Made by a program: the position numbers and the translations under genes | Part shown: positions 1-64,000 of the stretch, one piece after another | How positions within the stretch are numbered: position 1 is the stretch's first letter | How the letters are laid out: each line of letters begins with the position of its first letter | Assembly: GCA_051005405.1 (NCBI GenBank) | Contig: JBPCJJ010000062.1 | Span: 14,941 to 78,940 of the forward strand | Reading direction: 5' to 3' | DNA: 64,000 nt | DNA from: Gemmatimonadaceae bacterium | GTDB lineage: Bacteria > Gemmatimonadota > Gemmatimonadetes > Gemmatimonadales > Gemmatimonadaceae | Notes under the pieces: model-generated | What the model was told of the DNA's origin: nothing | Database searches by the model: none | What the model saw: the letters and a program-made list of their open reading frames with translations, nothing else

Positions 1-1
1 C

Positions 2-1216
2 GTCATCAACGTCCGGTCATACGGAGAAGACCCGATGCTCGACGGAAGGCTTGGGGCGTCGTTCATCCGCGGGCTCCAGGAGCATGGGATGCTCGCCACC
101 GGGAAGCACTTCCCCGGACACGGCGACACGTCCATCAACTCGCACCTCGCGCTCCCCGTCGTAACAGTCAGCCGCGCACGCCTCGACAGCCTTGAGTTCG
201 TCCCGTTCCGCGCCGCGATCGCGGCGGGAGTCGGCGCGATGATGTCATTTCACGGCGTCATGCCTGCGCTGGATTCGTCCGGCGTGCCCGGAACTCTGTC
301 GCGCCCCGTGTTGACCGATCTGCTGCGGGACGAGCTCGGATTTCAGGGGGTCATCATCTCCGACGCGATGGACATGCGCGGAGTGCTTGACCAGTTCGGC
401 GCTGTCGAAGCGACGAAGCGCGCGGTTGCCGCTGGAGCCGATGTTCTGATTCAACCGCTCGACGTGAGGGCTACCATCGACGCGATCGTCGAAGGCGTAA
501 CCGAAAACCGGTACCCTGAGGCGAGGATCGACGACGCCGTTGGCCGGCTGCTCGAGCTCAAGCAGAACATGGGTCTCATGACCAGAAAAGTCGTGGAGCT
601 CGACTCAGTGCGTACTCTGGTGGGGGACAGCGCGCACTATGCGGTTGCCCGCGAGATCGCCGATCGTTCGATCGTGCTCCTGAAGGACGAGATCGGGCAG
701 GTCGCGCTCCGTCCCTCTCCCGGCACCCGGGTCGTGTCGATCACCGTGGCGCGGCGCGCTGATCTGGCTGCCGGCTCGGCGTTCAACGCGGAGCTGCGGC
801 GCCGGTTCCCGGCCCTCCGGGCGATCTTCGTTCCCGCCGACGACATCGAAGGCTCGCTGGCCCGATTGGAGGCCGCGGCCGACTCGGCGGACGTGACCAT
901 CATCGGGTCCTACGTAGGACAGGGGTGGGATGCGACCACCGTAGGGGCTCCGCAACCGCTCGTCGATTTCGTGGCGCGGCGATCCGCGGGAGCGCGGAAG
1001 CCAATCGTAGTCGCCTTCGGAAACCCGTACCTCCTGAGCCAGATACCGACGGTACCTACCTATCTGATCGCCTGGAGCGGGTCTCCTGTCTCCCAGATAG
1101 CGGCGGCGCGTGCGCTACTTGGCGAGATCCCGATTACCGGCCGGCTCCCTATTACCATCGGGTCTCTGAGGCCCGGGAGCGCCATCATCAAGCGGCTTCC
1201 CAGCCCCGTTTTTTAG
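2..1216 (+). CDS. Glycoside hydrolase family 3 (beta-N-acetylhexosaminidase/NagZ-like), 5'-truncated by the window edge
   Basis: The frame is open from nt 2 (VINVRSYGEDP precedes the first Met at 35). It has the GH3 catalytic-domain motifs KHFPGHGDT and ISDAMDM. The third codon position is GC-rich. Confidence 0.8.
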   Translation, partial: VINVRSYGEDPMLDGRLGASFIRGLQEHGMLATGKHFPGHGDTSINSHLALPVVTVSRARLDSLEFVPFRAAIAAGVGAMMSFHGVMPALDSSGVPGTLSRPVLTDLLRDELGFQGVIISDAMDMRGVLDQFGAVEATKRAVAAGADVLIQPLDVRATIDAIVEGVTENRYPEARIDDAVGRLLELKQNMGLMTRKVVELDSVRTLVGDSAHYAVAREIADRSIVLLKDEIGQVALRPSPGTRVVSITVARRADLAAGSAFNAELRRRFPALRAIFVPADDIEGSLARLEAAADSADVTIIGSYVGQGWDATTVGAPQPLVDFVARRSAGARKPIVVAFGNPYLLSQIPTVPTYLIAWSGSPVSQIAAARALLGEIPITGRLPITIGSLRPGSAIIKRLPSPVF

Positions 1217-1416
1217 GGCTGGCCGGGTCCGGCGCCACCAATGGGGGCCCTCCGATCTCCGGTCACGGCGAGGCATCGGACTCCCCTCCCGGGCCGTAAC
1301 ACTTGTGTACCGAGGCCTGGCTAACGGGCTGAAACTATTGCGCCCACGGGTGTACTAGTTGCAACGTGACTCAGCGGAATTGCTGCCGCTAAGTACGAAC
1401 CGTACCAGGGGGGCAC

Positions 1417-1713
1417 ATGCTGGCCTATGTGGATTCGCTGTGCGCCGCGCTTCTCGCGCGGAATTCCGGAGAGATCCGGCGGCTGCTCGCGCTTCCACAG
1501 GCCGGGAAGCTGCCCCGCCGAGTGCGGGAAGAGGCTACGGCGATAACGAAAGCGAACGGCTACGGCCACGCCGCTCCGGTACATGCCCTCCACTACTTCT
1601 ATACGCTCACGCACCTCCTCGACGAGAACAACGACCCGTTGTTCGACGGGGAGATGAGTCATGCCGAGCGCACCCAGATAGAGTTGCCCCTGCGCGCAGC
1701 GAGCGGCTTCTAG
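1417..1713 (+). CDS. Hypothetical small protein (98 aa)
   Basis: ATG-initiated ORF whose third codon positions are strongly GC-rich when read by eye. I recognised no family motif. Competing overlapping ORFs look like frame shadows. Confidence 0.35.
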   Translation: MLAYVDSLCAALLARNSGEIRRLLALPQAGKLPRRVREEATAITKANGYGHAAPVHALHYFYTLTHLLDENNDPLFDGEMSHAERTQIELPLRAASGF

Positions 1714-1770
1714 AGCAGTACTCGCCGCTGGCCCTCTCGATACGGGTGCACTCCGAAGTTGGATCCTCCG

Positions 1771-4587
1771 TCATCTTTCTTTGCGCTTGTTCGCGGACAG
1801 CAACTTCGTGAGAGAGTTTTTCTTCTTCATCGCGGTCGCCCAGATATCTCCCTTCGACGCGAACCGTTTGATCACGGTATCAATGGTGAAGTCGCGTGGA
1901 TCGAGTCCGGCACGGAGCTCATCCCATCCGATTGGTGTTGACACCGTCGCGCCCTCGCGCGCGCGGACGCAGTACGGGCCCGCCACGGTTTTCCCCTGGA
2001 TGTTCTGCAGGTAGTCCACGTACACCGTCGATTCGCCCCGCTGCTTCACGAACCGCTTAACCGTTGCCTCCTTCGGGTGCTCGCTCGCGACGCGCTCCGC
2101 GACGATCTGCGCGATGAGCGTGGCAGCCTCGTTAGGTGTACGAGGTGGAAGCGGGAGGTACACGTGCATCCCGGTCGATCCCGAGGTCTTGATGGCCGCG
2201 TGCAGCCCGAGGCCGTCGAGCACCTCCTTCACCCACTGCGCGACCCGCACGACGCGCCCGAACTTCGCGGTCGGCCCGGGGTCGAGATCGATGATCGAGT
2301 AATCAGCAAAGTCGAGCTTTCGAAAACGCGAATGCCACGGGTCGACTGACACCGCCCCGAGCTGGATAGTATAGAGCAGGGTGGGCAGATCGCCGCCGAC
2401 CATGCGCCGCTGCCGCTCGCCGTCGTCGTTGGTTACGATCTCGACGCGAACAGCCTCCGGGGTGTCTTCCGAGGCATTCTGCTGGTAAAACGCCTCGCCG
2501 TTGACGCCGTTCGGGAACCGCTTGAGGATCAACGGCCTGTGGTCGATGGTCGGTAGAATGAAGGGCGAGACGAGAGTGTAGTACCGGAGCAGATCGCCCT
2601 TCGTGTGACTCGTCGACTGGAAAAAAATCTTGGCGAGGTTCGTGACGGAGAGCGTGCGGCCCCTGCCGAAGTCGAGAGTGCCGCGCTTGTTCGAGCTGCA
2701 CAGCTCGTCGATCTGCGACAGGATTTTCGCCGCATCCGCGCGTAGCGGCACCGGAGGTCTTGCCGCCGCGACGAGCTTGGTCGGCGTCTTCGCGGTGCGC
2801 GTCGCTGGTTTTGCGGCCACGGCTTGCTTCGCTCGAGGTTGCACGCTCATTCCTTCGCGGGTTATCTCGCGTGCGGATTTGTCGGTGCGAATCCCGAGAT
2901 AAATGGGCTGCCTCAGTCTCCCGTCTGCGGTCCATTCGCTGAACTTCACCTCGACGACGACCTTCGGCCTGACCCAGTGCGCCCGCTCGTTCGTCTTCGG
3001 CGTCTGGCTGAACGGCGGTGTGTCGCGCTCGAGTGGGGCAAGCAGCGCGTGCATATCCTCGAGTCCCTGCCGGGTGAAGCCTCCGCCGGTATGTCCGGCG
3101 TAGATAAAATCGTCGCCGTCGTAGTAGCCGAGCAGGATCGCGCCAATGTGGGACCGGCTGTTGCGCGGCTCGGTGTAGCCACCGACGGCGAACTCCTGGC
3201 GAAACTCGATCTTGAGCTTGAGCCAGGAGCGTGACCGCACGCCCGGCTCGTACACGGAAGCGGTACGCTTGGCGATGATGCCCTCCCAGCCCTGGCTTTT
3301 GGCCAGCGCGAGCAGCTTCTCGCCGTCGTTGCCGGTTTCGCCGAGACGCACGACGCTCGAAGCTCGCGGGCCAACGCGCTTCTCGAGCCGCGCGCGCCGC
3401 TCGCTCCACGGCTCGCGCGCGAGGGCGTCCTTGCCGTCGAGGAGGATGTCGAACAGGCAGATGCCGACGGGCGATCCTTCGCGGTGCAGCGCTATCGCCT
3501 TGTCGTCCGTCACGTGCATGCGGCCCTGCAGCTCCTGAAACCGCACCGGCTCACCGTTCCTGAGCGCGACGAGTTCGCCATCGAGCACAAGGTCGCGGCG
3601 CGCGGAGAACGCGAGCTTGCGGAGCGCTTCGGCGATCTCGGGGAACTGCCGGGACTTGTCGTGTCCGTTGCGCGTCACGAGCCGCGCGGTCTTGGCTGTG
3701 CAGAACGCGATCACGCGTATCCCGTCGTACTTTGGCTCGAACGTCCAGTCGCCTTTGGGAATCGCGGTGCCGACGCTGGCGAACATGGGCTCGAGGACTT
3801 TTGGAAGCTTGAGCGGCTTTGGCTTGGCGCGGACCGCCGCGCTCGCGGCCTTTCTTGCGGCCTTTCTCGCGTCAGCCGCAGCGCCGGTGCCGCTCTGCCA
3901 TACTTTGCTCTTTTTGTCCGCCGCGATCTCCTCCATCGTGCGCCCGCTCACCACCGAGCTGTCGTACTTCTCAACGATGTCCTCGCGGCCGGCGTGCTCG
4001 TCACGGTGCTTTATGAAGAGCCACTGCGGCTTGGCTACGGATCCGAACCTGTCGCCTTTCATCCGGACGAGCACATACGAGCCGCGGATCCGCTCGCCGT
4101 GAAAGTGAATCTTGAAATCGCCTTTCGTGTATCCGGCGCGGAGGAGATCTTCGTCGTCATCCGACGGGTCGGGCGTGGCGGTGTACGTGCCGCGATCCCA
4201 GAGCATGACCGTGCCGCCGCCGTACTGCCCCGCGGGGATGCTCCCTTCGAAGCTGTTGTACTCGATGGGGTGATCTTCGACCTGCATGGCGAGGCGCTTC
4301 ACGGTCGGATCGATGCTCGGTCCTTTCGGCACTGCCCAGCTCTTCATGACGCCGTCGAGCTCCAGGCGGAGATCGAAGTGAAGATGGCTCGCCGCGTGCT
4401 TTTGTATCACGAAGCGAAGTCCCTGCGTCGCGTTACCGGCGGCTCTCTTCGGCTTGCCCGCGGGCTCGCGCGTGCGCGAAAAATCCCGCTTGCGGCGATA
4501 CTCGGTCAACTCCCCGGGTGCGGCTTTCTCCTTCCCGGGCTTCGCGCGCGCGCCGGGCGCATTGCCGGGCGTTTTGCCGCGCGCCAT
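1771..4587 (-). CDS. ligD: Multidomain ATP-dependent DNA ligase LigD (phosphoesterase - ligase - primase/polymerase)
   Basis: 938-aa ORF. The N-terminal 3'-phosphoesterase module has FVIQKHAASHLHFDLRLE. The central ligase has the adenylation motif EPKYDGIRV. A C-terminal LigD polymerase-type module follows. The gene starts 15 nt downstream of ku. Confidence 0.9.
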   Translation of the reverse strand: MARGKTPGNAPGARAKPGKEKAAPGELTEYRRKRDFSRTREPAGKPKRAAGNATQGLRFVIQKHAASHLHFDLRLELDGVMKSWAVPKGPSIDPTVKRLAMQVEDHPIEYNSFEGSIPAGQYGGGTVMLWDRGTYTATPDPSDDDEDLLRAGYTKGDFKIHFHGERIRGSYVLVRMKGDRFGSVAKPQWLFIKHRDEHAGREDIVEKYDSSVVSGRTMEEIAADKKSKVWQSGTGAAADARKAARKAASAAVRAKPKPLKLPKVLEPMFASVGTAIPKGDWTFEPKYDGIRVIAFCTAKTARLVTRNGHDKSRQFPEIAEALRKLAFSARRDLVLDGELVALRNGEPVRFQELQGRMHVTDDKAIALHREGSPVGICLFDILLDGKDALAREPWSERRARLEKRVGPRASSVVRLGETGNDGEKLLALAKSQGWEGIIAKRTASVYEPGVRSRSWLKLKIEFRQEFAVGGYTEPRNSRSHIGAILLGYYDGDDFIYAGHTGGGFTRQGLEDMHALLAPLERDTPPFSQTPKTNERAHWVRPKVVVEVKFSEWTADGRLRQPIYLGIRTDKSAREITREGMSVQPRAKQAVAAKPATRTAKTPTKLVAAARPPVPLRADAAKILSQIDELCSSNKRGTLDFGRGRTLSVTNLAKIFFQSTSHTKGDLLRYYTLVSPFILPTIDHRPLILKRFPNGVNGEAFYQQNASEDTPEAVRVEIVTNDDGERQRRMVGGDLPTLLYTIQLGAVSVDPWHSRFRKLDFADYSIIDLDPGPTAKFGRVVRVAQWVKEVLDGLGLHAAIKTSGSTGMHVYLPLPPRTPNEAATLIAQIVAERVASEHPKEATVKRFVKQRGESTVYVDYLQNIQGKTVAGPYCVRAREGATVSTPIGWDELRAGLDPRDFTIDTVIKRFASKGDIWATAMKKKNSLTKLLSANKRKER

Positions 4588-4602
4588 TTACCGTAAATCC
4601 GG

Positions 4603-5481
4603 CTAGGCGGACTTTCGCTTCTTGGGGCGCGCGGGCTTCTTCTGCGCGGGGGCATCTTCGCCTTCGTCCTCGTCGCGCTCCACCTTGGCCGCGCCTCGCT
4701 TCGATTTCTTCCCGCCGCCCTGCTCCAGACTTTCCCGCAGACGCGACATGAGATCGAGCACGCCCGTGTCTTCTTCCTCTGCCGGCTCATCGTACTTGAT
4801 CTTCTTCCCCTTCATCTTGGCCTTGATCACCGCCATCAGCTTCTCGCGGTAGTCGTCGGTGTACTTCTCCGGAGTGAACTCCTCCGTGAGGTTCGCGACG
4901 AGCATCTCCGCCATCTGCAGCTCCTGGGGGCGCACGAGGTCGGCGTCGGGGAACGAGTATTCCACGGGGTCGACGAGCTCGTTGGAGAAGCGCATGATTT
5001 CCATGACGAGCGCGTCGCCAACGACTTTGATGCCGGCGAGATGCTGCTTGGTGCGCATGATGATCTTCCCGATCCCAACTGCGTCAGCGTTCTTCATCGC
5101 CGCGCGGAGCAGCGCGTACGCCTTCTCTCCGCCTTTCACGGGGACGAGAAAGTATGGCGTCTCGAAGAACCGGGGGTCGATCTCCTCCTGCTTCACGAAG
5201 CCGAGGATGTCGATGGTGCGGGAAGACTCGACGGCCGCTGCCTTGAAGTCGTCGTCGGTCATTACGACGAACTTGCCCTTCTCGTACTCGTAGCCCTTGA
5301 CGATCTCGTTCCAGGGCACCGGCGTGCCTTCTTCCTGGCAGACCCGCTCGTACTTGATGGGGGACATGTCGTCAGCGTGGAGCATCCGAAAGCTGATGTG
5401 ATCGTCACGCACCGCGGTCTTCACTTCCACCGGGATGTTGACCAGCCCGAAAGTCACCGCCCCCTTCCATATCGCCGCCAT
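4603..5481 (-). CDS. ku: Ku DNA end-binding protein (NHEJ)
   Basis: The N-terminus MAAIWKGAVTFGLVNIPV is typical of bacterial Ku, and there is a Lys/Arg-rich C-terminal tail. I chose the ATG at 5481. The ORF-track start at 5532 (GTG) adds an unconserved 17-aa N-terminal extension ahead of the conserved Ku N-terminus and lies only about 20 nt from the csp terminator hairpin. Confidence 0.9.
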   Translation of the reverse strand: MAAIWKGAVTFGLVNIPVEVKTAVRDDHISFRMLHADDMSPIKYERVCQEEGTPVPWNEIVKGYEYEKGKFVVMTDDDFKAAAVESSRTIDILGFVKQEEIDPRFFETPYFLVPVKGGEKAYALLRAAMKNADAVGIGKIIMRTKQHLAGIKVVGDALVMEIMRFSNELVDPVEYSFPDADLVRPQELQMAEMLVANLTEEFTPEKYTDDYREKLMAVIKAKMKGKKIKYDEPAEEEDTGVLDLMSRLRESLEQGGGKKSKRGAAKVERDEDEGEDAPAQKKPARPKKRKSA

Positions 5482-5553
5482 TCGCGAGCTGCTCCGTTCT
5501 TGGTGAGGTAGAGAGCCTAACGCGCAAGACACATGCTCGCTATGGCGGCATGC

Positions 5554-5581
5554 AAAACGCCCCGCGATTACTCACGGGGCG
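5554..5581 (-). terminator. Rho-independent terminator downstream of the cold-shock gene
   Basis: On the minus strand there is a 7-bp GC stem (CGCCCCG/CGGGGCG, 5575-5581 pairing with 5558-5564), a 10-nt loop and then TTTT (5554-5557). It begins 23 nt after the csp stop. Confidence 0.5.
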
Positions 5582-5603
5582 CAGTAGCTGTCGCGGCCGC
5601 GGC

Positions 5604-5813
5604 CTATCCGGCCTTTGTCACGTCCGCTGCCTGAGGTCCTTTCTGGCCGTCCACGATCTCGAACTCGACCTTGTCGCCTTCGGCGAGAGATTTGAATCCG
5701 CTCCCCTGTATGGCGCTGAAGTGGACGAAGACGTCCGGGCCCCCCTCACGAGTGATGAAGCCGAATCCCTTCGCGTCGTTGAACCACTTCACTGTTCCTG
5801 TGATCCTTTCCAT
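5604..5813 (-). CDS. cspA: Cold-shock protein, CspA family
   Basis: 69 aa with the motifs [15 protein letters not shown] (RNP1) and DVFVHFSAI (RNP2). Confidence 0.95.
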
Positions 5814-5922
5814 TTTCGTTGCCTCATGCCCTTCCCGTACGCGTCCGGCTCATGAACTGGAGGAGTGGGCCGAACTGTCGGCGATTCCAGCGCGCAATTT
5901 TTGTGCAAGGCGCCTGAAATGT

Positions 5923-6132
5923 TTACGCGGCGCCGGCGATGTAACGGGCGATCCTGCCGCATTCCTGGCAGGTGAGAGTCACATGGGTCGTGGCGGGCGG
6001 GGGCTCTTGATCGGGGTGGCGGGCGATTGATCCGGAGCAGGAAGGGCAACTCAGCGGCTTGCCATGACGGTCATGGGTAATAAGGCTTAGCGCTTGAGCA
6101 GGGTTGTACGTCGCGGGACGAGGCTTACGCAT
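5923..6132 (-). CDS. Small zinc-ribbon-like protein (69 aa), function unknown
   Basis: Two Cys pairs (CPSC ... CQEC). There is a strong RBS: GGAGG, a 6-nt spacer, then ATG (minus strand, GGAGGATTTGAATG). No family was recognised. Confidence 0.45.
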   Translation of the reverse strand: MRKPRPATYNPAQALSLITHDRHGKPLSCPSCSGSIARHPDQEPPPATTHVTLTCQECGRIARYIAGAA

Positions 6133-6316
6133 TCAAATCCTCCAATAAGCGACGCTCGTAAGCTCCGTACAGAGCGGAGCCCAGCTCGCTGCTTGAGTAA
6201 TCTAACCGCCCCTGGAAGGGCCGTAACCAAATGTTCCGAGCCCCCGCTGGAAGACGGGGGCCCCGCGAGAAGCTTATACCGACCGGAGGCCCAGTAGTTC
6301 CCGCGGGCGATTTGGC

Positions 6317-8317
6317 CTAGGGAGTCCAGCTCTGGTTTGTCCTGTCCAGATCCGGAAACAACCGATCCGGATCGATCTCGATCCGGGAAACGGTACCGGC
6401 GCGCTCAACCGAATGAACGCCCCGGGTGTGACCCTGGAGCCAGTACTCGACCGGAATCTCCGCCCGTTCGGTCGTCCCGTCCGTTCGGGTTATGACGAGC
6501 CGCGCTGGCATCGGCGCCGAGCCGCGATCTTCGACCGTCACGAGCAGCCGGTCACCGGAGCGCTGCACTCCCGCGATCGCCTGGTCCAGAGTCCACGTCT
6601 CGTAAAACCAGGTGCGCCAGAACCACGAGAGATCGCGGCCGCTGACGTCGTTGAAGGTGTTGAACAGGTCCTGCGGTTGCGGATGACGGTTGGTCCATCT
6701 GCGACCATACTCCCGGTACGCGCGCATGAACGTCTCCTCGCCGAGAAGCCCGCGGAGCGCGTGCAGAGCAACCATTGGCTTGTCGTACGCAGCTACCGTC
6801 CGGGCCGCGTCGCGCATGTAATGGTCGCCGTGGCGTGTCACCTCGAGCTCTGTGCCGGCCAAGGCGGCTCGCTCGTAGGATGTGCCGGCGAGTGTGGCGC
6901 GGGGAATCCCCGGGAAAAACTCGACCGCTCCCTCGACATCGAGGAAGCTGGCCATGCCTTCGTCCTGCCACATGTTCCGCTTCTCGTCGGATCCGACGAT
7001 CATCGGGAACCACATGTGCGCTATCTCGTGCAGAGTCACGCTGTAGAGGGCGACCGAATCACGCGGCGATCCGGTGATAAACGTCGTCATCGGGAACTCC
7101 ATCCCTCCGCCGACCCCGAGCCCTTCGACCACGGTCATGTGCGGGTACGGATACGGAAAGACGAAGCGCGACAGAAAGTCTATGGAGTGCCGGGCGTACC
7201 GCGCGGTCTCGCGCCACGCCGTCCGGTCCGGCCTGTAGAGAGCGTGCACGATCGGGAAGTCGCCCGCGCCGTCGCCGTCAGCATCGCCGACGCTGACGCG
7301 CGCCGCGTCCCATACGTACCGGCTGCTCGTGGTCCACGCGAAGTCGCGGACCTGGTCCGCGGTAAACCGCCACGTCAGCATTCGATCGGCGCCGCCGCCG
7401 GCGGTCGCGCGTCCAGGACCGCGCTCGTCGGCCGTGACGATATGAACAATTCCCGAATCAACCGCGCCCCTGCCGGCGCTGAGGCGGTCCAATCGACCGC
7501 GCGCCGCGGGCGAGAGAACCTGCGCCGGGTTCGCCAGCTCACCGGTCGCGACCACGAGCCAGCCGGCGGGGACGCGAAGCGAAACGTCATAGTCGGCGTA
7601 GCCCATGTAGAACTCGGCCGTCCCCATGTACTGATCCACCTGCCACCCGGAGACGTCGTCGTACACGGCGAACTGCGGATACCAGTACGCGAGATGGAAC
7701 ACCTCTCCATCCTGCCCCATGCGCGGTGAGCTTGTAAGAGACGGAACCATGAATGACCACGCAACGTCGAGATCGACGCTGTCACCGGAGGCGAGTGATC
7801 TACCCAGATGAATCCACGCGATCGTGCCGTCGGTTCGGAAGCCGGCCTTTGTCGTATCGGTCGAGGCGATCGATCCGAGGTTGGCTCCCTGCAACGCTAC
7901 GCGGGTGAGCGTCACGCCCCCGGTAATCGGCACGGGTCGGTTTCTCTGCGCGTCGGGCGCGTACAGATTCTGGTAGAGATGCACCGCGAGACGGCGAAGC
8001 GCGTCGGGCGATCTGTTGTGGTAGCGGATCCGGCCGGATCCGGTGAGAAGCTTCGAAGCCGTATCGAGCGACGCGCTCAACTGGTAACGCGCGTACTGCT
8101 GCCAGTACGCCGGGCCCGGCCGTCCGGTTCGCGTCCGGGTGCCTTTCTCGACTGCGCGGCGGAAGCCGGGCGGCTCTACGATGGATTTGTATCGATCGTG
8201 CAGGACAAGGCGATCGTCAGCAGCGTCGAAGCTACCGGCCGGATAAATGTCCGGGGTGCGTGGCGATGCGCACGCACCCGCAACGAGCAGCCCGCACGCA
8301 AGCAGCGCGCGAGTCAC
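6317..8317 (-). CDS. M1-family zinc metallopeptidase (aminopeptidase N-like), probable lipoprotein
   Basis: HEIAHMWF (HExxH) plus a downstream WQDEGMASF is the gluzincin M1 signature. The GTG at 8317 gives a signal/lipobox-like N-terminus TRALLACGLLVAGAC and overlaps the upstream gene's stop as GTGA. The ORF-track start at 8398 is probably too long. Confidence 0.8.
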   Translation of the reverse strand: MTRALLACGLLVAGACASPRTPDIYPAGSFDAADDRLVLHDRYKSIVEPPGFRRAVEKGTRTRTGRPGPAYWQQYARYQLSASLDTASKLLTGSGRIRYHNRSPDALRRLAVHLYQNLYAPDAQRNRPVPITGGVTLTRVALQGANLGSIASTDTTKAGFRTDGTIAWIHLGRSLASGDSVDLDVAWSFMVPSLTSSPRMGQDGEVFHLAYWYPQFAVYDDVSGWQVDQYMGTAEFYMGYADYDVSLRVPAGWLVVATGELANPAQVLSPAARGRLDRLSAGRGAVDSGIVHIVTADERGPGRATAGGGADRMLTWRFTADQVRDFAWTTSSRYVWDAARVSVGDADGDGAGDFPIVHALYRPDRTAWRETARYARHSIDFLSRFVFPYPYPHMTVVEGLGVGGGMEFPMTTFITGSPRDSVALYSVTLHEIAHMWFPMIVGSDEKRNMWQDEGMASFLDVEGAVEFFPGIPRATLAGTSYERAALAGTELEVTRHGDHYMRDAARTVAAYDKPMVALHALRGLLGEETFMRAYREYGRRWTNRHPQPQDLFNTFNDVSGRDLSWFWRTWFYETWTLDQAIAGVQRSGDRLLVTVEDRGSAPMPARLVITRTDGTTERAEIPVEYWLQGHTRGVHSVERAGTVSRIEIDPDRLFPDLDRTNQSWTP

Positions 8318-8529
8318 TCGTAAACCAGATCTCCGTCCGCATCGAATCCGAGCTCCTGATGTGATCCGCATACGCCGCATACTCGTTTGACGTGCCACGC
8401 CTCGCCCAGCTCCTCGCGGTGTGAGGCGCTGGCGGGCTTGACGGTGAGCTTCTTAAAGCTGAATTCACCGCACTTTATGCAAGGATGGCTCCGCGCGATC
8501 TGGGTAGCCCGCTTCTCACCTATCGCCAA
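8314..8529 (-). CDS. Small zinc-ribbon protein (about 71 aa), function unknown
   Basis: CIKC ... CGVC pairs. A TTG at 8529 lies 1 nt after the SPFH stop (TGA-A-TTG). Its own stop overlaps the M1 peptidase GTG start. The longer ORF-track version (start 8625) would overlap the SPFH gene by 95 nt. Confidence 0.4.
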   Translation of the reverse strand: MAIGEKRATQIARSHPCIKCGEFSFKKLTVKPASASHREELGEAWHVKRVCGVCGSHQELGFDADGDLVYE

Positions 8530-8530
8530 T

Positions 8531-9706
8531 TCAGCGGTCTCGCGGGGTGCCGGAGTCCGGTCGACCGCCGGGCTGAGAGGGAACAGCCGAGTCGCCCCCG
8601 CTTCCACCGCGGACCAGTAGCTCACGCAGGCCGCCCAGCGCCCCCATTACTCCAGCGGCTTCCACGGGCAGGAAGATCGTGGACCCCTTACCCTGCGCGA
8701 GCGAGGGCAGGGCCTCGAGGTACTTGACGCCAAGGAGGTAAACGGCAGCCTGGCCATCCGGGAGGGAGGCGGCCACGCGCTGCAGCGCTTCGGCTTCGGC
8801 GTTGGCCATCGCCAGCCGCGCTTCCGCGAGCCCCTGCGCGCGCAGAACCGACGCTTCTTTCTCACCCTCGGCGCGCCGGATCTGCGATTCGCGGACGCCT
8901 TCGGCTTCGAGGATCGCCGCGCGTTTTCCAGCTTCGGCGTTGGTCACGGCAGCGCGCCGCTCTCGCTCCGCGCGCATCTGTAGCTCCATCGACTGCTGGA
9001 TGTCGCGGGGTGGCTCGATCGCCTGGAGCTCGACGCGCGTGACGTCGACGCCCCATCCGATGGACGCTTCCTCGATTACTTCGCGCATGCGACGGTTGAT
9101 GACGTCGCGGCTCGCGAGCGTGGAGTCGAGCTCCATCTCGCCGACGATGTTTCGCAGGGTCGTGCGAGTCAGCGTCTCGAGCGCGTAAGGGAGGTTCTGC
9201 ACAGAGTACGTCGCCTTCTGCGGATCGGCGACGCGATAGTACAGCACTGCGTCGATGTCGATCGTGACGTTGTCCTTGGTGATTACCGGCTGGCTCGGGA
9301 AGTTGAGCACCTGCTCGCGCAGATCGATCCGCGATGTCGAGGAAATGGTCAGCGTGCTTCCGGACAATCCAGACTCGAGGTAACGCACGTCGAGCGTTTT
9401 CGGACGCTCGACGAACGGGATCAGCAGATTCAGACCCGAGCGCGCGACGCGATTGAAGCGGCCGAACCGCTCGATAACCATCACTTCTGCCTGGCCGATG
9501 ATCTTGACGGCTTTCGACAAGACCAGCAGCCCGAACGCGGCGAGCAGCGATAATACGATGGCTGAAACTAGAATGGCGCGCTCCGGAAGGGACGGCTGAA
9601 GTTTAGAGCCCCGCGCGGACGGCGGACAGACGGTACCACGCTGTTTCTGTTTATGGATTATGGTTTGCGCGGCCCTGATTAATCGAGCCGCGCAAACCAG
9701 ATCCAA
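8531..9706 (-). CDS. SPFH/band-7 (stomatin/prohibitin-like) membrane protein
   Basis: An N-terminal TM helix is followed by IIGQAEVMVIERFGRFNRVARSGLNLLIPF, then an Ala/Glu/Arg-rich coiled-coil half. The start is uncertain. The TTG at 9706 would place a perfect 13-bp hairpin (9661-9699) inside the gene, so the true start is probably downstream of 9661, but no canonical start codon is evident there. Confidence 0.75.
   Translation of the reverse strand: MDLVCAARLIRAAQTIIHKQKQRGTVCPPSARGSKLQPSLPERAILVSAIVLSLLAAFGLLVLSKAVKIIGQAEVMVIERFGRFNRVARSGLNLLIPFVERPKTLDVRYLESGLSGSTLTISSTSRIDLREQVLNFPSQPVITKDNVTIDIDAVLYYRVADPQKATYSVQNLPYALETLTRTTLRNIVGEMELDSTLASRDVINRRMREVIEEASIGWGVDVTRVELQAIEPPRDIQQSMELQMRAERERRAAVTNAEAGKRAAILEAEGVRESQIRRAEGEKEASVLRAQGLAEARLAMANAEAEALQRVAASLPDGQAAVYLLGVKYLEALPSLAQGKGSTIFLPVEAAGVMGALGGLRELLVRGGSGGDSAVPSQPGGRPDSGTPRDR
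9661..9699 (-). terminator. 39-bp palindrome/hairpin between ctp and the SPFH gene (possible terminator or protein-binding site)
   Basis: TGGTTTGCGCGGC (9661-9673) pairs perfectly with GCCGCGCAAACCA (9687-9699). The loop contains the inner palindrome GATTAATC. It lies 29 nt after the ctp stop. There is no clear U-tract. Confidence 0.4.
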
Positions 9707-9727
9707 AATCCACGAACCGCCCGCGGA

Positions 9728-11317
9728 TTATTCCTTCGGCGCCGCCGCTGTCGTCCGCGCCAGGGCGAACAGATCCGCCTGCGTCTGGCCTCTCTGAAGC
9801 AGCTCAATGGCCCGCTTCAGTTGAGTGTCCTCCGCGACCGAGCGGCGCCGCGCAGTGGAGTCGCCGAAGGCGACAACGGCAACCCGGTGGGCGAGTAGTC
9901 TGTCGATCTCCGAAGCGGCACCCTTGTACAACTCTTGATCGATCGTGATTCCGGCGGACTCAAGTCTCCTGCCCAGCTCGTGGCGCCACGCGGGCTGTAC
10001 GGTGAAATCGGGTCTGACCTGCGATTTGAGCTCGCGCGCGTAGTCGTACAGGGTCACCGTGAAAATCTGCGCCTTTGGGGCGAGCGCGTTAAAGAGCCGC
10101 TGTTCCGGCGTCGTGAGCGTGTCCGGTCGAACGATCACGTCCGGCGTGATGGCTCCGCCGCCATATACGATGCGTCCGGCGTCGGAGCGGAACTGCGGCT
10201 TTGCGCGGCGCGTGGCTTCGGTTTCGATCGAGTCAGGGGCGACTTCCACGAACTCGCCGTTCGGCAGGAGCTTGCGCTCCTTCTGAATGGACCGGCCGCT
10301 GGGCGTGAACCACTTCGCCGTCGTCATCTTGAGAGCGTATCCGCCGTTGAGCGGATACACGGTCTGCACCAAGCCTTTTCCGAACGAAGTCGTGCCCACG
10401 ATGAGCGCGCGGTCGTGATCCTGAAGCGCGCCGGCCACGATCTCGGACCCCGACGCCGATCCGCCGTTCTGTAGGATCACGAGCGGAAGGTCGGTGGTCA
10501 GCGGGCGCTCGCGCGCGACGAACGTCTGCGGGTCGGTGCCGCGCCCGCGCATGCTCGATATCTCCTGGCCTTGTCTGAGGAAGATGTTGCTGACCGTGAG
10601 GGCCTCGTCGAGAATGCCGCCGGGGTTTCCGCGCAGATCCACGATGATTCCTTTGGCGCCCTCTCTCATCAGCAGCTGCACAGCGGAGGACAACTCACTC
10701 GTTGCGGTCTCGTTGAACTGCAGCAGCGGGATGTAGCCGACCTTGTTCTCGAGCATGATCGCGTACGGCACGGCCGGGATGTGCACGATCGCGCGCGTAA
10801 ATCTGACCGGAATCGGCTCCGCGACGCCGGGTCGCTGGAACTGCACGGACACTCGCGTTCCCGGCGTGCCCTTGAGCGCGTCGGATACCTGCGTCGTGGT
10901 CCAACCACGCACCTGCATGGTGTCGATCACTGCGATGCGGTCGCCTTCCTGCACGCCTGCCCGCTCTGCGGGGGTGTGCGGGAACACCTTCTGAACAGTC
11001 ACGAAGCCCTGAACCGGGGCGATCTCCATCCCGATTCCGCCGTAACGTCCACCCGTGGTCGCGTTGAAGTTCGACAGCTCGCGAGGAGAGAGAAGCGTCG
11101 TGTACGGATCGTTGAGCTCGCGCACCAGCCCGGTTGCGGCCTTCTCGTATAGCTGGGCAGCGTTGAGCGTGTCCACGAATCTGTTGGACACGAGCTGCAT
11201 CACCTGCTCCAGCAGGCGTGCGTTTTCCAGGGATCCCTGGCTCTGTTGAACGAACGCGCCCGCGATCAGGGGGAGGACCAGCGCGGCAGCGATAAAGTGC
11301 CTTCGGAAGCGGCTCAT
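9728..11317 (-). CDS. S41 C-terminal processing (tail-specific) peptidase
   Basis: Signal peptide, a PDZ region (GGIGMEI ... PAERAGVQEGDRI) and the S41 core motifs DLRGNPGG and SASGSEIVAGAL. Confidence 0.9.
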   Translation of the reverse strand: MSRFRRHFIAAALVLPLIAGAFVQQSQGSLENARLLEQVMQLVSNRFVDTLNAAQLYEKAATGLVRELNDPYTTLLSPRELSNFNATTGGRYGGIGMEIAPVQGFVTVQKVFPHTPAERAGVQEGDRIAVIDTMQVRGWTTTQVSDALKGTPGTRVSVQFQRPGVAEPIPVRFTRAIVHIPAVPYAIMLENKVGYIPLLQFNETATSELSSAVQLLMREGAKGIIVDLRGNPGGILDEALTVSNIFLRQGQEISSMRGRGTDPQTFVARERPLTTDLPLVILQNGGSASGSEIVAGALQDHDRALIVGTTSFGKGLVQTVYPLNGGYALKMTTAKWFTPSGRSIQKERKLLPNGEFVEVAPDSIETEATRRAKPQFRSDAGRIVYGGGAITPDVIVRPDTLTTPEQRLFNALAPKAQIFTVTLYDYARELKSQVRPDFTVQPAWRHELGRRLESAGITIDQELYKGAASEIDRLLAHRVAVVAFGDSTARRRSVAEDTQLKRAIELLQRGQTQADLFALARTTAAAPKE

Positions 11318-11346
11318 TTTCTTCGATTGGGGTGTGGTCTTCTAAC

Positions 11347-12261
11347 CTAATGAGTACCGTCAGGCGCTGAGAGGGTTCCGGCGCGACCGGCGATGGTGTA
11401 GTCGACCACCCACTCGCGGCTGATCTGCCTGATTCGGATCTCCCGGGCGATTCCTGCAGCAAGCAGCATCTCGTGCGCCGGTTGCAGGACGCGCTGGAGG
11501 TGCGAAGGGAAACGCTGGGCGAGCGGGAGCTGCCCGGCCAGACTTTCCAGCGATACGCGCCAGGTGAGCTGACCTTCCGCCCGCGCGACCTCGAGAAGAC
11601 GATACAACCGTCGCGCCACGGGGCTGCTCAGGGCCAGGTAGTGCGCGGGGGAAAGAGAGATGGTATGCCTGGCGGCGATATTCGCCCGCAACAGGGGGGA
11701 GATGATAACCCTGGCCTCACCTGGCTCGGCTGATTCGAGCGCAGGGAAGAAGCTGAGCTGGTCGCGGTCGCTGAGGCGCCGGCGGTCGATGGATACCGCA
11801 GTGAGTAGTGTGAAGCCCCCATCCAGTAGCGTGTTGTCTCCGGCGACCAGGTATGCGCCGTTGGATTCGGCCGTGCTACGGCTAAGCCGCGCCAGCCCGG
11901 CGCGCAGCTGCTCATAGGTCCGGCCGTCCACGCGCCGGCCGATCGCGCGAAGAAAGGCATGAAGCGTGAAGGTGACAGTGCCGTCGGCCGGAAAGCCGGC
12001 CTCGTGATAGCGACGGAGCAGCTCTACGTAGATATCCTGATCGAAGGTCCCCGGGAGCCGGTCGCCGGGGCTCGGGAGCACGCGCCACCGTCCGCCTTTT
12101 GGCGGAGAGTAGCTTATCGCGGAGTCGTCGGCCGAGTCGCTGAGGCGGAAGAAGGGCAGCGCCTCGAACGACCGGTCGAGAACGATCGCCCGCGTGGCTG
12201 CTCGGTTGCGTGCTGCGACATTCATTAAGTCGAAACTGTTCTGATTCGTGACTGGGAGCAA
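11347..12261 (-). CDS. Replication initiator protein A (RPA/RepA)-like protein
   Basis: LPFFRLS ... GGRWRVLPSPG ... GTFDQDIYVELL ... VTFTLHAFLRAIGRRVDGRTYEQLRAGLARLSRS parallels, from memory, the conserved N-terminal layout of the plasmid RPA family (PFFSLSK ... W.EI.PS ... YD.DIL ... V.FT.YDLL ... GG..YE.L..AL.RL). The start is ambiguous (TTG 12261 or ATG 12225). Confidence 0.5.
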   Translation of the reverse strand: MLPVTNQNSFDLMNVAARNRAATRAIVLDRSFEALPFFRLSDSADDSAISYSPPKGGRWRVLPSPGDRLPGTFDQDIYVELLRRYHEAGFPADGTVTFTLHAFLRAIGRRVDGRTYEQLRAGLARLSRSTAESNGAYLVAGDNTLLDGGFTLLTAVSIDRRRLSDRDQLSFFPALESAEPGEARVIISPLLRANIAARHTISLSPAHYLALSSPVARRLYRLLEVARAEGQLTWRVSLESLAGQLPLAQRFPSHLQRVLQPAHEMLLAAGIAREIRIRQISREWVVDYTIAGRAGTLSAPDGTH

Positions 12262-12296
12262 GCGTTGGGACCTTCAGGCAAGCGGAGAAGCACCAA

Positions 12297-13595
12297 ATGA
12301 CGTTCTTCAAATACGGCGGATGGATTCTCCTGATCCTGATCCTGCTCGTTCTGATGCTCGTTGGAATTCTGTCGGTCACTCGCACGCACACGGTCAAACA
12401 CGTGATCGCCCAGGGCGACGACGGTGGGCCGCCGCACGTGCGCGACCCGCTCTTCTCCAAGACGGTCGAGCTGTACACGGGAACGCACATCGACGAGGGG
12501 AACTGGGTCGATATTCTTCTCGACGGAGAGGGAACGTACCCGCTGCTGTGGAACGATATCGCGTCGGCCAAGAACACGATCACCGTGCAGATGTACTTCT
12601 CCCAGCCCGGGGCGGTGGCCGATACGATGGCCCACTACCTCTCGGAGCGCGCGCGAGCGGGCGTGCGCGTCCTGCTGCTGCTGGACGCGTTCGGCTCGGG
12701 CGCCCTCAAGACGGAATGGGTCGAGCGCCTGGAGGCCGCGGGGGTCGAAGTTGCGTGGCTCCGGCCGTTGCATTGGTACACGCTGCACCAGGCAACGCAG
12801 CGATCGCATGCGAGAGTGGTCGTGGTGGACGGCGAAACCGGCTACACGGGCGGCTTCGGGCTTGCCGATTACTGGCTCGGCGACGGGCACACCGACGGCC
12901 AGTGGCGCGAGACGAACGTACGGTTTGGCGGCCCCACCGTTGCGTCGCTGCAGGCTGCGTTCGCGGCTGGGTGGGTTGAGGTTACCGGCGAGCTGATCAC
13001 GGGCGACATGTTCTTTCCCTGGCCGGCCCTCACTGAACGGGGCGACATCAACGCCGGCCTCATCCACACGATGCCGGGGGTCGGGAGCACGCCGGCCGAG
13101 CGATTTCTCTCGATCACTCTCGCCGGCGCGCGAAAGACGCTGTACATCGCGAACGCGTATTTCGTGCCCGACGACAATCTGAAGCGGCTTCTGATAGCGG
13201 CAGTGAAGCGCGGCGTGGACGTGCGGGTGCTCACCGTCGGTTCGAAGACTGACGTCAAGACGACGTGGTACGCCGGCCGCGCAATGTACGACGAGCTGCT
13301 GGAGGGGGGCGTGCGCATCTACGAGTACCAGCCTTCCATGATGCACGCGAAAACGATGGTCGTCGACAGCTACTGGTCGACTGTCGGCTCGATGAACTTC
13401 GACAACAGATCCATCGCATTTAACAACGAGACGAACATCGTCGTGCTGAACGAGGGGTTCGGGCAGCGGATGGATGGAATTTTCTTCGACGATCTGAAGT
13501 ATTCAAAGGAGATAACGCTCGAGGAATTCCGCAGCCGCCCGCTCACGGACAAGCTCCTGAGCTGGGGCGCCGAAAGACTGTGGCGGCTGCTGTAA
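12297..13595 (+). CDS. cls: Cardiolipin synthase / phospholipase D family
   Basis: An N-terminal TM helix (GGWILLILILLVLMLVGIL) and two HKD motifs (HARVVVVDGETGYTGG and HAKTMVVDSYWSTVGSMNFDNRS). Confidence 0.85.
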   Translation: MTFFKYGGWILLILILLVLMLVGILSVTRTHTVKHVIAQGDDGGPPHVRDPLFSKTVELYTGTHIDEGNWVDILLDGEGTYPLLWNDIASAKNTITVQMYFSQPGAVADTMAHYLSERARAGVRVLLLLDAFGSGALKTEWVERLEAAGVEVAWLRPLHWYTLHQATQRSHARVVVVDGETGYTGGFGLADYWLGDGHTDGQWRETNVRFGGPTVASLQAAFAAGWVEVTGELITGDMFFPWPALTERGDINAGLIHTMPGVGSTPAERFLSITLAGARKTLYIANAYFVPDDNLKRLLIAAVKRGVDVRVLTVGSKTDVKTTWYAGRAMYDELLEGGVRIYEYQPSMMHAKTMVVDSYWSTVGSMNFDNRSIAFNNETNIVVLNEGFGQRMDGIFFDDLKYSKEITLEEFRSRPLTDKLLSWGAERLWRLL

Positions 13596-13614
13596 CGCGA
13601 CCGCGGCATCGGTA

Positions 13615-13941
13615 TTGCCAACATCGTTCGCGAAACTTCTGGAGCAAGAGATGAAGAAAAGGAAGGCCGACGACATGATGTGGGCGATCGTCGCCGCGGG
13701 ATCAGCGATGCTGGCGGGTACGCTCGTTCAGAAGGGCTTGAACCGCGGCTGGCACGCGGTGACACACGAGGATCCGCCGAACGTGAAGGAGCTCCCGATC
13801 GAGCCGTGGAGGACGGCGGTGACTTTTACGCTCGTCTCGGCGATTACGGCCGGCCTGGCGACGCTGCTATCTCAGCGCGGCGCGGCGGCGGGGTGGGAGA
13901 AGGTGACTGGCGATCCGCCGATCCGCAGGCTGAAGCGGTAG
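13615..13941 (+). CDS. DUF4235-like small membrane protein
   Basis: The pattern A.GSAMLAG.L....L.RGW..VT.EDPP......W......L.SAI.AG.A....R..A.GW.K.TG.PP matches my recollection of DUF4235. The start could be an internal Met. Confidence 0.5.
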   Translation: MPTSFAKLLEQEMKKRKADDMMWAIVAAGSAMLAGTLVQKGLNRGWHAVTHEDPPNVKELPIEPWRTAVTFTLVSAITAGLATLLSQRGAAAGWEKVTGDPPIRRLKR

Positions 13942-13991
13942 AAGCAACCACGGCCTACGACCAGTCACCCATCCCTGTAGTTGACCTGTCG

Positions 13992-14540
13992 TTAATCCCT
14001 CACGTCCTCACGTCCCAGCGCGGCTCTCACCGCCTCCCGCATCGCAAGCAACGCATTCTCCCGCGCTGCGGACACGTCGGATCGCACGTGGATCTCCACA
14101 CCGTCCGTAACATCCACGCGCCGCCATGAGCGGGCCGGATCGTCGTCGCGCGCCACTGTCTCCGCCGTCCCCGCGCCGAGGGCGGGCGCGAGCGAAGTAG
14201 CAATCTTGCGCTCGAGCGCATCACCGGTGACGCCCGAGAATTCCTGCTTGATGGTCTCGAGGCTCTGACCTTCTCGCTGGCGGATCTTGATCGCCAGCAG
14301 CTGTAGCAGATGACGATAGCCATAAGTCGCCGCGGTGCCCGAGCCGTCGGGACGGTCCATCAGCCCACCCGCTACGTAGAACCGAACCGCTCGGGCCGTC
14401 GGCGCGGCGCGCGCTGAAGCGTTGGTCGGACGCAAGCCCGCAGCGTCGACCAGCGCGGTTACATGCGCGGCGAGTCCTCGCGCGTTCCAGGGAGCGTGCC
14501 GGGAGTGGGCGCGGAGGAGAGTGACTGGCGACTCAGCCAT
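13992..14540 (-). CDS. MerR-like helix-turn-helix protein
   Basis: ARAVRFYVAGGLMDRP resembles the MerR-family R.IRYY...GLL recognition region. The 5' end overlaps the upstream hydrolase gene by 82 nt, and no alternative in-frame start was found. Confidence 0.45.
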   Translation of the reverse strand: MAESPVTLLRAHSRHAPWNARGLAAHVTALVDAAGLRPTNASARAAPTARAVRFYVAGGLMDRPDGSGTAATYGYRHLLQLLAIKIRQREGQSLETIKQEFSGVTGDALERKIATSLAPALGAGTAETVARDDDPARSWRRVDVTDGVEIHVRSDVSAARENALLAMREAVRAALGREDVRD

Positions 14541-15487
14541 GCTGAAACGATAACATTGAAATCCTCGGCACGTTCATCGTGCGGCAGGTCTCCAGCGGGA
14601 GATAAGACAGTGAGCTCGATAGCGGGCTGAATTGAGCGGTAGCGCGTCGCTTCGTCCAGAGGCGCTTCCGTGCTATCGCTGCCCCATACGAGCAGGGTGG
14701 GCTGCATGAGGCGGCGAACGGCGCGGGTAACGTCGATATTGAGCTGCCCCGCGAGCTCGGCCGCGAGCGCGTGACGCGCGCCGCGCTGGTGCGTGGTAGC
14801 GTGCGCGACGCGCACGAGCTCAGGCGTCACGACGGTTCCGTCCGAATATTTCTTGCGGAGATGCGCGCGCAGCGCCCGCGACGAGACCATCGCGTTGAAC
14901 GCGGCTGTTCCCAGCACGGGAGAGTCGAGCGCGAGCCTGCCGGCGTCCAGCGCCACGCTACCGGTTTCGGTAAGACGCACCAGCCCGGAGGGGGCGATGA
15001 TCACCAGTCCCGGGAACCGTTGCGGGTCGCGCGCGCCGAGCACCAGCGCGTAGGCTGCGGAGAGGGCGGAAGCCACGAGCACGCACGGCGAGCCGATCAC
15101 CTGCGCCGCGAAATCAGAAATCAGCGAGATGTACAGGCGCGCCGAGTAGCGCGTCGCGGGCCGGTCGGACCGACCGAAGCCGAGCAGATCGATCGTGTAC
15201 ACCGTGTTCGTGCGGGCGAGGTGGTCCACGTTGTTGCGCCACTCGTACGACCACGCCGCGGGATAAATTCCATGCACGAGCAGGAGCGGCGGCCCGCTTC
15301 CGCGCTTCGTGAATGCGATGCGGCGGCCGCGCCAGCTGAACCCGCCCTCCTCGCCGCCGATCAGGTTCGTGAGGCGGTCCACTCCCTTTCGCGCGAACGC
15401 ATTGAACAGCGCCGCGGCTCCGACGATCGCGCCGCCGGAGAGGAGCAGTTTCTTGAGCCTGTCGTTGCCGCTGCTGTCTTCGTTCAT
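14459..15487 (-). CDS. Alpha/beta-fold hydrolase
   Basis: PPLLLVHGI (oxyanion region), a nucleophile-elbow-like VLVASALSAAY, and a C-terminal GDLPHDE His region. An N-terminal hydrophobic segment is present. Confidence 0.75.
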   Translation of the reverse strand: MNEDSSGNDRLKKLLLSGGAIVGAAALFNAFARKGVDRLTNLIGGEEGGFSWRGRRIAFTKRGSGPPLLLVHGIYPAAWSYEWRNNVDHLARTNTVYTIDLLGFGRSDRPATRYSARLYISLISDFAAQVIGSPCVLVASALSAAYALVLGARDPQRFPGLVIIAPSGLVRLTETGSVALDAGRLALDSPVLGTAAFNAMVSSRALRAHLRKKYSDGTVVTPELVRVAHATTHQRGARHALAAELAGQLNIDVTRAVRRLMQPTLLVWGSDSTEAPLDEATRYRSIQPAIELTVLSPAGDLPHDERAEDFNVIVSAWLSRQSLSSAPTPGTLPGTREDSPRM

Positions 15488-15493
15488 ATACGG

Positions 15494-16465
15494 TCAGCGG
15501 CGGGCTGCTCTCCCCGTTGCGCGACGCTGGCTCGCGGACTTGCCCGCGCTCCGGCCGCCGCCGCCAGCGCGACCGCGGCTCGCCTTGGCTCCACGGCCGC
15601 CAGCCGTGGAAGCGCGACCGCTGCCGCGGGCAGATGATCCGCGGCTGGCTGCCCTGCGGGCGCCAGCGGCGCCTTTCTTCGCAACGCCTTTCTTCGCAAC
15701 GCCTTTCTTGGCGCTGCCCTTGCGCGGCGCGACCTTCTTGCCGCGCGCGCCCGACGCGGCGCTCTTTGACTTCGCGCCACGGCTGCCGCCCGAGGCCTTC
15801 GAGCCGCCGCGCGCCGACTTCTTTTTCGCGCTAGTCGAACCAGACTTGCTCGCAGTCTTCATGGGCTTTTTTGCGGCCGCCTTTTTCGCAGCCGGCTTTT
15901 TCGCAGCCGGCTTTTTCACGCCCTTGGCGGGCTTCGCGGTCGAGCCGCCGCCAGCCGGTCGCGATGTCTTGCCCGGTCCGCCGGTGTTCGCGCGCGACGC
16001 AGTGGCCCCGCTGGAGCTGGTTCGCCCGCCCGTGCCGGTTGCCGGCGCCATGCCCGTGGCAGCGCCGGTGTTCTGGGCCGAGCCCGGGGTCGAGGGGGTC
16101 CCGGTCAAGCCCGTCAGGTCACCGGTCTCGAAGATGCTCGGCTCGATGGGCGCGGCCGGTTTGACGCTCTTCGGCCTGCCGCGGCGTCGAGGCGCAGTCG
16201 CGGCGAAGAGGTCCGCCTCCTCGTCCTCGTCCTCGGTTACTTCCGGGGTGACGCCAGGCTCCTCGTCATCGTCGTCGTGGTCCTCGGCGCTGTCCCACAG
16301 GCTTTCGGTGTGGTCCTTGTTGAGCGCCCAGCCACTTCCGTCTTCGTCCTCGTCCTCATCGTAGGACGCGCCCCGGCCACCGCCACCGTAGCTGGGAACA
16401 TCGTCGCCCTCTTCGTCTCGATCGGCGAAGCTGAGACCCCGCTCGAGCCCGTCTCTCCCCGGCAT
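15494..16465 (-). CDS. Bipolar low-complexity protein: acidic N-terminal third, Lys/Ala/Gly/Arg-rich histone-H1/AlgP-like C-terminal two-thirds
   Basis: 323 aa. The N-terminus is rich in D/E runs (DEDEDEDG, DHDDDDEE, EDEDEE). The C-terminus contains KKPAAKKPAAKKAAAKKP and KKGVAKKGVAKKGAAG pentapeptide repeats. The antisense 351-aa ORF is a shadow. Confidence 0.6.
   Translation of the reverse strand: MPGRDGLERGLSFADRDEEGDDVPSYGGGGRGASYDEDEDEDGSGWALNKDHTESLWDSAEDHDDDDEEPGVTPEVTEDEDEEADLFAATAPRRRGRPKSVKPAAPIEPSIFETGDLTGLTGTPSTPGSAQNTGAATGMAPATGTGGRTSSSGATASRANTGGPGKTSRPAGGGSTAKPAKGVKKPAAKKPAAKKAAAKKPMKTASKSGSTSAKKKSARGGSKASGGSRGAKSKSAASGARGKKVAPRKGSAKKGVAKKGVAKKGAAGARRAASRGSSARGSGRASTAGGRGAKASRGRAGGGGRSAGKSASQRRATGRAARR
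15671..15715 (-). repeat. 3 x 15-bp in-frame tandem repeat (AKKGV pentapeptides)
   Basis: Plus strand: gcctttcttcgcaac, gcctttcttcgcaac, gcctttcttggcgct. Confidence 0.85.
15874..15918 (-). repeat. 3 x 15-bp in-frame tandem repeat (KKPAA pentapeptides)
   Basis: Plus strand: cggccgcctttttcg, cagccggctttttcg, cagccggctttttca. Confidence 0.85.
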
Positions 16466-16625
16466 GCCGCCTCCTTATCTGTAAAGCTGCTTGACCACCG
16501 TCAGAACCGGTGGAGCGCGTCGCTGTGGCCTGCACGACCTGTGCCCTGTCCGAATCACAATACTCGTGCGCTCACACCCATGACATCGGAATACAACAGG
16601 CGGGTCGGAACGTCAAGCGGTGATG

Positions 16626-17489
16626 CTAACCGGCGAACTCCACGAGCACCCGGTTACGGATGATTCCCGCCTCATGCCCCCGGTCCAGAAGAACCTGAAC
16701 CGCTTCCCTGCCGGTCGCACCATAATCGAGCGTCCACTGATTCACATACATTCCCACGAACTCGTCGGCGGTGCCACGGTCCAGCCCACGGGCGTATCGC
16801 ATCGCATGGTCCAACGCCCTGCCCCTGTGGTCGAGCGCGTAAGCAATGCTGTCCCGCAGGTGCCGCGAGACGGTCCGGATCATATCCTCGCCCAGATCCT
16901 TGCGAACCACATTCCCTCCCAGCGGGAGAGGAAGTCCGGTCTCGCGGAACCACCACTCGCCCATGTCCGCGATCAGTTTGAGCCCGCGCGTGGCGTAGGT
17001 CAGCTGGCCTTCATGAATGATCATCCCGGCGTCCACTTCATCGGCTAGCACCGCGTCTTCGACCCGGTCGAACGCCATGTGCACGACTTCGACCTCGGGC
17101 TGGAACAGGCGCAACGCCAGCGTCGCCGTAGTGAGAGGCCCGGGTGTCGCCACACGCTTTCCCTTCAGCTCACCGGCGCTGAACGCTCGCTTGCCCACCA
17201 GGCGCGGGCCGTACTGATCGCCCATCGAGCAGCCGTGCGGGAGCAGCGCGTACCGGTCCGCGATGTACGAGTACGCGTGAATGGAGACAGCGGTAACTTC
17301 GAGCTCGGCGCGCATCGCTCGCTGGTTGAGCGTCTCGATATCCTGCAGCTCGTGCACGTATTCGATCCCGCCGGTGTCGATCAGCCGTTCGGCGAGCGCG
17401 TAAAACATGAATGCGTCGTCGGAGTCCGGGCTGTGCGCAACGTGGATCGTCCGCGGGGATGTCGCGGGCCCGGCCGCAGTTGTAGTCAT
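16626..17489 (-). CDS. MqnA/MqnD-family protein (futalosine-pathway menaquinone biosynthesis family)
   Basis: IHVAHSPDSDDAFMFYAL at the N-terminus and the overall 287-aa periplasmic-binding-like layout fit this family. I cannot discriminate MqnA from MqnD by eye. The ATG overlaps the upstream gene's stop (ATGA). Confidence 0.65.
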   Translation of the reverse strand: MTTTAAGPATSPRTIHVAHSPDSDDAFMFYALAERLIDTGGIEYVHELQDIETLNQRAMRAELEVTAVSIHAYSYIADRYALLPHGCSMGDQYGPRLVGKRAFSAGELKGKRVATPGPLTTATLALRLFQPEVEVVHMAFDRVEDAVLADEVDAGMIIHEGQLTYATRGLKLIADMGEWWFRETGLPLPLGGNVVRKDLGEDMIRTVSRHLRDSIAYALDHRGRALDHAMRYARGLDRGTADEFVGMYVNQWTLDYGATGREAVQVLLDRGHEAGIIRNRVLVEFAG

Positions 17490-18334
17490 CTTGAGCCCCT
17501 CCGGGCCTGTGCGAGAGCGCTCATTATATCCGTTTCGTGGCGCTGGTACTCCGGTAGCGCGCGCGCCAGCTCGGCTCGCTCGACTGCGAGAAGCCGGGAC
17601 TCGATCTGGCGGAGTGCCGCCTCATCGCGCGCGAGCGTAGCGACCCGGGCGGCCAGCACGAGGCCAAGCAAGTGGGAGGGCTGCTCGAGCAGGATTGAGT
17701 CGGCTTGCGCGCGCGCGAGCGGCAAGGCTCCAGAGACCTCCGCGATGCGGCCAAGGTCGTAGCGCTGGTCAGCGTTGAGCGTACCGATCATCTGATAAGC
17801 GATGATCCCCATCGGCGCGAAAAACCGGACGCTATCCGTCTTGCCTTCCGTGCTCAGCTGCATCACGCGATTAAAAAGGCGGTCGGCCCTTTCCTCGGGG
17901 GAGAGCTGAGAGATGTTGGTCGAAGCGCGCACAGGGTCCTGCGACGGATTGAATTCCACGCCCGCCTGCTGCATCGCGTTCCATGGTGCGGCTGGCGTCG
18001 CAGCACGCCGGCCGAACCCATTGGCGGCGAGCAACGCGAAGAGGGCGACAACGGCCACTGCCGTGACCGCCCACGGAAGGATCGAGGGCTTACCCCGCGG
18101 CGCCGTCAGCGACGTGCCGCACCGGGCGCAAAAAAGCCAACCGTCGGCTGGTGTGCCGGCGGCCGGTGTGCCGCACTGCGGGCAATTAGACAGGGAAGAG
18201 CATTTCGCGGTACTTGGGCAGCGGCCAGTATTCGTCGCCCACCGACAGCTCCAGCTCGTCGCACGCTTCGCGCACCGCTTCCATGCACCGCGCCCCTTCG
18301 GTCGTAAGGTGGCCGGCCTGCCTGCGAACGGCAT
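17486..18334 (-). CDS. Zinc-ribbon - TM - helical-repeat protein, function unknown (start unresolved)
   Basis: CPQCG ... CARCG zinc ribbon, then a TM helix (ILPWAVTAVAVVALFALLAA), then an Ala/Leu-rich helical domain. The only canonical in-frame start (ATG 18334) overlaps glnN by 149 nt. Confidence 0.5.
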   Translation of the reverse strand: MPFAGRPATLRPKGRGAWKRCAKRATSWSCRWATNTGRCPSTAKCSSLSNCPQCGTPAAGTPADGWLFCARCGTSLTAPRGKPSILPWAVTAVAVVALFALLAANGFGRRAATPAAPWNAMQQAGVEFNPSQDPVRASTNISQLSPEERADRLFNRVMQLSTEGKTDSVRFFAPMGIIAYQMIGTLNADQRYDLGRIAEVSGALPLARAQADSILLEQPSHLLGLVLAARVATLARDEAALRQIESRLLAVERAELARALPEYQRHETDIMSALAQARRGSR

Positions 18335-20387
18335 CGTGCATCTCGTTCGCCTTGTCGATCGCGGCGACGAGGTCGTTGCGGGCTTTCATCAGGCGCTCGA
18401 TCGCCAGGCCGACATCGTTTGCCGCCGCCAGATGGGGGACAGTCGCGACTCCGGCGGATTTCGCCTGCGCGCCCCAGTGCGCGAGCGCGCCCGAGTATCC
18501 GTACGACGCGGGCAGAATCATCGTGTCCACGACTTCGCGCAGCGCGGCGAGCTCAATGAGGATGTCCTTGGAATAGCGCTCGAGCCGAATGTGGTAGCGC
18601 GAGTCCAGCTCCTCATCGGTCAGAATGCCCAGGCTCGTGAAGACCGCGCGCGATGAGTCGGTCACGAGCTGGTCGAGCGCGTCCGGACTCCTGCGGTAGT
18701 TAGGCAATCCTCGCTTTTTCGCTTCGACTACCCACTCGTCAGAATAATTGTTTCCCTCGAATCGCACGGGCGTGCTCGCCTTGAACGATTCGCGCACCAC
18801 GGCCAGCACGGCGTCGTCCCTCGACTTCGTACGCTTCATCTCCTCGCGAAGCTTCTCCGTAAGGTCGCCGATGGCTTCAGCGACAGCCGCGTTCAGGATC
18901 ATCACCGGGAACGCGATCGACGCGCTGGATCCCACCGCCCGGAACTCGAACTTCTGTCCCGTGAACGCGAACGGTGACGTCCTGTTCCGATCCGTATTGT
19001 CGCGCTGAATTTCCGGAAGCTTGGCGACGCCCAGCTTGATCATCGCCTGCTCGGCGTTCGCCGCGGCCTTGCCCGTGCTGATCTCGTCGATGACCCGCGT
19101 GAGCATTTCGCCCATGAATGCGGAGATGATTGCGGGAGGCGCTTCATTGGCGCCGAGCCGGTGCTCATTCCCTGAAGATGCGATTCCCGCGCGCAGAAGG
19201 CCGGCGTGCTTATGCAGCCCCTGGAGCGCCGCAGCGAGAAATATCAGGAACCGCACGTTCTGGTGCGGCGTATCGCCGGGCTTGAGCAGATTGGCGCCGT
19301 CCAGCCGCGGATCGTCGGATCGAAGCTGCATCGACCAGTTGCAGTGCTTGCCGCTCCCGTTGATACCCGCGAACGGCTTCTCGTGCAACAGCGCCTGGAG
19401 ACCGTGCCGCAGCGCTACGCGCTTCAGCGTGGACATCACCAGCATGTTGTGGTCGCACGCGACGTCGGTCTCCTCGAACACCGGCGCCATCTCGAACTGG
19501 CATGGCGCTACTTCATTGTGCCGCGTCTTGATCGGTACGCCGAGCTTGTACAGCTCATATTCCACCTCAGCGATGCACGATTGCACGCGCTCGGGAATTC
19601 CGCCGAAGTAGTGATCCTCGAGCTGCTGACCGCGCGCGGGCGCCGCGCCGAGAAGGGTACGTCCGGCCATTACGAGATCCGGCCGCAGCGCGAACTGCGT
19701 ACGGTCGATCAGGAAATATTCCTGCTCCGGTCCGAGCGTCGTGTAAACGCGGTGAACCTCGTCGCCCAACAGCTCGAGCAGGTCGACGGCCTTCTGTGAG
19801 AGTGCATCCGAGCTCCGCAGCAGCGGAGTCATCTCGTCGAGCGCTTCTCCGTTGTAGCCGATGAACACCGACGGCACGCACAGCGTCCGTACTCCGGCCC
19901 ACTCCGCGATGAACACCGGGGATGCCGGGTTCCACGCGGTGTAGCCGCGCGCTTCCCACGTCGCTCTCAGGCCGCCCGACGGAAAGCTCGATGCATCCGG
20001 CTCGCTCTGGATCAGCTGCTCGGCGGAGAAAGCTTCTATCGGAGTGTGGTCGTCGGCGAGCGAAAAAAACGCGTCGTGCTTCTCGGCTGTCAGCCCCGTC
20101 TGCGGCTGGAACCAGTGCGTGAAGTGCGTCGCGCCTCGCGAGATAGCCCAGTCCAGCACCACGTTAGCCAGTACAGGCGCGACCTCCGCGTCGAGCTTTT
20201 TCCCCCAGCGAATCGACTCGATCAGCTTCTGGTAAACCTCTTTCGGAAGCTTGTCGCGCATCTGCCTGGCGCCAAAAGTATTGCAGCCGAAGTATTCGGA
20301 GATCCGGTGCGACTCGCCGCGGTCGTTGAGCAGCACCGAGCGCGACGCGAGATCCTGGATGGCGGCGAGTCGTGATGGGGTCGGCAT
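18186..20387 (-). CDS. glnN: Glutamine synthetase type III
   Basis: The 733-aa size, an N-terminus with RISEYFGCNTFG ... KLPKEVYQKL, and the catalytic motif INGSGKHCNWS all fit type III. Confidence 0.9.
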   Translation of the reverse strand: MPTPSRLAAIQDLASRSVLLNDRGESHRISEYFGCNTFGARQMRDKLPKEVYQKLIESIRWGKKLDAEVAPVLANVVLDWAISRGATHFTHWFQPQTGLTAEKHDAFFSLADDHTPIEAFSAEQLIQSEPDASSFPSGGLRATWEARGYTAWNPASPVFIAEWAGVRTLCVPSVFIGYNGEALDEMTPLLRSSDALSQKAVDLLELLGDEVHRVYTTLGPEQEYFLIDRTQFALRPDLVMAGRTLLGAAPARGQQLEDHYFGGIPERVQSCIAEVEYELYKLGVPIKTRHNEVAPCQFEMAPVFEETDVACDHNMLVMSTLKRVALRHGLQALLHEKPFAGINGSGKHCNWSMQLRSDDPRLDGANLLKPGDTPHQNVRFLIFLAAALQGLHKHAGLLRAGIASSGNEHRLGANEAPPAIISAFMGEMLTRVIDEISTGKAAANAEQAMIKLGVAKLPEIQRDNTDRNRTSPFAFTGQKFEFRAVGSSASIAFPVMILNAAVAEAIGDLTEKLREEMKRTKSRDDAVLAVVRESFKASTPVRFEGNNYSDEWVVEAKKRGLPNYRRSPDALDQLVTDSSRAVFTSLGILTDEELDSRYHIRLERYSKDILIELAALREVVDTMILPASYGYSGALAHWGAQAKSAGVATVPHLAAANDVGLAIERLMKARNDLVAAIDKANEMHDAVRRQAGHLTTEGARCMEAVREACDELELSVGDEYWPLPKYREMLFPV

Positions 20388-20530
20388 TCTATGCGACGAT
20401 TGCGGTTGGGAGCGGCGGGAGGAGATTTGCGCGGAGCATCGGCGTCATAAAGCTACTCGGGTTCTGGCCGCTTTGGACCGGTCGCGCATCAAGGGTGGCG
20501 TGACCGGCGCAGCCCGCGCAACTTGTCCCC

Positions 20531-21139
20531 GTGATGCCACCCGACAACGAACAGGTCCGGGCGCCGGCCGCGGACGACCTCGCGCTGGTGCACCGAATAG
20601 CCGGCGGTGATCCCCTGGCTCTGTCCGCGCTATACGATCGCCATTCGCAGGCCATCTACTCTCACGCTTTTCACCTGCTCGGCGACGCGGCCGAGGCCGA
20701 GGACACGGTCGAAGAGACTTTCTGGCGCGTGTGGCGCAGAGCCCGCGACTACGATCCGACGGTGCCGGACGTCGCCACCTGGCTCCTGATGATCTGCCGG
20801 CAGCGGGCGACCGAGCGGCTTCGGGCCAAGAAGCGCGCGTACGATCCATTGCTGGACGACACAACAGGACTCGGCCCGCCGGGAGGCGCGCCCGAAGGGG
20901 ACGAAGACCCGGGCCGGGCCCGCCTGAGAGAATCGCTTGCATCCATCCCGGCAGACCAGCGCGCGGTCCTTGAGCTCGCGTTCTTTCGTGGCATGGCGCC
21001 GGTCGAAGTCGCGAACGTCACCAGGCAGTCCCCCGAAACAGCGCGAACCAGGCTGCGGGTGGCGATGAGAAAATTGCGGGACGCGCTCGCGGAACCGGTT
21101 TCCCTGCCGGCGCCCGCGCCGACCGAGGCCGCTCCATGA
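20531..21139 (+). CDS. ECF-type RNA polymerase sigma factor
   Basis: Region 2 (AEDTVEETFWRVWRRARDYDP) and region 4 HTH (ELAFFRGMAPVEVANVTRQSPETARTRLRVAMRKLR). Confidence 0.85.
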   Translation: MMPPDNEQVRAPAADDLALVHRIAGGDPLALSALYDRHSQAIYSHAFHLLGDAAEAEDTVEETFWRVWRRARDYDPTVPDVATWLLMICRQRATERLRAKKRAYDPLLDDTTGLGPPGGAPEGDEDPGRARLRESLASIPADQRAVLELAFFRGMAPVEVANVTRQSPETARTRLRVAMRKLRDALAEPVSLPAPAPTEAAP

Positions 21140-22038
21140 CGGCTGAGCTGACGCACGAGCAGGCTGCCGACGAGATCGAAGCTGTTGCTCTAGGCATCGC
21201 TACCGTGGAAGTCGCGCAGGGCGTGGCGGCGCATGCCGCCCGATGCGCCGAGTGCGCCGGCGAGCTCAGGAGCTTTTACCAGATCATCACAGGTCTGTCG
21301 ACCTTGATTCCCGAGAGACTGCTGAACCGCGGGCACTCTGCCGGCATCAAGTCGCGGCTGTTCGCCAAGGCGACGGCCGGACAAGAAGGGACTGGTGCCC
21401 GGAGGCCGGCGCGTGTCGAGCCGGCCAGAGCTCCCGAGCCGCGCGTGGCGGCAGTCAGATCCGCGCAAGCCGACGACGAGGTCCGGCCGAGCGAGCGGAG
21501 TGGCGGTGGAAGTCGCCTCCCGGTCTGGATAGCCGCGACCTCGCTGCTGATCGCCGCCGCAGCGGTCGCCGGAATGCTCAGCGCGCGGAGCGAGAGGGAC
21601 GCGGCGCAGGGCGGCGCCACCGACGCAACGACGGATTTCACGGAAGTCGCCGAGCTCGAGCGTGCCGTGGCCGAGCGGGACACGACGATCGCTTCGCTGT
21701 CGGGGCCGGGCGTGCGGATCATCAGCCTGTTCAACCGGGAGGCGCGGGAGCCTCTGGCGCGTATGTTCTGGGACCGGCGGAGCGACCGTTGGACGTTGTT
21801 CGTCTACAGCCTCAGACAGCCGCGCGAGGGGAAAGTGTTCCAGCTATGGCTTGGCACGGACAACGGCCGGGTATCCCTTGGCAGCTTTCAGCCCGGCGCC
21901 GACGGGACCGGCACTGTAAGCGCGCACCACGCGCTCGCGATCGCCTCGCTGAACACGGTGTCGATCAGCGAAGAGGATGTTGGTGCCGATGCGGCAGCGC
22001 CGACTGGTCCCGTCGTTTTGGCCGGGGCGCTGCGCTGA
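21136..22038 (+). CDS. Anti-sigma factor (zf-HC2 N-terminus, TM, RskA-like C-terminal domain)
   Basis: The ATG overlaps the sigma stop (ATGA). It has HAARCAECAGEL, a central TM helix (LPVWIAATSLLIAAAAVAGML) and a C-terminal VFQLWLG motif. Confidence 0.7.
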   Translation: MTAELTHEQAADEIEAVALGIATVEVAQGVAAHAARCAECAGELRSFYQIITGLSTLIPERLLNRGHSAGIKSRLFAKATAGQEGTGARRPARVEPARAPEPRVAAVRSAQADDEVRPSERSGGGSRLPVWIAATSLLIAAAAVAGMLSARSERDAAQGGATDATTDFTEVAELERAVAERDTTIASLSGPGVRIISLFNREAREPLARMFWDRRSDRWTLFVYSLRQPREGKVFQLWLGTDNGRVSLGSFQPGADGTGTVSAHHALAIASLNTVSISEEDVGADAAAPTGPVVLAGALR

Positions 22039-22077
22039 CCTAGCGGCCCGTTCTCTGGTTCCGGTTCGGCGCGCTTC

Positions 22078-22386
22078 GTGCAAAACGAGAACCTGCAAAT
22101 GAGCCCACGCCAAGGGAGCGAGCGAGCGGCCGCGGAGCGGTTGACCACCGGCATCCGGCCCGAGACGGCGCGGCTGGTATTGCAGCGCTGCCTCGCGGGC
22201 GAGCTCCCCGCATCGCTGGCGCTGCGGGAGCTGTTCGAGCTCACGCCCGAACCCGAGCGCGTACGGCTGCTGGTGGATCAGGTGACGAACCGTGCGGCCG
22301 CGCTATCTCGCACGGGCGACCGGCTGTTACAGGATCGCGTGGACGAGCTGACGCAACTCGTCGTGGAGCCCGAAAAATCTCACTGA
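22078..22386 (+). CDS. Hypothetical protein (102 aa; alternative ATG at 22099)
   Basis: An ORF with GC-rich third positions immediately after the sigma/anti-sigma pair. No motif was recognised. Confidence 0.3.
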   Translation: MQNENLQMSPRQGSERAAAERLTTGIRPETARLVLQRCLAGELPASLALRELFELTPEPERVRLLVDQVTNRAAALSRTGDRLLQDRVDELTQLVVEPEKSH

Positions 22387-22610
22387 TCCCTGCGTTCGCC
22401 GCGCCGGCGGTCGCCGCGTCGCGGACGGTACCATCGCACGGTGAAAAACAGCGCCATCGCGCCCAGAATCCAGTAGCCGGGGACCAGAAGACCGCGCGTG
22501 GCGGGCATCATCCGCCCTATCAGATACAGGCCGGCGGCGATGGTCAGTCCGGCCAGCCAGAACCGGATCAACCCTCCAGTCCTGCGGCCGGTGAGCGCTG
22601 GGCGTTTCAT
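22380..22610 (-). CDS. Hypothetical small membrane protein (2 predicted TM helices)
   Basis: Two hydrophobic stretches are flanked by Arg-rich termini. Its 3' end overlaps the 22078-22386 ORF by 7 nt in convergent orientation. Confidence 0.3.
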   Translation of the reverse strand: MKRPALTGRRTGGLIRFWLAGLTIAAGLYLIGRMMPATRGLLVPGYWILGAMALFFTVRWYRPRRGDRRRGERRDQ

Positions 22611-22811
22611 GGGTTCAAGTCGGGGCTGAGGAAATTTGGGACCGTTTCGGCGTCAGGGGTATAAAAGTCAGAGTACAGGCGATCCATGCCATACCGGCTG
22701 AGGAATCAATCGACCAGACGGCGTCGATTTTGCACCCGTAGAGACGAGCTCTAGCTTGCATTTTCCATAAGGTTCAGATTCGGACTCTCTTCAATCATAC
22801 TGGTATCGCGC

Positions 22812-24875
22812 ATGAGCGTTTTTTCCGCGACGAGAGTTTCCGTTGCAACAGCGATGGTGATGGTTATGGCGGCCTGTGGCGGCGGAGATGGACCTACCCC
22901 GCCGACGGGCGTCGCTTCGCTGTCACTCACGCCGTCGACCAATATCCGGCTGTACGCAGTAGGAGAAACGGCCCAGCTCTCCGCGACGCCGCTCGATGCT
23001 TCGGGTAATCCAGTTTCGGCTCCGGTGACATGGACGTCCAGCAATCAGGGGGTCGCGACCGTCAGCAGCTCGGGCCTCGTAACGGCGACGGGTTTGGGGA
23101 CCGCGAAGATTCGCGCCACGACCGGCTCTTTTTTTCAGGAGGTAACGGTCACCGTGCAGCCTGCCCAGTTCAACGTGAACGCCAATTCCGCGTGCTCCAA
23201 TCCGGATCTTAGGAGCTACAAGGTTGAGGCGCAGTCCGAGCACTTGCTCATCGTGTCCGGCCTCGACAACCCTCCGGGTGGATTCACCACGGCGGACTAC
23301 CAGTCCTTCGCGGCGACGTTCGAGAGTCTGGTGTATCCGGTCGTGACGCAGAACTTCGGATTGCCGGCGGACATCGACGGGAACGGCAAGGTGATCGCGT
23401 TCTTTACGCGCGCGGTGAATGAGCTGACGATGGAGAATCAGCCGAGCGTGGTGGGTGGCTTCTTTTTTGGCCGCGACCTCTTTCCGAAGGTGGCGACCTC
23501 GCGCCTTCAGGCGTGCCTGGGCAGCAACGAAGCGGAGCTTTTTTATCTGCTCGTCCCCGATCCGACGGGCGTCGTCAATGGGAACGTGCGGTCCGTCGAG
23601 CAGGTGAGGCGTCTCACCATCGGCGTGATCGGCCACGAGTTTCAGCACCTGATCAATTCATCGAGGCGCCTGTTTATCAACCAAGGGGCCACGTACCCAG
23701 AGACCGTCTATATGGAGGAAGGTCTCTCGCACATCGCCGAAGAGCTGATTTTCTACGAGGCGAGCGGCGGTTTGACGCCAAAGATGAACATCGGCATCGA
23801 TGCCCTCAGAACGTCGCAGACGCGGCTCGATGCGTTCAACTCATACATGATTTCCAACGCCGCCCGGTTCAGCAGATATCTGAAGGATCCGACGAGCAAC
23901 GCACCGTATCAGAAGGATGACGACCTGGAAACTCGCGGCGCGATCTGGTCGTTTCTTCGGTATCTCGCGGACCGCGGCACGCCGGGAACGCCGTTCGTCG
24001 AGCCCTCGTGCGGAGCTTCGGTGACACTCGCCGTAGGCGGCCGGTGCGCTCTCGAAGGTTCGGGAGCCGCACAGTTCGACGTTGCAGCCGGCGGCAGCCT
24101 CGGCGAGTTCACGATCGTGGCGTTCGCGAAGGATCTGCCGATCGTATCGGTGACGCAACCGGGCTCGCTGACGACCACCGCCAGCGCGACTTCCACCGTG
24201 GGGGTAAGTGGGCCGCCGAATCCGTGGTCGGGAACCAGCGGAGCTCAGTTCTCCACGTTCGGAACCGCGAGCCTTGGCGGTGCCGCCGCAGCACTGCCGC
24301 TCGACTACTCGTTCCATGCGAAGCTACGCGGGATCGAGCGACGGGAATTGCCTGGGCGCGTGGCTGCTGCGCGCGCCGCTTATTCGCTCACGGATCGCTC
24401 GGGTGCGCGGAGATACTCGGCGCCGGGAGCGCCGTCCATGGCCGCCGTTGTGGTCGAAGCGGTGTGGGGGCAGCTCGTCAATGCAAACGACACCGGGATG
24501 GCGAATCTCAAGGGGAGATTTGGGCAGGATATCACAGGCGCCGCGCGCGACTGGGCGGTCGCGAACTACGTGGATGACATCGGGCTAACGGTGCCGAGCC
24601 AGTACATGCACCCGAGTTGGAACTTCAGGACCCTGCTGCCGGTGCTGACGTCGAACGGAGCGATCGCGGGAACCCCCGGGACCCCCGGGACCCCCGGGAC
24701 GTACCCACTCCAGGTTCAGAACCTGACGAGCTCCGTGACGGTGACGTTGGCCGATGGCGGATCAGCATACTACCGGTTCGGTGTGGCGTCGGGCGGGACG
24801 AGTACGGTAAGGTTTTCGGTCGGTGGCGGAGCGCCTCCGTCGAACCTCAAGCTGGTGCTCGTGCGGACAAAGTAG
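22812..24875 (+). CDS. Secreted/lipoprotein BIG2 (Ig-like) domain protein with HExxH metallopeptidase-like core (possibly M30/hyicolysin-like)
   Basis: Signal/lipobox (VMVMAACGG). A BIG2-type segment (LSATPLDASGNPVSAPVTWTSSNQGVATVSSSGLVTATGLGTAKI). A GHEFQHLINSS HExxH motif. The M30 assignment is from memory and tentative. Confidence 0.6.
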   Translation: MSVFSATRVSVATAMVMVMAACGGGDGPTPPTGVASLSLTPSTNIRLYAVGETAQLSATPLDASGNPVSAPVTWTSSNQGVATVSSSGLVTATGLGTAKIRATTGSFFQEVTVTVQPAQFNVNANSACSNPDLRSYKVEAQSEHLLIVSGLDNPPGGFTTADYQSFAATFESLVYPVVTQNFGLPADIDGNGKVIAFFTRAVNELTMENQPSVVGGFFFGRDLFPKVATSRLQACLGSNEAELFYLLVPDPTGVVNGNVRSVEQVRRLTIGVIGHEFQHLINSSRRLFINQGATYPETVYMEEGLSHIAEELIFYEASGGLTPKMNIGIDALRTSQTRLDAFNSYMISNAARFSRYLKDPTSNAPYQKDDDLETRGAIWSFLRYLADRGTPGTPFVEPSCGASVTLAVGGRCALEGSGAAQFDVAAGGSLGEFTIVAFAKDLPIVSVTQPGSLTTTASATSTVGVSGPPNPWSGTSGAQFSTFGTASLGGAAAALPLDYSFHAKLRGIERRELPGRVAAARAAYSLTDRSGARRYSAPGAPSMAAVVVEAVWGQLVNANDTGMANLKGRFGQDITGAARDWAVANYVDDIGLTVPSQYMHPSWNFRTLLPVLTSNGAIAGTPGTPGTPGTYPLQVQNLTSSVTVTLADGGSAYYRFGVASGGTSTVRFSVGGGAPPSNLKLVLVRTK
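24672..24698 (+). repeat. Perfect 3 x 9-bp in-frame microsatellite (acccccggg)3 encoding (TPG)3
   Basis: Read directly at 24672-24698, inside the 22812-24875 CDS (protein ...AGTPGTPGTPGTYP...). Confidence 0.9.
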
Positions 24876-24898
24876 AGCGCCGCAGCAAGCTTTGATGA

Positions 24899-24929
24899 AC
24901 AGCCGGGCTACCGCCCGGCTGTTTTTTTT
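24899..24929 (+). terminator. Rho-independent terminator
   Basis: 10-bp stem ACAGCCGGGC/GCCCGGCTGT, a 4-nt loop, then a T8 run. It begins 24 nt after the stop at 24875. Confidence 0.85.
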
Positions 24930-25034
24930 CGGCAAGGGTATGGGTTGGCGGTTATTCGCTCAGCGTTGCGTGTCAGTGATGGAGCCGCGGGCAGCATTCT
25001 GCAGGTTGGACATCCGGCGCATAGAATTCGGGCA

Positions 25035-25586
25035 ATGAAGAGAGATGCGATTTCGTGGGGGGCGCTGGCACGCACCACCGTGCGCGCGGGCGGCGCGGCG
25101 CGGTGCAGGCGTTGCGTCGGGCTCACGCAATCCGATTTCGCGGACGCTGTCGGAGTTGGGCGTGTGACTGTAGCGCGGTGGGAGACCGGCGTCATCCGCC
25201 CGACGGCGCGACACGTGAGCGCGATGCTCGACCTGCTCGCGGAGCTGGTTGCAAAATCAGGTCTCCCGCGCGCAGAGGACGGTGAGCTGCGCGAGCGGTT
25301 CGCGGTGGTGGTGTTGTTCGGCGCGCGGACGCGGCTCGCGCTGGCGGCATGGCGTGCGCTGCTCGATCTCCCGGCGACTGCATTGACGGGCGTGCCGACG
25401 GCGGAAGGGAGGGATGGACGGCCGCTCGCGTCGGGCTACGACGTCGGACTCTGGATCGAGCGAAAGCTTCGGCAGAAGGAGCCGCGGTCGCCGGTATCCG
25501 GCGATGGGGCGCGGGAGTTGGGGGAGCGGCGGTTAATGACCGAGGTCGTATTTCTGGCGGAAGGGTTTCGGTCGAACAGCCGGTAA
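25035..25586 (+). CDS. XRE-family helix-turn-helix protein
   Basis: GLTQSDFADAVGVGRVTVARWETG is a classic XRE HTH. I preferred the ATG at 25035 over the ORF-track start at 24945. Confidence 0.55.
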   Translation: MKRDAISWGALARTTVRAGGAARCRRCVGLTQSDFADAVGVGRVTVARWETGVIRPTARHVSAMLDLLAELVAKSGLPRAEDGELRERFAVVVLFGARTRLALAAWRALLDLPATALTGVPTAEGRDGRPLASGYDVGLWIERKLRQKEPRSPVSGDGARELGERRLMTEVVFLAEGFRSNSR

Positions 25587-25664
25587 CGGCGCTGCGTGCT
25601 GCGTGCTAATTGCCGAGAACCAACAGCGGGCTTCCCGGTATTTTACATTTCACACGCAGCATAT

Positions 25665-25736
25665 GGCGCGGTAGCCAAGTGGTAAGGCAGCGGTCTGCAA
25701 AACCGCTATTCGCCGGTTCGATTCCGGCCCGCGCCT
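25665..25736 (+). tRNA. tRNA-Cys (anticodon GCA)
   Basis: Cloverleaf folded by hand. Acceptor GGCGCGG/CCGCGCC, anticodon arm GCGGT-CTGCAAA-ACCGC (anticodon GCA), T arm GCCGG-TTCGATT-CCGGC. The discriminator is U, as expected for tRNA-Cys. CCA is not encoded. Confidence 0.9.
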
Positions 25737-25738
25737 CT
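25694..25738 (+). repeat. attL-like copy of the 45-bp direct repeat (anticodon loop to 3' end of tRNA-Cys, plus 2 nt)
   Basis: tctgcaaaaccgctattcgccggttcgattccggcccgcgcctct is identical to 27017-27061. Confidence 0.9.
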
Positions 25739-25862
25739 AGACGCACGAAGGCCACGCACCTCTCACGACCGTCCCACGCCGATGGCAGGATTCCGTAGTC
25801 CTTAGTCCTTTGCCGAATTTGTAGTGTTCGGCCGCTAGGGTTGGGTTCGGCGTGAGCCTCGG

Positions 25863-26261
25863 TTAAGCGACTGCCACTTCCAGGTGTGGTTGCTCGTTCC
25901 GCTTGGGCGTGTAAACCTGGATCTTCACGCTCTTGCCGAGCACCAGGTACCACTCTGTCAGCTTGTCATAAGTGATACTTGAAAGCTTGTTGTTCCAGAG
26001 AGCAGAGATGGTGGGTTGACTGGTGCCTAGACGTTTTGCCGCTTCCCGCTGACTCCAGCGCTTCTTCTCGATCAAATTCTTGATCCCAATCGCCAAGTCT
26101 GCTTTGGCCTTCCGCTCTTCGGCATCGGCAAAGCGTAGGTCAGCAAACACATTCCCACTGCTAAGCACGATGCTATTCTCATTGGCCTCATCAGCTCTAT
26201 CTATGGCCAGAGTCTTGATTCTCTTCGCGCTTTCGATGCGATTCTTCGTTCCGGCAGTCAT
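25863..26261 (-). CDS. XRE-family HTH antitoxin (HigA-like)
   Basis: GNVFADLRFADAEERKAKADLAIGIKNLIEKKRWSQREAAKRLGTSQPTISALWNNKL matches the antitoxin family that partners Gp49-like toxins. It lies 45 nt downstream of the toxin gene. Confidence 0.8.
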   Translation of the reverse strand: MTAGTKNRIESAKRIKTLAIDRADEANENSIVLSSGNVFADLRFADAEERKAKADLAIGIKNLIEKKRWSQREAAKRLGTSQPTISALWNNKLSSITYDKLTEWYLVLGKSVKIQVYTPKRNEQPHLEVAVA

Positions 26262-26306
26262 TGCTCTCTATCCATGGTAGGCGGGTTGGTTTTCCGGTCC
26301 GAACTG

Positions 26307-26729
26307 TTAATAGTCCGAACGGTTTTTGTAGTTGGCTCGCGCGACTTTCAGCCGAGCGCGTATTCTGTCTAAGTCCTCTGCCGGTGTCGCGATTCCCGAC
26401 TTGGATCTTTTCTGGAAGGAACCCAGTACGTAAACCACGCCTTTCATTTTCACCGTGTACATCGTTCTGTAGGTTCCGCTTTTATCGTTCCCGATTATCT
26501 CCTCCACATCGCGGAGGTCGCCTTTCATCGACTTTGAGTTCGCCGGCCTTCGGCCCTGCTGTGCTTCGCTCAGCGCGTGTCCGAATACATCTCTTAGATC
26601 TTCCGAGAGCGCATTCAATTCCTTGTAAGCGCGACCTACCCAAACCAGTTCTTTCTCTTTCTCCACTGCTTTCGCCCTCGCGGTACTGCCCACGAATAGA
26701 TCGTCCGAAGATACAGGATTTAGTATCAC
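26307..26729 (-). CDS. RelE/ParE-superfamily toxin, phage Gp49-like (DUF891)
   Basis: ELVWVGRAYKELNALSEDLRDVFGHALSEAQQG ... GTYRTMYTVKMKGVVYVLGSFQKRSKSGIATPAEDLDRIRARLK has the family's characteristic layout. GTG start. Toxin-first order, as in HigBA. Confidence 0.8.
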   Translation of the reverse strand: MILNPVSSDDLFVGSTARAKAVEKEKELVWVGRAYKELNALSEDLRDVFGHALSEAQQGRRPANSKSMKGDLRDVEEIIGNDKSGTYRTMYTVKMKGVVYVLGSFQKRSKSGIATPAEDLDRIRARLKVARANYKNRSDY

Positions 26730-27016
26730 CAGGCAAGGGGTGGGGGCAATTCATTCGCCCTACTTGGCTACCTCCGTTTGGGTGAGCTTTCCCTTCCAGA
26801 AGTACACACGGACCCCCAGTTGCAGGTCGCCTCAACCGCGAGCCCCAGTTTAGAGGTCTCGGGTATGGGAGTCGCGCACGGTGGGTAAATCCGTGGGTAA
26901 ATCTGCTGGCAAAGGGATGCAACGAAATGCACCGTCTCCACGGCCTTGAATAGCTAAATGGCCGATTTCACAGCCGCGTACACGCGTTGGCAACATTTGC
27001 AACGCCACATCATCGT

Positions 27017-27061
27017 TCTGCAAAACCGCTATTCGCCGGTTCGATTCCGGCCCGCGCCTCT
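27017..27061 (+). repeat. attR-like copy of the 45-bp direct repeat (tRNA-Cys 3' half only)
   Basis: Identical to 25694-25738. The sequence 5' of it cannot complete a tRNA. Confidence 0.9.
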
Positions 27062-27236
27062 CGTAGTGCCCAACTGGGCTAGCGCCCAGCGTCCGACCTC
27101 TTCGTCGATTTAGTCGTCCCGCTCCCCCCGCGCGAACCGAAAGTCGCAGGGCGTGTTCGGTCCCGGACCGAGGTCGCGACTGGTGTGCTGTTTGCATCGC
27201 GCCCCCTGGTAGTCCCCCCTAACGGTTCATGACAAC

Positions 27237-27713
27237 ATGCAAACGGACAGCCTTACAGATGCGCAGTTGAAGGATCAGATCTGTCGTGCGTTCGGCCTCG
27301 AGCGCGACTCCATGGAGACTGTCTCGGCACGGGCCTTCGATTTGCTCCCCGGGCGCGATCTGATCGTCTGGGAGGGGGATGCCCAAACATTCCAGTTCTC
27401 CTTTGTCAGCGATTCGGCCAGGACCATCCTTGGATACCCGCTGGAGCGTTGGACCACCGAGCCGACTTTCTGGGCTGACACGGTGGTTCATCCCGATGAC
27501 CGGAGCGAAGCGATTGCTTTCTGTGCGCTCGCGACGGGCCGTTGCCGCGACCATGACTTCGTGTATCGCGCGATCGCTGCGGATGGGCGCACGGTTGTTC
27601 TCCATGATGTCGTCAAGGTCATCATCGGGACCAGAGGAGTCGCAAGCAGGCTCCGGGGGATCATGCTCGACGTCACGGACGAACAGAACGAATTCGCCAC
27701 CGGCGCCGGGTAA
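27237..27713 (+). CDS. Stand-alone PAS-domain protein
   Basis: 158 aa. FSFVSDSARTILGYPLERWTTEPTFWADTVVHPDDR ... HDFVYRAIAADGRTVVLHDVV is a PAS-fold pattern. There is no output domain. Confidence 0.6.
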   Translation: MQTDSLTDAQLKDQICRAFGLERDSMETVSARAFDLLPGRDLIVWEGDAQTFQFSFVSDSARTILGYPLERWTTEPTFWADTVVHPDDRSEAIAFCALATGRCRDHDFVYRAIAADGRTVVLHDVVKVIIGTRGVASRLRGIMLDVTDEQNEFATGAG

Positions 27714-27748
27714 CCGCTCATCGAACAGCGACCGCCCGATAGATAATC

Positions 27749-29287
27749 GTGCAGACTTTTCAATCGGACATCGAAGACCTGTTTCGGCAGGCTCCGATCT
27801 TTTTCGCGGTGCTCCGTGGTCCCACCTATGTGTTCGAGCGCGCCAATGACGCTTACCTACAGATCATCGGGCACCGGGACATTCTCGGCAAACCGCTGCT
27901 GGAAGCGCTACCCGAAATTGCGGGCCAGGGATTTGTCGAGCTGCTCGACGAAGTAATCGATACTGGAAAGCCTTTTATCGCGCGCGGCATGCCCGCGTCC
28001 GTGCAGAGATCTGCCGGGGCGCCGCCTGAGGAGGTGTGGGTCGATTTCGTATTTCAGCCCCTTCGCGCCGAGAATGGCACTGTCGATGGCGTGATTGTGG
28101 TTGGATCCGACGTCACCAAGCAATTCATCGCCGTCAGGGAGGCGGAAGCAAAGGCTCGCGCGCTCGCGGCTAGCGAGGAGCAGTTAGTGACCGCCGTTAA
28201 TTCCATTCCGACATTGGCCTGGATGGCCAATGCAGACGGGTGGATCTTCTGGTACAACGCGCGATGGTACCAGTACACTGGCACGACCCCGGAGGCCATG
28301 GAAGGCTGGGGCTGGCAGTCGGTTCATGATCCCGAAATTCTGCCATCGGTGCTCGAGCGATGGACGCTGTCGATCGCGACGGGGGAGCCGTTCGAAATGG
28401 AGTTTCCCCTACGGAGTTCCTCGGGCGAATTTCGTTGGTTTCTGACGCGGGTTTCTCCGCTATTCGGTGCCAACGGGGAGATCGTACGCTGGTTCGGAAC
28501 CAACACCGACGTGCATAGCCAGCGGGAGGCGGCGGATGCCGCGAAGGCGGCGAATCAAGCCAAGTCCAACTTCCTCGCAGCCATGAGCCACGAAACGCGT
28601 CAGCCCATCAACGCAACGCTCGGTTTCGTCGAAGTCCTCGAGATGGAGATGTACGGCCCGCTCAATGAGGAACAGAAGAAGGCGCTCGCCCGCATTCGTC
28701 TGAACCAGGAGCAGCTGCGTACAGTCGTTACCGATGTGCTCTCGTTCGCCCGATTGGAGGTGGGTCAAGTTCAATTGCAGCACGAGATGCTTCAATGCCA
28801 TGACCTCCTTGCAGACATCCCCTCGCTGACCGAACCCCAGATGGCCGCCCGGCAGGTCAGCATGCGGGTGGAACTTTGTGATGAGACGCTCATTGCGCGG
28901 GGTGACAGGAATCGTGTGCTGCAGATCTGCACGAACCTGCTGACCAACGCTCTCCGCGCGAGCGAAAATGGCGGAGTAATTACGATGCGTTGCCGTGCGA
29001 GAGATGAATGGGTAGACATTGAGGTCGAAGATGCTGGAACCGGTATCCCAGCGGACAAGCTGGAGCATATTTTCGAACCATTCGTGCAGCTGGATCGCGG
29101 CTTGAACAGGCCGCGGGAAGGCGTAGGTCTGGGCCTCGCGATCAGTCGCGACCTGGCGCGAGCAATGGGCGGCGAGCTCACGGTCAAGAGTGCCGAGGGC
29201 GAAGGGTCCACCTTCACGCTCTCCCTCCCGGGCTCCGCAACGCCAGGCGATGCAACCGCACCAGACTCCCAGCTGCGCGGGGCGTAG
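27749..29287 (+). CDS. Cytoplasmic PAS-PAS sensor histidine kinase
   Basis: Two PAS-like segments (including WMANADGWIFWYNARWYQYTG ... EFRWFLTRVSPL). H-box FLAAMSHETRQPINATLGF. HATPase motifs NLLTNALRA, DAGTGI, GVGLGLAISRDLARAMGG. No TM helix and no adjacent response regulator. Confidence 0.85.
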   Translation: MQTFQSDIEDLFRQAPIFFAVLRGPTYVFERANDAYLQIIGHRDILGKPLLEALPEIAGQGFVELLDEVIDTGKPFIARGMPASVQRSAGAPPEEVWVDFVFQPLRAENGTVDGVIVVGSDVTKQFIAVREAEAKARALAASEEQLVTAVNSIPTLAWMANADGWIFWYNARWYQYTGTTPEAMEGWGWQSVHDPEILPSVLERWTLSIATGEPFEMEFPLRSSSGEFRWFLTRVSPLFGANGEIVRWFGTNTDVHSQREAADAAKAANQAKSNFLAAMSHETRQPINATLGFVEVLEMEMYGPLNEEQKKALARIRLNQEQLRTVVTDVLSFARLEVGQVQLQHEMLQCHDLLADIPSLTEPQMAARQVSMRVELCDETLIARGDRNRVLQICTNLLTNALRASENGGVITMRCRARDEWVDIEVEDAGTGIPADKLEHIFEPFVQLDRGLNRPREGVGLGLAISRDLARAMGGELTVKSAEGEGSTFTLSLPGSATPGDATAPDSQLRGA

Positions 29288-29362
29288 TTACTGCAGGGTA
29301 GCCCTGACGTTCGGAAGAAGCAGGTTCACGCGCAGGTAGCTGCGCGCGAAATGAGCGAAAAG

Positions 29363-29400
29363 AAAGAGCCCCCGCAACCGATTGGCTGCGGGGGCTCTTT
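29363..29400. terminator. Bidirectional hairpin terminator between convergent genes
   Basis: 14-bp perfect stem AAAGAGCCCCCGCA/TGCGGGGGCTCTTT with a 10-nt loop. On the minus strand it is followed by TTTCTTTTCGCTCATTT and sits 13 nt after the nuclease stop. Confidence 0.65.
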
Positions 29401-29413
29401 CGTGCTGCTGCCG

Positions 29414-32404
29414 TTATGAAGCTGCCTGAATGATCCTGGTTACCGCAGCGCGAATCGCAGCGGTATCGGCCGCCGAGAGACGCCCTGACCGTTCCATCGC
29501 GTCGAGCTCGTGGAGGAAAGCCTCGAGCTGGTTGACTGCGGTAGCGGGGTTCCCGCGAGCGAACGAAGCTTGCGCGGCGTTCAGCTTCACCTGCAGCGAG
29601 TTCGCCTCGCCGCGATTGAGCTTGCCCGCGGCGGCCAGCTGGCCGACCATCGCGCCGGCGCTGCCCGTAGCCTGGCTCCACGTGGCCACCGTCGCCGTCG
29701 TCTGGACGGTGTCGGAAAGCGCGCGCGTATCCGTCACGATCAGGCGGACGGTGAAGGTGCCACCGCTGGTGTACGTGTGTGAGACGTTGACACCTGTGCC
29801 CGTACCGCCGTCGCCAAAGCGCCAGGCGTAGGTCAGCGCGTCTCCGTCCGCATCGCTGGACATAGCCGCGCTCATGTTCACAGACTCTCCTTCGATCGCC
29901 GTGTACGGACCATCTACAGCCGCGACCGGGGGCACGGTGTTGCTCTCGACCGCGATCTCGATGTCGTCACGCAGGAGCGCGAGAAGGTCGTAGCCGGAGA
30001 GCGCTTCCACTTGGTCCACCGTGCGCTTGTACGTTTGCCACGGCACGTTTCGGATGCCGGCCTCGTTCGGCATGATGACGGCGATTACTTCCAGGTCATG
30101 TCGGCTGTTCACGTGCGCGAGTCCCTTATCACGCGGCATGATCACGGCGACCTTCCACGTGTGCTCGGGGATCACCATCTTCCCTTCGTTCTTGATGGTG
30201 CCCTTGTTCCCTGCGGGACCGGCAATGACGTACACTTCCTTGTTCTGGAAGCGCGCCAGATTTCCGAGGTAATTCTCCATCTGCGCCCACGGCCCCTGAT
30301 TGTTGTCGGCGGCCTGCGGGATGATGTTGCTGAAGTAGTACGTGTGCGCGTTGTCGAGGCTTCCCGCAGTCCGGTCGAACGACCGCGCGAGGTGGCCGCG
30401 GTCGATTCCGTAGCCGTGGAACGCGCCGGCGCCCGTGTAGTCCGCGGTCGAGTACCGGCCGGCCGCCGGCAGCTCGGGATCGTACGTGAAGCAGTCACAC
30501 CGGTCCTGCGGGCCGAAGTGCGACGCGTCGATCTCGTACGCCACCCAGTTCGGGATCCCGGTGGTCGGGTTGAACGAAGTGATGAGCTGATTCCGACGGA
30601 TGATGAACTCATCCGCGGGCGTCGCGTCCGTCGGCTCACCGAACTCGGCGTTCCCCTCGTAGCTCGCGGTCGTGCTGGCCGTCGCCACGTGCGTGGGCAG
30701 CGAGTAGCGCCGCGTCGTGCCGTCCTCGGCGGTAGCCCGCACCACGGCGGTCCCCGCCGAGAGCGCGCGCATCACGCCTTTCTGATCGATGCTCGCGATG
30801 GCCGGCGTCTCGGACGACCAGGTCCACGTCGTCGGGACCGTGCTGCCCGATCCGTTCCGCAGCGTCGCGAACAGCTGGTCCTCGAAGCCGACCGGCAGCG
30901 GAGGATCGGACGGCACGCGGCCGGAGAAGGAGATGCTGTTGGGGAACGGCGGCGGCGTCACCCCGGTGCCGTTGCACACGCCGAAGCTCGCTGCGTCGCT
31001 CGCCCAGCTCGTGCCCACAGAGTTGCGCTGGAGCGACTGTCCGACCGGCGCCGACGTCTGCGAGACGCCGATGTCCTTGGACGTCATCCCTTCGGCGGGG
31101 CCGTTGGTCGCGGTAAAGAGTCCCTCGTACGACAGGAACTCGACGACCGTGCCCGCGGCATCCACCAGCGCCATTCCGTCCGGCGAGCCGTTCTGCAATC
31201 CGTCCTGCGGGTACGTCACTACCAGAACGCCGCGGCCGCTGCACGCGGTGGTCGCCGGGATCAGCCCGTCGAACACGCGCTCCTCGCCGTACACGACACC
31301 GCCGTTGCCGTTGTATAGCAGGATCCGCCAGCCGGTCACGTCAGTCCCGGCGGGCCCCTCGATCTCGAGCGCTTCGCCGAAGTCGGTGCCGAAGTTGTCG
31401 TAGTGGATCTCCGAGAACCGAACCGCGGGCTGCGGCGCAGGCGCCTCTACGTGCAGCGTGGCCGAGCCGCTCTTGCCGCCGGCGGTGGCCGTGATCACGG
31501 CGTCGCCGACCTGTTCGCCCGTCGCGATGCCGGTCGAGCTCACGCTCGCGTTCGCGGTGGAGCTGCTCCACGTGAAGTCGGCCGCGATCTCCTGATCGGC
31601 GGCATCGTAGGCCTTTGCGGTGAACTGCGTACTGGAGCCGAGCTCTACCGTGGCTTCTTCGGGCGTGACGACAACGCGGTCGACTACCGCGACCCCACCA
31701 CCGCCGGCGCACGCCGAAACCGTGGTGCTGGAGTTGCGCGGCGCGGGCGTGCCGGTGGAGAAATCGTCGCTGTTGTCATTCGTGTCCGTGCAGCCGTTGT
31801 TCGCGCGGAATCCCGCGAGCGTCGTGCTGAGAGCCGGCGTGGCGCCGGACCCTTCGTAGAAGTTGGCGCTTCCGTATCCAACGAGATCGACGATGCGCGC
31901 GAGCTGCGTGGGCGTGCACGGGTTCGAGCCGCCGTTACAGCCGAGCGAGGTTGCCTGATCGGAGAGCGCAACCTTTCCCGCCCCGGCCGCCATCGCGATG
32001 GTACCCGTAGCATCGGACGCCGGAAGCGGCGCTCCATTCGCTCCGCCGGCGAGCTTGACGAGGTAGTACTGCCCCGGCGCAACGGACCCGCTGAGCGCGA
32101 CGAGCTGGGAGGCGCTCGATCCAAAATTCCCGGTCCCGGTCGCGCTGGCGTACTGGACGGACCAGCCGGAGAGCGAGGCCGTGGCCGTGCCGGCGTTGAA
32201 CAGCTCGACATAGTCGGCGTTGAGGGTGGCGCCGCTGTTTCCGCCCGCCCCATAGAGCTGGCTGATCACCATCTTCGGCGCAGCCGGGGCGACGTTGAGC
32301 ATCGCCGGCACCGGGGATTTGGGATCCATGATCCCGTTCTCCGAGCACGACGAAATCGGAAGTACGACCGCGAGCAGGACAGCGCTTAGAGTCCGGATCC
32401 GCAT
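29414..32404 (-). CDS. Secreted multidomain DNA/RNA non-specific endonuclease (LTD - BIG2 - LTD - BIG2 - NUC - PKD - FIMAH-like)
   Basis: The ATG at 32404 gives the lipoprotein-type signal MRIRTLSAVLLAVVLPISSCS. There are two lamin-tail-like segments (ISQLYGAGGNSG...YVELFN...GWSVQY and VRFSEIHYDN...ALEIEG...GWRILLYNG) and two BIG2-like segments. The beta-beta-alpha-Me nuclease core is DRGHLARS ... NIIPQAADNNQGPW. The PKD segment is YAWRFGDGGTGTG...HTYTSGGTFTVRLIVTD. The C-terminus is helical. Confidence 0.8.
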   Translation of the reverse strand: MRIRTLSAVLLAVVLPISSCSENGIMDPKSPVPAMLNVAPAAPKMVISQLYGAGGNSGATLNADYVELFNAGTATASLSGWSVQYASATGTGNFGSSASQLVALSGSVAPGQYYLVKLAGGANGAPLPASDATGTIAMAAGAGKVALSDQATSLGCNGGSNPCTPTQLARIVDLVGYGSANFYEGSGATPALSTTLAGFRANNGCTDTNDNSDDFSTGTPAPRNSSTTVSACAGGGGVAVVDRVVVTPEEATVELGSSTQFTAKAYDAADQEIAADFTWSSSTANASVSSTGIATGEQVGDAVITATAGGKSGSATLHVEAPAPQPAVRFSEIHYDNFGTDFGEALEIEGPAGTDVTGWRILLYNGNGGVVYGEERVFDGLIPATTACSGRGVLVVTYPQDGLQNGSPDGMALVDAAGTVVEFLSYEGLFTATNGPAEGMTSKDIGVSQTSAPVGQSLQRNSVGTSWASDAASFGVCNGTGVTPPPFPNSISFSGRVPSDPPLPVGFEDQLFATLRNGSGSTVPTTWTWSSETPAIASIDQKGVMRALSAGTAVVRATAEDGTTRRYSLPTHVATASTTASYEGNAEFGEPTDATPADEFIIRRNQLITSFNPTTGIPNWVAYEIDASHFGPQDRCDCFTYDPELPAAGRYSTADYTGAGAFHGYGIDRGHLARSFDRTAGSLDNAHTYYFSNIIPQAADNNQGPWAQMENYLGNLARFQNKEVYVIAGPAGNKGTIKNEGKMVIPEHTWKVAVIMPRDKGLAHVNSRHDLEVIAVIMPNEAGIRNVPWQTYKRTVDQVEALSGYDLLALLRDDIEIAVESNTVPPVAAVDGPYTAIEGESVNMSAAMSSDADGDALTYAWRFGDGGTGTGVNVSHTYTSGGTFTVRLIVTDTRALSDTVQTTATVATWSQATGSAGAMVGQLAAAGKLNRGEANSLQVKLNAAQASFARGNPATAVNQLEAFLHELDAMERSGRLSAADTAAIRAAVTRIIQAAS

Positions 32405-32506
32405 GGAGTTTTTTGTAAGTGGGTGGAGGGCGAACACTCTACGGTAACCAACAAATATACATCCGTTTGTAACTTTCGGAATACACAACCCGTGCGCCCA
32501 CGGGAG

Positions 32507-33559
32507 CTAGTTTGGCGCCGAGCCGCCGAGAATGCGTTGGGCGACGCACATCGCCTTCAACTTCCCGAATGCGATCTGCCGGGGAAGATGGTTCATCCCG
32601 CACGTGCTGGTGATCAGCGTCTGCTCCGGGGCGAGCCACTTCAGCGCCGAGATTCGCTCGGCGATCACCTCGGGCTCTTCAACGGCCATGTCCTGCACGT
32701 TCACGGCGCCAACAGCCAGTTGGGTGTCCCCGAGCAGCCCTTCATACAGATGCGCCATGTCGCCCTCGACCATGAGCACGTCGCAATCGATGTCGGCGAT
32801 CATCTTTGCCGGATATCGACCCTCGAAATACCGGTGCCCGATCTGCCCGTCGTACTCCGGGCCTACTGCATAATTCCCCTGGCATACGTGCTGATGCATT
32901 GCCGCATGCTTGAGGCCCTCGGTGCACATGTTGACCGCCTCGACCGCCCAGCCCATCTCCTCGTCGTCCGCGAGCGCGAACAGCGGTTCGTCCACCTGGA
33001 TATGGCGGCAGCCCGCGGCCTCGAGATCCCGGAAGTTGCGGTTGATGACCTTCGCGAGGTCGAACATCATGCGCTTGAGGTCGTTGTAGTGCTCGTCGAA
33101 CGCGACCTTGGCGAGCATGTGCGGTCCCGTCATCGTGATCTTCACGGGCTTCTGCGCGAATTCGGACACCGCCTCAAACTCGGCCACGAGGCCGAGGTCG
33201 GCGTATTTGATGGGACCGGTACAGATCGACGCCGGGTGGAATACGTTCGAGTCGTTCACCGAGATTTTCTTCGGGCGCGTCTCCTGCGAGAAGCCGGGCA
33301 GCTTCTGCCAGAAAAAGTTCAGCATCGCGTTGGGCGGCGCATGCCGATTGTTCGTCCGCCGGTGCATCTCGCCGCCGGTAATGATGTCCATCCCGGCGGC
33401 CTGCTGATCCATGATCGCGGCCTGCGTGGCATGGAACTGCGCCGTCTCCATGTCTTCGGGACCGAGCACGCCCGCATCGATCTGCATCTCGATGATCTCG
33501 TAAAAGCGCGGAACGCTGTACGAGCCGACGACCGTCGTGGTGTATTTCGGGTAGTGCAT
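32507..33559 (-). CDS. MetE-like (cobalamin-independent methionine synthase C-terminal-domain family) protein
   Basis: TTVVGSYSVPRFY ... ITGGEMHR ... C-terminal TSTCGMNHL resembles the Zn-binding single-domain MetE/UROD-like family. I chose the ATG at 33559 (MHYPKY...). Confidence 0.55.
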   Translation of the reverse strand: MHYPKYTTTVVGSYSVPRFYEIIEMQIDAGVLGPEDMETAQFHATQAAIMDQQAAGMDIITGGEMHRRTNNRHAPPNAMLNFFWQKLPGFSQETRPKKISVNDSNVFHPASICTGPIKYADLGLVAEFEAVSEFAQKPVKITMTGPHMLAKVAFDEHYNDLKRMMFDLAKVINRNFRDLEAAGCRHIQVDEPLFALADDEEMGWAVEAVNMCTEGLKHAAMHQHVCQGNYAVGPEYDGQIGHRYFEGRYPAKMIADIDCDVLMVEGDMAHLYEGLLGDTQLAVGAVNVQDMAVEEPEVIAERISALKWLAPEQTLITSTCGMNHLPRQIAFGKLKAMCVAQRILGGSAPN

Positions 33560-33695
33560 CGCGCCCTCAGCAACGTTAGCCAGTGACGCCGAATATACCG
33601 ACCGCCACATCGTCGCGAAACAGATGGTCGGCGCCGCCGGACCGCCGCCCTGGAGCGGCGGCCGGGCAGTCACGGATAGCCGGTCTGGAGGCTTC

Positions 33696-36335
33696 CTACG
33701 GATTGAACCAGTAGCTCACCTTGATCAGGAAAACGTCGTCCGGTGCGGTCTTGAACAGGGAGCTCAGGTCCCGGCCGAGGCCAAACTCGCCGATGGGCTC
33801 GAAGGACTCGCGGTTCTGTTGCCAGGCGAGGTACAAGGTCGAGCCCGGCCGCCACTCCCAGCGCATGACGGCGTTGCCGCGGAGCGAGCGGACGTTGAAA
33901 TCCGGCTGCGGAAGCGCGAACGAGGGTCCGCCCGATGTCTGACCCGTCGGGTACACGCGGCCGTTCGCGATCTCGCCGACGTCCTGTCCGTAGACCAGGA
34001 AGCTGAACTCGCCGGGCTGCGCGAACTCCTTCGGCGGACCGTAGTCGCCCGCGGCGAGGAACGGCTGCAAGAACAGCTGCAGCGACATGCCTGGTGAGAA
34101 CGTGTAGTTCACGCGCGTATCGATAGCGAACACGGTCTGCTCGAGCTCCGCGAAGATGTAGCGCGTGCCGAACGTATTGGTCGCTGCGGGATCTACCAGA
34201 CGCTGGAGGTATTGCGCGGTATTGTTGCCGCGCCCGAACGAGGGTGAGAGCGACAGGTCCCAGTGCGGCGCAGGCTTGAGGGTGAGGCCCGTCCACACCT
34301 CGGTGTGGTCGCCCGCTCTGCCCCGGTTGGCGAATCCGCCGACATTTCCAACGAGTTTCCTGCGCGGATCCGACGAGACGTTGACGTTGATCGAGGAGAA
34401 CGCCGGCCTGTCGGCAACAGGCCCGCCGCGCGTGAGCCGGTCATCGACTGTGCCCGCGAACGAGTGCTGGAGGTTTCCATTGACGCTCCAGTAGTTCATC
34501 AGCTGGCCGTACGCGCCGGCAAAAATCCGGTTGGAGACGTTATCGCCTCCGTAATTGTGCTCGAAGGATCCGTTCGAGTAGGACTGCCACCTGCGGAAGA
34601 TTCCCTGTGGGCGTGACTCGTTGTAGTTCACATTAAACGTGAGGTCGAGCCGGTCCGCGCGGCGCTGAAAGCCGAGGTCGCTGACCTCGTAGTCGGGACT
34701 TATGGTGTTCACGCCCATGCGTCCCGACCAGTGCCGGTTCATCTGCTTGGAGAGCGACAGTGCGCCGGCGAACCCGGTCATGCTTTCGAGCGCCGGGTCG
34801 TAGTCGAGGTGATCCGCGTCCGGCCGCTGGAAATAGTGGTACGGCAGCCGCTGCGTTGCCGCGATCACTCCGGCGTCGCCACGGACATGGCTGGCGCCCA
34901 CGAAGCCGCGCAGAGTGAACGTGCGTTGCGACCATTGATGACTGAAGTCAATGCCGCCCGAGTAAGCGGCGGATCTCAAAGCGGCGGATAGCTCATCGGT
35001 CTCGAGCTTGCGGTTCACGGCGCCGAACAGCGCTCCCACTGACGTGGCTCCCGAGCGGAGCTCCCGTCGCGCGCGTCCGACGAAATAGTTGGTCAGCGGT
35101 TCGACCACGCTTTCGCCGCGCGTTCCGTCGGGCGCCTGGAAGCGTCCCATCTCGCGTGCCGTGACCGCGTCGAGCGCACCCGTCGCCCATCCGCCGCCGG
35201 TGCGACCCGTGAGCTTCACCGCGCCGAGAATGCTCGTCTCGTTGGGAACATCACGCAGGGCGTACGGCGGTGCCAGCGACGGACGCCGTCCGATGCGCCG
35301 CGAATAGAAAACGTTGTTCGCCCCGTCGTCGCCAAAGCGGAAAAGCTCGGATCCTTCAATGAAGAACGGACGTCTTTCGGGGAAAAACGTCTCGAACGCG
35401 GTGAGGTTGATCACGGCGGGATCCACTTCGACCTGGCCGAAGTCCGGGTTCACCGTTGCGTCGAGCGTGAGGCTGCTGGTGAGCCGGTACTTGAGATCCG
35501 CGCCGGCGTCGAGCTTGAGCTCGCGGTCCTTGCGAAAGGGACTACCCCCGCGATCGATCATCTCCGCCTTGGATACGACGTACGGCATGAACTCGAGGCG
35601 CTTGCCGGTCGCGAGGCGAGTGAGGTTGGTTACGTGCCCGTAGCGCGGCGCTCCACCCGGCTGGCCGGGCGGCGTGTACGCCCAGGACGAGAATTCCTGG
35701 TTGCGGGCGATCTGCCGCTCGATCTGCATTCCCCACGTCTGCTCGAGGGCGCCGCTGAAGCGGACCTGGCTGAAGGGGATACGCATCTCCGCTACCCAGC
35801 CTGAATCACTGATACTGGTCGCCACCTCCCACACGGGGTCCCACGAATCGTCCTCGCCCCGGTCGGCGCGAGTCTGATCGCGACGAACGCCGGCCGGGTT
35901 CACCTCAAAACCGAACGAAGTGCGGTGATCGTGCCGCGCGTCGATGATCACGGTCAGCCAGTCGGAAGCGGACATTTCCATGTCGCGGCGGCCCATGCGC
36001 GTCCGCACCTGCTGCCGGTCGTACATCTTCGCGCCGATGTACAGCGCGTTGTCGTCGTACAGGATCCGGATCTCGGTGCGCTCGCTGGCGGGCTGCCCTT
36101 CGTTCGGCGCCGACTGCGTGAACTCGGTGATCGGGGTCGCGGACTGCCACGCGGCTTCGTCGAGCGCGCCGTCAACCCTGATCGGAGTCGTGACCCGCGC
36201 CGCGGACGCGCCCGGGGCGTGGCGATCGTGCTCGTACTCAGTGCGGATCTGCCCGGACGCGGGGGCCGGAGCTTCCTGAGCGGAGACGGGACCGGCAACG
36301 GTCAATGCCAGAGCTGCGAACAGTGCTCGCTTCAT
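33696..36335 (-). CDS. DUF5916 / carbohydrate-binding-family-9-like outer-membrane protein
   Basis: Signal peptide (MKRALFAALALTVAGPVSAQ). The N-terminal IRVDGALDEAAWQSATPITEFTQSAPNEGQPASERTEIRILYDDNALYIGAKMYD is typical of this family (from memory). The long C-terminus is beta-rich and ends ...KVSYWFNP. Confidence 0.6.
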   Translation of the reverse strand: MKRALFAALALTVAGPVSAQEAPAPASGQIRTEYEHDRHAPGASAARVTTPIRVDGALDEAAWQSATPITEFTQSAPNEGQPASERTEIRILYDDNALYIGAKMYDRQQVRTRMGRRDMEMSASDWLTVIIDARHDHRTSFGFEVNPAGVRRDQTRADRGEDDSWDPVWEVATSISDSGWVAEMRIPFSQVRFSGALEQTWGMQIERQIARNQEFSSWAYTPPGQPGGAPRYGHVTNLTRLATGKRLEFMPYVVSKAEMIDRGGSPFRKDRELKLDAGADLKYRLTSSLTLDATVNPDFGQVEVDPAVINLTAFETFFPERRPFFIEGSELFRFGDDGANNVFYSRRIGRRPSLAPPYALRDVPNETSILGAVKLTGRTGGGWATGALDAVTAREMGRFQAPDGTRGESVVEPLTNYFVGRARRELRSGATSVGALFGAVNRKLETDELSAALRSAAYSGGIDFSHQWSQRTFTLRGFVGASHVRGDAGVIAATQRLPYHYFQRPDADHLDYDPALESMTGFAGALSLSKQMNRHWSGRMGVNTISPDYEVSDLGFQRRADRLDLTFNVNYNESRPQGIFRRWQSYSNGSFEHNYGGDNVSNRIFAGAYGQLMNYWSVNGNLQHSFAGTVDDRLTRGGPVADRPAFSSINVNVSSDPRRKLVGNVGGFANRGRAGDHTEVWTGLTLKPAPHWDLSLSPSFGRGNNTAQYLQRLVDPAATNTFGTRYIFAELEQTVFAIDTRVNYTFSPGMSLQLFLQPFLAAGDYGPPKEFAQPGEFSFLVYGQDVGEIANGRVYPTGQTSGGPSFALPQPDFNVRSLRGNAVMRWEWRPGSTLYLAWQQNRESFEPIGEFGLGRDLSSLFKTAPDDVFLIKVSYWFNP

Positions 36336-36542
36336 ATGGTCGGTGTCGTTGAATGGGTTATTTCGTCCTTACGAACGGTCCGGTGCGTCGTTTCAGCCGA
36401 CCGGCATCGTACCTCCTTAGATGCCGGCGGGGCGAGAAAGGATGGCTCGGGTGCGCGAAGAGGGGACCTGTTATGGTTTGTGGTTCGCGAGGCGCCGCAG
36501 AAGCGCGTTTCGCGAACCACAATCCGACAACCAGGAACTGTT

Positions 36543-37913
36543 TTGCGTCCCAGCCGGAGCGAATACGGCGCGTTGATCTCGCTCGCCACGCCGATCGTCG
36601 TCGTCCAGGTCGGACTGATGACGATGGGCGTGGTGGATTCGATCATGGCGGGCCGGTTCTCGGCGGAAGCGCTCGCCGCGATCGCGATCGGGAACTTCTA
36701 CTTCTTCACGGTGGCGATGTTCGGGCTGGGCGTGCTGCTCGTGCTCGATCCGCTTATCGCGCAGGCGGTCGGCGCGCGGGACGAGACGGCCATCGCGCTC
36801 GCGGTACAGCGCGGCCTGCTGCTCGCGCTCGTACTGAGCTTCGTGCTGGGCTTGCTGTTACTTCCGGCGGAATCGGTGCTGCGCGCGCTGCGGCAGCCGG
36901 AGGCGCTTGCGCCGCTGGCCGCGCGGTACGTGCTCATCTGTCTTCCCAGTTTCCTTCCCTTCAACGCGTTTGTCGTTTTCCGGCAGCTGCTGCAGGCACA
37001 AGGGTTTACGCGGGCGATCGTCGTCACGATAATGCTGTGCAACCTCGCGAATGTCGCGCTCAACTGGGCGCTCATCTTCGGAAATCTTGGCTTTCCGCGG
37101 CTCGGCGTGACGGGCGCGGCGCTGGCGACCTCAATCAGCCGGACGTTACTCGTCGTGGTTCTAGTAGCTCTCGCATGGCGACAGCTGAAACCGTACGTTT
37201 GGCCCGCGCGGCGGCAGGCGTTCGAGCGGGCGCCGCTCCTGCGGATGCTGCGACTCGGCGTTCCCATCGGGGCGCAGCACGAGCTCGAGGTGGCTTACTT
37301 CGGCGGGCTGATCCTGCTCATGGGACTGCTGGGCACGATCTCAGTCGCCGCCCACCAAGCCGCGATTAACCTCGCCTCGCTCACGTTCATGGTCCCGGTC
37401 GGCGTGGCCTCCGCGACCGCGGTGTTCGTTGGGCGCGCCGTCGGAGCGCGGGACGAGCGGGCGGTGCGGCGGTACGCGGTTGCGGGGCTGGTTTGCGGCG
37501 TGGGCTTTATGTGCGTCGCCGCCGCGGCGTTTCTGCTCTTTCCGGTCGCGCTCGCGGGGCTCTATTCGCGCGATCTCGAGGTCGTAGCGCTGGCCGCGGG
37601 ACTGATTCCCATCGCGGGACTGTTCCAGGTGTTCGATGGAACGCAGGTCGTTTCCGCCGGGATTCTGCGTGGGATCGGTGACACGCGGTTTCCGATGCTG
37701 GCGGCAGCGCTCGGCTTCTGGCTCGTCGGGCTGCCACTCAGTCTGGTGCTCGGCTTCAGAGCGCAGTTGGGGGCCGAGGGGCTCTGGTGGGGCTCGCTAG
37801 CCGCCCTGATGACGGTCGCCGGGTTGCTCCTCCACCGGGTGCGCATGCGTCTGCGGTGGAGCATGGAGCGGGTGGTCATCGATCGTCCCTCGGCATCCCA
37901 AAACAGCGGCTGA
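36543..37913 (+). CDS. MATE-family efflux transporter
   Basis: LATPIVVVQVGLMTMGVVDSIMAGR at the N-terminus and about 12 hydrophobic segments. The in-frame TTG at 36543 is the first plausible start. The ORF-track 5' extension (35925-36542) is antisense to the neighbouring gene. Confidence 0.8.
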   Translation: MRPSRSEYGALISLATPIVVVQVGLMTMGVVDSIMAGRFSAEALAAIAIGNFYFFTVAMFGLGVLLVLDPLIAQAVGARDETAIALAVQRGLLLALVLSFVLGLLLLPAESVLRALRQPEALAPLAARYVLICLPSFLPFNAFVVFRQLLQAQGFTRAIVVTIMLCNLANVALNWALIFGNLGFPRLGVTGAALATSISRTLLVVVLVALAWRQLKPYVWPARRQAFERAPLLRMLRLGVPIGAQHELEVAYFGGLILLMGLLGTISVAAHQAAINLASLTFMVPVGVASATAVFVGRAVGARDERAVRRYAVAGLVCGVGFMCVAAAAFLLFPVALAGLYSRDLEVVALAAGLIPIAGLFQVFDGTQVVSAGILRGIGDTRFPMLAAALGFWLVGLPLSLVLGFRAQLGAEGLWWGSLAALMTVAGLLLHRVRMRLRWSMERVVIDRPSASQNSG

Positions 37914-37975
37914 CTTGTTTTCTGTGAGGCGAACTATTTATTTAGGAAAGACTAAAACATCTCAAGGCTTTCCTG

Positions 37976-40180
37976 ATGAAATACTTCGTCCCCCTGGCAC
38001 TGGCCGTACTGCTGCTCACGCTGTGGAATAATCCTGCAATCGGGCAGGAAAGAGGTTCGGGGGCGGTCGCTGGAGTCGTTAGCGACGGGGCGGACCCTGT
38101 TCCCTTCGCGAGGGTCATGGTCGTGGAGCTAAGCCGATCGGCTGTGACGCGCGCGGACGGGAGCTACCGGATCGGAGCAGTTCCGGCGGGCACTTACTCC
38201 ATCAACTTCGCCCGGTTGGGGTTTGCGCCGGAGATGCGGCGCGTGACTATCGGCGCGCAGGAGGTGGCGCTGAACGTCACGCTGGCCGCGTCCCGAGTGG
38301 AGCTTCCGGCCGTGCAATCAACGGCCACCACGTACGCAACTACCGCGTTCTCTGCGCCGCAGCCCACGAGCGTGCTCGAGGGCGCTGCGCTCCGCACTTC
38401 GCAGGGAGCGTCGGTGGGGGAGACGCTGGAAGGATTGGCGGGGGTCCGCAGCCTCAGCATGACGACGGGCATCGGAAAACCCGTCATTCGCGGGCTCACG
38501 TCGACGCGCGTTGTCGTGCTGGACAATGGGCACCGGCTCGAGACGCAGCAGTGGGGAAGCGACCACTCTCCCAACGTCGAGACGGCCACGGCCAATCGCA
38601 TCGAGGTCCTGCGCGGCCCGGCCAGCGTTCTGTACGGATCGGATGCGCTTGGCGGCGTCATCAACATCGTGAAGCCGCCTCTTCCCGATGCCATCGACGG
38701 GTCGTCTTTCTTTCGCAGCCGGATGGGGGTCGCGATCAACTCAAATCCACGGTCATCGGACCTGACCGCCGGCGCCGAGGCTGCGGTCGGCGGCTGGGGG
38801 GCTCGCGGATCGGTTGCGCGCCGGCTCAGCGGTGACATGGTCACGCCTGCCACCGTGCTCCGCAATACGAGCAACCGCGCGAGCAACTTCGACGCGGCCG
38901 TGGGCCATCGCGGGGACTGGGGATCCGTCGACCTCGGCGCCGTCGCCCGCGAGGAGCGAATCGAGATATACGACGATCCCGTTGCGTTCCCCTCGTTCTC
39001 CGGCTTTCAGCGTATTGCGGAGCAGCGCTACTCCCTGAAATCCGTTCTCATCGGGCGATTCGGCCGCGTGGACATGCTCGCGGGCGCGGAGCGCAACAGG
39101 CGCAGGGAGTACGACGACGAGCAGGCGCGATACGTCGCGCTGGGGCTCCTCTCGTCCACGCTGCTCGCGCACGCCAACTATCACCACCTGCCGGTCGCTG
39201 GATTGGCGGGAACGCTGGGCGTCTCGCTGCTGCGGAGCGATTTCGAGAAGTTCGGGCGGGAAACGCTAATACCGTCGAGCCGTGCCCGGAATGTCGGCGT
39301 GTATCTGTTCGAGCAGCGCGAGCTCGGCCGATGGAAGCTGTCGGCGGGGGCGCGTTACGACTTCCGCGATCTTACCGCCGAAAGCGACACGGTGTTGAAG
39401 ATCGAGCGGCAAACGCGGCGGTGGGGAGCGGCGACCGGGGATATAGGCGCGCTGTACAAGCTGACTGAGCCCGTTTCCCTGGTGCTCAACGTCGGAAGCG
39501 GATTCCGGGCCCCATCCAACGCGGATCTTTTTGCCAACGGTTATCACGAGGGCACACGCGCGTTCGAGCGGGGCGACCCGGACCTTGGCGTGGAGAAATC
39601 GCTGAACGTGGATCTTTCGGTGCGGGCCGCTGCGTCCACCTTCACGCTGGAGCTGGCAGGCTTCGTCAACACGATTCGCGATTACATCTATCTCAAGCCC
39701 GCGGGCACGCTGGACACGCTCGACCACGCTCAGGGCGACGCGCGACTTTCGGGGTTCGAGCTGGCCGGCGCCTTCCATCCCGCAAGTTTTCTGTCATTTC
39801 GGGCGACGGCGGATTATGTGCGCGGGCAGAATACGACGCTGAATCTTCCATTGACGTTCATCCCGCCGATGCGCGGCACGCTGCGCGCGACGGTGCAGCC
39901 GCGCGCGTTTCGCGGAATGCGGGCTCCGTACGCGGCTATCACGGCTGAGGCGGTAGGAGCTCAGCGGCGGCTCGATCCGGGTGATGTCGGCACCAGCGCG
40001 TACACGCTGATCCACGCGGGCGCGGGGTTCTCTCTGGGCTCCAGCGCAAAAGCCAGATCGCTCGATATCTCGGTGCGCAATGCGTTCGACAAGCGTTACC
40101 GGAACTTCATGAGCCAGTACAAGACGATCGCGCTCGGCCAGGGCCGCAGCGCAGTCGTGCGGGTAAATGTCGAGATGTAA
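37976..40180 (+). CDS. TonB-dependent outer-membrane receptor with N-terminal carboxypeptidase-regulatory-like domain
   Basis: Signal peptide, then GVVSDGADPVPFARVMVVE...GSYRIGAVPAGTYSI, then the plug motif IEVLRGPASVLYGSDALGGVINIV, then a long beta-barrel region. Confidence 0.8.
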   Translation: MKYFVPLALAVLLLTLWNNPAIGQERGSGAVAGVVSDGADPVPFARVMVVELSRSAVTRADGSYRIGAVPAGTYSINFARLGFAPEMRRVTIGAQEVALNVTLAASRVELPAVQSTATTYATTAFSAPQPTSVLEGAALRTSQGASVGETLEGLAGVRSLSMTTGIGKPVIRGLTSTRVVVLDNGHRLETQQWGSDHSPNVETATANRIEVLRGPASVLYGSDALGGVINIVKPPLPDAIDGSSFFRSRMGVAINSNPRSSDLTAGAEAAVGGWGARGSVARRLSGDMVTPATVLRNTSNRASNFDAAVGHRGDWGSVDLGAVAREERIEIYDDPVAFPSFSGFQRIAEQRYSLKSVLIGRFGRVDMLAGAERNRRREYDDEQARYVALGLLSSTLLAHANYHHLPVAGLAGTLGVSLLRSDFEKFGRETLIPSSRARNVGVYLFEQRELGRWKLSAGARYDFRDLTAESDTVLKIERQTRRWGAATGDIGALYKLTEPVSLVLNVGSGFRAPSNADLFANGYHEGTRAFERGDPDLGVEKSLNVDLSVRAAASTFTLELAGFVNTIRDYIYLKPAGTLDTLDHAQGDARLSGFELAGAFHPASFLSFRATADYVRGQNTTLNLPLTFIPPMRGTLRATVQPRAFRGMRAPYAAITAEAVGAQRRLDPGDVGTSAYTLIHAGAGFSLGSSAKARSLDISVRNAFDKRYRNFMSQYKTIALGQGRSAVVRVNVEM

Positions 40181-40293
40181 AAGCCGTTTTCGTGACGTCC
40201 TCCTGACAGGACACTTTCTACAGATTATTGGCCGATTTTCGACAATTAACTGCGGGAATCCGGACTTAAGTCCTGTGACTCGACCCCGGACAC

Positions 40294-40309
40294 TGGCACG
40301 CCTAGTGCC
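40294..40309 (+). promoter_or_regulatory. Candidate sigma-54 (-24/-12) promoter
   Basis: TGGCACGcctaGTGCc against the consensus TGGCACG-N4-TTGCW, with the GG and GC dinucleotides correctly spaced. It lies 65 nt upstream of the ATG at 40374. The site is also an inverted repeat (GGCAC/GTGCC), so an operator or hairpin is an alternative. Confidence 0.3.
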
Positions 40310-40373
40310 TTATTAAGGGCATCACCGCGAGAGCCATGAGGGCGACAGCGGCCAGTCAGCGGAGGTTGACACG

Positions 40374-40907
40374 ATGAAAAAAATCAAAGCACTCGTAATC
40401 ATTCCGGCGATCCTGCTCGCGGCAGCTTGTGGCCGCGACGACGATTCGACCCGGAGCGTTGATGCGGCGTTGGACAGCGATCTGCGCCTTGCGGGCGAAG
40501 CCTATGCGCCGGGGATGGACAGCATCTCCATGCTGGAGCGTAACGCTGCTCTGACCGCCACGGCTCCGGCTGTAGCGCCGACGCGGACGGCGGCTGCGCC
40601 TGTGCGCACGACTACCACGCCGCGGCGTACCACGACCACGACGCGACGCGCCACGACGCGACGCGCCTCGAGCAGCGGCACGTCTTCGGGCAGCGGTACG
40701 TATTCGGCGCCTGCGCCGTTCCGCACCGAGACGCGCAGAAACACCGGACGTGACGCCGCGATCGGCGCCACGGCGGGCGCGGTCATTGGCGCCACGACCA
40801 GCAGAGACAAGGTCAAGGGTGGCCTGATCGGAGCGGCCATCGGCGGAGTCGCCGGCGCCGTGATCGGACACAACGTCGACAAGAAGAAAGTGCCGGTGAA
40901 TCCGTAG
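40374..40907 (+). CDS. Lipoprotein with Thr/Arg-rich low-complexity linker and C-terminal glycine-zipper domain
   Basis: A GGAGG RBS lies 8 nt upstream. Lipobox (ILLAAACG). A TTTPRRTTTTTRRATTRRASSSG tract. A glycine zipper (AIGATAGAVIGATT...GGLIGAAIGGVAGAVIGHN). Confidence 0.6.
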   Translation: MKKIKALVIIPAILLAAACGRDDDSTRSVDAALDSDLRLAGEAYAPGMDSISMLERNAALTATAPAVAPTRTAAAPVRTTTTPRRTTTTTRRATTRRASSSGTSSGSGTYSAPAPFRTETRRNTGRDAAIGATAGAVIGATTSRDKVKGGLIGAAIGGVAGAVIGHNVDKKKVPVNP

Positions 40908-40930
40908 GCTCAGCGCCAGGCTGTGACGAA

Positions 40931-40963
40931 GGCGGGTGGAAATTCTCCACCCGCCTTTTTTTT
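40931..40963 (+). terminator. Rho-independent terminator
   Basis: 10-bp stem GGCGGGTGGA/TCCACCCGCC, a 5-nt loop, then a T8 run. It begins 24 nt after the stop at 40907. Confidence 0.85.
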
Positions 40964-41012
40964 GCCCCTCTGCTCGTACAACTTACGCCCCCTCACTTCG
41001 GGCACCCACTCA

Positions 41013-42674
41013 ATGGACCGTTCGCGCAACTCGCGAACAACAGACATCCTCACCAAGCTTCCCGGTTTCGCGGCGTTGTTCGCGACGGCGGCGGGTTCGA
41101 TCGTCATCGCTGGATGGTCGCTCGGAATCCCCATGCTGACGAGAATGATTCCGGGATTCGCTCCCACGCCTTTGCTCGCGGGCGCTGCCATGGTTGGGTC
41201 GGGGGCGGCGCTCTGGCTGGTGCGCGACGCGGAAGCCGGCTCGCTCAAGCGGTTCGTCTCCGCGGCGCTCGCGATTTTCGTCGCCACGGTCGCGCTCGCA
41301 TCCGCGGGCGAGCACATCTCCGCGAGATCGATCGACTGGTCCAGCTTTGGCGCGCGCGTTGCCGCGACTCCCGGGCTGACCGGCAGACTCCCAATCAACT
41401 CGGCGTGGGGCTATTTCCTCGTCGCTATCGCGATCTGGACGCTGTGCTCTCGACGACTCAGCAGGAGCCGCGCGCCACAGTGGCTCGGTCTCGCGATCTT
41501 CCTGACGGGATTCTTCGCGCTTGTCGGACGCGCGTTCGAGGTAAGCGCGTTTTACAGCCCGATGCCGGGAGCTCCGATGAGCCTCTGGACGATGGTGTCG
41601 CTCCAGGTGCTTGGCATCGGCGTCGTGTTCGCGCGGCGTTGGTTCGGCTTTTCCGCGCTGCTAATGGACAAGGGTCCCGGGGGGAAGCTCGCACGGCGCC
41701 TTCTCCCGCCGGCGATAGCGATGCCTTTTGTCGTGGGATGGGCAGCGCTCCTTCTCGAGCGCGCGGGCGTGTACGGGACCGAAGTCGGGTCGTCGTTCTT
41801 CGCGGTCACGATCGTTCTTGCGTTCACGTGGATGGTGATGCGCGCCGCCCGCGCGGTGCAGCGCGCCGACGCCGAGCGCCTCGCGGTCCTGGCTCGGGAG
41901 CAGCACGAGCGCGAAGTCGCCGAGGTGGCGCTGGTCACCGCGGAGAAGGCGAGCCTCGCGAAGAGCGACTTTCTCGCTGTCATGTCGCACGAGCTGCGTA
42001 CGCCGCTCACCGCGATCATGGGGTACGAGGAGCTGCTCGCGGACGGGATCACGGGGCCGGTCAACCCGCAGCAGGCGCAGCAGCTGGGCCGGATCAAGGC
42101 GAGCGCCCAGCATCTGCTCGGTCTCATCGACGAGGTCCTGACTTTCTCGAGGATCGAAGCCGGCCGCGAGACGATTCGTCTCGAGATCGCGGACGTGAAC
42201 CGCATTATCGAAGATTCGGCCAACCTGGTGGCGCCGCTGGCGGCGGAGAAGAAGCTCGGCTTTGTCGTGCACCTGCTCGACCCGCCGCGTTTCATGCGCA
42301 CCGATCCGGTAAAAGTGCGTCAGATGATCGTGAACCTTCTCACGAACGCGGTGAAGTTCACGGAGGCCGGCACGGTGAGCTGCAAAGTTGCTGCAGACGG
42401 ACAGAACATCGAGATTACCGTGCACGACACGGGCATCGGAATCTCGGCCGAGCATCTCGACAAGGTGTTCGATCCGTTCTGGCAAGTCGAGCAGAAGGCG
42501 ACGCGCAGGGCGGGGGGTACCGGGCTTGGTCTCACGGTTACGCGACGCCTCGCGCGGCTGCTGGGCGGCGATGTCGCGGTGGAGAGCAGCGTGGGCGAGG
42601 GAACTACGTTCAGGATCACGATCCCGGGGCTCGCTTCCAGCACGCCGACCGGCACACCAGCGGTGATACCATGA
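41013..42674 (+). CDS. Membrane sensor histidine kinase (multi-TM N-terminal sensor, no receiver)
   Basis: The ATG at 41013 lies beyond the terminator, whereas the ORF-track GTG at 40923 lies upstream of and reads through it. Several TM helices, H-box [19 protein letters not shown], and HATPase motifs NLLTNAVKF, DTGIGI, GTGLGLTVTRRLARLLGG. Confidence 0.85.
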   Translation: MDRSRNSRTTDILTKLPGFAALFATAAGSIVIAGWSLGIPMLTRMIPGFAPTPLLAGAAMVGSGAALWLVRDAEAGSLKRFVSAALAIFVATVALASAGEHISARSIDWSSFGARVAATPGLTGRLPINSAWGYFLVAIAIWTLCSRRLSRSRAPQWLGLAIFLTGFFALVGRAFEVSAFYSPMPGAPMSLWTMVSLQVLGIGVVFARRWFGFSALLMDKGPGGKLARRLLPPAIAMPFVVGWAALLLERAGVYGTEVGSSFFAVTIVLAFTWMVMRAARAVQRADAERLAVLAREQHEREVAEVALVTAEKASLAKSDFLAVMSHELRTPLTAIMGYEELLADGITGPVNPQQAQQLGRIKASAQHLLGLIDEVLTFSRIEAGRETIRLEIADVNRIIEDSANLVAPLAAEKKLGFVVHLLDPPRFMRTDPVKVRQMIVNLLTNAVKFTEAGTVSCKVAADGQNIEITVHDTGIGISAEHLDKVFDPFWQVEQKATRRAGGTGLGLTVTRRLARLLGGDVAVESSVGEGTTFRITIPGLASSTPTGTPAVIP

Positions 42675-44056
42675 TGACACGGCAGACTCTTGTTCGCGCA
42701 TCACTGCTCGCGCTTGCGCTGTTCCGGCCCGCTGCGGCCGATGCGCAAACGATCGCGGAGCGTTACCGCGCCACAACCGACAGGATCATCGCGGCGGCGC
42801 TGGGCGACAGCGCCGCGTACGAGCGGGTCGCGTTTCTCGCCGACAGATTCGGGCACCGCCTGAGCGGATCCGCCAGCCTCGAGCACGCGCTGGACTGGAT
42901 CATCGACGAGATGACGCGCGACGGACTGCAGAACGTGCGCGGCGAGCCGGTGATGGTTCCGCGCTGGGTGCGCGGCCGGGAATCCGCAGCGCTGGTGGAG
43001 CCGCGGCCGCTGGAACTGCGTATGCTCGGCCTGGGCGGGAGCATCGCCACGCCCGCCGAAGGAATCACTGCGCCGGTGCTGGTCGTGGAGAGCTTCGACG
43101 ATCTCGCTGCCAGGCAGGTGGAGGCGCGCGGGAAGATCGTGCTATTCGACGTGCCATTTACCAGTTACGGCGCGACTGTCCGATACAGGAGTCGGGGCGC
43201 GATCGAGGCCGCGAAGCTCGGCGCCGTCGCCGTGCTGATCCGGTCCGTGGCGAGCAACTCGATGCAGAATCCCCACACGGGCGCGATGCAGTATGACACT
43301 GCCGTCGCGCGAATCCCGGCGGCCGCGCTCAGCGTGGAAGACGCCGCGATGCTGCACCGGATGCACGATCGCGGCGACCGGGTGGTGGTTACGCTGAAAA
43401 TGGAGGCGATGACCCACCCCGACGCACTGTCGCGCAATGTGGTCGGCGAGCTGTTGGGGCGGGAAAAGCCCGAGGAGATAGTTGTCCTCGGCGGGCATAT
43501 CGATTCATGGGACGTGGGGCAGGGCGCGATGGACGATGCCGGCGGAAGCGTGGCGGCCTGGGAAGTCTTGCGCGTGCTCAAGCGGGTCGGGCTGCGTCCG
43601 CGAAGGACGATCCGCGTGGTGCTGTGGACGAACGAAGAGAATGGTCTGCGCGGCGCCAACGCGTACCGAGACGCGCACGCCGCGGAGATGCCGAACCACG
43701 TGCTGGCCATGGAGTCGGACGGCGGAGTGTTTGCGCCGCAGGGGTTCAGCTTCGATGGCGCGGACGAAGCGATGACAATGGTGGGAGGGATCGCGACGCT
43801 GCTCGACTCGATCGGAGCGACCCGGATTCGCGCGGGCGGTGCTGGGGCCGACGTCGGCCCGCTGACGGCAGCCGGCGTACCGGGGCTCGGCCTGCAGGTG
43901 GATGGCACCCGCTACTTCTGGTACCACCACTCGGAAGCCGACACGATGGACAAGCTCGATCCGCGCGAAGTCGCGCAATGCGTAGCCGCGATGGCGGTGA
44001 TGGCTTACGTGATCGCCGACATGCCCGAGACACTTCCACGCCGGGCTCCGCGATAG
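42671..44056 (+). CDS. M28-family secreted aminopeptidase
   Basis: The ATG overlaps the kinase stop (ATGA). Signal peptide MMTRQTLVRASLLALALFRPAAADA. Metal-ligand region GGHIDSWDVGQGAMDDAGG. Confidence 0.8.
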   Translation: MMTRQTLVRASLLALALFRPAAADAQTIAERYRATTDRIIAAALGDSAAYERVAFLADRFGHRLSGSASLEHALDWIIDEMTRDGLQNVRGEPVMVPRWVRGRESAALVEPRPLELRMLGLGGSIATPAEGITAPVLVVESFDDLAARQVEARGKIVLFDVPFTSYGATVRYRSRGAIEAAKLGAVAVLIRSVASNSMQNPHTGAMQYDTAVARIPAAALSVEDAAMLHRMHDRGDRVVVTLKMEAMTHPDALSRNVVGELLGREKPEEIVVLGGHIDSWDVGQGAMDDAGGSVAAWEVLRVLKRVGLRPRRTIRVVLWTNEENGLRGANAYRDAHAAEMPNHVLAMESDGGVFAPQGFSFDGADEAMTMVGGIATLLDSIGATRIRAGGAGADVGPLTAAGVPGLGLQVDGTRYFWYHHSEADTMDKLDPREVAQCVAAMAVMAYVIADMPETLPRRAPR

Positions 44057-44063
44057 CCAGTAG

Positions 44064-44972
44064 CTAGCCCGTCGCGGTTCTCTCCATCAGCGACGGGAGC
44101 TCGCTCGCCAGCTCGCGCGCGAGATAGCCGATTCGTCCCTGCCTGGAAGCCAGCGCATTCCCGGCTTCGCCGTGCAGAAAAACTCCCCATAGCGCAGCGG
44201 TAGTGGCGTCCGCGCCGCGCGCGGCGAGTCCGCCAATGATCCCGGCGAGCACGTCGCCGGATCCCGACGTCGCGAGTCCGATGTCGCCGTCGGAATAGCG
44301 CCACATTCTCCCGTCCGGACGCGCGATGATCGTCTTCGATCCTTTCAGCAGTGCGACCGCGCGGTACGCGCGGGCAGCCGCGAGCGCGATCTCGACCGGC
44401 TCCCGGAGCACGCTTGCCTTGTCTTCACAGAGCAGCGCGGCCATCTCGCCGGCATGAGGCGTCAGGATCAAGTTGCCTTCGTGACGCGAAAGCAGTGCTG
44501 CGCTTCCGCCGAGCGTCGATACGGCACCGGCGTCGAGGACGAGGACCGGTCCGCGCTCCAGGCGATCGAATAGCGCTGCGAGTAAGGCTCTCGCGGCTTC
44601 GTGATCCACCATGCCGGGCCCGATGACGACTGCATCGGCCGTCTGCGCCGTGTCCGCCAGCGCGGCAGCAGCGCGCCGGTGAATCGCGCCCTGCCGTGTT
44701 TCGTGGAGGGACACGACCAACGCTTCGGGAACTGTCACGCCAAGGAACGGCGCGACCGAAGTCGGGGCTGCGATCTGCAGCTTGGCCGCGCCCGCGCGCA
44801 ACGCGGCCGTCGCGGCGAGCACGACGGCCCCCGGAGTCGAACGGTCCCCGCCGATCACCATGATCGTCCCGCGCTCGTCTTTACCGTCGTTCGAACCGTG
44901 CCGGGGCAGCGGCCGTCGGCGCAGCAGCGCCCGCGTTAGCGCTGCCGGCTCCCGTGACTTTCTACCGGGCAC
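44064..44972 (-). CDS. nnrD: ADP-dependent NAD(P)H-hydrate dehydratase (YjeF C-terminal/carbohydrate-kinase-like)
   Basis: GGDRSTPGAVVLAATAALRAGAAKLQIA and SGSGDVLAGIIGGLAARG motifs. Confidence 0.75.
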   Translation of the reverse strand: MPGRKSREPAALTRALLRRRPLPRHGSNDGKDERGTIMVIGGDRSTPGAVVLAATAALRAGAAKLQIAAPTSVAPFLGVTVPEALVVSLHETRQGAIHRRAAAALADTAQTADAVVIGPGMVDHEAARALLAALFDRLERGPVLVLDAGAVSTLGGSAALLSRHEGNLILTPHAGEMAALLCEDKASVLREPVEIALAAARAYRAVALLKGSKTIIARPDGRMWRYSDGDIGLATSGSGDVLAGIIGGLAARGADATTAALWGVFLHGEAGNALASRQGRIGYLARELASELPSLMERTATG

Positions 44973-45756
44973 CCGCGACCTTGTCCGGCGCGCTCGTCAC
45001 AGGGGCGCCTTCGTGCTCCAGCGGCGCGACGAAATTGAACTCCGCGAGAACGAGCCGTCCGTTCCTGGTCTGACTGGTGTCGTTGTCGTAGCGTGTCACC
45101 GAGCAATTGGCGATCTCGGTATCGCGGTCGATGGCGAGTATCTCATCTTCCGTCATGTGCTCGATGATGTAGCGCATGCAGTGCACAACGACGGAGTGGG
45201 CAACCACGAGCACTCGCTCTCCGCAGAACTCGCGGGAAATCATCTCTATTCCACCGCGCAGCCTCAGAATCACGTCGGTCCAGCTCTCGCCCCCCGGGGG
45301 CCGATGGTAAAATTTTCCGAGCATGCGGCGGAACTCCGCTTGCTCAGGCTGCCTGGACCGGATGCCGAGCTTCGTAAGCCGGTCCAGGACGCCAAACTCC
45401 TTCTCGCGAAGACGCTCGTCCAGAATTATCGGATTGGCGGGATCGGACGGCTGAATGTTTCCGTGCTTCCGGATGATCTCGGCGGTCGTCAGCGCGCGCT
45501 TATACGGCGAGCTGAGAATGACGTTCGGCCTGGACTCGGTGGGCATTTCCGCGAACCACTTGCCCAGCGCCACCGCCTGCCGCTCGCCGAGGGGCGAGAG
45601 TGGGACGTCCACGTCGCGGACGTCGATGTCGATGATTTCCAGCCCCGTCGCGTGGGCCGCGTCGCGCGCGACGTTCCCCGCGGATTCCCCGTGACGAACG
45701 ATCCAGAGAGTAGCGGGCCAGATGGTCGGGTGGTTCACAAGTGCGTCCTGAGGCAC
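44962..45756 (-). CDS. Histidine phosphatase (phosphoglycerate-mutase) family protein
   Basis: LWIVRHGESAGN catalytic RHG motif and a second His region (VVAHSVVV). The 3' end overlaps nnrD by 11 nt. Confidence 0.75.
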   Translation of the reverse strand: MPQDALVNHPTIWPATLWIVRHGESAGNVARDAAHATGLEIIDIDVRDVDVPLSPLGERQAVALGKWFAEMPTESRPNVILSSPYKRALTTAEIIRKHGNIQPSDPANPIILDERLREKEFGVLDRLTKLGIRSRQPEQAEFRRMLGKFYHRPPGGESWTDVILRLRGGIEMISREFCGERVLVVAHSVVVHCMRYIIEHMTEDEILAIDRDTEIANCSVTRYDNDTSQTRNGRLVLAEFNFVAPLEHEGAPVTSAPDKVAGAR

Positions 45757-45775
45757 AGATTGTACCGCTGGTCCA

Positions 45776-46255
45776 GTGCCTGATCACTATCCCATGCCTC
45801 CTTCTCCCGACCAGCTCGACCCGGACTGGCACAAGTACCCGGACACCGTTCTTCATTTCAGGGCGGATCCCCCGGTGCGCGTGGATCTGCGCGATCCGGT
45901 CGGAAAGGCCGGGATCGCCGCGATGGCGCGCGCCGGACTTTCGGGCCCGTTCGCCGTGCTCACGGCGCACGACCCGCGCGGGGAGGACAAAGACGACGAG
46001 GAGAATGACCGCCGCGCAGCGCGGCTAAACGAGAGGCTTCGCTCGGCCGGCGCCATGTTTTTTAACGTGGACGCGTGCTCGCCGGACGGCTCGCATTGCG
46101 AGGCCAGCGTCGCGGCCGCGATAGAACGAGATGCAGCTACGCAGCTGGCAAGGGAGTTCGAGCAGGTCGCGATCTTCTGGTTCGACGGTGAGAAGTTCTG
46201 GATCGTGGGCGCGCTTGCGGGCGGTGATCCGGTGATCTTGCCGCGGCCGGTGTAA
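45776..46255 (+). CDS. DUF3293-like protein
   Basis: FAVLTAHDPRG......N..RAARLNERL resembles the ITA.NP......N.....L..L core of DUF3293 (from memory). Confidence 0.45.
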   Translation: MPDHYPMPPSPDQLDPDWHKYPDTVLHFRADPPVRVDLRDPVGKAGIAAMARAGLSGPFAVLTAHDPRGEDKDDEENDRRAARLNERLRSAGAMFFNVDACSPDGSHCEASVAAAIERDAATQLAREFEQVAIFWFDGEKFWIVGALAGGDPVILPRPV

Positions 46256-46258
46256 ACG

Positions 46259-46290
46259 AAAAAAGGCCCGCGGCATCGCCGCGGGCCTTT
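46259..46290. terminator. Bidirectional rho-independent terminator between convergent genes
   Basis: An A6 run, a 9-bp stem GGCCCGCGG/CCGCGGGCC, a 5-nt loop, then TTT. Read on the minus strand it has a T6 tract, so it is stronger for the TPR gene. Confidence 0.75.
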
Positions 46291-46310
46291 CCCGAACCGC
46301 ATGTCCGTGG

Positions 46311-47846
46311 TCAGAGCAGCGGCTTGTACCTGAAGGCCGCGACTCCCGTGGCTTTAGCCACCACCGCGAATTCTCCCAGCTCCTTGGCCGCCACCGGCCC
46401 GACCTGAACCTGCTCGGTTGCGAGAACGTTGCCCGAGCGGTCGAGCATCTCGACGATCAGCGTGTACGACTGAGGTGTGGTGCCGAGGTTCTCGATGTTT
46501 CCGCGGAGCCGTGCTTCCTCTTCCATTGGCGAAAACTCGGTGAACTCCACGCGCACCGGCATCGCGGTCGCCATCCGATCGTACTTGGTGGACGAGTCCG
46601 TGTAGGCCTGGCGCATAGCCGGATTCGACGCGCGCTCGGACATTCCGGCGTACGCATAAGCGTGGAAGACCCAGTTCTCTGGATTGTTCGGATCGAGTGC
46701 GGCAAGCCGCTGACTGATCGGCAACAGGCCGGCGAAATCGTTCAGCTTGACGAGAGTGACCGAGAGGTTGCGAAGCGCATCTCTGTGGTAAGGGTTCAGC
46801 GAGAGTACCGCGTTGTACAGCGCGGCGGCTTCGATCGGTGTTCCGAACCGCGTCGCGAGTATTCCGCTAGTCAGCAGCGATCGCTCGCCGTAGGGGGCAG
46901 GATTGGAGGAAACTCCGCCATATACCGCGCGGATAGACGTCGTGTCGCCCACCGCGGCGAACACTTCGCCGATCTTTTGCAGCGCGTCGGCTCTCTGCAG
47001 ATCCGACTCCGCCAGCGCCGCGTACCGCTTGAAGTGCTCGGCGGCCTCGCGCGCGCGGATCGAGCGCTCGGCGGCCGGTACGGTGGCAATCGAAGCCGCG
47101 ACCAACTCGCCCAACTCGTAATGCGAGCTTCGTACGACGTCACCGTAGGACGTGTCGTTCTGCGAGATCTCCAGCGCTCTGGCGAGGTGGCCACGCGATT
47201 CCTCGAAGAACCGGGCCCTCTCGGCAGCGGGCGCCGCGTCGAGCCGCTGCCTGGCGACTCCACCCAGCACGACGTACGCGTACGGCTCGTTGCGGTCGAG
47301 TATCAACGCGCGTCTCGCCAGCGAGTCCGCGACGTCGAGGCGGCTCTCAGACAGCGCGGTCAGTGCCCGGTTCATCGTGCCGACCCAAGGCGAGCCCTGA
47401 CGCCACGCGGCGATCTGGTCAGCGCACCGGGGAACGAGCGTCTCGGCCAACGTGAAAACGGAGTCGGCGAGCACGTACAGATCGGCCGGCTGCTCCCGGT
47501 CGCTCGCGAAGCCGAAATCGGCCCGCGTTCCGCTGACGGGCGCCGAAGATTCCATAAGGAGAAGCGCGAGGGCCTGGCCGAGCGTGAATGCCTGGCCGGC
47601 TGGGTTCTTGTCGCGGTCCCGCGCAGCGGGATCGGTCAGGAGCCGAACGGCAGTACGAGCGTCGGTGGCCGGGTCCCCGTTGTTGTTCAGAGTCGCGATC
47701 CCTTTCTGGACCGCGAAAAAGGCGCGGCCGACGAACTGCGGAGCGTTCTGATCGGGGTTGCAGGCGTCGTTCTGCGCCAGCGCGGGTGTTGCGGCAATCG
47801 CGGACATGCACGCCAGGCCAGCAATGAACTTCACGCAGGAATTCAT
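46311..47846 (-). CDS. Secreted TPR-like helical-repeat protein
   Basis: The ATG at 47846 gives the signal peptide MNSCVKFIAGLACMSAIAATPALAQ. Repeated Ala/Leu/Tyr-rich helical hairpins include TPR-like LYNAVLSLNPYHRDALRNL. Confidence 0.55.
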   Translation of the reverse strand: MNSCVKFIAGLACMSAIAATPALAQNDACNPDQNAPQFVGRAFFAVQKGIATLNNNGDPATDARTAVRLLTDPAARDRDKNPAGQAFTLGQALALLLMESSAPVSGTRADFGFASDREQPADLYVLADSVFTLAETLVPRCADQIAAWRQGSPWVGTMNRALTALSESRLDVADSLARRALILDRNEPYAYVVLGGVARQRLDAAPAAERARFFEESRGHLARALEISQNDTSYGDVVRSSHYELGELVAASIATVPAAERSIRAREAAEHFKRYAALAESDLQRADALQKIGEVFAAVGDTTSIRAVYGGVSSNPAPYGERSLLTSGILATRFGTPIEAAALYNAVLSLNPYHRDALRNLSVTLVKLNDFAGLLPISQRLAALDPNNPENWVFHAYAYAGMSERASNPAMRQAYTDSSTKYDRMATAMPVRVEFTEFSPMEEEARLRGNIENLGTTPQSYTLIVEMLDRSGNVLATEQVQVGPVAAKELGEFAVVAKATGVAAFRYKPLL

Positions 47847-47969
47847 CCACTCACTCCATAAGGGAGACAAGATTTGCCGCCCGGGGCATCGGCGCACGCG
47901 CTCCAGCACCGGGCGACGTTAATCCACGTAATATACCATTTCCCTGCGACTGTTCCCCCACGCCAGCCC

Positions 47970-48659
47970 ATGAAAAAGCCACGTCCCTACACGCCGGGGC
48001 TGCACCGCGCCGCCGTGCGACACCTGAAGCGTTCCGATCCCGTCCTGGCGGGGGTTGTCGCCCGCTGCGGACCTCAGCGGTTCGCGCTGCGGACCGACGG
48101 CACCCACTTCGATGCCATCGCCCGGGCCATCGTTTCGCAGCAACTCTCGGTCAAAGCCGCGTCAACGATCCACGGCAGATTCTTCGAGCTGTACGAGTCT
48201 GCCGGCGGCCGGCCCGAGTTCGTTGCCCGGATCCCCGAGACCCGGTTACGGGAGGCAGGCCTGTCGTGGCAGAAGATCTCATATATCAAGGATCTGGCTC
48301 GTTTGGTCGCGTCAGGGGAGCTCGCGCTTACTCAGATCGACGAAATGTCGGACGACGAGCTGATCGCTCGGCTGATATCGGTGAAGGGAGTCGGCATATG
48401 GACCGCGCAGATGTTCCTCATGTTCCGCCTTGGCCGGCCGGACGTGCTGCCGACGCTCGACCTCGGAATCCAGAAAGCGATTCAGCGGGCGTACGGATTG
48501 CGGAAGGTTCCGAGCGCCCAACGGATGGAAAAAATCGGGCGGTCGTGGGCGCCGTACCGCACCGTCGCATGCTGGTATCTCTGGCGAAGTCTTGACCAGC
48601 CGGCTGTCGTCGCGCCCGCTCGCAAGCGAAGCAAGTCGAAGCGACCTGCGGCAAGCTAG
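47970..48659 (+). CDS. HhH-GPD DNA glycosylase (AlkA-like 3-methyladenine DNA glycosylase II)
   Basis: FDAIARAIVSQQLSVKAA, the HhH-GPD region ISVKGVGIWTAQMFLMF, the catalytic-Asp context VLPTLDLGIQKA, and WAPYRTVACWYLW. Confidence 0.75.
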   Translation: MKKPRPYTPGLHRAAVRHLKRSDPVLAGVVARCGPQRFALRTDGTHFDAIARAIVSQQLSVKAASTIHGRFFELYESAGGRPEFVARIPETRLREAGLSWQKISYIKDLARLVASGELALTQIDEMSDDELIARLISVKGVGIWTAQMFLMFRLGRPDVLPTLDLGIQKAIQRAYGLRKVPSAQRMEKIGRSWAPYRTVACWYLWRSLDQPAVVAPARKRSKSKRPAAS

Positions 48660-48667
48660 ATTGGGGG

Positions 48668-49162
48668 ATGCCTCTCGTGCCCTTTGAATCGTTGGGTGAC
48701 GACTCACGCGTGTGGGTGTTCGCCGCCGATCCGCGCCTGGACGATGAGCGCGCCGCCGATCTCCTCACGGTTATCGATGGTTTTCTCTCGCAGTGGACCG
48801 CGCACGGATCGGCGATGACGTGCGGCCGCGATTGGCGCGATGGCCGGTTCCTGGCGGTGGGCGCGGATCAAAGCGCCACCCACGCTTCCGGCTGCTCGAT
48901 CGACGGCCTGTACAAGAAGCTGGGCGAGTTCGAGAAGCAGAACGGAGTGTCGCTCCTGTCGCGCGACGCTGTGTACTTTCGCGATCAGGGCGGCGAAGTA
49001 CAAAGCGCGTCACGTGATGAATTCGCGCGACTGTCGTCGGGCGGAAGCATCGGCGCGGCGACGAGCGTGTTCGACACGAGCGTGAGCTCGCTCCGCGAAT
49101 GGCGCGAGAGATTCGAGCTTCCGGCCTCGGGCTCCTGGCACAGGGCGCTGCTGGCCGTTTAA
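48668..49162 (+). CDS. Conserved hypothetical protein (164 aa)
   Basis: The ATG lies 8 nt after the alkA-like stop and third positions are GC-rich. No catalytic motif was recognised. Confidence 0.45.
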   Translation: MPLVPFESLGDDSRVWVFAADPRLDDERAADLLTVIDGFLSQWTAHGSAMTCGRDWRDGRFLAVGADQSATHASGCSIDGLYKKLGEFEKQNGVSLLSRDAVYFRDQGGEVQSASRDEFARLSSGGSIGAATSVFDTSVSSLREWRERFELPASGSWHRALLAV

Positions 49163-49174
49163 GCCGGACCCCGA

Positions 49175-49408
49175 TCAGGGCATCTTTTTCTCGTCGAACT
49201 CCTGCTGCGCTTTCTCGGCAGCCAGAAAGCCGATTTTGCTGTGGGTGCCGTCACAGAAGGGCTTGTTGGTGGAAGCTCCGCAGCGGCAGAGAGAGATGCG
49301 CTTCCCGGGCGTGGTAGGAACCGGCTGGCCGAGATGGTCGACGAGATTGATCTCGCCTTCGATGGAGTACGGGCCGGTCTGCTTGATCGTGATCGTCACA
49401 TCTGGCAT
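49175..49408 (-). CDS. CDGSH iron-sulfur domain protein
   Basis: CRCGASTNKPFCDGTH is the CDGSH 2Fe-2S signature. Confidence 0.8.
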   Translation of the reverse strand: MPDVTITIKQTGPYSIEGEINLVDHLGQPVPTTPGKRISLCRCGASTNKPFCDGTHSKIGFLAAEKAQQEFDEKKMP

Positions 49409-49577
49409 ATGATTGTCTGTAAGGGTTTCAAACTCTCAGCGTGTCCCGCCTTGTGATTCGCGTAGCTCTGTGGCTTGTTGCCCATTCGTTCGCCTCGGAT
49501 GATGGACGAGGGGAATGTATCCCGTCGTTAGCTTTCGGCTCACGCGAAGAGACAACCGATCAGACCTGGAGCAAGCG

Positions 49578-50009
49578 ATGCCGGTGAGAAAAGCGAGCGC
49601 ACAGTGGGAAGGCGGCCTCAAGGGAGGCAAAGGCAGTTTTCGCGGCGAGAGCGGGGGAATCGGCGGCGCCTATTCGTTTGGCTCCCGCTTCGAGGAAGGA
49701 GCGGGGTCGAACCCGGAGGAGCTGTTGGCGGCAGCGGAGGCCGCGTGCTTCAGCATGGCGCTGAGCGGGTCGTTGGAGAAGAACGGCACACCGCCGACCC
49801 GGGTGGAGACCGACGCACAATGCACGGTAGAGAAAGTCGGCGACGGCTTCAAGATCACGACGATGAAGCTCAACACGCGCGCGACGGTTGCGGGACTGGA
49901 CGACGCGGCTTTTCAGCGAATCGCGACGGCAACGAAGGACGCCTGTCCAGTGTCCAGCGCGCTCAAGGGCAACGTCGACATTCAGCTCGACGCGCGGCTG
50001 ACCAGCTGA
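49578..50009 (+). CDS. osmC: OsmC-family peroxiredoxin
   Basis: MPVRKASAQWEGGLKGGKG ... NPEELLAAAEAACFSMAL ... ACPVS contains the two conserved Cys contexts. Confidence 0.85.
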   Translation: MPVRKASAQWEGGLKGGKGSFRGESGGIGGAYSFGSRFEEGAGSNPEELLAAAEAACFSMALSGSLEKNGTPPTRVETDAQCTVEKVGDGFKITTMKLNTRATVAGLDDAAFQRIATATKDACPVSSALKGNVDIQLDARLTS

Positions 50010-50050
50010 CTCGCCCGCCATTGTCCAGATCGTAGGCGAGGCATCGTAAA

Positions 50051-51550
50051 TCAGGCGGTCGCGCCGCTCGCGACCGTCTCCGCCTCCGTCTCCCAGTTGT
50101 CGATCTCATCGCACGCATCGCAGTTCCCGCAGCGCCAGTCGGCCTCGACCTCCTCGCCAAAGTGCTCGAGAATGAACCGCGTGCGACACTCCGCCGTCTG
50201 GCAGAACTCGATCATCGTCCGAAGCTTCTGCTGGTCGCGCTCGCGCCTCTCTTCATAGTCCAGAAGATCGGCGCTGAGGTTGACCGATGTCAAACGGTCG
50301 GCAAGCCGCTCCCACTTTCCGTCGCGGTGCTCGCGGACAACGCCGTGTCGCTTGAGAAGCGAAAAAACGATACGGGTCTTCCGCAGCGCGACACCTGTCT
50401 GCTCCGCGATATCCGCTCCGGCGACGGGCTGCCCTTGCGGGTACTGCTCGAGCGCGATCGCTACTCGCGCTGCCTCCTCGACTTCCGGATACTTGCCGCC
50501 AAGAAAGTACGACTGAATTCTGCGATCTTCGACGCGATATAAGACCGTGCATACGGCGGGCTTTCCGTCGCGCCCGGCGCGACCCGCCTCCTGGTAGAAC
50601 GACTCGATCGATCCGGGGAAGTGGTAGTGCAGGACGAATCGCAGATCATGCTTGTCGATGCCAAGGCCGAATGCGTTCGTGGCGATGATCGCCTTGATCT
50701 TGTTGGCCATGAACATCTCCTGAGCTTCCCTCCTGTCTGCCGCGGGCAATCGCCCGTGGTAGATGGCGATTCGGTACTTCTCGCGGAACTTCTCGTGCAG
50801 GCGCTGGGCTTCCTTCACCGTGGCGACGTAGATGACCCCGATTCCGTCGCCGTCGCCGAGCGTGCGCTCCACCACAGCGTCCTTGATCCCGTCGTTCACG
50901 GTCCGCCGGACTTCGAATCGAAGGTTGGGGCGGGCGAAGCCGGTGATGGTGACGTGCGGATCGTTCATGCCTAGCTGGCGCATGATGTCCTTCTGGACTT
51001 CGGCTGTAGCCGTCGCCGTCAGCGCGAGAACCGGCGGGCGTCCGAGTCGCTTGGCGATGTTTCCCAGCGCGAGATAGTCGGGCCGGAAATCGTGCCCCCA
51101 CTGGCTCACGCAATGAGCCTCGTCCACGACGAACAGGCTTATTTCGCGGCTGAGCAGGTGCTCGAAGAATTCACGATCCTTGAAACGCTCCGGCGTGACG
51201 TACAGGATATCGCCCTCGCCCTCTCCGATTTGCCTGTGCGCCTCCCGCGATTCGGAGCTGGAGAGATGCGAATGCATCGCCACCGAGTCGACTCCCTGCG
51301 CCACCAGCTTGTCGTGCTGGTCCTTCATCAGGGCTATGAGCGGCGTAACGACGACCGTCAGGCCGTGCAGCATCACGGCACTCAGCTGGTAGATCAGCGA
51401 TTTCCCACTGCCGGTGGGCATCACCACGAGCACGTCGCGCCGGGCGATGAGCGCGCGCACAGGCTCCCACTGACCCTTTCTGAAGTCGTTATGGCCGAAA
51501 CGATCGCGGAGACAGGCGACGGCCTCGGCTTTTGTTATACTTTGCGGCAT
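50051..51550 (-). CDS. recQ: RecQ-family ATP-dependent DNA helicase (short form, no HRDC)
   Basis: FRKGQWE, Walker [49 protein letters not shown], and a C-terminal Cys cluster (CGNCDAC). Confidence 0.85.
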
Positions 51551-51608
51551 TGGGGGGTATCAAAGGCAGGAACTATTCCGCAGGAACCGGGCTCCCACCA
51601 GATCACCG

Positions 51609-52529
51609 ATGCTAATCAGACGACGACCAGACCTGCCGTCGAGCGAGATCACCGACGAGCACATCTACGTGGACCGCCGGAAGTTCCTCACGGCGAGCAG
51701 CCTGTTCGGAGTGGCCGCGGCAACCGGCGCGCTTCCGGGATGTCTCGGCGCGTCCCCTTCCGACGCGCAGGCTGACGACAAGCTGACTCCTTTCAAGGAC
51801 GTCACCACCTACAACAACTACTACGAATTCGGAACGGCTAAAGACGATCCCGCGAAGAACGCCGGCTCTCTCCGCACCCGCCCGTGGAGCGTCGCGGTGG
51901 AAGGGATGGTGAAGAAGCCGGCCGTGTACAACCTCGAGGACATCGTCAGGCCGGTTTCGCAGGAAGAGCGCATCTACCGGCTGCGCTGCGTCGAAGGGTG
52001 GTCAATGGTGATTCCGTGGCTCGGGTTTTCGCTCGCCGCATTCATCAACAGGGTCGAGCCGACATCGCAGGCCAGGTTCGTCGAGTTCACGACGCTGCGC
52101 GATCCGAGTCAGATGCCGGGAGTTCGCAGACCCGTGCTGGACTGGCCGTACACTGAAGGGCTGCGTCTGGATGAGGCCATGCATCCGCTGACGATTCTCG
52201 CGACGGGGCTGTACGGCCGCGCTCTGCCGAATCAAAACGGCGCGCCGTTGCGTCTCGTGGTGCCGTGGAAGTATGGGTTCAAGAGCATCAAGGGAATCGT
52301 GAAGATGCGATTCACCGACCGGCAGCCGGCGACCGCGTGGAACAAGGCGGCGCCGTCGGAATACGGCTTCTACTCGAACGTGAACCCGGAAGTCGATCAT
52401 CCGCGGTGGAGCCAGGCCAAGGAGCGGCGCATCGGCGAGTTCCTGCGCCGCAGGACGCTGATGTTCAACGGTTACGGCGATCAGGTCGCGCGGATGTACG
52501 CGGGAATGGATCTGCGCAGGAACTACTGA
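51609..52529 (+). CDS. msrP: Protein-methionine-sulfoxide reductase catalytic subunit MsrP (molybdopterin, YedY)
   Basis: A Tat-like signal ([18 protein letters not shown]), [17 protein letters not shown] and [13 protein letters not shown]. Confidence 0.85.
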
Positions 52530-52543
52530 GCGAGCCGGCACAC

Positions 52544-53164
52544 GTGCGCCGCTCCAGCGCGATCAAGCCGGTCGTTTTCGCGTCTGCGCTCCTCCCGCTC
52601 GCGATCCTTGTCTATGAAGGGTTCAACGCCGGGCTCGGCGCCAACCCGATCGAAGAGGTAGAGCTTCGAACCGGGCGATGGGCCCTCCGCTTCATCGCGA
52701 TCACTCTCGCGGTGACTCCGCTACGGCGCATCACGGGATGGAACGAGGTGATCAAGTACCGGCGCATGCTCGGCTTGTTCGCTTTTTTTTACGCGACCCT
52801 CCACCTCCTCGCATTCGTGGGGCTGGACATGTTCTTCGACGTGGGCGACATCGTCGAGGACATAGTGAAGCACCCGTACATCACGATCGGCATGGCGACC
52901 TGGCTGATGTTGCTGCCGCTCGCCATCACATCGACGAAAGGCTGGGTGCGCCGGCTCGGCGGCAAGCGCTGGAACATGTTGCACCGGCTCATATATGTCG
53001 CTGCCATCACGGGCACCATTCATTATCTGTGGGCCGTGAAGAAGGACACGTTCCTGCCCTTCGTCTATCTCGGGATCATTGCCTCGCTTCTGGCGTGGCG
53101 ACTCTGGCTGTGGCTCGCGAAAAGAAGGGCGCGCGCGTCGCGCGAGGCTCCGACTATTTCCTGA
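52544..53164 (+). CDS. msrQ: MsrQ heme-binding membrane subunit (YedZ, ferric-reductase-like)
   Basis: A GTG 15 nt after the msrP stop. Six hydrophobic segments with conserved His contexts (RRMLGLFAFFYATLHL, HRLIYVAAITGTIHY). Confidence 0.8.
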   Translation: MRRSSAIKPVVFASALLPLAILVYEGFNAGLGANPIEEVELRTGRWALRFIAITLAVTPLRRITGWNEVIKYRRMLGLFAFFYATLHLLAFVGLDMFFDVGDIVEDIVKHPYITIGMATWLMLLPLAITSTKGWVRRLGGKRWNMLHRLIYVAAITGTIHYLWAVKKDTFLPFVYLGIIASLLAWRLWLWLAKRRARASREAPTIS

Positions 53165-53211
53165 ACTCGGCGACAGCTTTCATTTTGCGATCAACCCTGT
53201 AACCTCAGGTT

Positions 53212-54378
53212 GTGCCCGATTCCATGGAGCCGCTGGAAGCGTTCGCGATAACCGCGCCGGGGCTGAGCCGGATCGCCGCGCGGGAGCTCATAGGGGCAGG
53301 GCTCCACGTCGATGCTGTAGAGTCGGCAGGGGTGACGTTCAAGGGTGGCCTTCGGGAAGTGTACACCGCTAATCTGCAGTTGCGGACCGTGAGCCGCGTG
53401 ATCGTCAGGCTCGCGCGGTTCCATGCGCGGACCTTCGCTGAGATGGAGAGGCATTCCGTCAGGATCGGCTGGTCGCGGTTTCTCGCACCTGGACGGAGGT
53501 TCGAGGTCCGCGTGACCTCGCGCAGGTCGCGGCTGTACCATTCGGATGCCATCGCGGAGCGGATAACGCGGGCCATCCGAGAGGGAACGGGCGCCGAGCC
53601 GGGGGACGACGAGCGATCGGAAGAGCGCGAGGGAGAACGGGCCCAACTGATCGTCGTCCGGCTGGAGCGGGACGAGTGTACCGTGAATATGGACAGCTCG
53701 GGCGCGTTGCTGCACATGCGCGGTTACCGCCGCGCGACCGCCAAGGCGCCGATGCGGGAAACGATCGCGGCTGCCATGCTGCTGGCCTGCGAATGGCGCG
53801 CCGACGAGCCGTTGTTCGATCCGTTTTGCGGGTCGGGAACCGTTCCTATAGAAGGGGCCATGCTTTCGAGGCGCATTCCTCCGGGGCTGGACCGCGTTTT
53901 CGCATTTCAGCAGTGGCCGTGGTCGGAGCCGGGGTTGTGGTCCCGAATGCGACGCGAAGCGGAGCTGGAGATTCTGGAGCGAGCCGTCGCGCCGATTCTC
54001 GGGTCCGATCGCGACGAGGGCGCGATCAACTTCGCTGGCGAGAACGCGGCGCGCGCCGGCGTAGCAGGAGACGTCGAGCTGGTGCGCAGCGCGGTATCGG
54101 AGGCGGACATCGACACGCCTCCCGGATGGGTCGTCACGAACCCACCCTACGGCATTCGCGTGGGTACATCCCGCGAGCTGCGCAACCTGTACGCGCGGCT
54201 TGGCGCAGTCATGCGCGAGCGGTTTGTAGATTGGAAGCTGGCGTTCCTGTCGGCGGACCACGCACTCGAGTCGCAATTGCGCATGGAACTACAGACTTTG
54301 TTCAGAACGACAAACGGGGGAATTCCGGTGCGCTGCATGACGTCACGGCTGTCCGCTCCGGAGGGGGAGGGTCGGTGA
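53212..54378 (+). CDS. THUMP-domain class I SAM-dependent RNA methyltransferase (RlmL/UPF0020-like)
   Basis: The N-terminal half is THUMP-like. DPFCGSGTVPIE is the SAM motif I. VVTNPPYGIRVG is the NPPY catalytic motif. Confidence 0.75.
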   Translation: MPDSMEPLEAFAITAPGLSRIAARELIGAGLHVDAVESAGVTFKGGLREVYTANLQLRTVSRVIVRLARFHARTFAEMERHSVRIGWSRFLAPGRRFEVRVTSRRSRLYHSDAIAERITRAIREGTGAEPGDDERSEEREGERAQLIVVRLERDECTVNMDSSGALLHMRGYRRATAKAPMRETIAAAMLLACEWRADEPLFDPFCGSGTVPIEGAMLSRRIPPGLDRVFAFQQWPWSEPGLWSRMRREAELEILERAVAPILGSDRDEGAINFAGENAARAGVAGDVELVRSAVSEADIDTPPGWVVTNPPYGIRVGTSRELRNLYARLGAVMRERFVDWKLAFLSADHALESQLRMELQTLFRTTNGGIPVRCMTSRLSAPEGEGR

Positions 54379-54863
54379 ACGGATTGGAGCGGGGGGTTGG
54401 GCGGATCGAATCGATCAACGTGTCCGAAGGTGGCGTTCCCAAAAGAGCCCGGCCCGAGGCGTGGATCTCACGGAACGGGGTACACGGAGACAGCCACACC
54501 GACCTGCGCTTCCACGGCGGGCCTGATCGGGCGGTATGCATTTTCTCCAGGGAGATAATCGAGGCGCTTCGCCGGGAAGGCCATCCGATCGGCCCTGGGA
54601 CGACGGGGGAGAATCTGACGGTCTCGGGAATCGACTGGGCCACCGTTATGCCGGGCACGGTCTGGCAGGCCGGCGATTCGGTGCTCGAGATCGCGTCGTA
54701 CACATCCCCGTGCAAGACCATCCAGGATTCTTTCACCGACAAACGCTACAAACGTATCGCACAAAAGGTAAACCCTGGCTGGAGCAGGGTTTACGCCCGT
54801 GTGCGCGAGGAGGGGCAGGTTCGCGTCGGCGCTGGTTTTACCGCGGTATCACTCTTGAAGTAG
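54375..54863 (+). CDS. MOSC-domain protein
   Basis: The GTG overlaps the upstream stop (GTGA). It has the motifs GDSHTDLRFHGGPDRAVC and GENLTVSG ... LEIASYTSPC. Confidence 0.75.
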   Translation: MNGLERGVGRIESINVSEGGVPKRARPEAWISRNGVHGDSHTDLRFHGGPDRAVCIFSREIIEALRREGHPIGPGTTGENLTVSGIDWATVMPGTVWQAGDSVLEIASYTSPCKTIQDSFTDKRYKRIAQKVNPGWSRVYARVREEGQVRVGAGFTAVSLLK

Positions 54864-54947
54864 AAGTCCTGCCGCGTCGGGAGCCTTTAGCCGGCGGAGA
54901 AGTCACGGCGCGTCACCGCGCCGCACACCAGACAATCGAGGAATTCC

Positions 54948-60910
<5,963 letters not shown>

Positions 60911-60926
<16 letters not shown>

Positions 60927-61786
60927 AGACCGAGGACGGCGCTGTCGTCCCCGGCGAGCCGGCCGGCAAGAACGAGCTCGAGAAGCTCGAGGTAGAACTT
61001 CTTCTCGAGGGAATCTTCCGGCATTACGGCTTCGACTTTCGGGCGTACGCGTATTCGTCGCTCAGGCGGCGGCTGTGGAAGCGGATCGACGCCGAGGGTC
61101 TCGGGTCGGTGAGCGCGCTGCAGAACGCGGTGCTCCACGATCCGCCGGTAATGGAGCGGCTGCTCCGCGATCTCTCCGTGAACGTGACCGCGATGTTCCG
61201 GGATCCGACTTTCTATGTCGCTTTCCGGAATCAGGTCATTCCGCTGTTGCGCACCTACCCCTTCATCCGGATCTGGCACGCGGGCTGTTCCACCGGAGAA
61301 GAAGTATTCTCGATGGCCATCCTCCTCACCGAGGAAGGGCTGTACGACCGCTGCCGTATCTACGCGACGGATATCAATGACATAGTCCTGCGGCAGGCGA
61401 AGCAGCGGATTTTTCCATTGGAACGGATGCAGGAGTACACCGACAACTACATCAAGGCCGGCGGCAATCGGTCGTTTTCGGAGTACTACACGGCGATGTA
61501 TGAGGGCGCGCTGTTCTCGCCTGCTCTGCTCAAGAACGTCGTCTTCTCCCAGCACAACCTGGTGACGGACGGATCGTTCGCCGAGTTCAACGTCGTGCTG
61601 TGCCGCAACGTTCTCATTTACTTCGACAAGTCGCTCCAGGGGAAAGTGCACAAGCTTTTCTATGACAGCCTCTCGAATTTCGGCCTGCTCTGCCTCGGCT
61701 CCAAGGAATCGCTGAAGTTTTCCCGTTTCGAGCACTGCTACGAGGACATCAGTCTCCGCGAGAAGATTTACAGGAAGGTCCTGTAG
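60911..61786 (+). CDS. cheR: CheR-type protein-glutamate O-methyltransferase
   Basis: [13 protein letters not shown] (N-terminal helical domain), [26 protein letters not shown] (SAM motif) and [10 protein letters not shown]. The start is uncertain: GTG 60911 overlaps the kinase by 16 nt, and ATG 60836 would overlap it by 91 nt. Confidence 0.85.
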
Positions 61787-61787
61787 C

Positions 61788-62384
61788 ATGTTCTTCGATC
61801 TGATCGTGGTGGGCGTTTCGTGGGGCGGACTCGACGCTCTCACGACGATGGTGCGCGGGCTGCCGCCAGGCTTCGATGTTCCGGTCGTGATAGTCCAGCA
61901 CCGGGGTCCGGATGCGGAGAGCTTCCTCAGCGATCTCCTCCAGCAGTGGACCGAGAGAAAGATCGGCGAGCCCGAAGACAAGGAGCCGATCAGGACCGGA
62001 CATATCTATATCGCTCCCGCGAACTATCACCTTCTCGTCGAGGAGGGGCATTTCTCGCTGAGCACCGAAGCGCCCGTTCGTTACAGCCGGCCTTCGATCG
62101 ATGTGATGTTCGGCTCGGCGTGCTATGCTTACGGAGAACGCCTTATCGGAGTCGTGCTCACCGGAGCCAATGAGGACGGGTCGCGCGGTCTCCAATGTGT
62201 GCATGAGTACGGCGGCTACTGCGTGGTGCAGGATCCGGCGACCGCCGAGATCGCGACTATGCCGGCGGCCGCGCTGCGGCGCGTCCCCACGGCGGCGATG
62301 ATTCCGCTTGCAGGGATCGCGAGCCATATCGTCGACGTTGCCAAGAACGGCCCGCCGGAAAAATCCATGAAGGCAATGGCATGA
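61788..62384 (+). CDS. cheB: CheB-type protein-glutamate methylesterase, catalytic domain only (no receiver domain)
   Basis: 198 aa. The catalytic-triad contexts are GVSWGG (Ser), VVIVQH (His) and TGANEDG (Asp). The ATG lies 1 nt after the cheR stop. Confidence 0.85.
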   Translation: MFFDLIVVGVSWGGLDALTTMVRGLPPGFDVPVVIVQHRGPDAESFLSDLLQQWTERKIGEPEDKEPIRTGHIYIAPANYHLLVEEGHFSLSTEAPVRYSRPSIDVMFGSACYAYGERLIGVVLTGANEDGSRGLQCVHEYGGYCVVQDPATAEIATMPAAALRRVPTAAMIPLAGIASHIVDVAKNGPPEKSMKAMA

Positions 62385-63679
62385 CGGACAGGGTCAACAT
62401 CCTCATGGTCGATGATCGTCCGGAGAACCTCCTGGCGCTTGAAGCGATTCTGGAGCCGCTGGGCGAAAACCTCGTGCGCGCGAATTCCGGCGAACAGGCG
62501 CTGCGCGCGCTCCTCGCGCTCGACTTCGCGGTGATACTGCTCGATGTGCAGATGCCGGGAATGAACGGACTCGAGACCGCGCAGTACATCAAGGCGCGCG
62601 AGCGATCAAAATCCATCCCCATCCTGTTTCTGACAGCGATCAATAAGGAGGATTCGTACGTCTTCAAGGCGTACGAAGTCGGGGCAGTGGATTACTTGTT
62701 CAAGCCGTTCGACCCCGAAATTCTCCGCTCGAAGGTCGCCGTATTCGTCGATCTCTGGCGCAAGCAGGAACAGATCAAGACGCAGGAAGAGCGGATCCGT
62801 GTCTCGGAGAAACGGGAGCTCGAGCTACAGCATCGTACGACGCTTCTCGAGACCGAGGCCCGGTCCGCCGAGGAGCTCGCTTCGGTGAACAACGAGCTGC
62901 ATCGCCGGCAGTTCGAGCTGGAGCGGGCCATTACTGCGCGAAGCCGCTTTTACGCCTCGATGAGTCACGAGCTTCGCACCCCGATCAATGCAGTACTCGG
63001 CTACAGCACTCTGATGCTCGACGGCATATATGGGGACGTCAACGAAAAACAGCGGGAAGGGTTGATGCGCACTCACCGCGCCGCGAAGCACCTCCTCGAG
63101 CTAGTCAACGACGTGCTGGACCTCTCCAAGATCGAGGCGGGCAAGATCGAGCTCGCGATGCAGCCGGTCCAGTTCCCGAGTCTCATCGACGATCTCTTCG
63201 TTACGGTCGCGCCGTTTGCGGCGGAGAACAAGACCGAGCTCGATCTGCGCATGGAAGGCGAGCCGATCACGATCGTGTCGGACCCTCGTAGAATCCGGCA
63301 GGTGCTGCTCAACCTGGTCTCGAACGCGATCAAATTCGGGGAGGGCAACCCCGTCAGGGTTCTGTGCAGCGCCGATCCCGACACGGAAGGCGGCGTGCAG
63401 ATCGACGTGATAGACTCCGGGGAGGGAATCGCACCCGACGACCATTCCCGGATCTTCGACGAATTCGTTCAGCTCGGGCAATCGGCGCAGCCGGGCACCG
63501 GCCTTGGCCTTCCCATTTCCCGAAGGCTGGTGGAGATGCTTGGCGGGAAGATGGAGCTCGAATCCGAGCTCGGCAAAGGGAGCCGGTTTCGCGTCATCCT
63601 GCCGCCCGGCAACACGAGGACCGCCGAGCCGGAGCTGGAGCCGGAGTTCGCCGAAAGCTCCGGCACGCCCGCCAGCTAG
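62381..63679 (+). CDS. Receiver-histidine kinase (REC - coiled coil - HisKA - HATPase)
   Basis: The ATG overlaps the cheB stop (ATGA). REC: ILMVDDRPENL ... LLDVQMPGMNG ... FLTA ... FKPF. H-box [19 protein letters not shown]. HATPase motifs NLVSNAIKF, DSGEGI, GTGLGLPISRRLVEMLGG. Confidence 0.85.
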   Translation: MTDRVNILMVDDRPENLLALEAILEPLGENLVRANSGEQALRALLALDFAVILLDVQMPGMNGLETAQYIKARERSKSIPILFLTAINKEDSYVFKAYEVGAVDYLFKPFDPEILRSKVAVFVDLWRKQEQIKTQEERIRVSEKRELELQHRTTLLETEARSAEELASVNNELHRRQFELERAITARSRFYASMSHELRTPINAVLGYSTLMLDGIYGDVNEKQREGLMRTHRAAKHLLELVNDVLDLSKIEAGKIELAMQPVQFPSLIDDLFVTVAPFAAENKTELDLRMEGEPITIVSDPRRIRQVLLNLVSNAIKFGEGNPVRVLCSADPDTEGGVQIDVIDSGEGIAPDDHSRIFDEFVQLGQSAQPGTGLGLPISRRLVEMLGGKMELESELGKGSRFRVILPPGNTRTAEPELEPEFAESSGTPAS

Positions 63680-63731
63680 CTACGATGCGCGGGCGTCTGT
63701 AAACGCCGCCGCCGCGGGAATAGATTTCGTC

Positions 63732-64000
63732 ATGGATCTTCCCCGGTCGGGCGTGTTCAACGACGGATTCATCGCGGAGCAGTGGGAGCGCTTTCAGCTC
63801 GACCCCGCTTCGGTCGATGAGAGTTGGCGACAGTACTTCGGGTTCGCCCGGTCGCTCGCGGGTGGCGCTGACACGGCAACAGGTGCGCCGGATGCGACGC
63901 TGCTGCGGAAGGTCGCTGCCTCCGCATCGCTCGTAGCGGCTATTCGCGCGCTCGGACACCTCGCGTTCCAGCGCGACCCCCTCGGCGCCCTGCCGATGGG
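63732..64000 (+). CDS. sucA: 2-oxoglutarate dehydrogenase E1 component, N-terminal fragment (3'-truncated by the window edge)
   Basis: My own translation from the ATG at 63732 is MDLPRSGVFNDGFIAEQWERFQLDPASVDESWRQYF ... LVAAIRALGHLAFQRDPLG. It matches the SucA N-terminal pattern (F.....IE.LY..F..DP.SVD..WR..F ... LI.AYR.RGH..A.LDPLG). It is absent from the ORF track because no stop is reached. Confidence 0.7.
   Translation, partial: MDLPRSGVFNDGFIAEQWERFQLDPASVDESWRQYFGFARSLAGGADTATGAPDATLLRKVAASASLVAAIRALGHLAFQRDPLGALPM

Follow-up and report, generated by a model that had tools for sequence, protein, structure and literature searches.

The window, by which we mean the whole analysed 64,000-nt stretch of DNA from a soil Gemmatimonadaceae bacterium, contains an intact tRNA-Cys(GCA) gene on the plus strand (25665-25737), which is single-copy in the assembly, is called both by ARAGORN and by the Rfam tRNA model (70.8 bits), and serves as the integration target. 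A 45-nt segment beginning within this gene (25694-25738, the attL core) recurs with no mismatches at 27017-27061 (the attR core), in direct orientation and on the same strand, and the similarity stretches to 51 nt at 96% identity. The 45-nt sequence is present twice in the window, where shuffles give an expectation of zero matches, and only twice in the whole assembly. The initial annotation had described a duplicated 3' part of tRNA-Cys without an upstream tRNA half beside the second copy, and both points are confirmed. The repeat bounds need a small adjustment: the exact length of 45 nt stands, but the first position of the repeat is the final base on the 5' side of the anticodon stem, one base before the anticodon loop CTGCAAA (25695-25701), rather than the start of the loop, and the repeat ends 1 nt past the discriminator base rather than 2 nt past the 3' end. 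The extent of the attL core matches that of secondary tRNA-Cys fragments in relatives, and the secondary copies in the genomes G004, G005, G016, and G033 begin at the same position as 25694. The CGTAGTG trailer after the attR core is similar to CGTTGTA, the trailer of the native tRNA gene in other members of the genus. The DNA between the copies, hereafter the islet, is thereby bounded by an intact tRNA gene and a displaced 3' fragment in direct orientation, as are tRNA-integrated islands, and the block of identity begins at the anticodon stem-loop, as in islands of the anticodon-loop sublocation.

The islet comprises 1278 nt (25739-27016) with a GC content of 0.539, lower than in all 9825 equal-sized segments sampled genome-wide (mean 0.649, sd 0.022). 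It is thus rightly regarded as a low-GC islet, although the values first given for it need small corrections: instead of 48-52%, GC is 0.539 overall, 0.52 in the toxin and antitoxin genes, and 0.57-0.61 in the non-coding arms, and the 65% ascribed to the surroundings is too high for the right flank (27062-29413), which has only 0.61. This foreign composition is accompanied by absence from relatives. The tRNA-Cys site is empty in another species of the genus (G006), the kind of empty site that the initial annotation had proposed to seek in related genomes, and it is occupied by other content in G004, G005, G007, and G008.

The source genome is a MAG of 139 contigs (2.13-Mb assembly, 80% complete), and in such material an islet could be an artefact of a chimeric contig mis-joined at the repeated tRNA fragment, or of a chance repeat. 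This explanation is effectively refuted because independent contigs carry the same architecture: a JGI contig is 100% identical over 25273-27415 (2143 nt), and an NCBI contig from a different lineage shares this arrangement, both spanning the two junctions. Synteny of both flanks with G004, the closest sequenced relative, and the zero chance matches expected for the repeat argue in the same direction.

On its minus strand, the islet carries a HigB/HigA-like type II toxin-antitoxin pair as its sole cargo. The toxin (26307-26666, 119 aa) is a Gp49/HigB protein of the RelE fold (PF05973, E 8e-18), and the antitoxin (25863-26261, 132 aa) is a HigA-like member of the HTH_37/XRE family (PF13744, E 5e-19; PDB 2o38, E 8e-15) that also matches HTH_3, in agreement with the original assignment of a Gp49/RelE-like toxin and an XRE antitoxin as the only credible genes. 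The AlphaFold2 model of the toxin (pLDDT 87.9) has HigB1 (7awk) as its best Foldseek fold match (TM-score 0.63), with RelE and YoeB also matched. The toxin gene (26666-26307) comes first and is separated by a 45-nt spacer from the antitoxin gene (26261-25863), and the pair shows the features of type II systems, namely a small toxin of a RelE/ParE-superfamily fold encoded upstream of an XRE-type HTH antitoxin in one operon. Both ORFs are intact in all four natural alleles. The identity of the toxin gene is as first annotated, but its start is not: the longest ORF reaches a GTG at 26729, and the most likely start is the GTG at 26666, judging by a GAGGG Shine-Dalgarno sequence upstream of it and by gene calls of 119 aa on other contigs. 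Among the toxin alleles, three of nine non-synonymous differences fall within the first 11 of the 21 codons upstream of 26666.

A ribosome-dependent mRNA endonuclease activity is predicted for the toxin, and repression of the operon for the antitoxin. The presumed promoter/operator region (26667-26761, minus strand) contains an inverted repeat, GATAC-N8-GTATC, at 26710-26727. Identity within this region is 96-100% across the four variants of the islet, whereas beyond it the variants have undergone deletion or rearrangement. A consensus scan found no sigma-70-type promoter, and Rfam finds no RNA in the islet besides the tRNA. The pair probably stabilises the islet by post-segregational killing. 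Distant homologues of the pair (62-74% identity) were considered as linked elements and rejected, as they have no tRNA-Cys linkage. PADLOC makes no defence-system assignment for the pair or for the cargoes of the other islets described below.

Non-coding arms lie between the genes and the two cores. The left, tRNA-proximal arm (25739-25862) doubles as the antitoxin gene's 3' trailer. It belongs to the toxin-antitoxin islet alone and is 92-100% identical in other copies of that islet, with variants that lack 25757-25847 (contig L047) or one TAGTCCT unit (L049). The left arms of different islets have no common motif, and this one contains no recognisable recombinase sites. The right, attR-side arm (26879-27016, plus strand) contains GTGGGTAAATC twice (26881-26904), GGCAAAGGGATGCAAC, and GGCAACATTTGCAACGCCACATCATCGT, the last abutting the core. 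Its motif blocks are conserved, with diverged spacers, beside tRNA-Cys fragments in G004, G005, and L053 and partly in L052, so that about 135 nt adjoining attR carry conserved motifs next to at least four unrelated cargoes. GGGTAAAT has only 14 occurrences in 2.13 Mb, and the right-arm pattern is found nowhere else in the assembled genome. The arms of the window genome (G000) and G004 are 76% identical and the adjacent intergenic flank 87%, which suggests that these arms belong to separate elements of one family. The recombination-arm module is thus conserved at attR and not at attL.

The tRNA-Cys site holds other islets in relatives. G004 carries two different integrase-less islets at the same place, in the order tRNA, DUF3800 islet, att, Zn-ribbon islet with a homologous arm, att, and the same PAS flank, and its islet A is without an arm. 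In G005, a 2.3-kb TPR-gene islet with the same arm is present. The module of arm and tRNA fragment terminates at least five different cargoes, each 1.1-2.3 kb long with one or two genes (G000, G004 islet B, G005, L052, and L053), and arrays of two are found in G004 and L052. Elsewhere in the order, tandem arrays with and without integrase occur at tRNA-Cys in G033, G011, G016, and G013, integrases being present in the G011 and G033 islands.

In addition, the toxin-antitoxin islet itself, likewise integrase-less, is present at tRNA-Cys with 97-99% identity in metagenomic contigs that represent three or more other genomic backgrounds, where the left junction is the same and the flanks are 75% identical or unrelated. 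Communities containing the islet include those of JGI 3300048567, SRR35515656, ERR15133370, SRR15101030, and the source of GCA_030154765.1. In L049, the toxin-antitoxin genes are 98-99% identical to those in the window, and the upstream flank shares 75% identity with the window and 94.6% with G004. In L048, the genes are approximately 98% and the arm 96.6% identical, next to a different right flank (RibD_C). The presence of such near-identical copies at this site across species suggests that this stripped-down islet still spreads between species, and it is best read as having moved horizontally and recently. On the other hand, three of the four islet variants have deletions or rearrangements: the right-arm GTGGGTAAAT repeats are lost in L049 and L048, and in L047 part of the left arm is gone and the right side is rearranged. 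Some copies are therefore in decay and are probably immobile. A 644-aa protein encoded beside the L047 islet was considered both as kin of the G005 TPR cargo and as part of a parent island; it is unrelated to the former and is a common BTAD/SARP-TPR regulator.

The islet contains no PF00589 or PF00239 recombinase, in line with the initial annotation, which had found no tyrosine or serine recombinase there. The assembled genome (80% complete) encodes XerD and a XerC-like gene as its only recombinases, with no serine recombinase. Neither this assembly nor the representatives of the nine other species of the genus yielded a cognate integrase. Integrases near contig ends in the genus (20 contigs checked) are sited at tRNA-Arg or tRNA-Phe, and none abuts a tRNA-Cys fragment or the arm. 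Exact-pattern scans of 185,579 species genomes, JGI metagenome contigs, and IMG/VR, which would miss diverged copies, revealed no helper or parent element that combines the arm with an integrase. A degenerate arm-plus-core pattern matched only G004, G005, and two JGI contigs, none with an integrase; the att core, with or without the arm, gave no matches in IMG/VR, the islet had no blastn match to plasmids and phages, and an exact 33-nt toxin-antitoxin pattern gave no matches in genome and metagenome contigs. The larger, integrase-bearing version of the occupied site that the initial annotation had envisaged thus did not turn up in these scans of genomes, metagenome and viral contigs, plasmids, and phages. 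Several specific mechanisms were also considered and rejected. A split integrase of the SSV type came into consideration because G033 has a 186-aa catalytic fragment directly after the tRNA, but the gaps in the islet are too short for one. The islet is not an integron gene cassette (attC, IntI, attI), as the repeat is tRNA-derived and integron-integrase models score far below their cut-offs on both Xer proteins, nor an IMEX exploiting XerC/XerD at a dif-like site, as the target is the tRNA-Cys anticodon stem-loop and no dif-like sequence was seen on reading.

Overall, we favour the interpretation that the islet is a minimal non-autonomous element of the CIME (cis-mobilizable element) type, whose att sites would have arisen by tyrosine-integrase-type recombination in the tRNA-Cys anticodon loop and whose own integrase was lost or never present; we put the probability of this reading at roughly 0.6. 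Like a CIME, the islet retains attL and attR, with identical cores, a conserved arm at attR, and no recognisable arm sites at attL, and it is without recombination and transfer genes, its only genes being those of the toxin and antitoxin. The initial view of the repeat as an att footprint is borne out by the anticodon-loop integration geometry, by the absence or replacement of the segment in other species of the genus, and by the lack of an integrase. Of the two alternatives first offered, a minimal element mobilised by a recombinase encoded elsewhere is favoured over an inert stump on the basis of the 97-99% identity across lineages with 75% identical or unrelated flanks, and of attR-arm motifs common to islets with different cargoes. 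The islet is best understood as relying on a putative helper recombinase. In the proposed route, a helper element with the cognate integrase would insert into the intact tRNA gene beside the islet, and the resulting tandem would excise via its outermost sites, which would need the tRNA-proximal arm of the helper together with the core and distal arm of the islet. The tandem would then transfer and integrate into the tRNA-Cys gene of a new host, from which the helper could later depart alone. Since the helper would supply the proximal arm, this route would account for the conservation of the distal arm alone among islets that differ in cargo, and the one-sided conservation yields a concrete, testable prediction on the sites that a hitch-hiking element needs. 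Weighing against the CIME-type reading, the exact-pattern scans revealed no helper or parent with arm and integrase, the left arm has no recognisable recombinase sites, most of the variants carry deletions or rearrangements, and the distribution could also have come about by homologous recombination via the tRNA and att repeats.

This last possibility is the core of an alternative that we consider somewhat unlikely, in which the islet is an inert fossil, the decayed stump of a larger island that no longer recombines site-specifically. Its presence in several lineages would be due to homologous recombination after uptake of chromosomal DNA from relatives, with crossovers either in the tRNA (74 nt identical) and the 45-nt att copy or in the homologous arm, while the toxin-antitoxin pair would make loss of the segment costly. 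The failure of all searches made to find an integrase and the ongoing deletion of the arms in three of four variants fit this scenario, as does L049, whose 21-nt arm remnant is identical to its own lineage (G004) and not to the window, as expected from a crossover inside the arm. Similarly, the attR of L048 has a G-to-A change in common with att2 of G004, which suggests that cargo was replaced in front of an older displaced fragment. However, the homology usable for such crossovers is very short, the flanks beyond it are 75% identical or unrelated, and the attR in the window has no mismatches although the neighbouring non-coding DNA differs by 13-24% from G004. Moreover, the arm motif blocks are kept across four cargo types while their spacers have diverged, which argues for selection on the arm sites.

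The module shared among cargoes also raises the possibility, in our view quite unlikely, of a whole family of cassettes with one or two genes and no integrase, each with the arm of approximately 135 nt and the 45-nt tRNA-Cys fragment at its end, that would be captured, stacked, and exchanged at tRNA-Cys in this Gemmatimonadaceae genus by a recombinase acting wholly in trans. If true, the system would be a tRNA-anchored counterpart of integron cassette arrays, in which the toxin-antitoxin pair would travel as a free-standing selfish cassette. A further reading, in which the islet is one cassette of an integron-like system at tRNA-Cys whose single-gene cassettes are captured and shuffled by a dedicated trans recombinase carried by no mobile helper, is very unlikely. 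The variety of small cargoes ending in the module, the arrays of two, and the lack of an integrase in cis in any module-bearing cargo speak for such an integron-like system, but the G000 and G013 assemblies contain only XerC/XerD-type tyrosine recombinases, no conserved recombinase gene adjoins the tRNA in the genus (the conserved upstream neighbour encodes an HTH protein), one of the G004 islets has no arm, and the arrays are short.

Under the CIME-type reading, the islet would be a very small non-autonomous integrative element consisting of two att sites, one recombination arm, and an addiction module, and it would offer a natural system for asking whether a toxin-antitoxin pair alone suffices to keep a hitch-hiker in genomes. 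The pair resembles HigB/HigA systems such as HigB1 of M. tuberculosis (PDB 7awk/7nbu) in its upstream toxin gene, RelE/HigB fold, and XRE-type HTH antitoxin, although the toxin, a Gp49 protein by Pfam with predicted activity, is only 10-18% identical to solved HigB or RelE structures.

Among the closest known systems are CIMEs of the ICESt1/ICESt3 family of Streptococcus thermophilus (Pavlovic 2004; Bellanger 2011; as summarised in PMC5704250, which gives the CIME definition and the accretion model). The islet shares with these CIMEs the attL/attR flanks, the lack of integration and transfer genes, tandem arrangement with other elements at one target gene, and accretion as the proposed route. 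It differs in its size of only 1.3 kb, its toxin-antitoxin pair as sole cargo, its Gemmatimonadaceae MAG host, and its tRNA-Cys anticodon-loop target; moreover, no related ICE or IME parent or helper was found for it, and its mobilisation is deduced from its distribution. A CIME/accretion interpretation has also been proposed for integrase-less ssrA genomic islands in Dehalococcoides (PMC3146451), which are likewise found in tandem, delimited by direct repeats of a small-RNA gene's 3' end, in many cases without an integration module, and with a conserved motif directly upstream of each repeat. By contrast, 16 of the Dehalococcoides islands carry the serine integrase DsiB and none is seen with the tRNA-Cys islet, their repeat is 20 bp in the tmRNA T-loop as opposed to 45 nt from the tRNA anticodon loop, and their cargo is rdhA genes as opposed to a toxin-antitoxin pair (PMC3146451). 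In its geometry, the islet is similar to tRNA-integrating islands of the anticodon-centred ("A" sublocation) attP class (Williams 2002; Islander, PMC4383910), in which the element regenerates an intact tRNA gene, the displaced 3' fragment is in direct orientation, and the identity block runs from the anticodon stem-loop to the 3' end. Islander islands contain a PF00589 integrase by definition (PMC4383910), and the islet, which has none, would be filtered out. Finders that require an integrase would overlook islets of this sort, so many may be present at tRNA hot spots of little-studied phyla, Gemmatimonadota among them.

The host assembly is a metagenome-assembled genome of 2.13 Mb in 139 contigs (80% completeness), with the window on contig C62. 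ARAGORN and Rfam agree on a tRNA-Cys(GCA) gene at 25665-25737, of which the 45 nt at 25694-25738 are copied exactly at 27017-27061 (0 matches expected from shuffles). The assembly as a whole contains just these two copies of the att core, so that its tRNA-Cys gene is single-copy. The exact direct repeat recognized by the initial annotation is therefore well founded, although it ends 1 base past the discriminator base rather than 2 nt past the tRNA 3' end; it starts at the last base of the 5' anticodon-stem strand and spans the loop CTGCAAA, and with two mismatches allowed the similarity reaches 6 nt further leftward. The islet between the copies (25739-27016, 1278 nt) has a GC content of 0.539, and none of 9825 equal-sized windows sampled across the genome is as low (mean 0.649, sd 0.022), so that the reported drop in GC stands. 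A JGI metagenome contig matches 25273-27415 at 100% identity and an NCBI contig of another lineage covers both junctions of the toxin-antitoxin islet; because these independent contigs show the same architecture, an assembly or binning artefact is excluded. The feature is real, and its first reading was correct. Elsewhere in the window, a 96-nt tRNA-Gln(CTG) called by ARAGORN at 41178-41273 has no Rfam tRNA match at E <= 1 and is probably a false positive.

As originally proposed, the islet's only credible genes form a toxin-antitoxin pair encoded on the minus strand. As first annotated, the toxin is a Gp49-family protein (PF05973, E 8e-18), but its start is better placed at 26666 than at 26729, where the longest ORF begins. 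Other gene callers give a protein of 119 aa starting at the GTG at 26666, a GAGGG Shine-Dalgarno sequence precedes this codon, and, of the nine non-synonymous allele differences, three lie among the first 11 of the 21 codons that precede it; hence we take 26307-26666 as the toxin gene. Its AlphaFold2 model (pLDDT 87.9) best matches HigB1 of M. tuberculosis (7awk, TM-score 0.63), with RelE and YoeB structures next. The antitoxin is an HTH_37/XRE protein (25863-26261, E 5e-19), and the toxin-first arrangement is the HigBA-type order. The segment 26667-26761 is kept at 96-100% identity across all islet variants and includes GATAC-N8-GTATC, a possible operator. The pair probably stabilizes the islet. 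It could also serve in defence, although PADLOC gave no support for such a function.

Look-ups with the antitoxin and toxin returned five more contigs, two identical to the window and three variants (metagenomic contigs L047, L048, and L049), in which both genes are intact and 97.4-99.2% identical at the nucleotide level. The upstream chromosomal flank of L049 is 75% identical to the window and 94.6% identical to G004, the closest relative of the window's genome (PAS and kinase genes 94-96% identical). Thus, a close relative of G004 holds the toxin-antitoxin islet at a site that different islets occupy in G004, and between L049 and the window the islet is far more similar than either flank. 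L048 has the islet and its arm (the ~135 nt to the left of attR; 96.6% identical to that of the window), but what follows is another flank, with a tRNA trailer of ancestral type and a RibD_C gene, while L047 has a rearranged right side adjoining a BTAD/TPR regulator gene. The left junction, CCTCT followed by AGACGCACG, is exact in all variants, so that the unit that spread is the integrase-less form. Together, these comparisons provide good evidence for recent horizontal movement of the islet. Deletions of 26756-26995 (L049), 26762-26929 (L048), and 25757-25847 (L047) show decay. Beside the rearranged right side of L047, the ~65 nt at 26780-26844, upstream of the toxin gene, are inverted (L047 1998-2059), and no inverted repeats were recognized flanking this segment. 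In the left arm, TAGTCCT is present as two tandem copies (25796-25809) and as one in L049, which looks like slippage rather than a conserved site.

The genus has a hot spot at tRNA-Cys. The upstream order of a BIG2 protein, an HTH protein, and tRNA-Cys is shared with genus genomes G001 and G004-G008; the XRE-type HTH gene (24945-25586), directly upstream of the tRNA in all of these, is fast-evolving (75% nucleotide identity between the window's genome and G004, vs. 86-96% for its neighbors). A search of relatives for an empty site, as the initial annotation advised, found one in G006, in which tRNA-Cys is followed by a terminator and then, 146 nt from the tRNA, by the orthologue of the window gene at 33696-36335. 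In G004, the tRNA is followed by a 1.07-kb DUF3800 islet, an att copy, a 1.39-kb islet (membrane protein and Zn-ribbon protein), another att copy, and the window's PAS flank, and in G005 by a 2.3-kb islet with one TPR gene and then an att copy; the G004 and G005 islets contain no integrase. Among the genus genomes examined, 27062-29413 (a PAS gene, a PAS-PAS histidine kinase, and intergenic DNA; GC 0.61) is present only in the window's genome and G004, at 94-96% identity vs. 75-86% for adjoining core genes, and may represent another insertion at the hot spot, either older or exchanged separately, with no att copy at its distal end.

Elsewhere in the order, att-bounded segments also stand in tandem at tRNA-Cys. 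G033 has an integrase fragment immediately 3' of the tRNA (L016, contig C70, 10-640), a 186-aa ORF limited to the catalytic C-terminal region of a tyrosine recombinase, which could be a truncated or split integrase; after it come, in tandem, two att-bounded segments of 4.5 and 10.5 kb whose right arms are similar. In G011, restriction-type and nuclease cargo lies beside the tRNA and an integrase ~16 kb into the first island, which opens with a PD-(D/E)XK nuclease, a ResIII helicase, and a DNA methylase, i.e., defence-type cargo; three more tRNA-Cys fragments lie downstream of the tRNA in this near-complete genome, at distances of 47, 70, and 119 kb (L026, contig C2, 1481960-1600696). In G016 (L015, contig C84, 2015-14112), tRNA-Cys and an identical 45-nt fragment bound a 12-kb segment holding a nuo-like NADH dehydrogenase/Mrp-antiporter operon and lacking a tyrosine integrase, and the only recombinase matches in the whole G013 assembly are two of Xer type.

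The 135-nt arm adjoining attR can be aligned with the sequence to the left of the att copy in the second G004 islet, in G005, and in the JGI contig L053, and partly in L052; both JGI contigs carry other cargo. Three motif blocks are conserved while the intervening spacers have diverged: two direct repeats of TGGGTAA(A/G), then GGCAAAG-N-ATGCAA, and, abutting the core, GGCAAC-N-AT-N-TGCAAAG-N-C-N-C-N-CATCGT. The direct repeats lie ~115-125 nt from the core, a spacing typical of arm-type integrase sites (lambda-type attP), and GGGTAAAT occurs only 14 times in the genome. Arm identity between the window's genome and G004 (76%) is below that of the adjoining intergenic flank (87%), which points to arms of separate elements within one family rather than to simple vertical inheritance. 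The tRNA-proximal ends of the compared islets share no sequence.

The islet has no recombinase gene, as the initial annotation had noted. The assembled genome has two PF00589 genes, one scoring as XerD above the curated cut-off and one as XerC just below it, no serine recombinase, and no further core or arm copies; because 20% of the genome is missing, these results fall short of proof that it lacks an integrase. The larger, integrase-carrying versions that had been envisaged did not appear: exact-pattern scans of species genomes, JGI contigs, and IMG/VR, which diverged copies would escape, revealed neither a helper nor a parent element, blastn of the islet gave no match among plasmids and phages, and no genus integrase checked near contig ends (20 contigs) adjoins a tRNA-Cys fragment. 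We infer cis-mobilization by accretion. A helper with a cognate integrase would insert into the intact tRNA, helper and islet would be excised via the outer sites, using the helper's proximal arm and the islet's distal arm, the tandem would insert into a new host, and the helper would later depart. Accretion would explain why the arm is conserved on one side only, why arrays stand in tandem, and why the islet is so alike between species.

Homologous replacement via the tRNA and att repeats could produce a similar pattern, and a 21-nt arm remnant of G004 type in L049 and a substitution common to the L048 attR and the second G004 att copy speak for it; against it stand the very short homology, the perfect attR, and the conservation of the arm at the level of motifs. 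It is also possible that an integron-like system acts in trans, although a candidate recombinase is lacking.

Overall, the islet's geometry places it in the anticodon-centred class of tRNA integration (Williams, 2002; PMC4383910), and among published cases the Dehalococcoides ssrA locus (PMC3146451) is the nearest parallel to entire sets of islands of this kind. The islet is best classed as a new and unusually small example of the integrase-less islets, bounded by att sites, that resemble cis-mobilizable elements (CIMEs).
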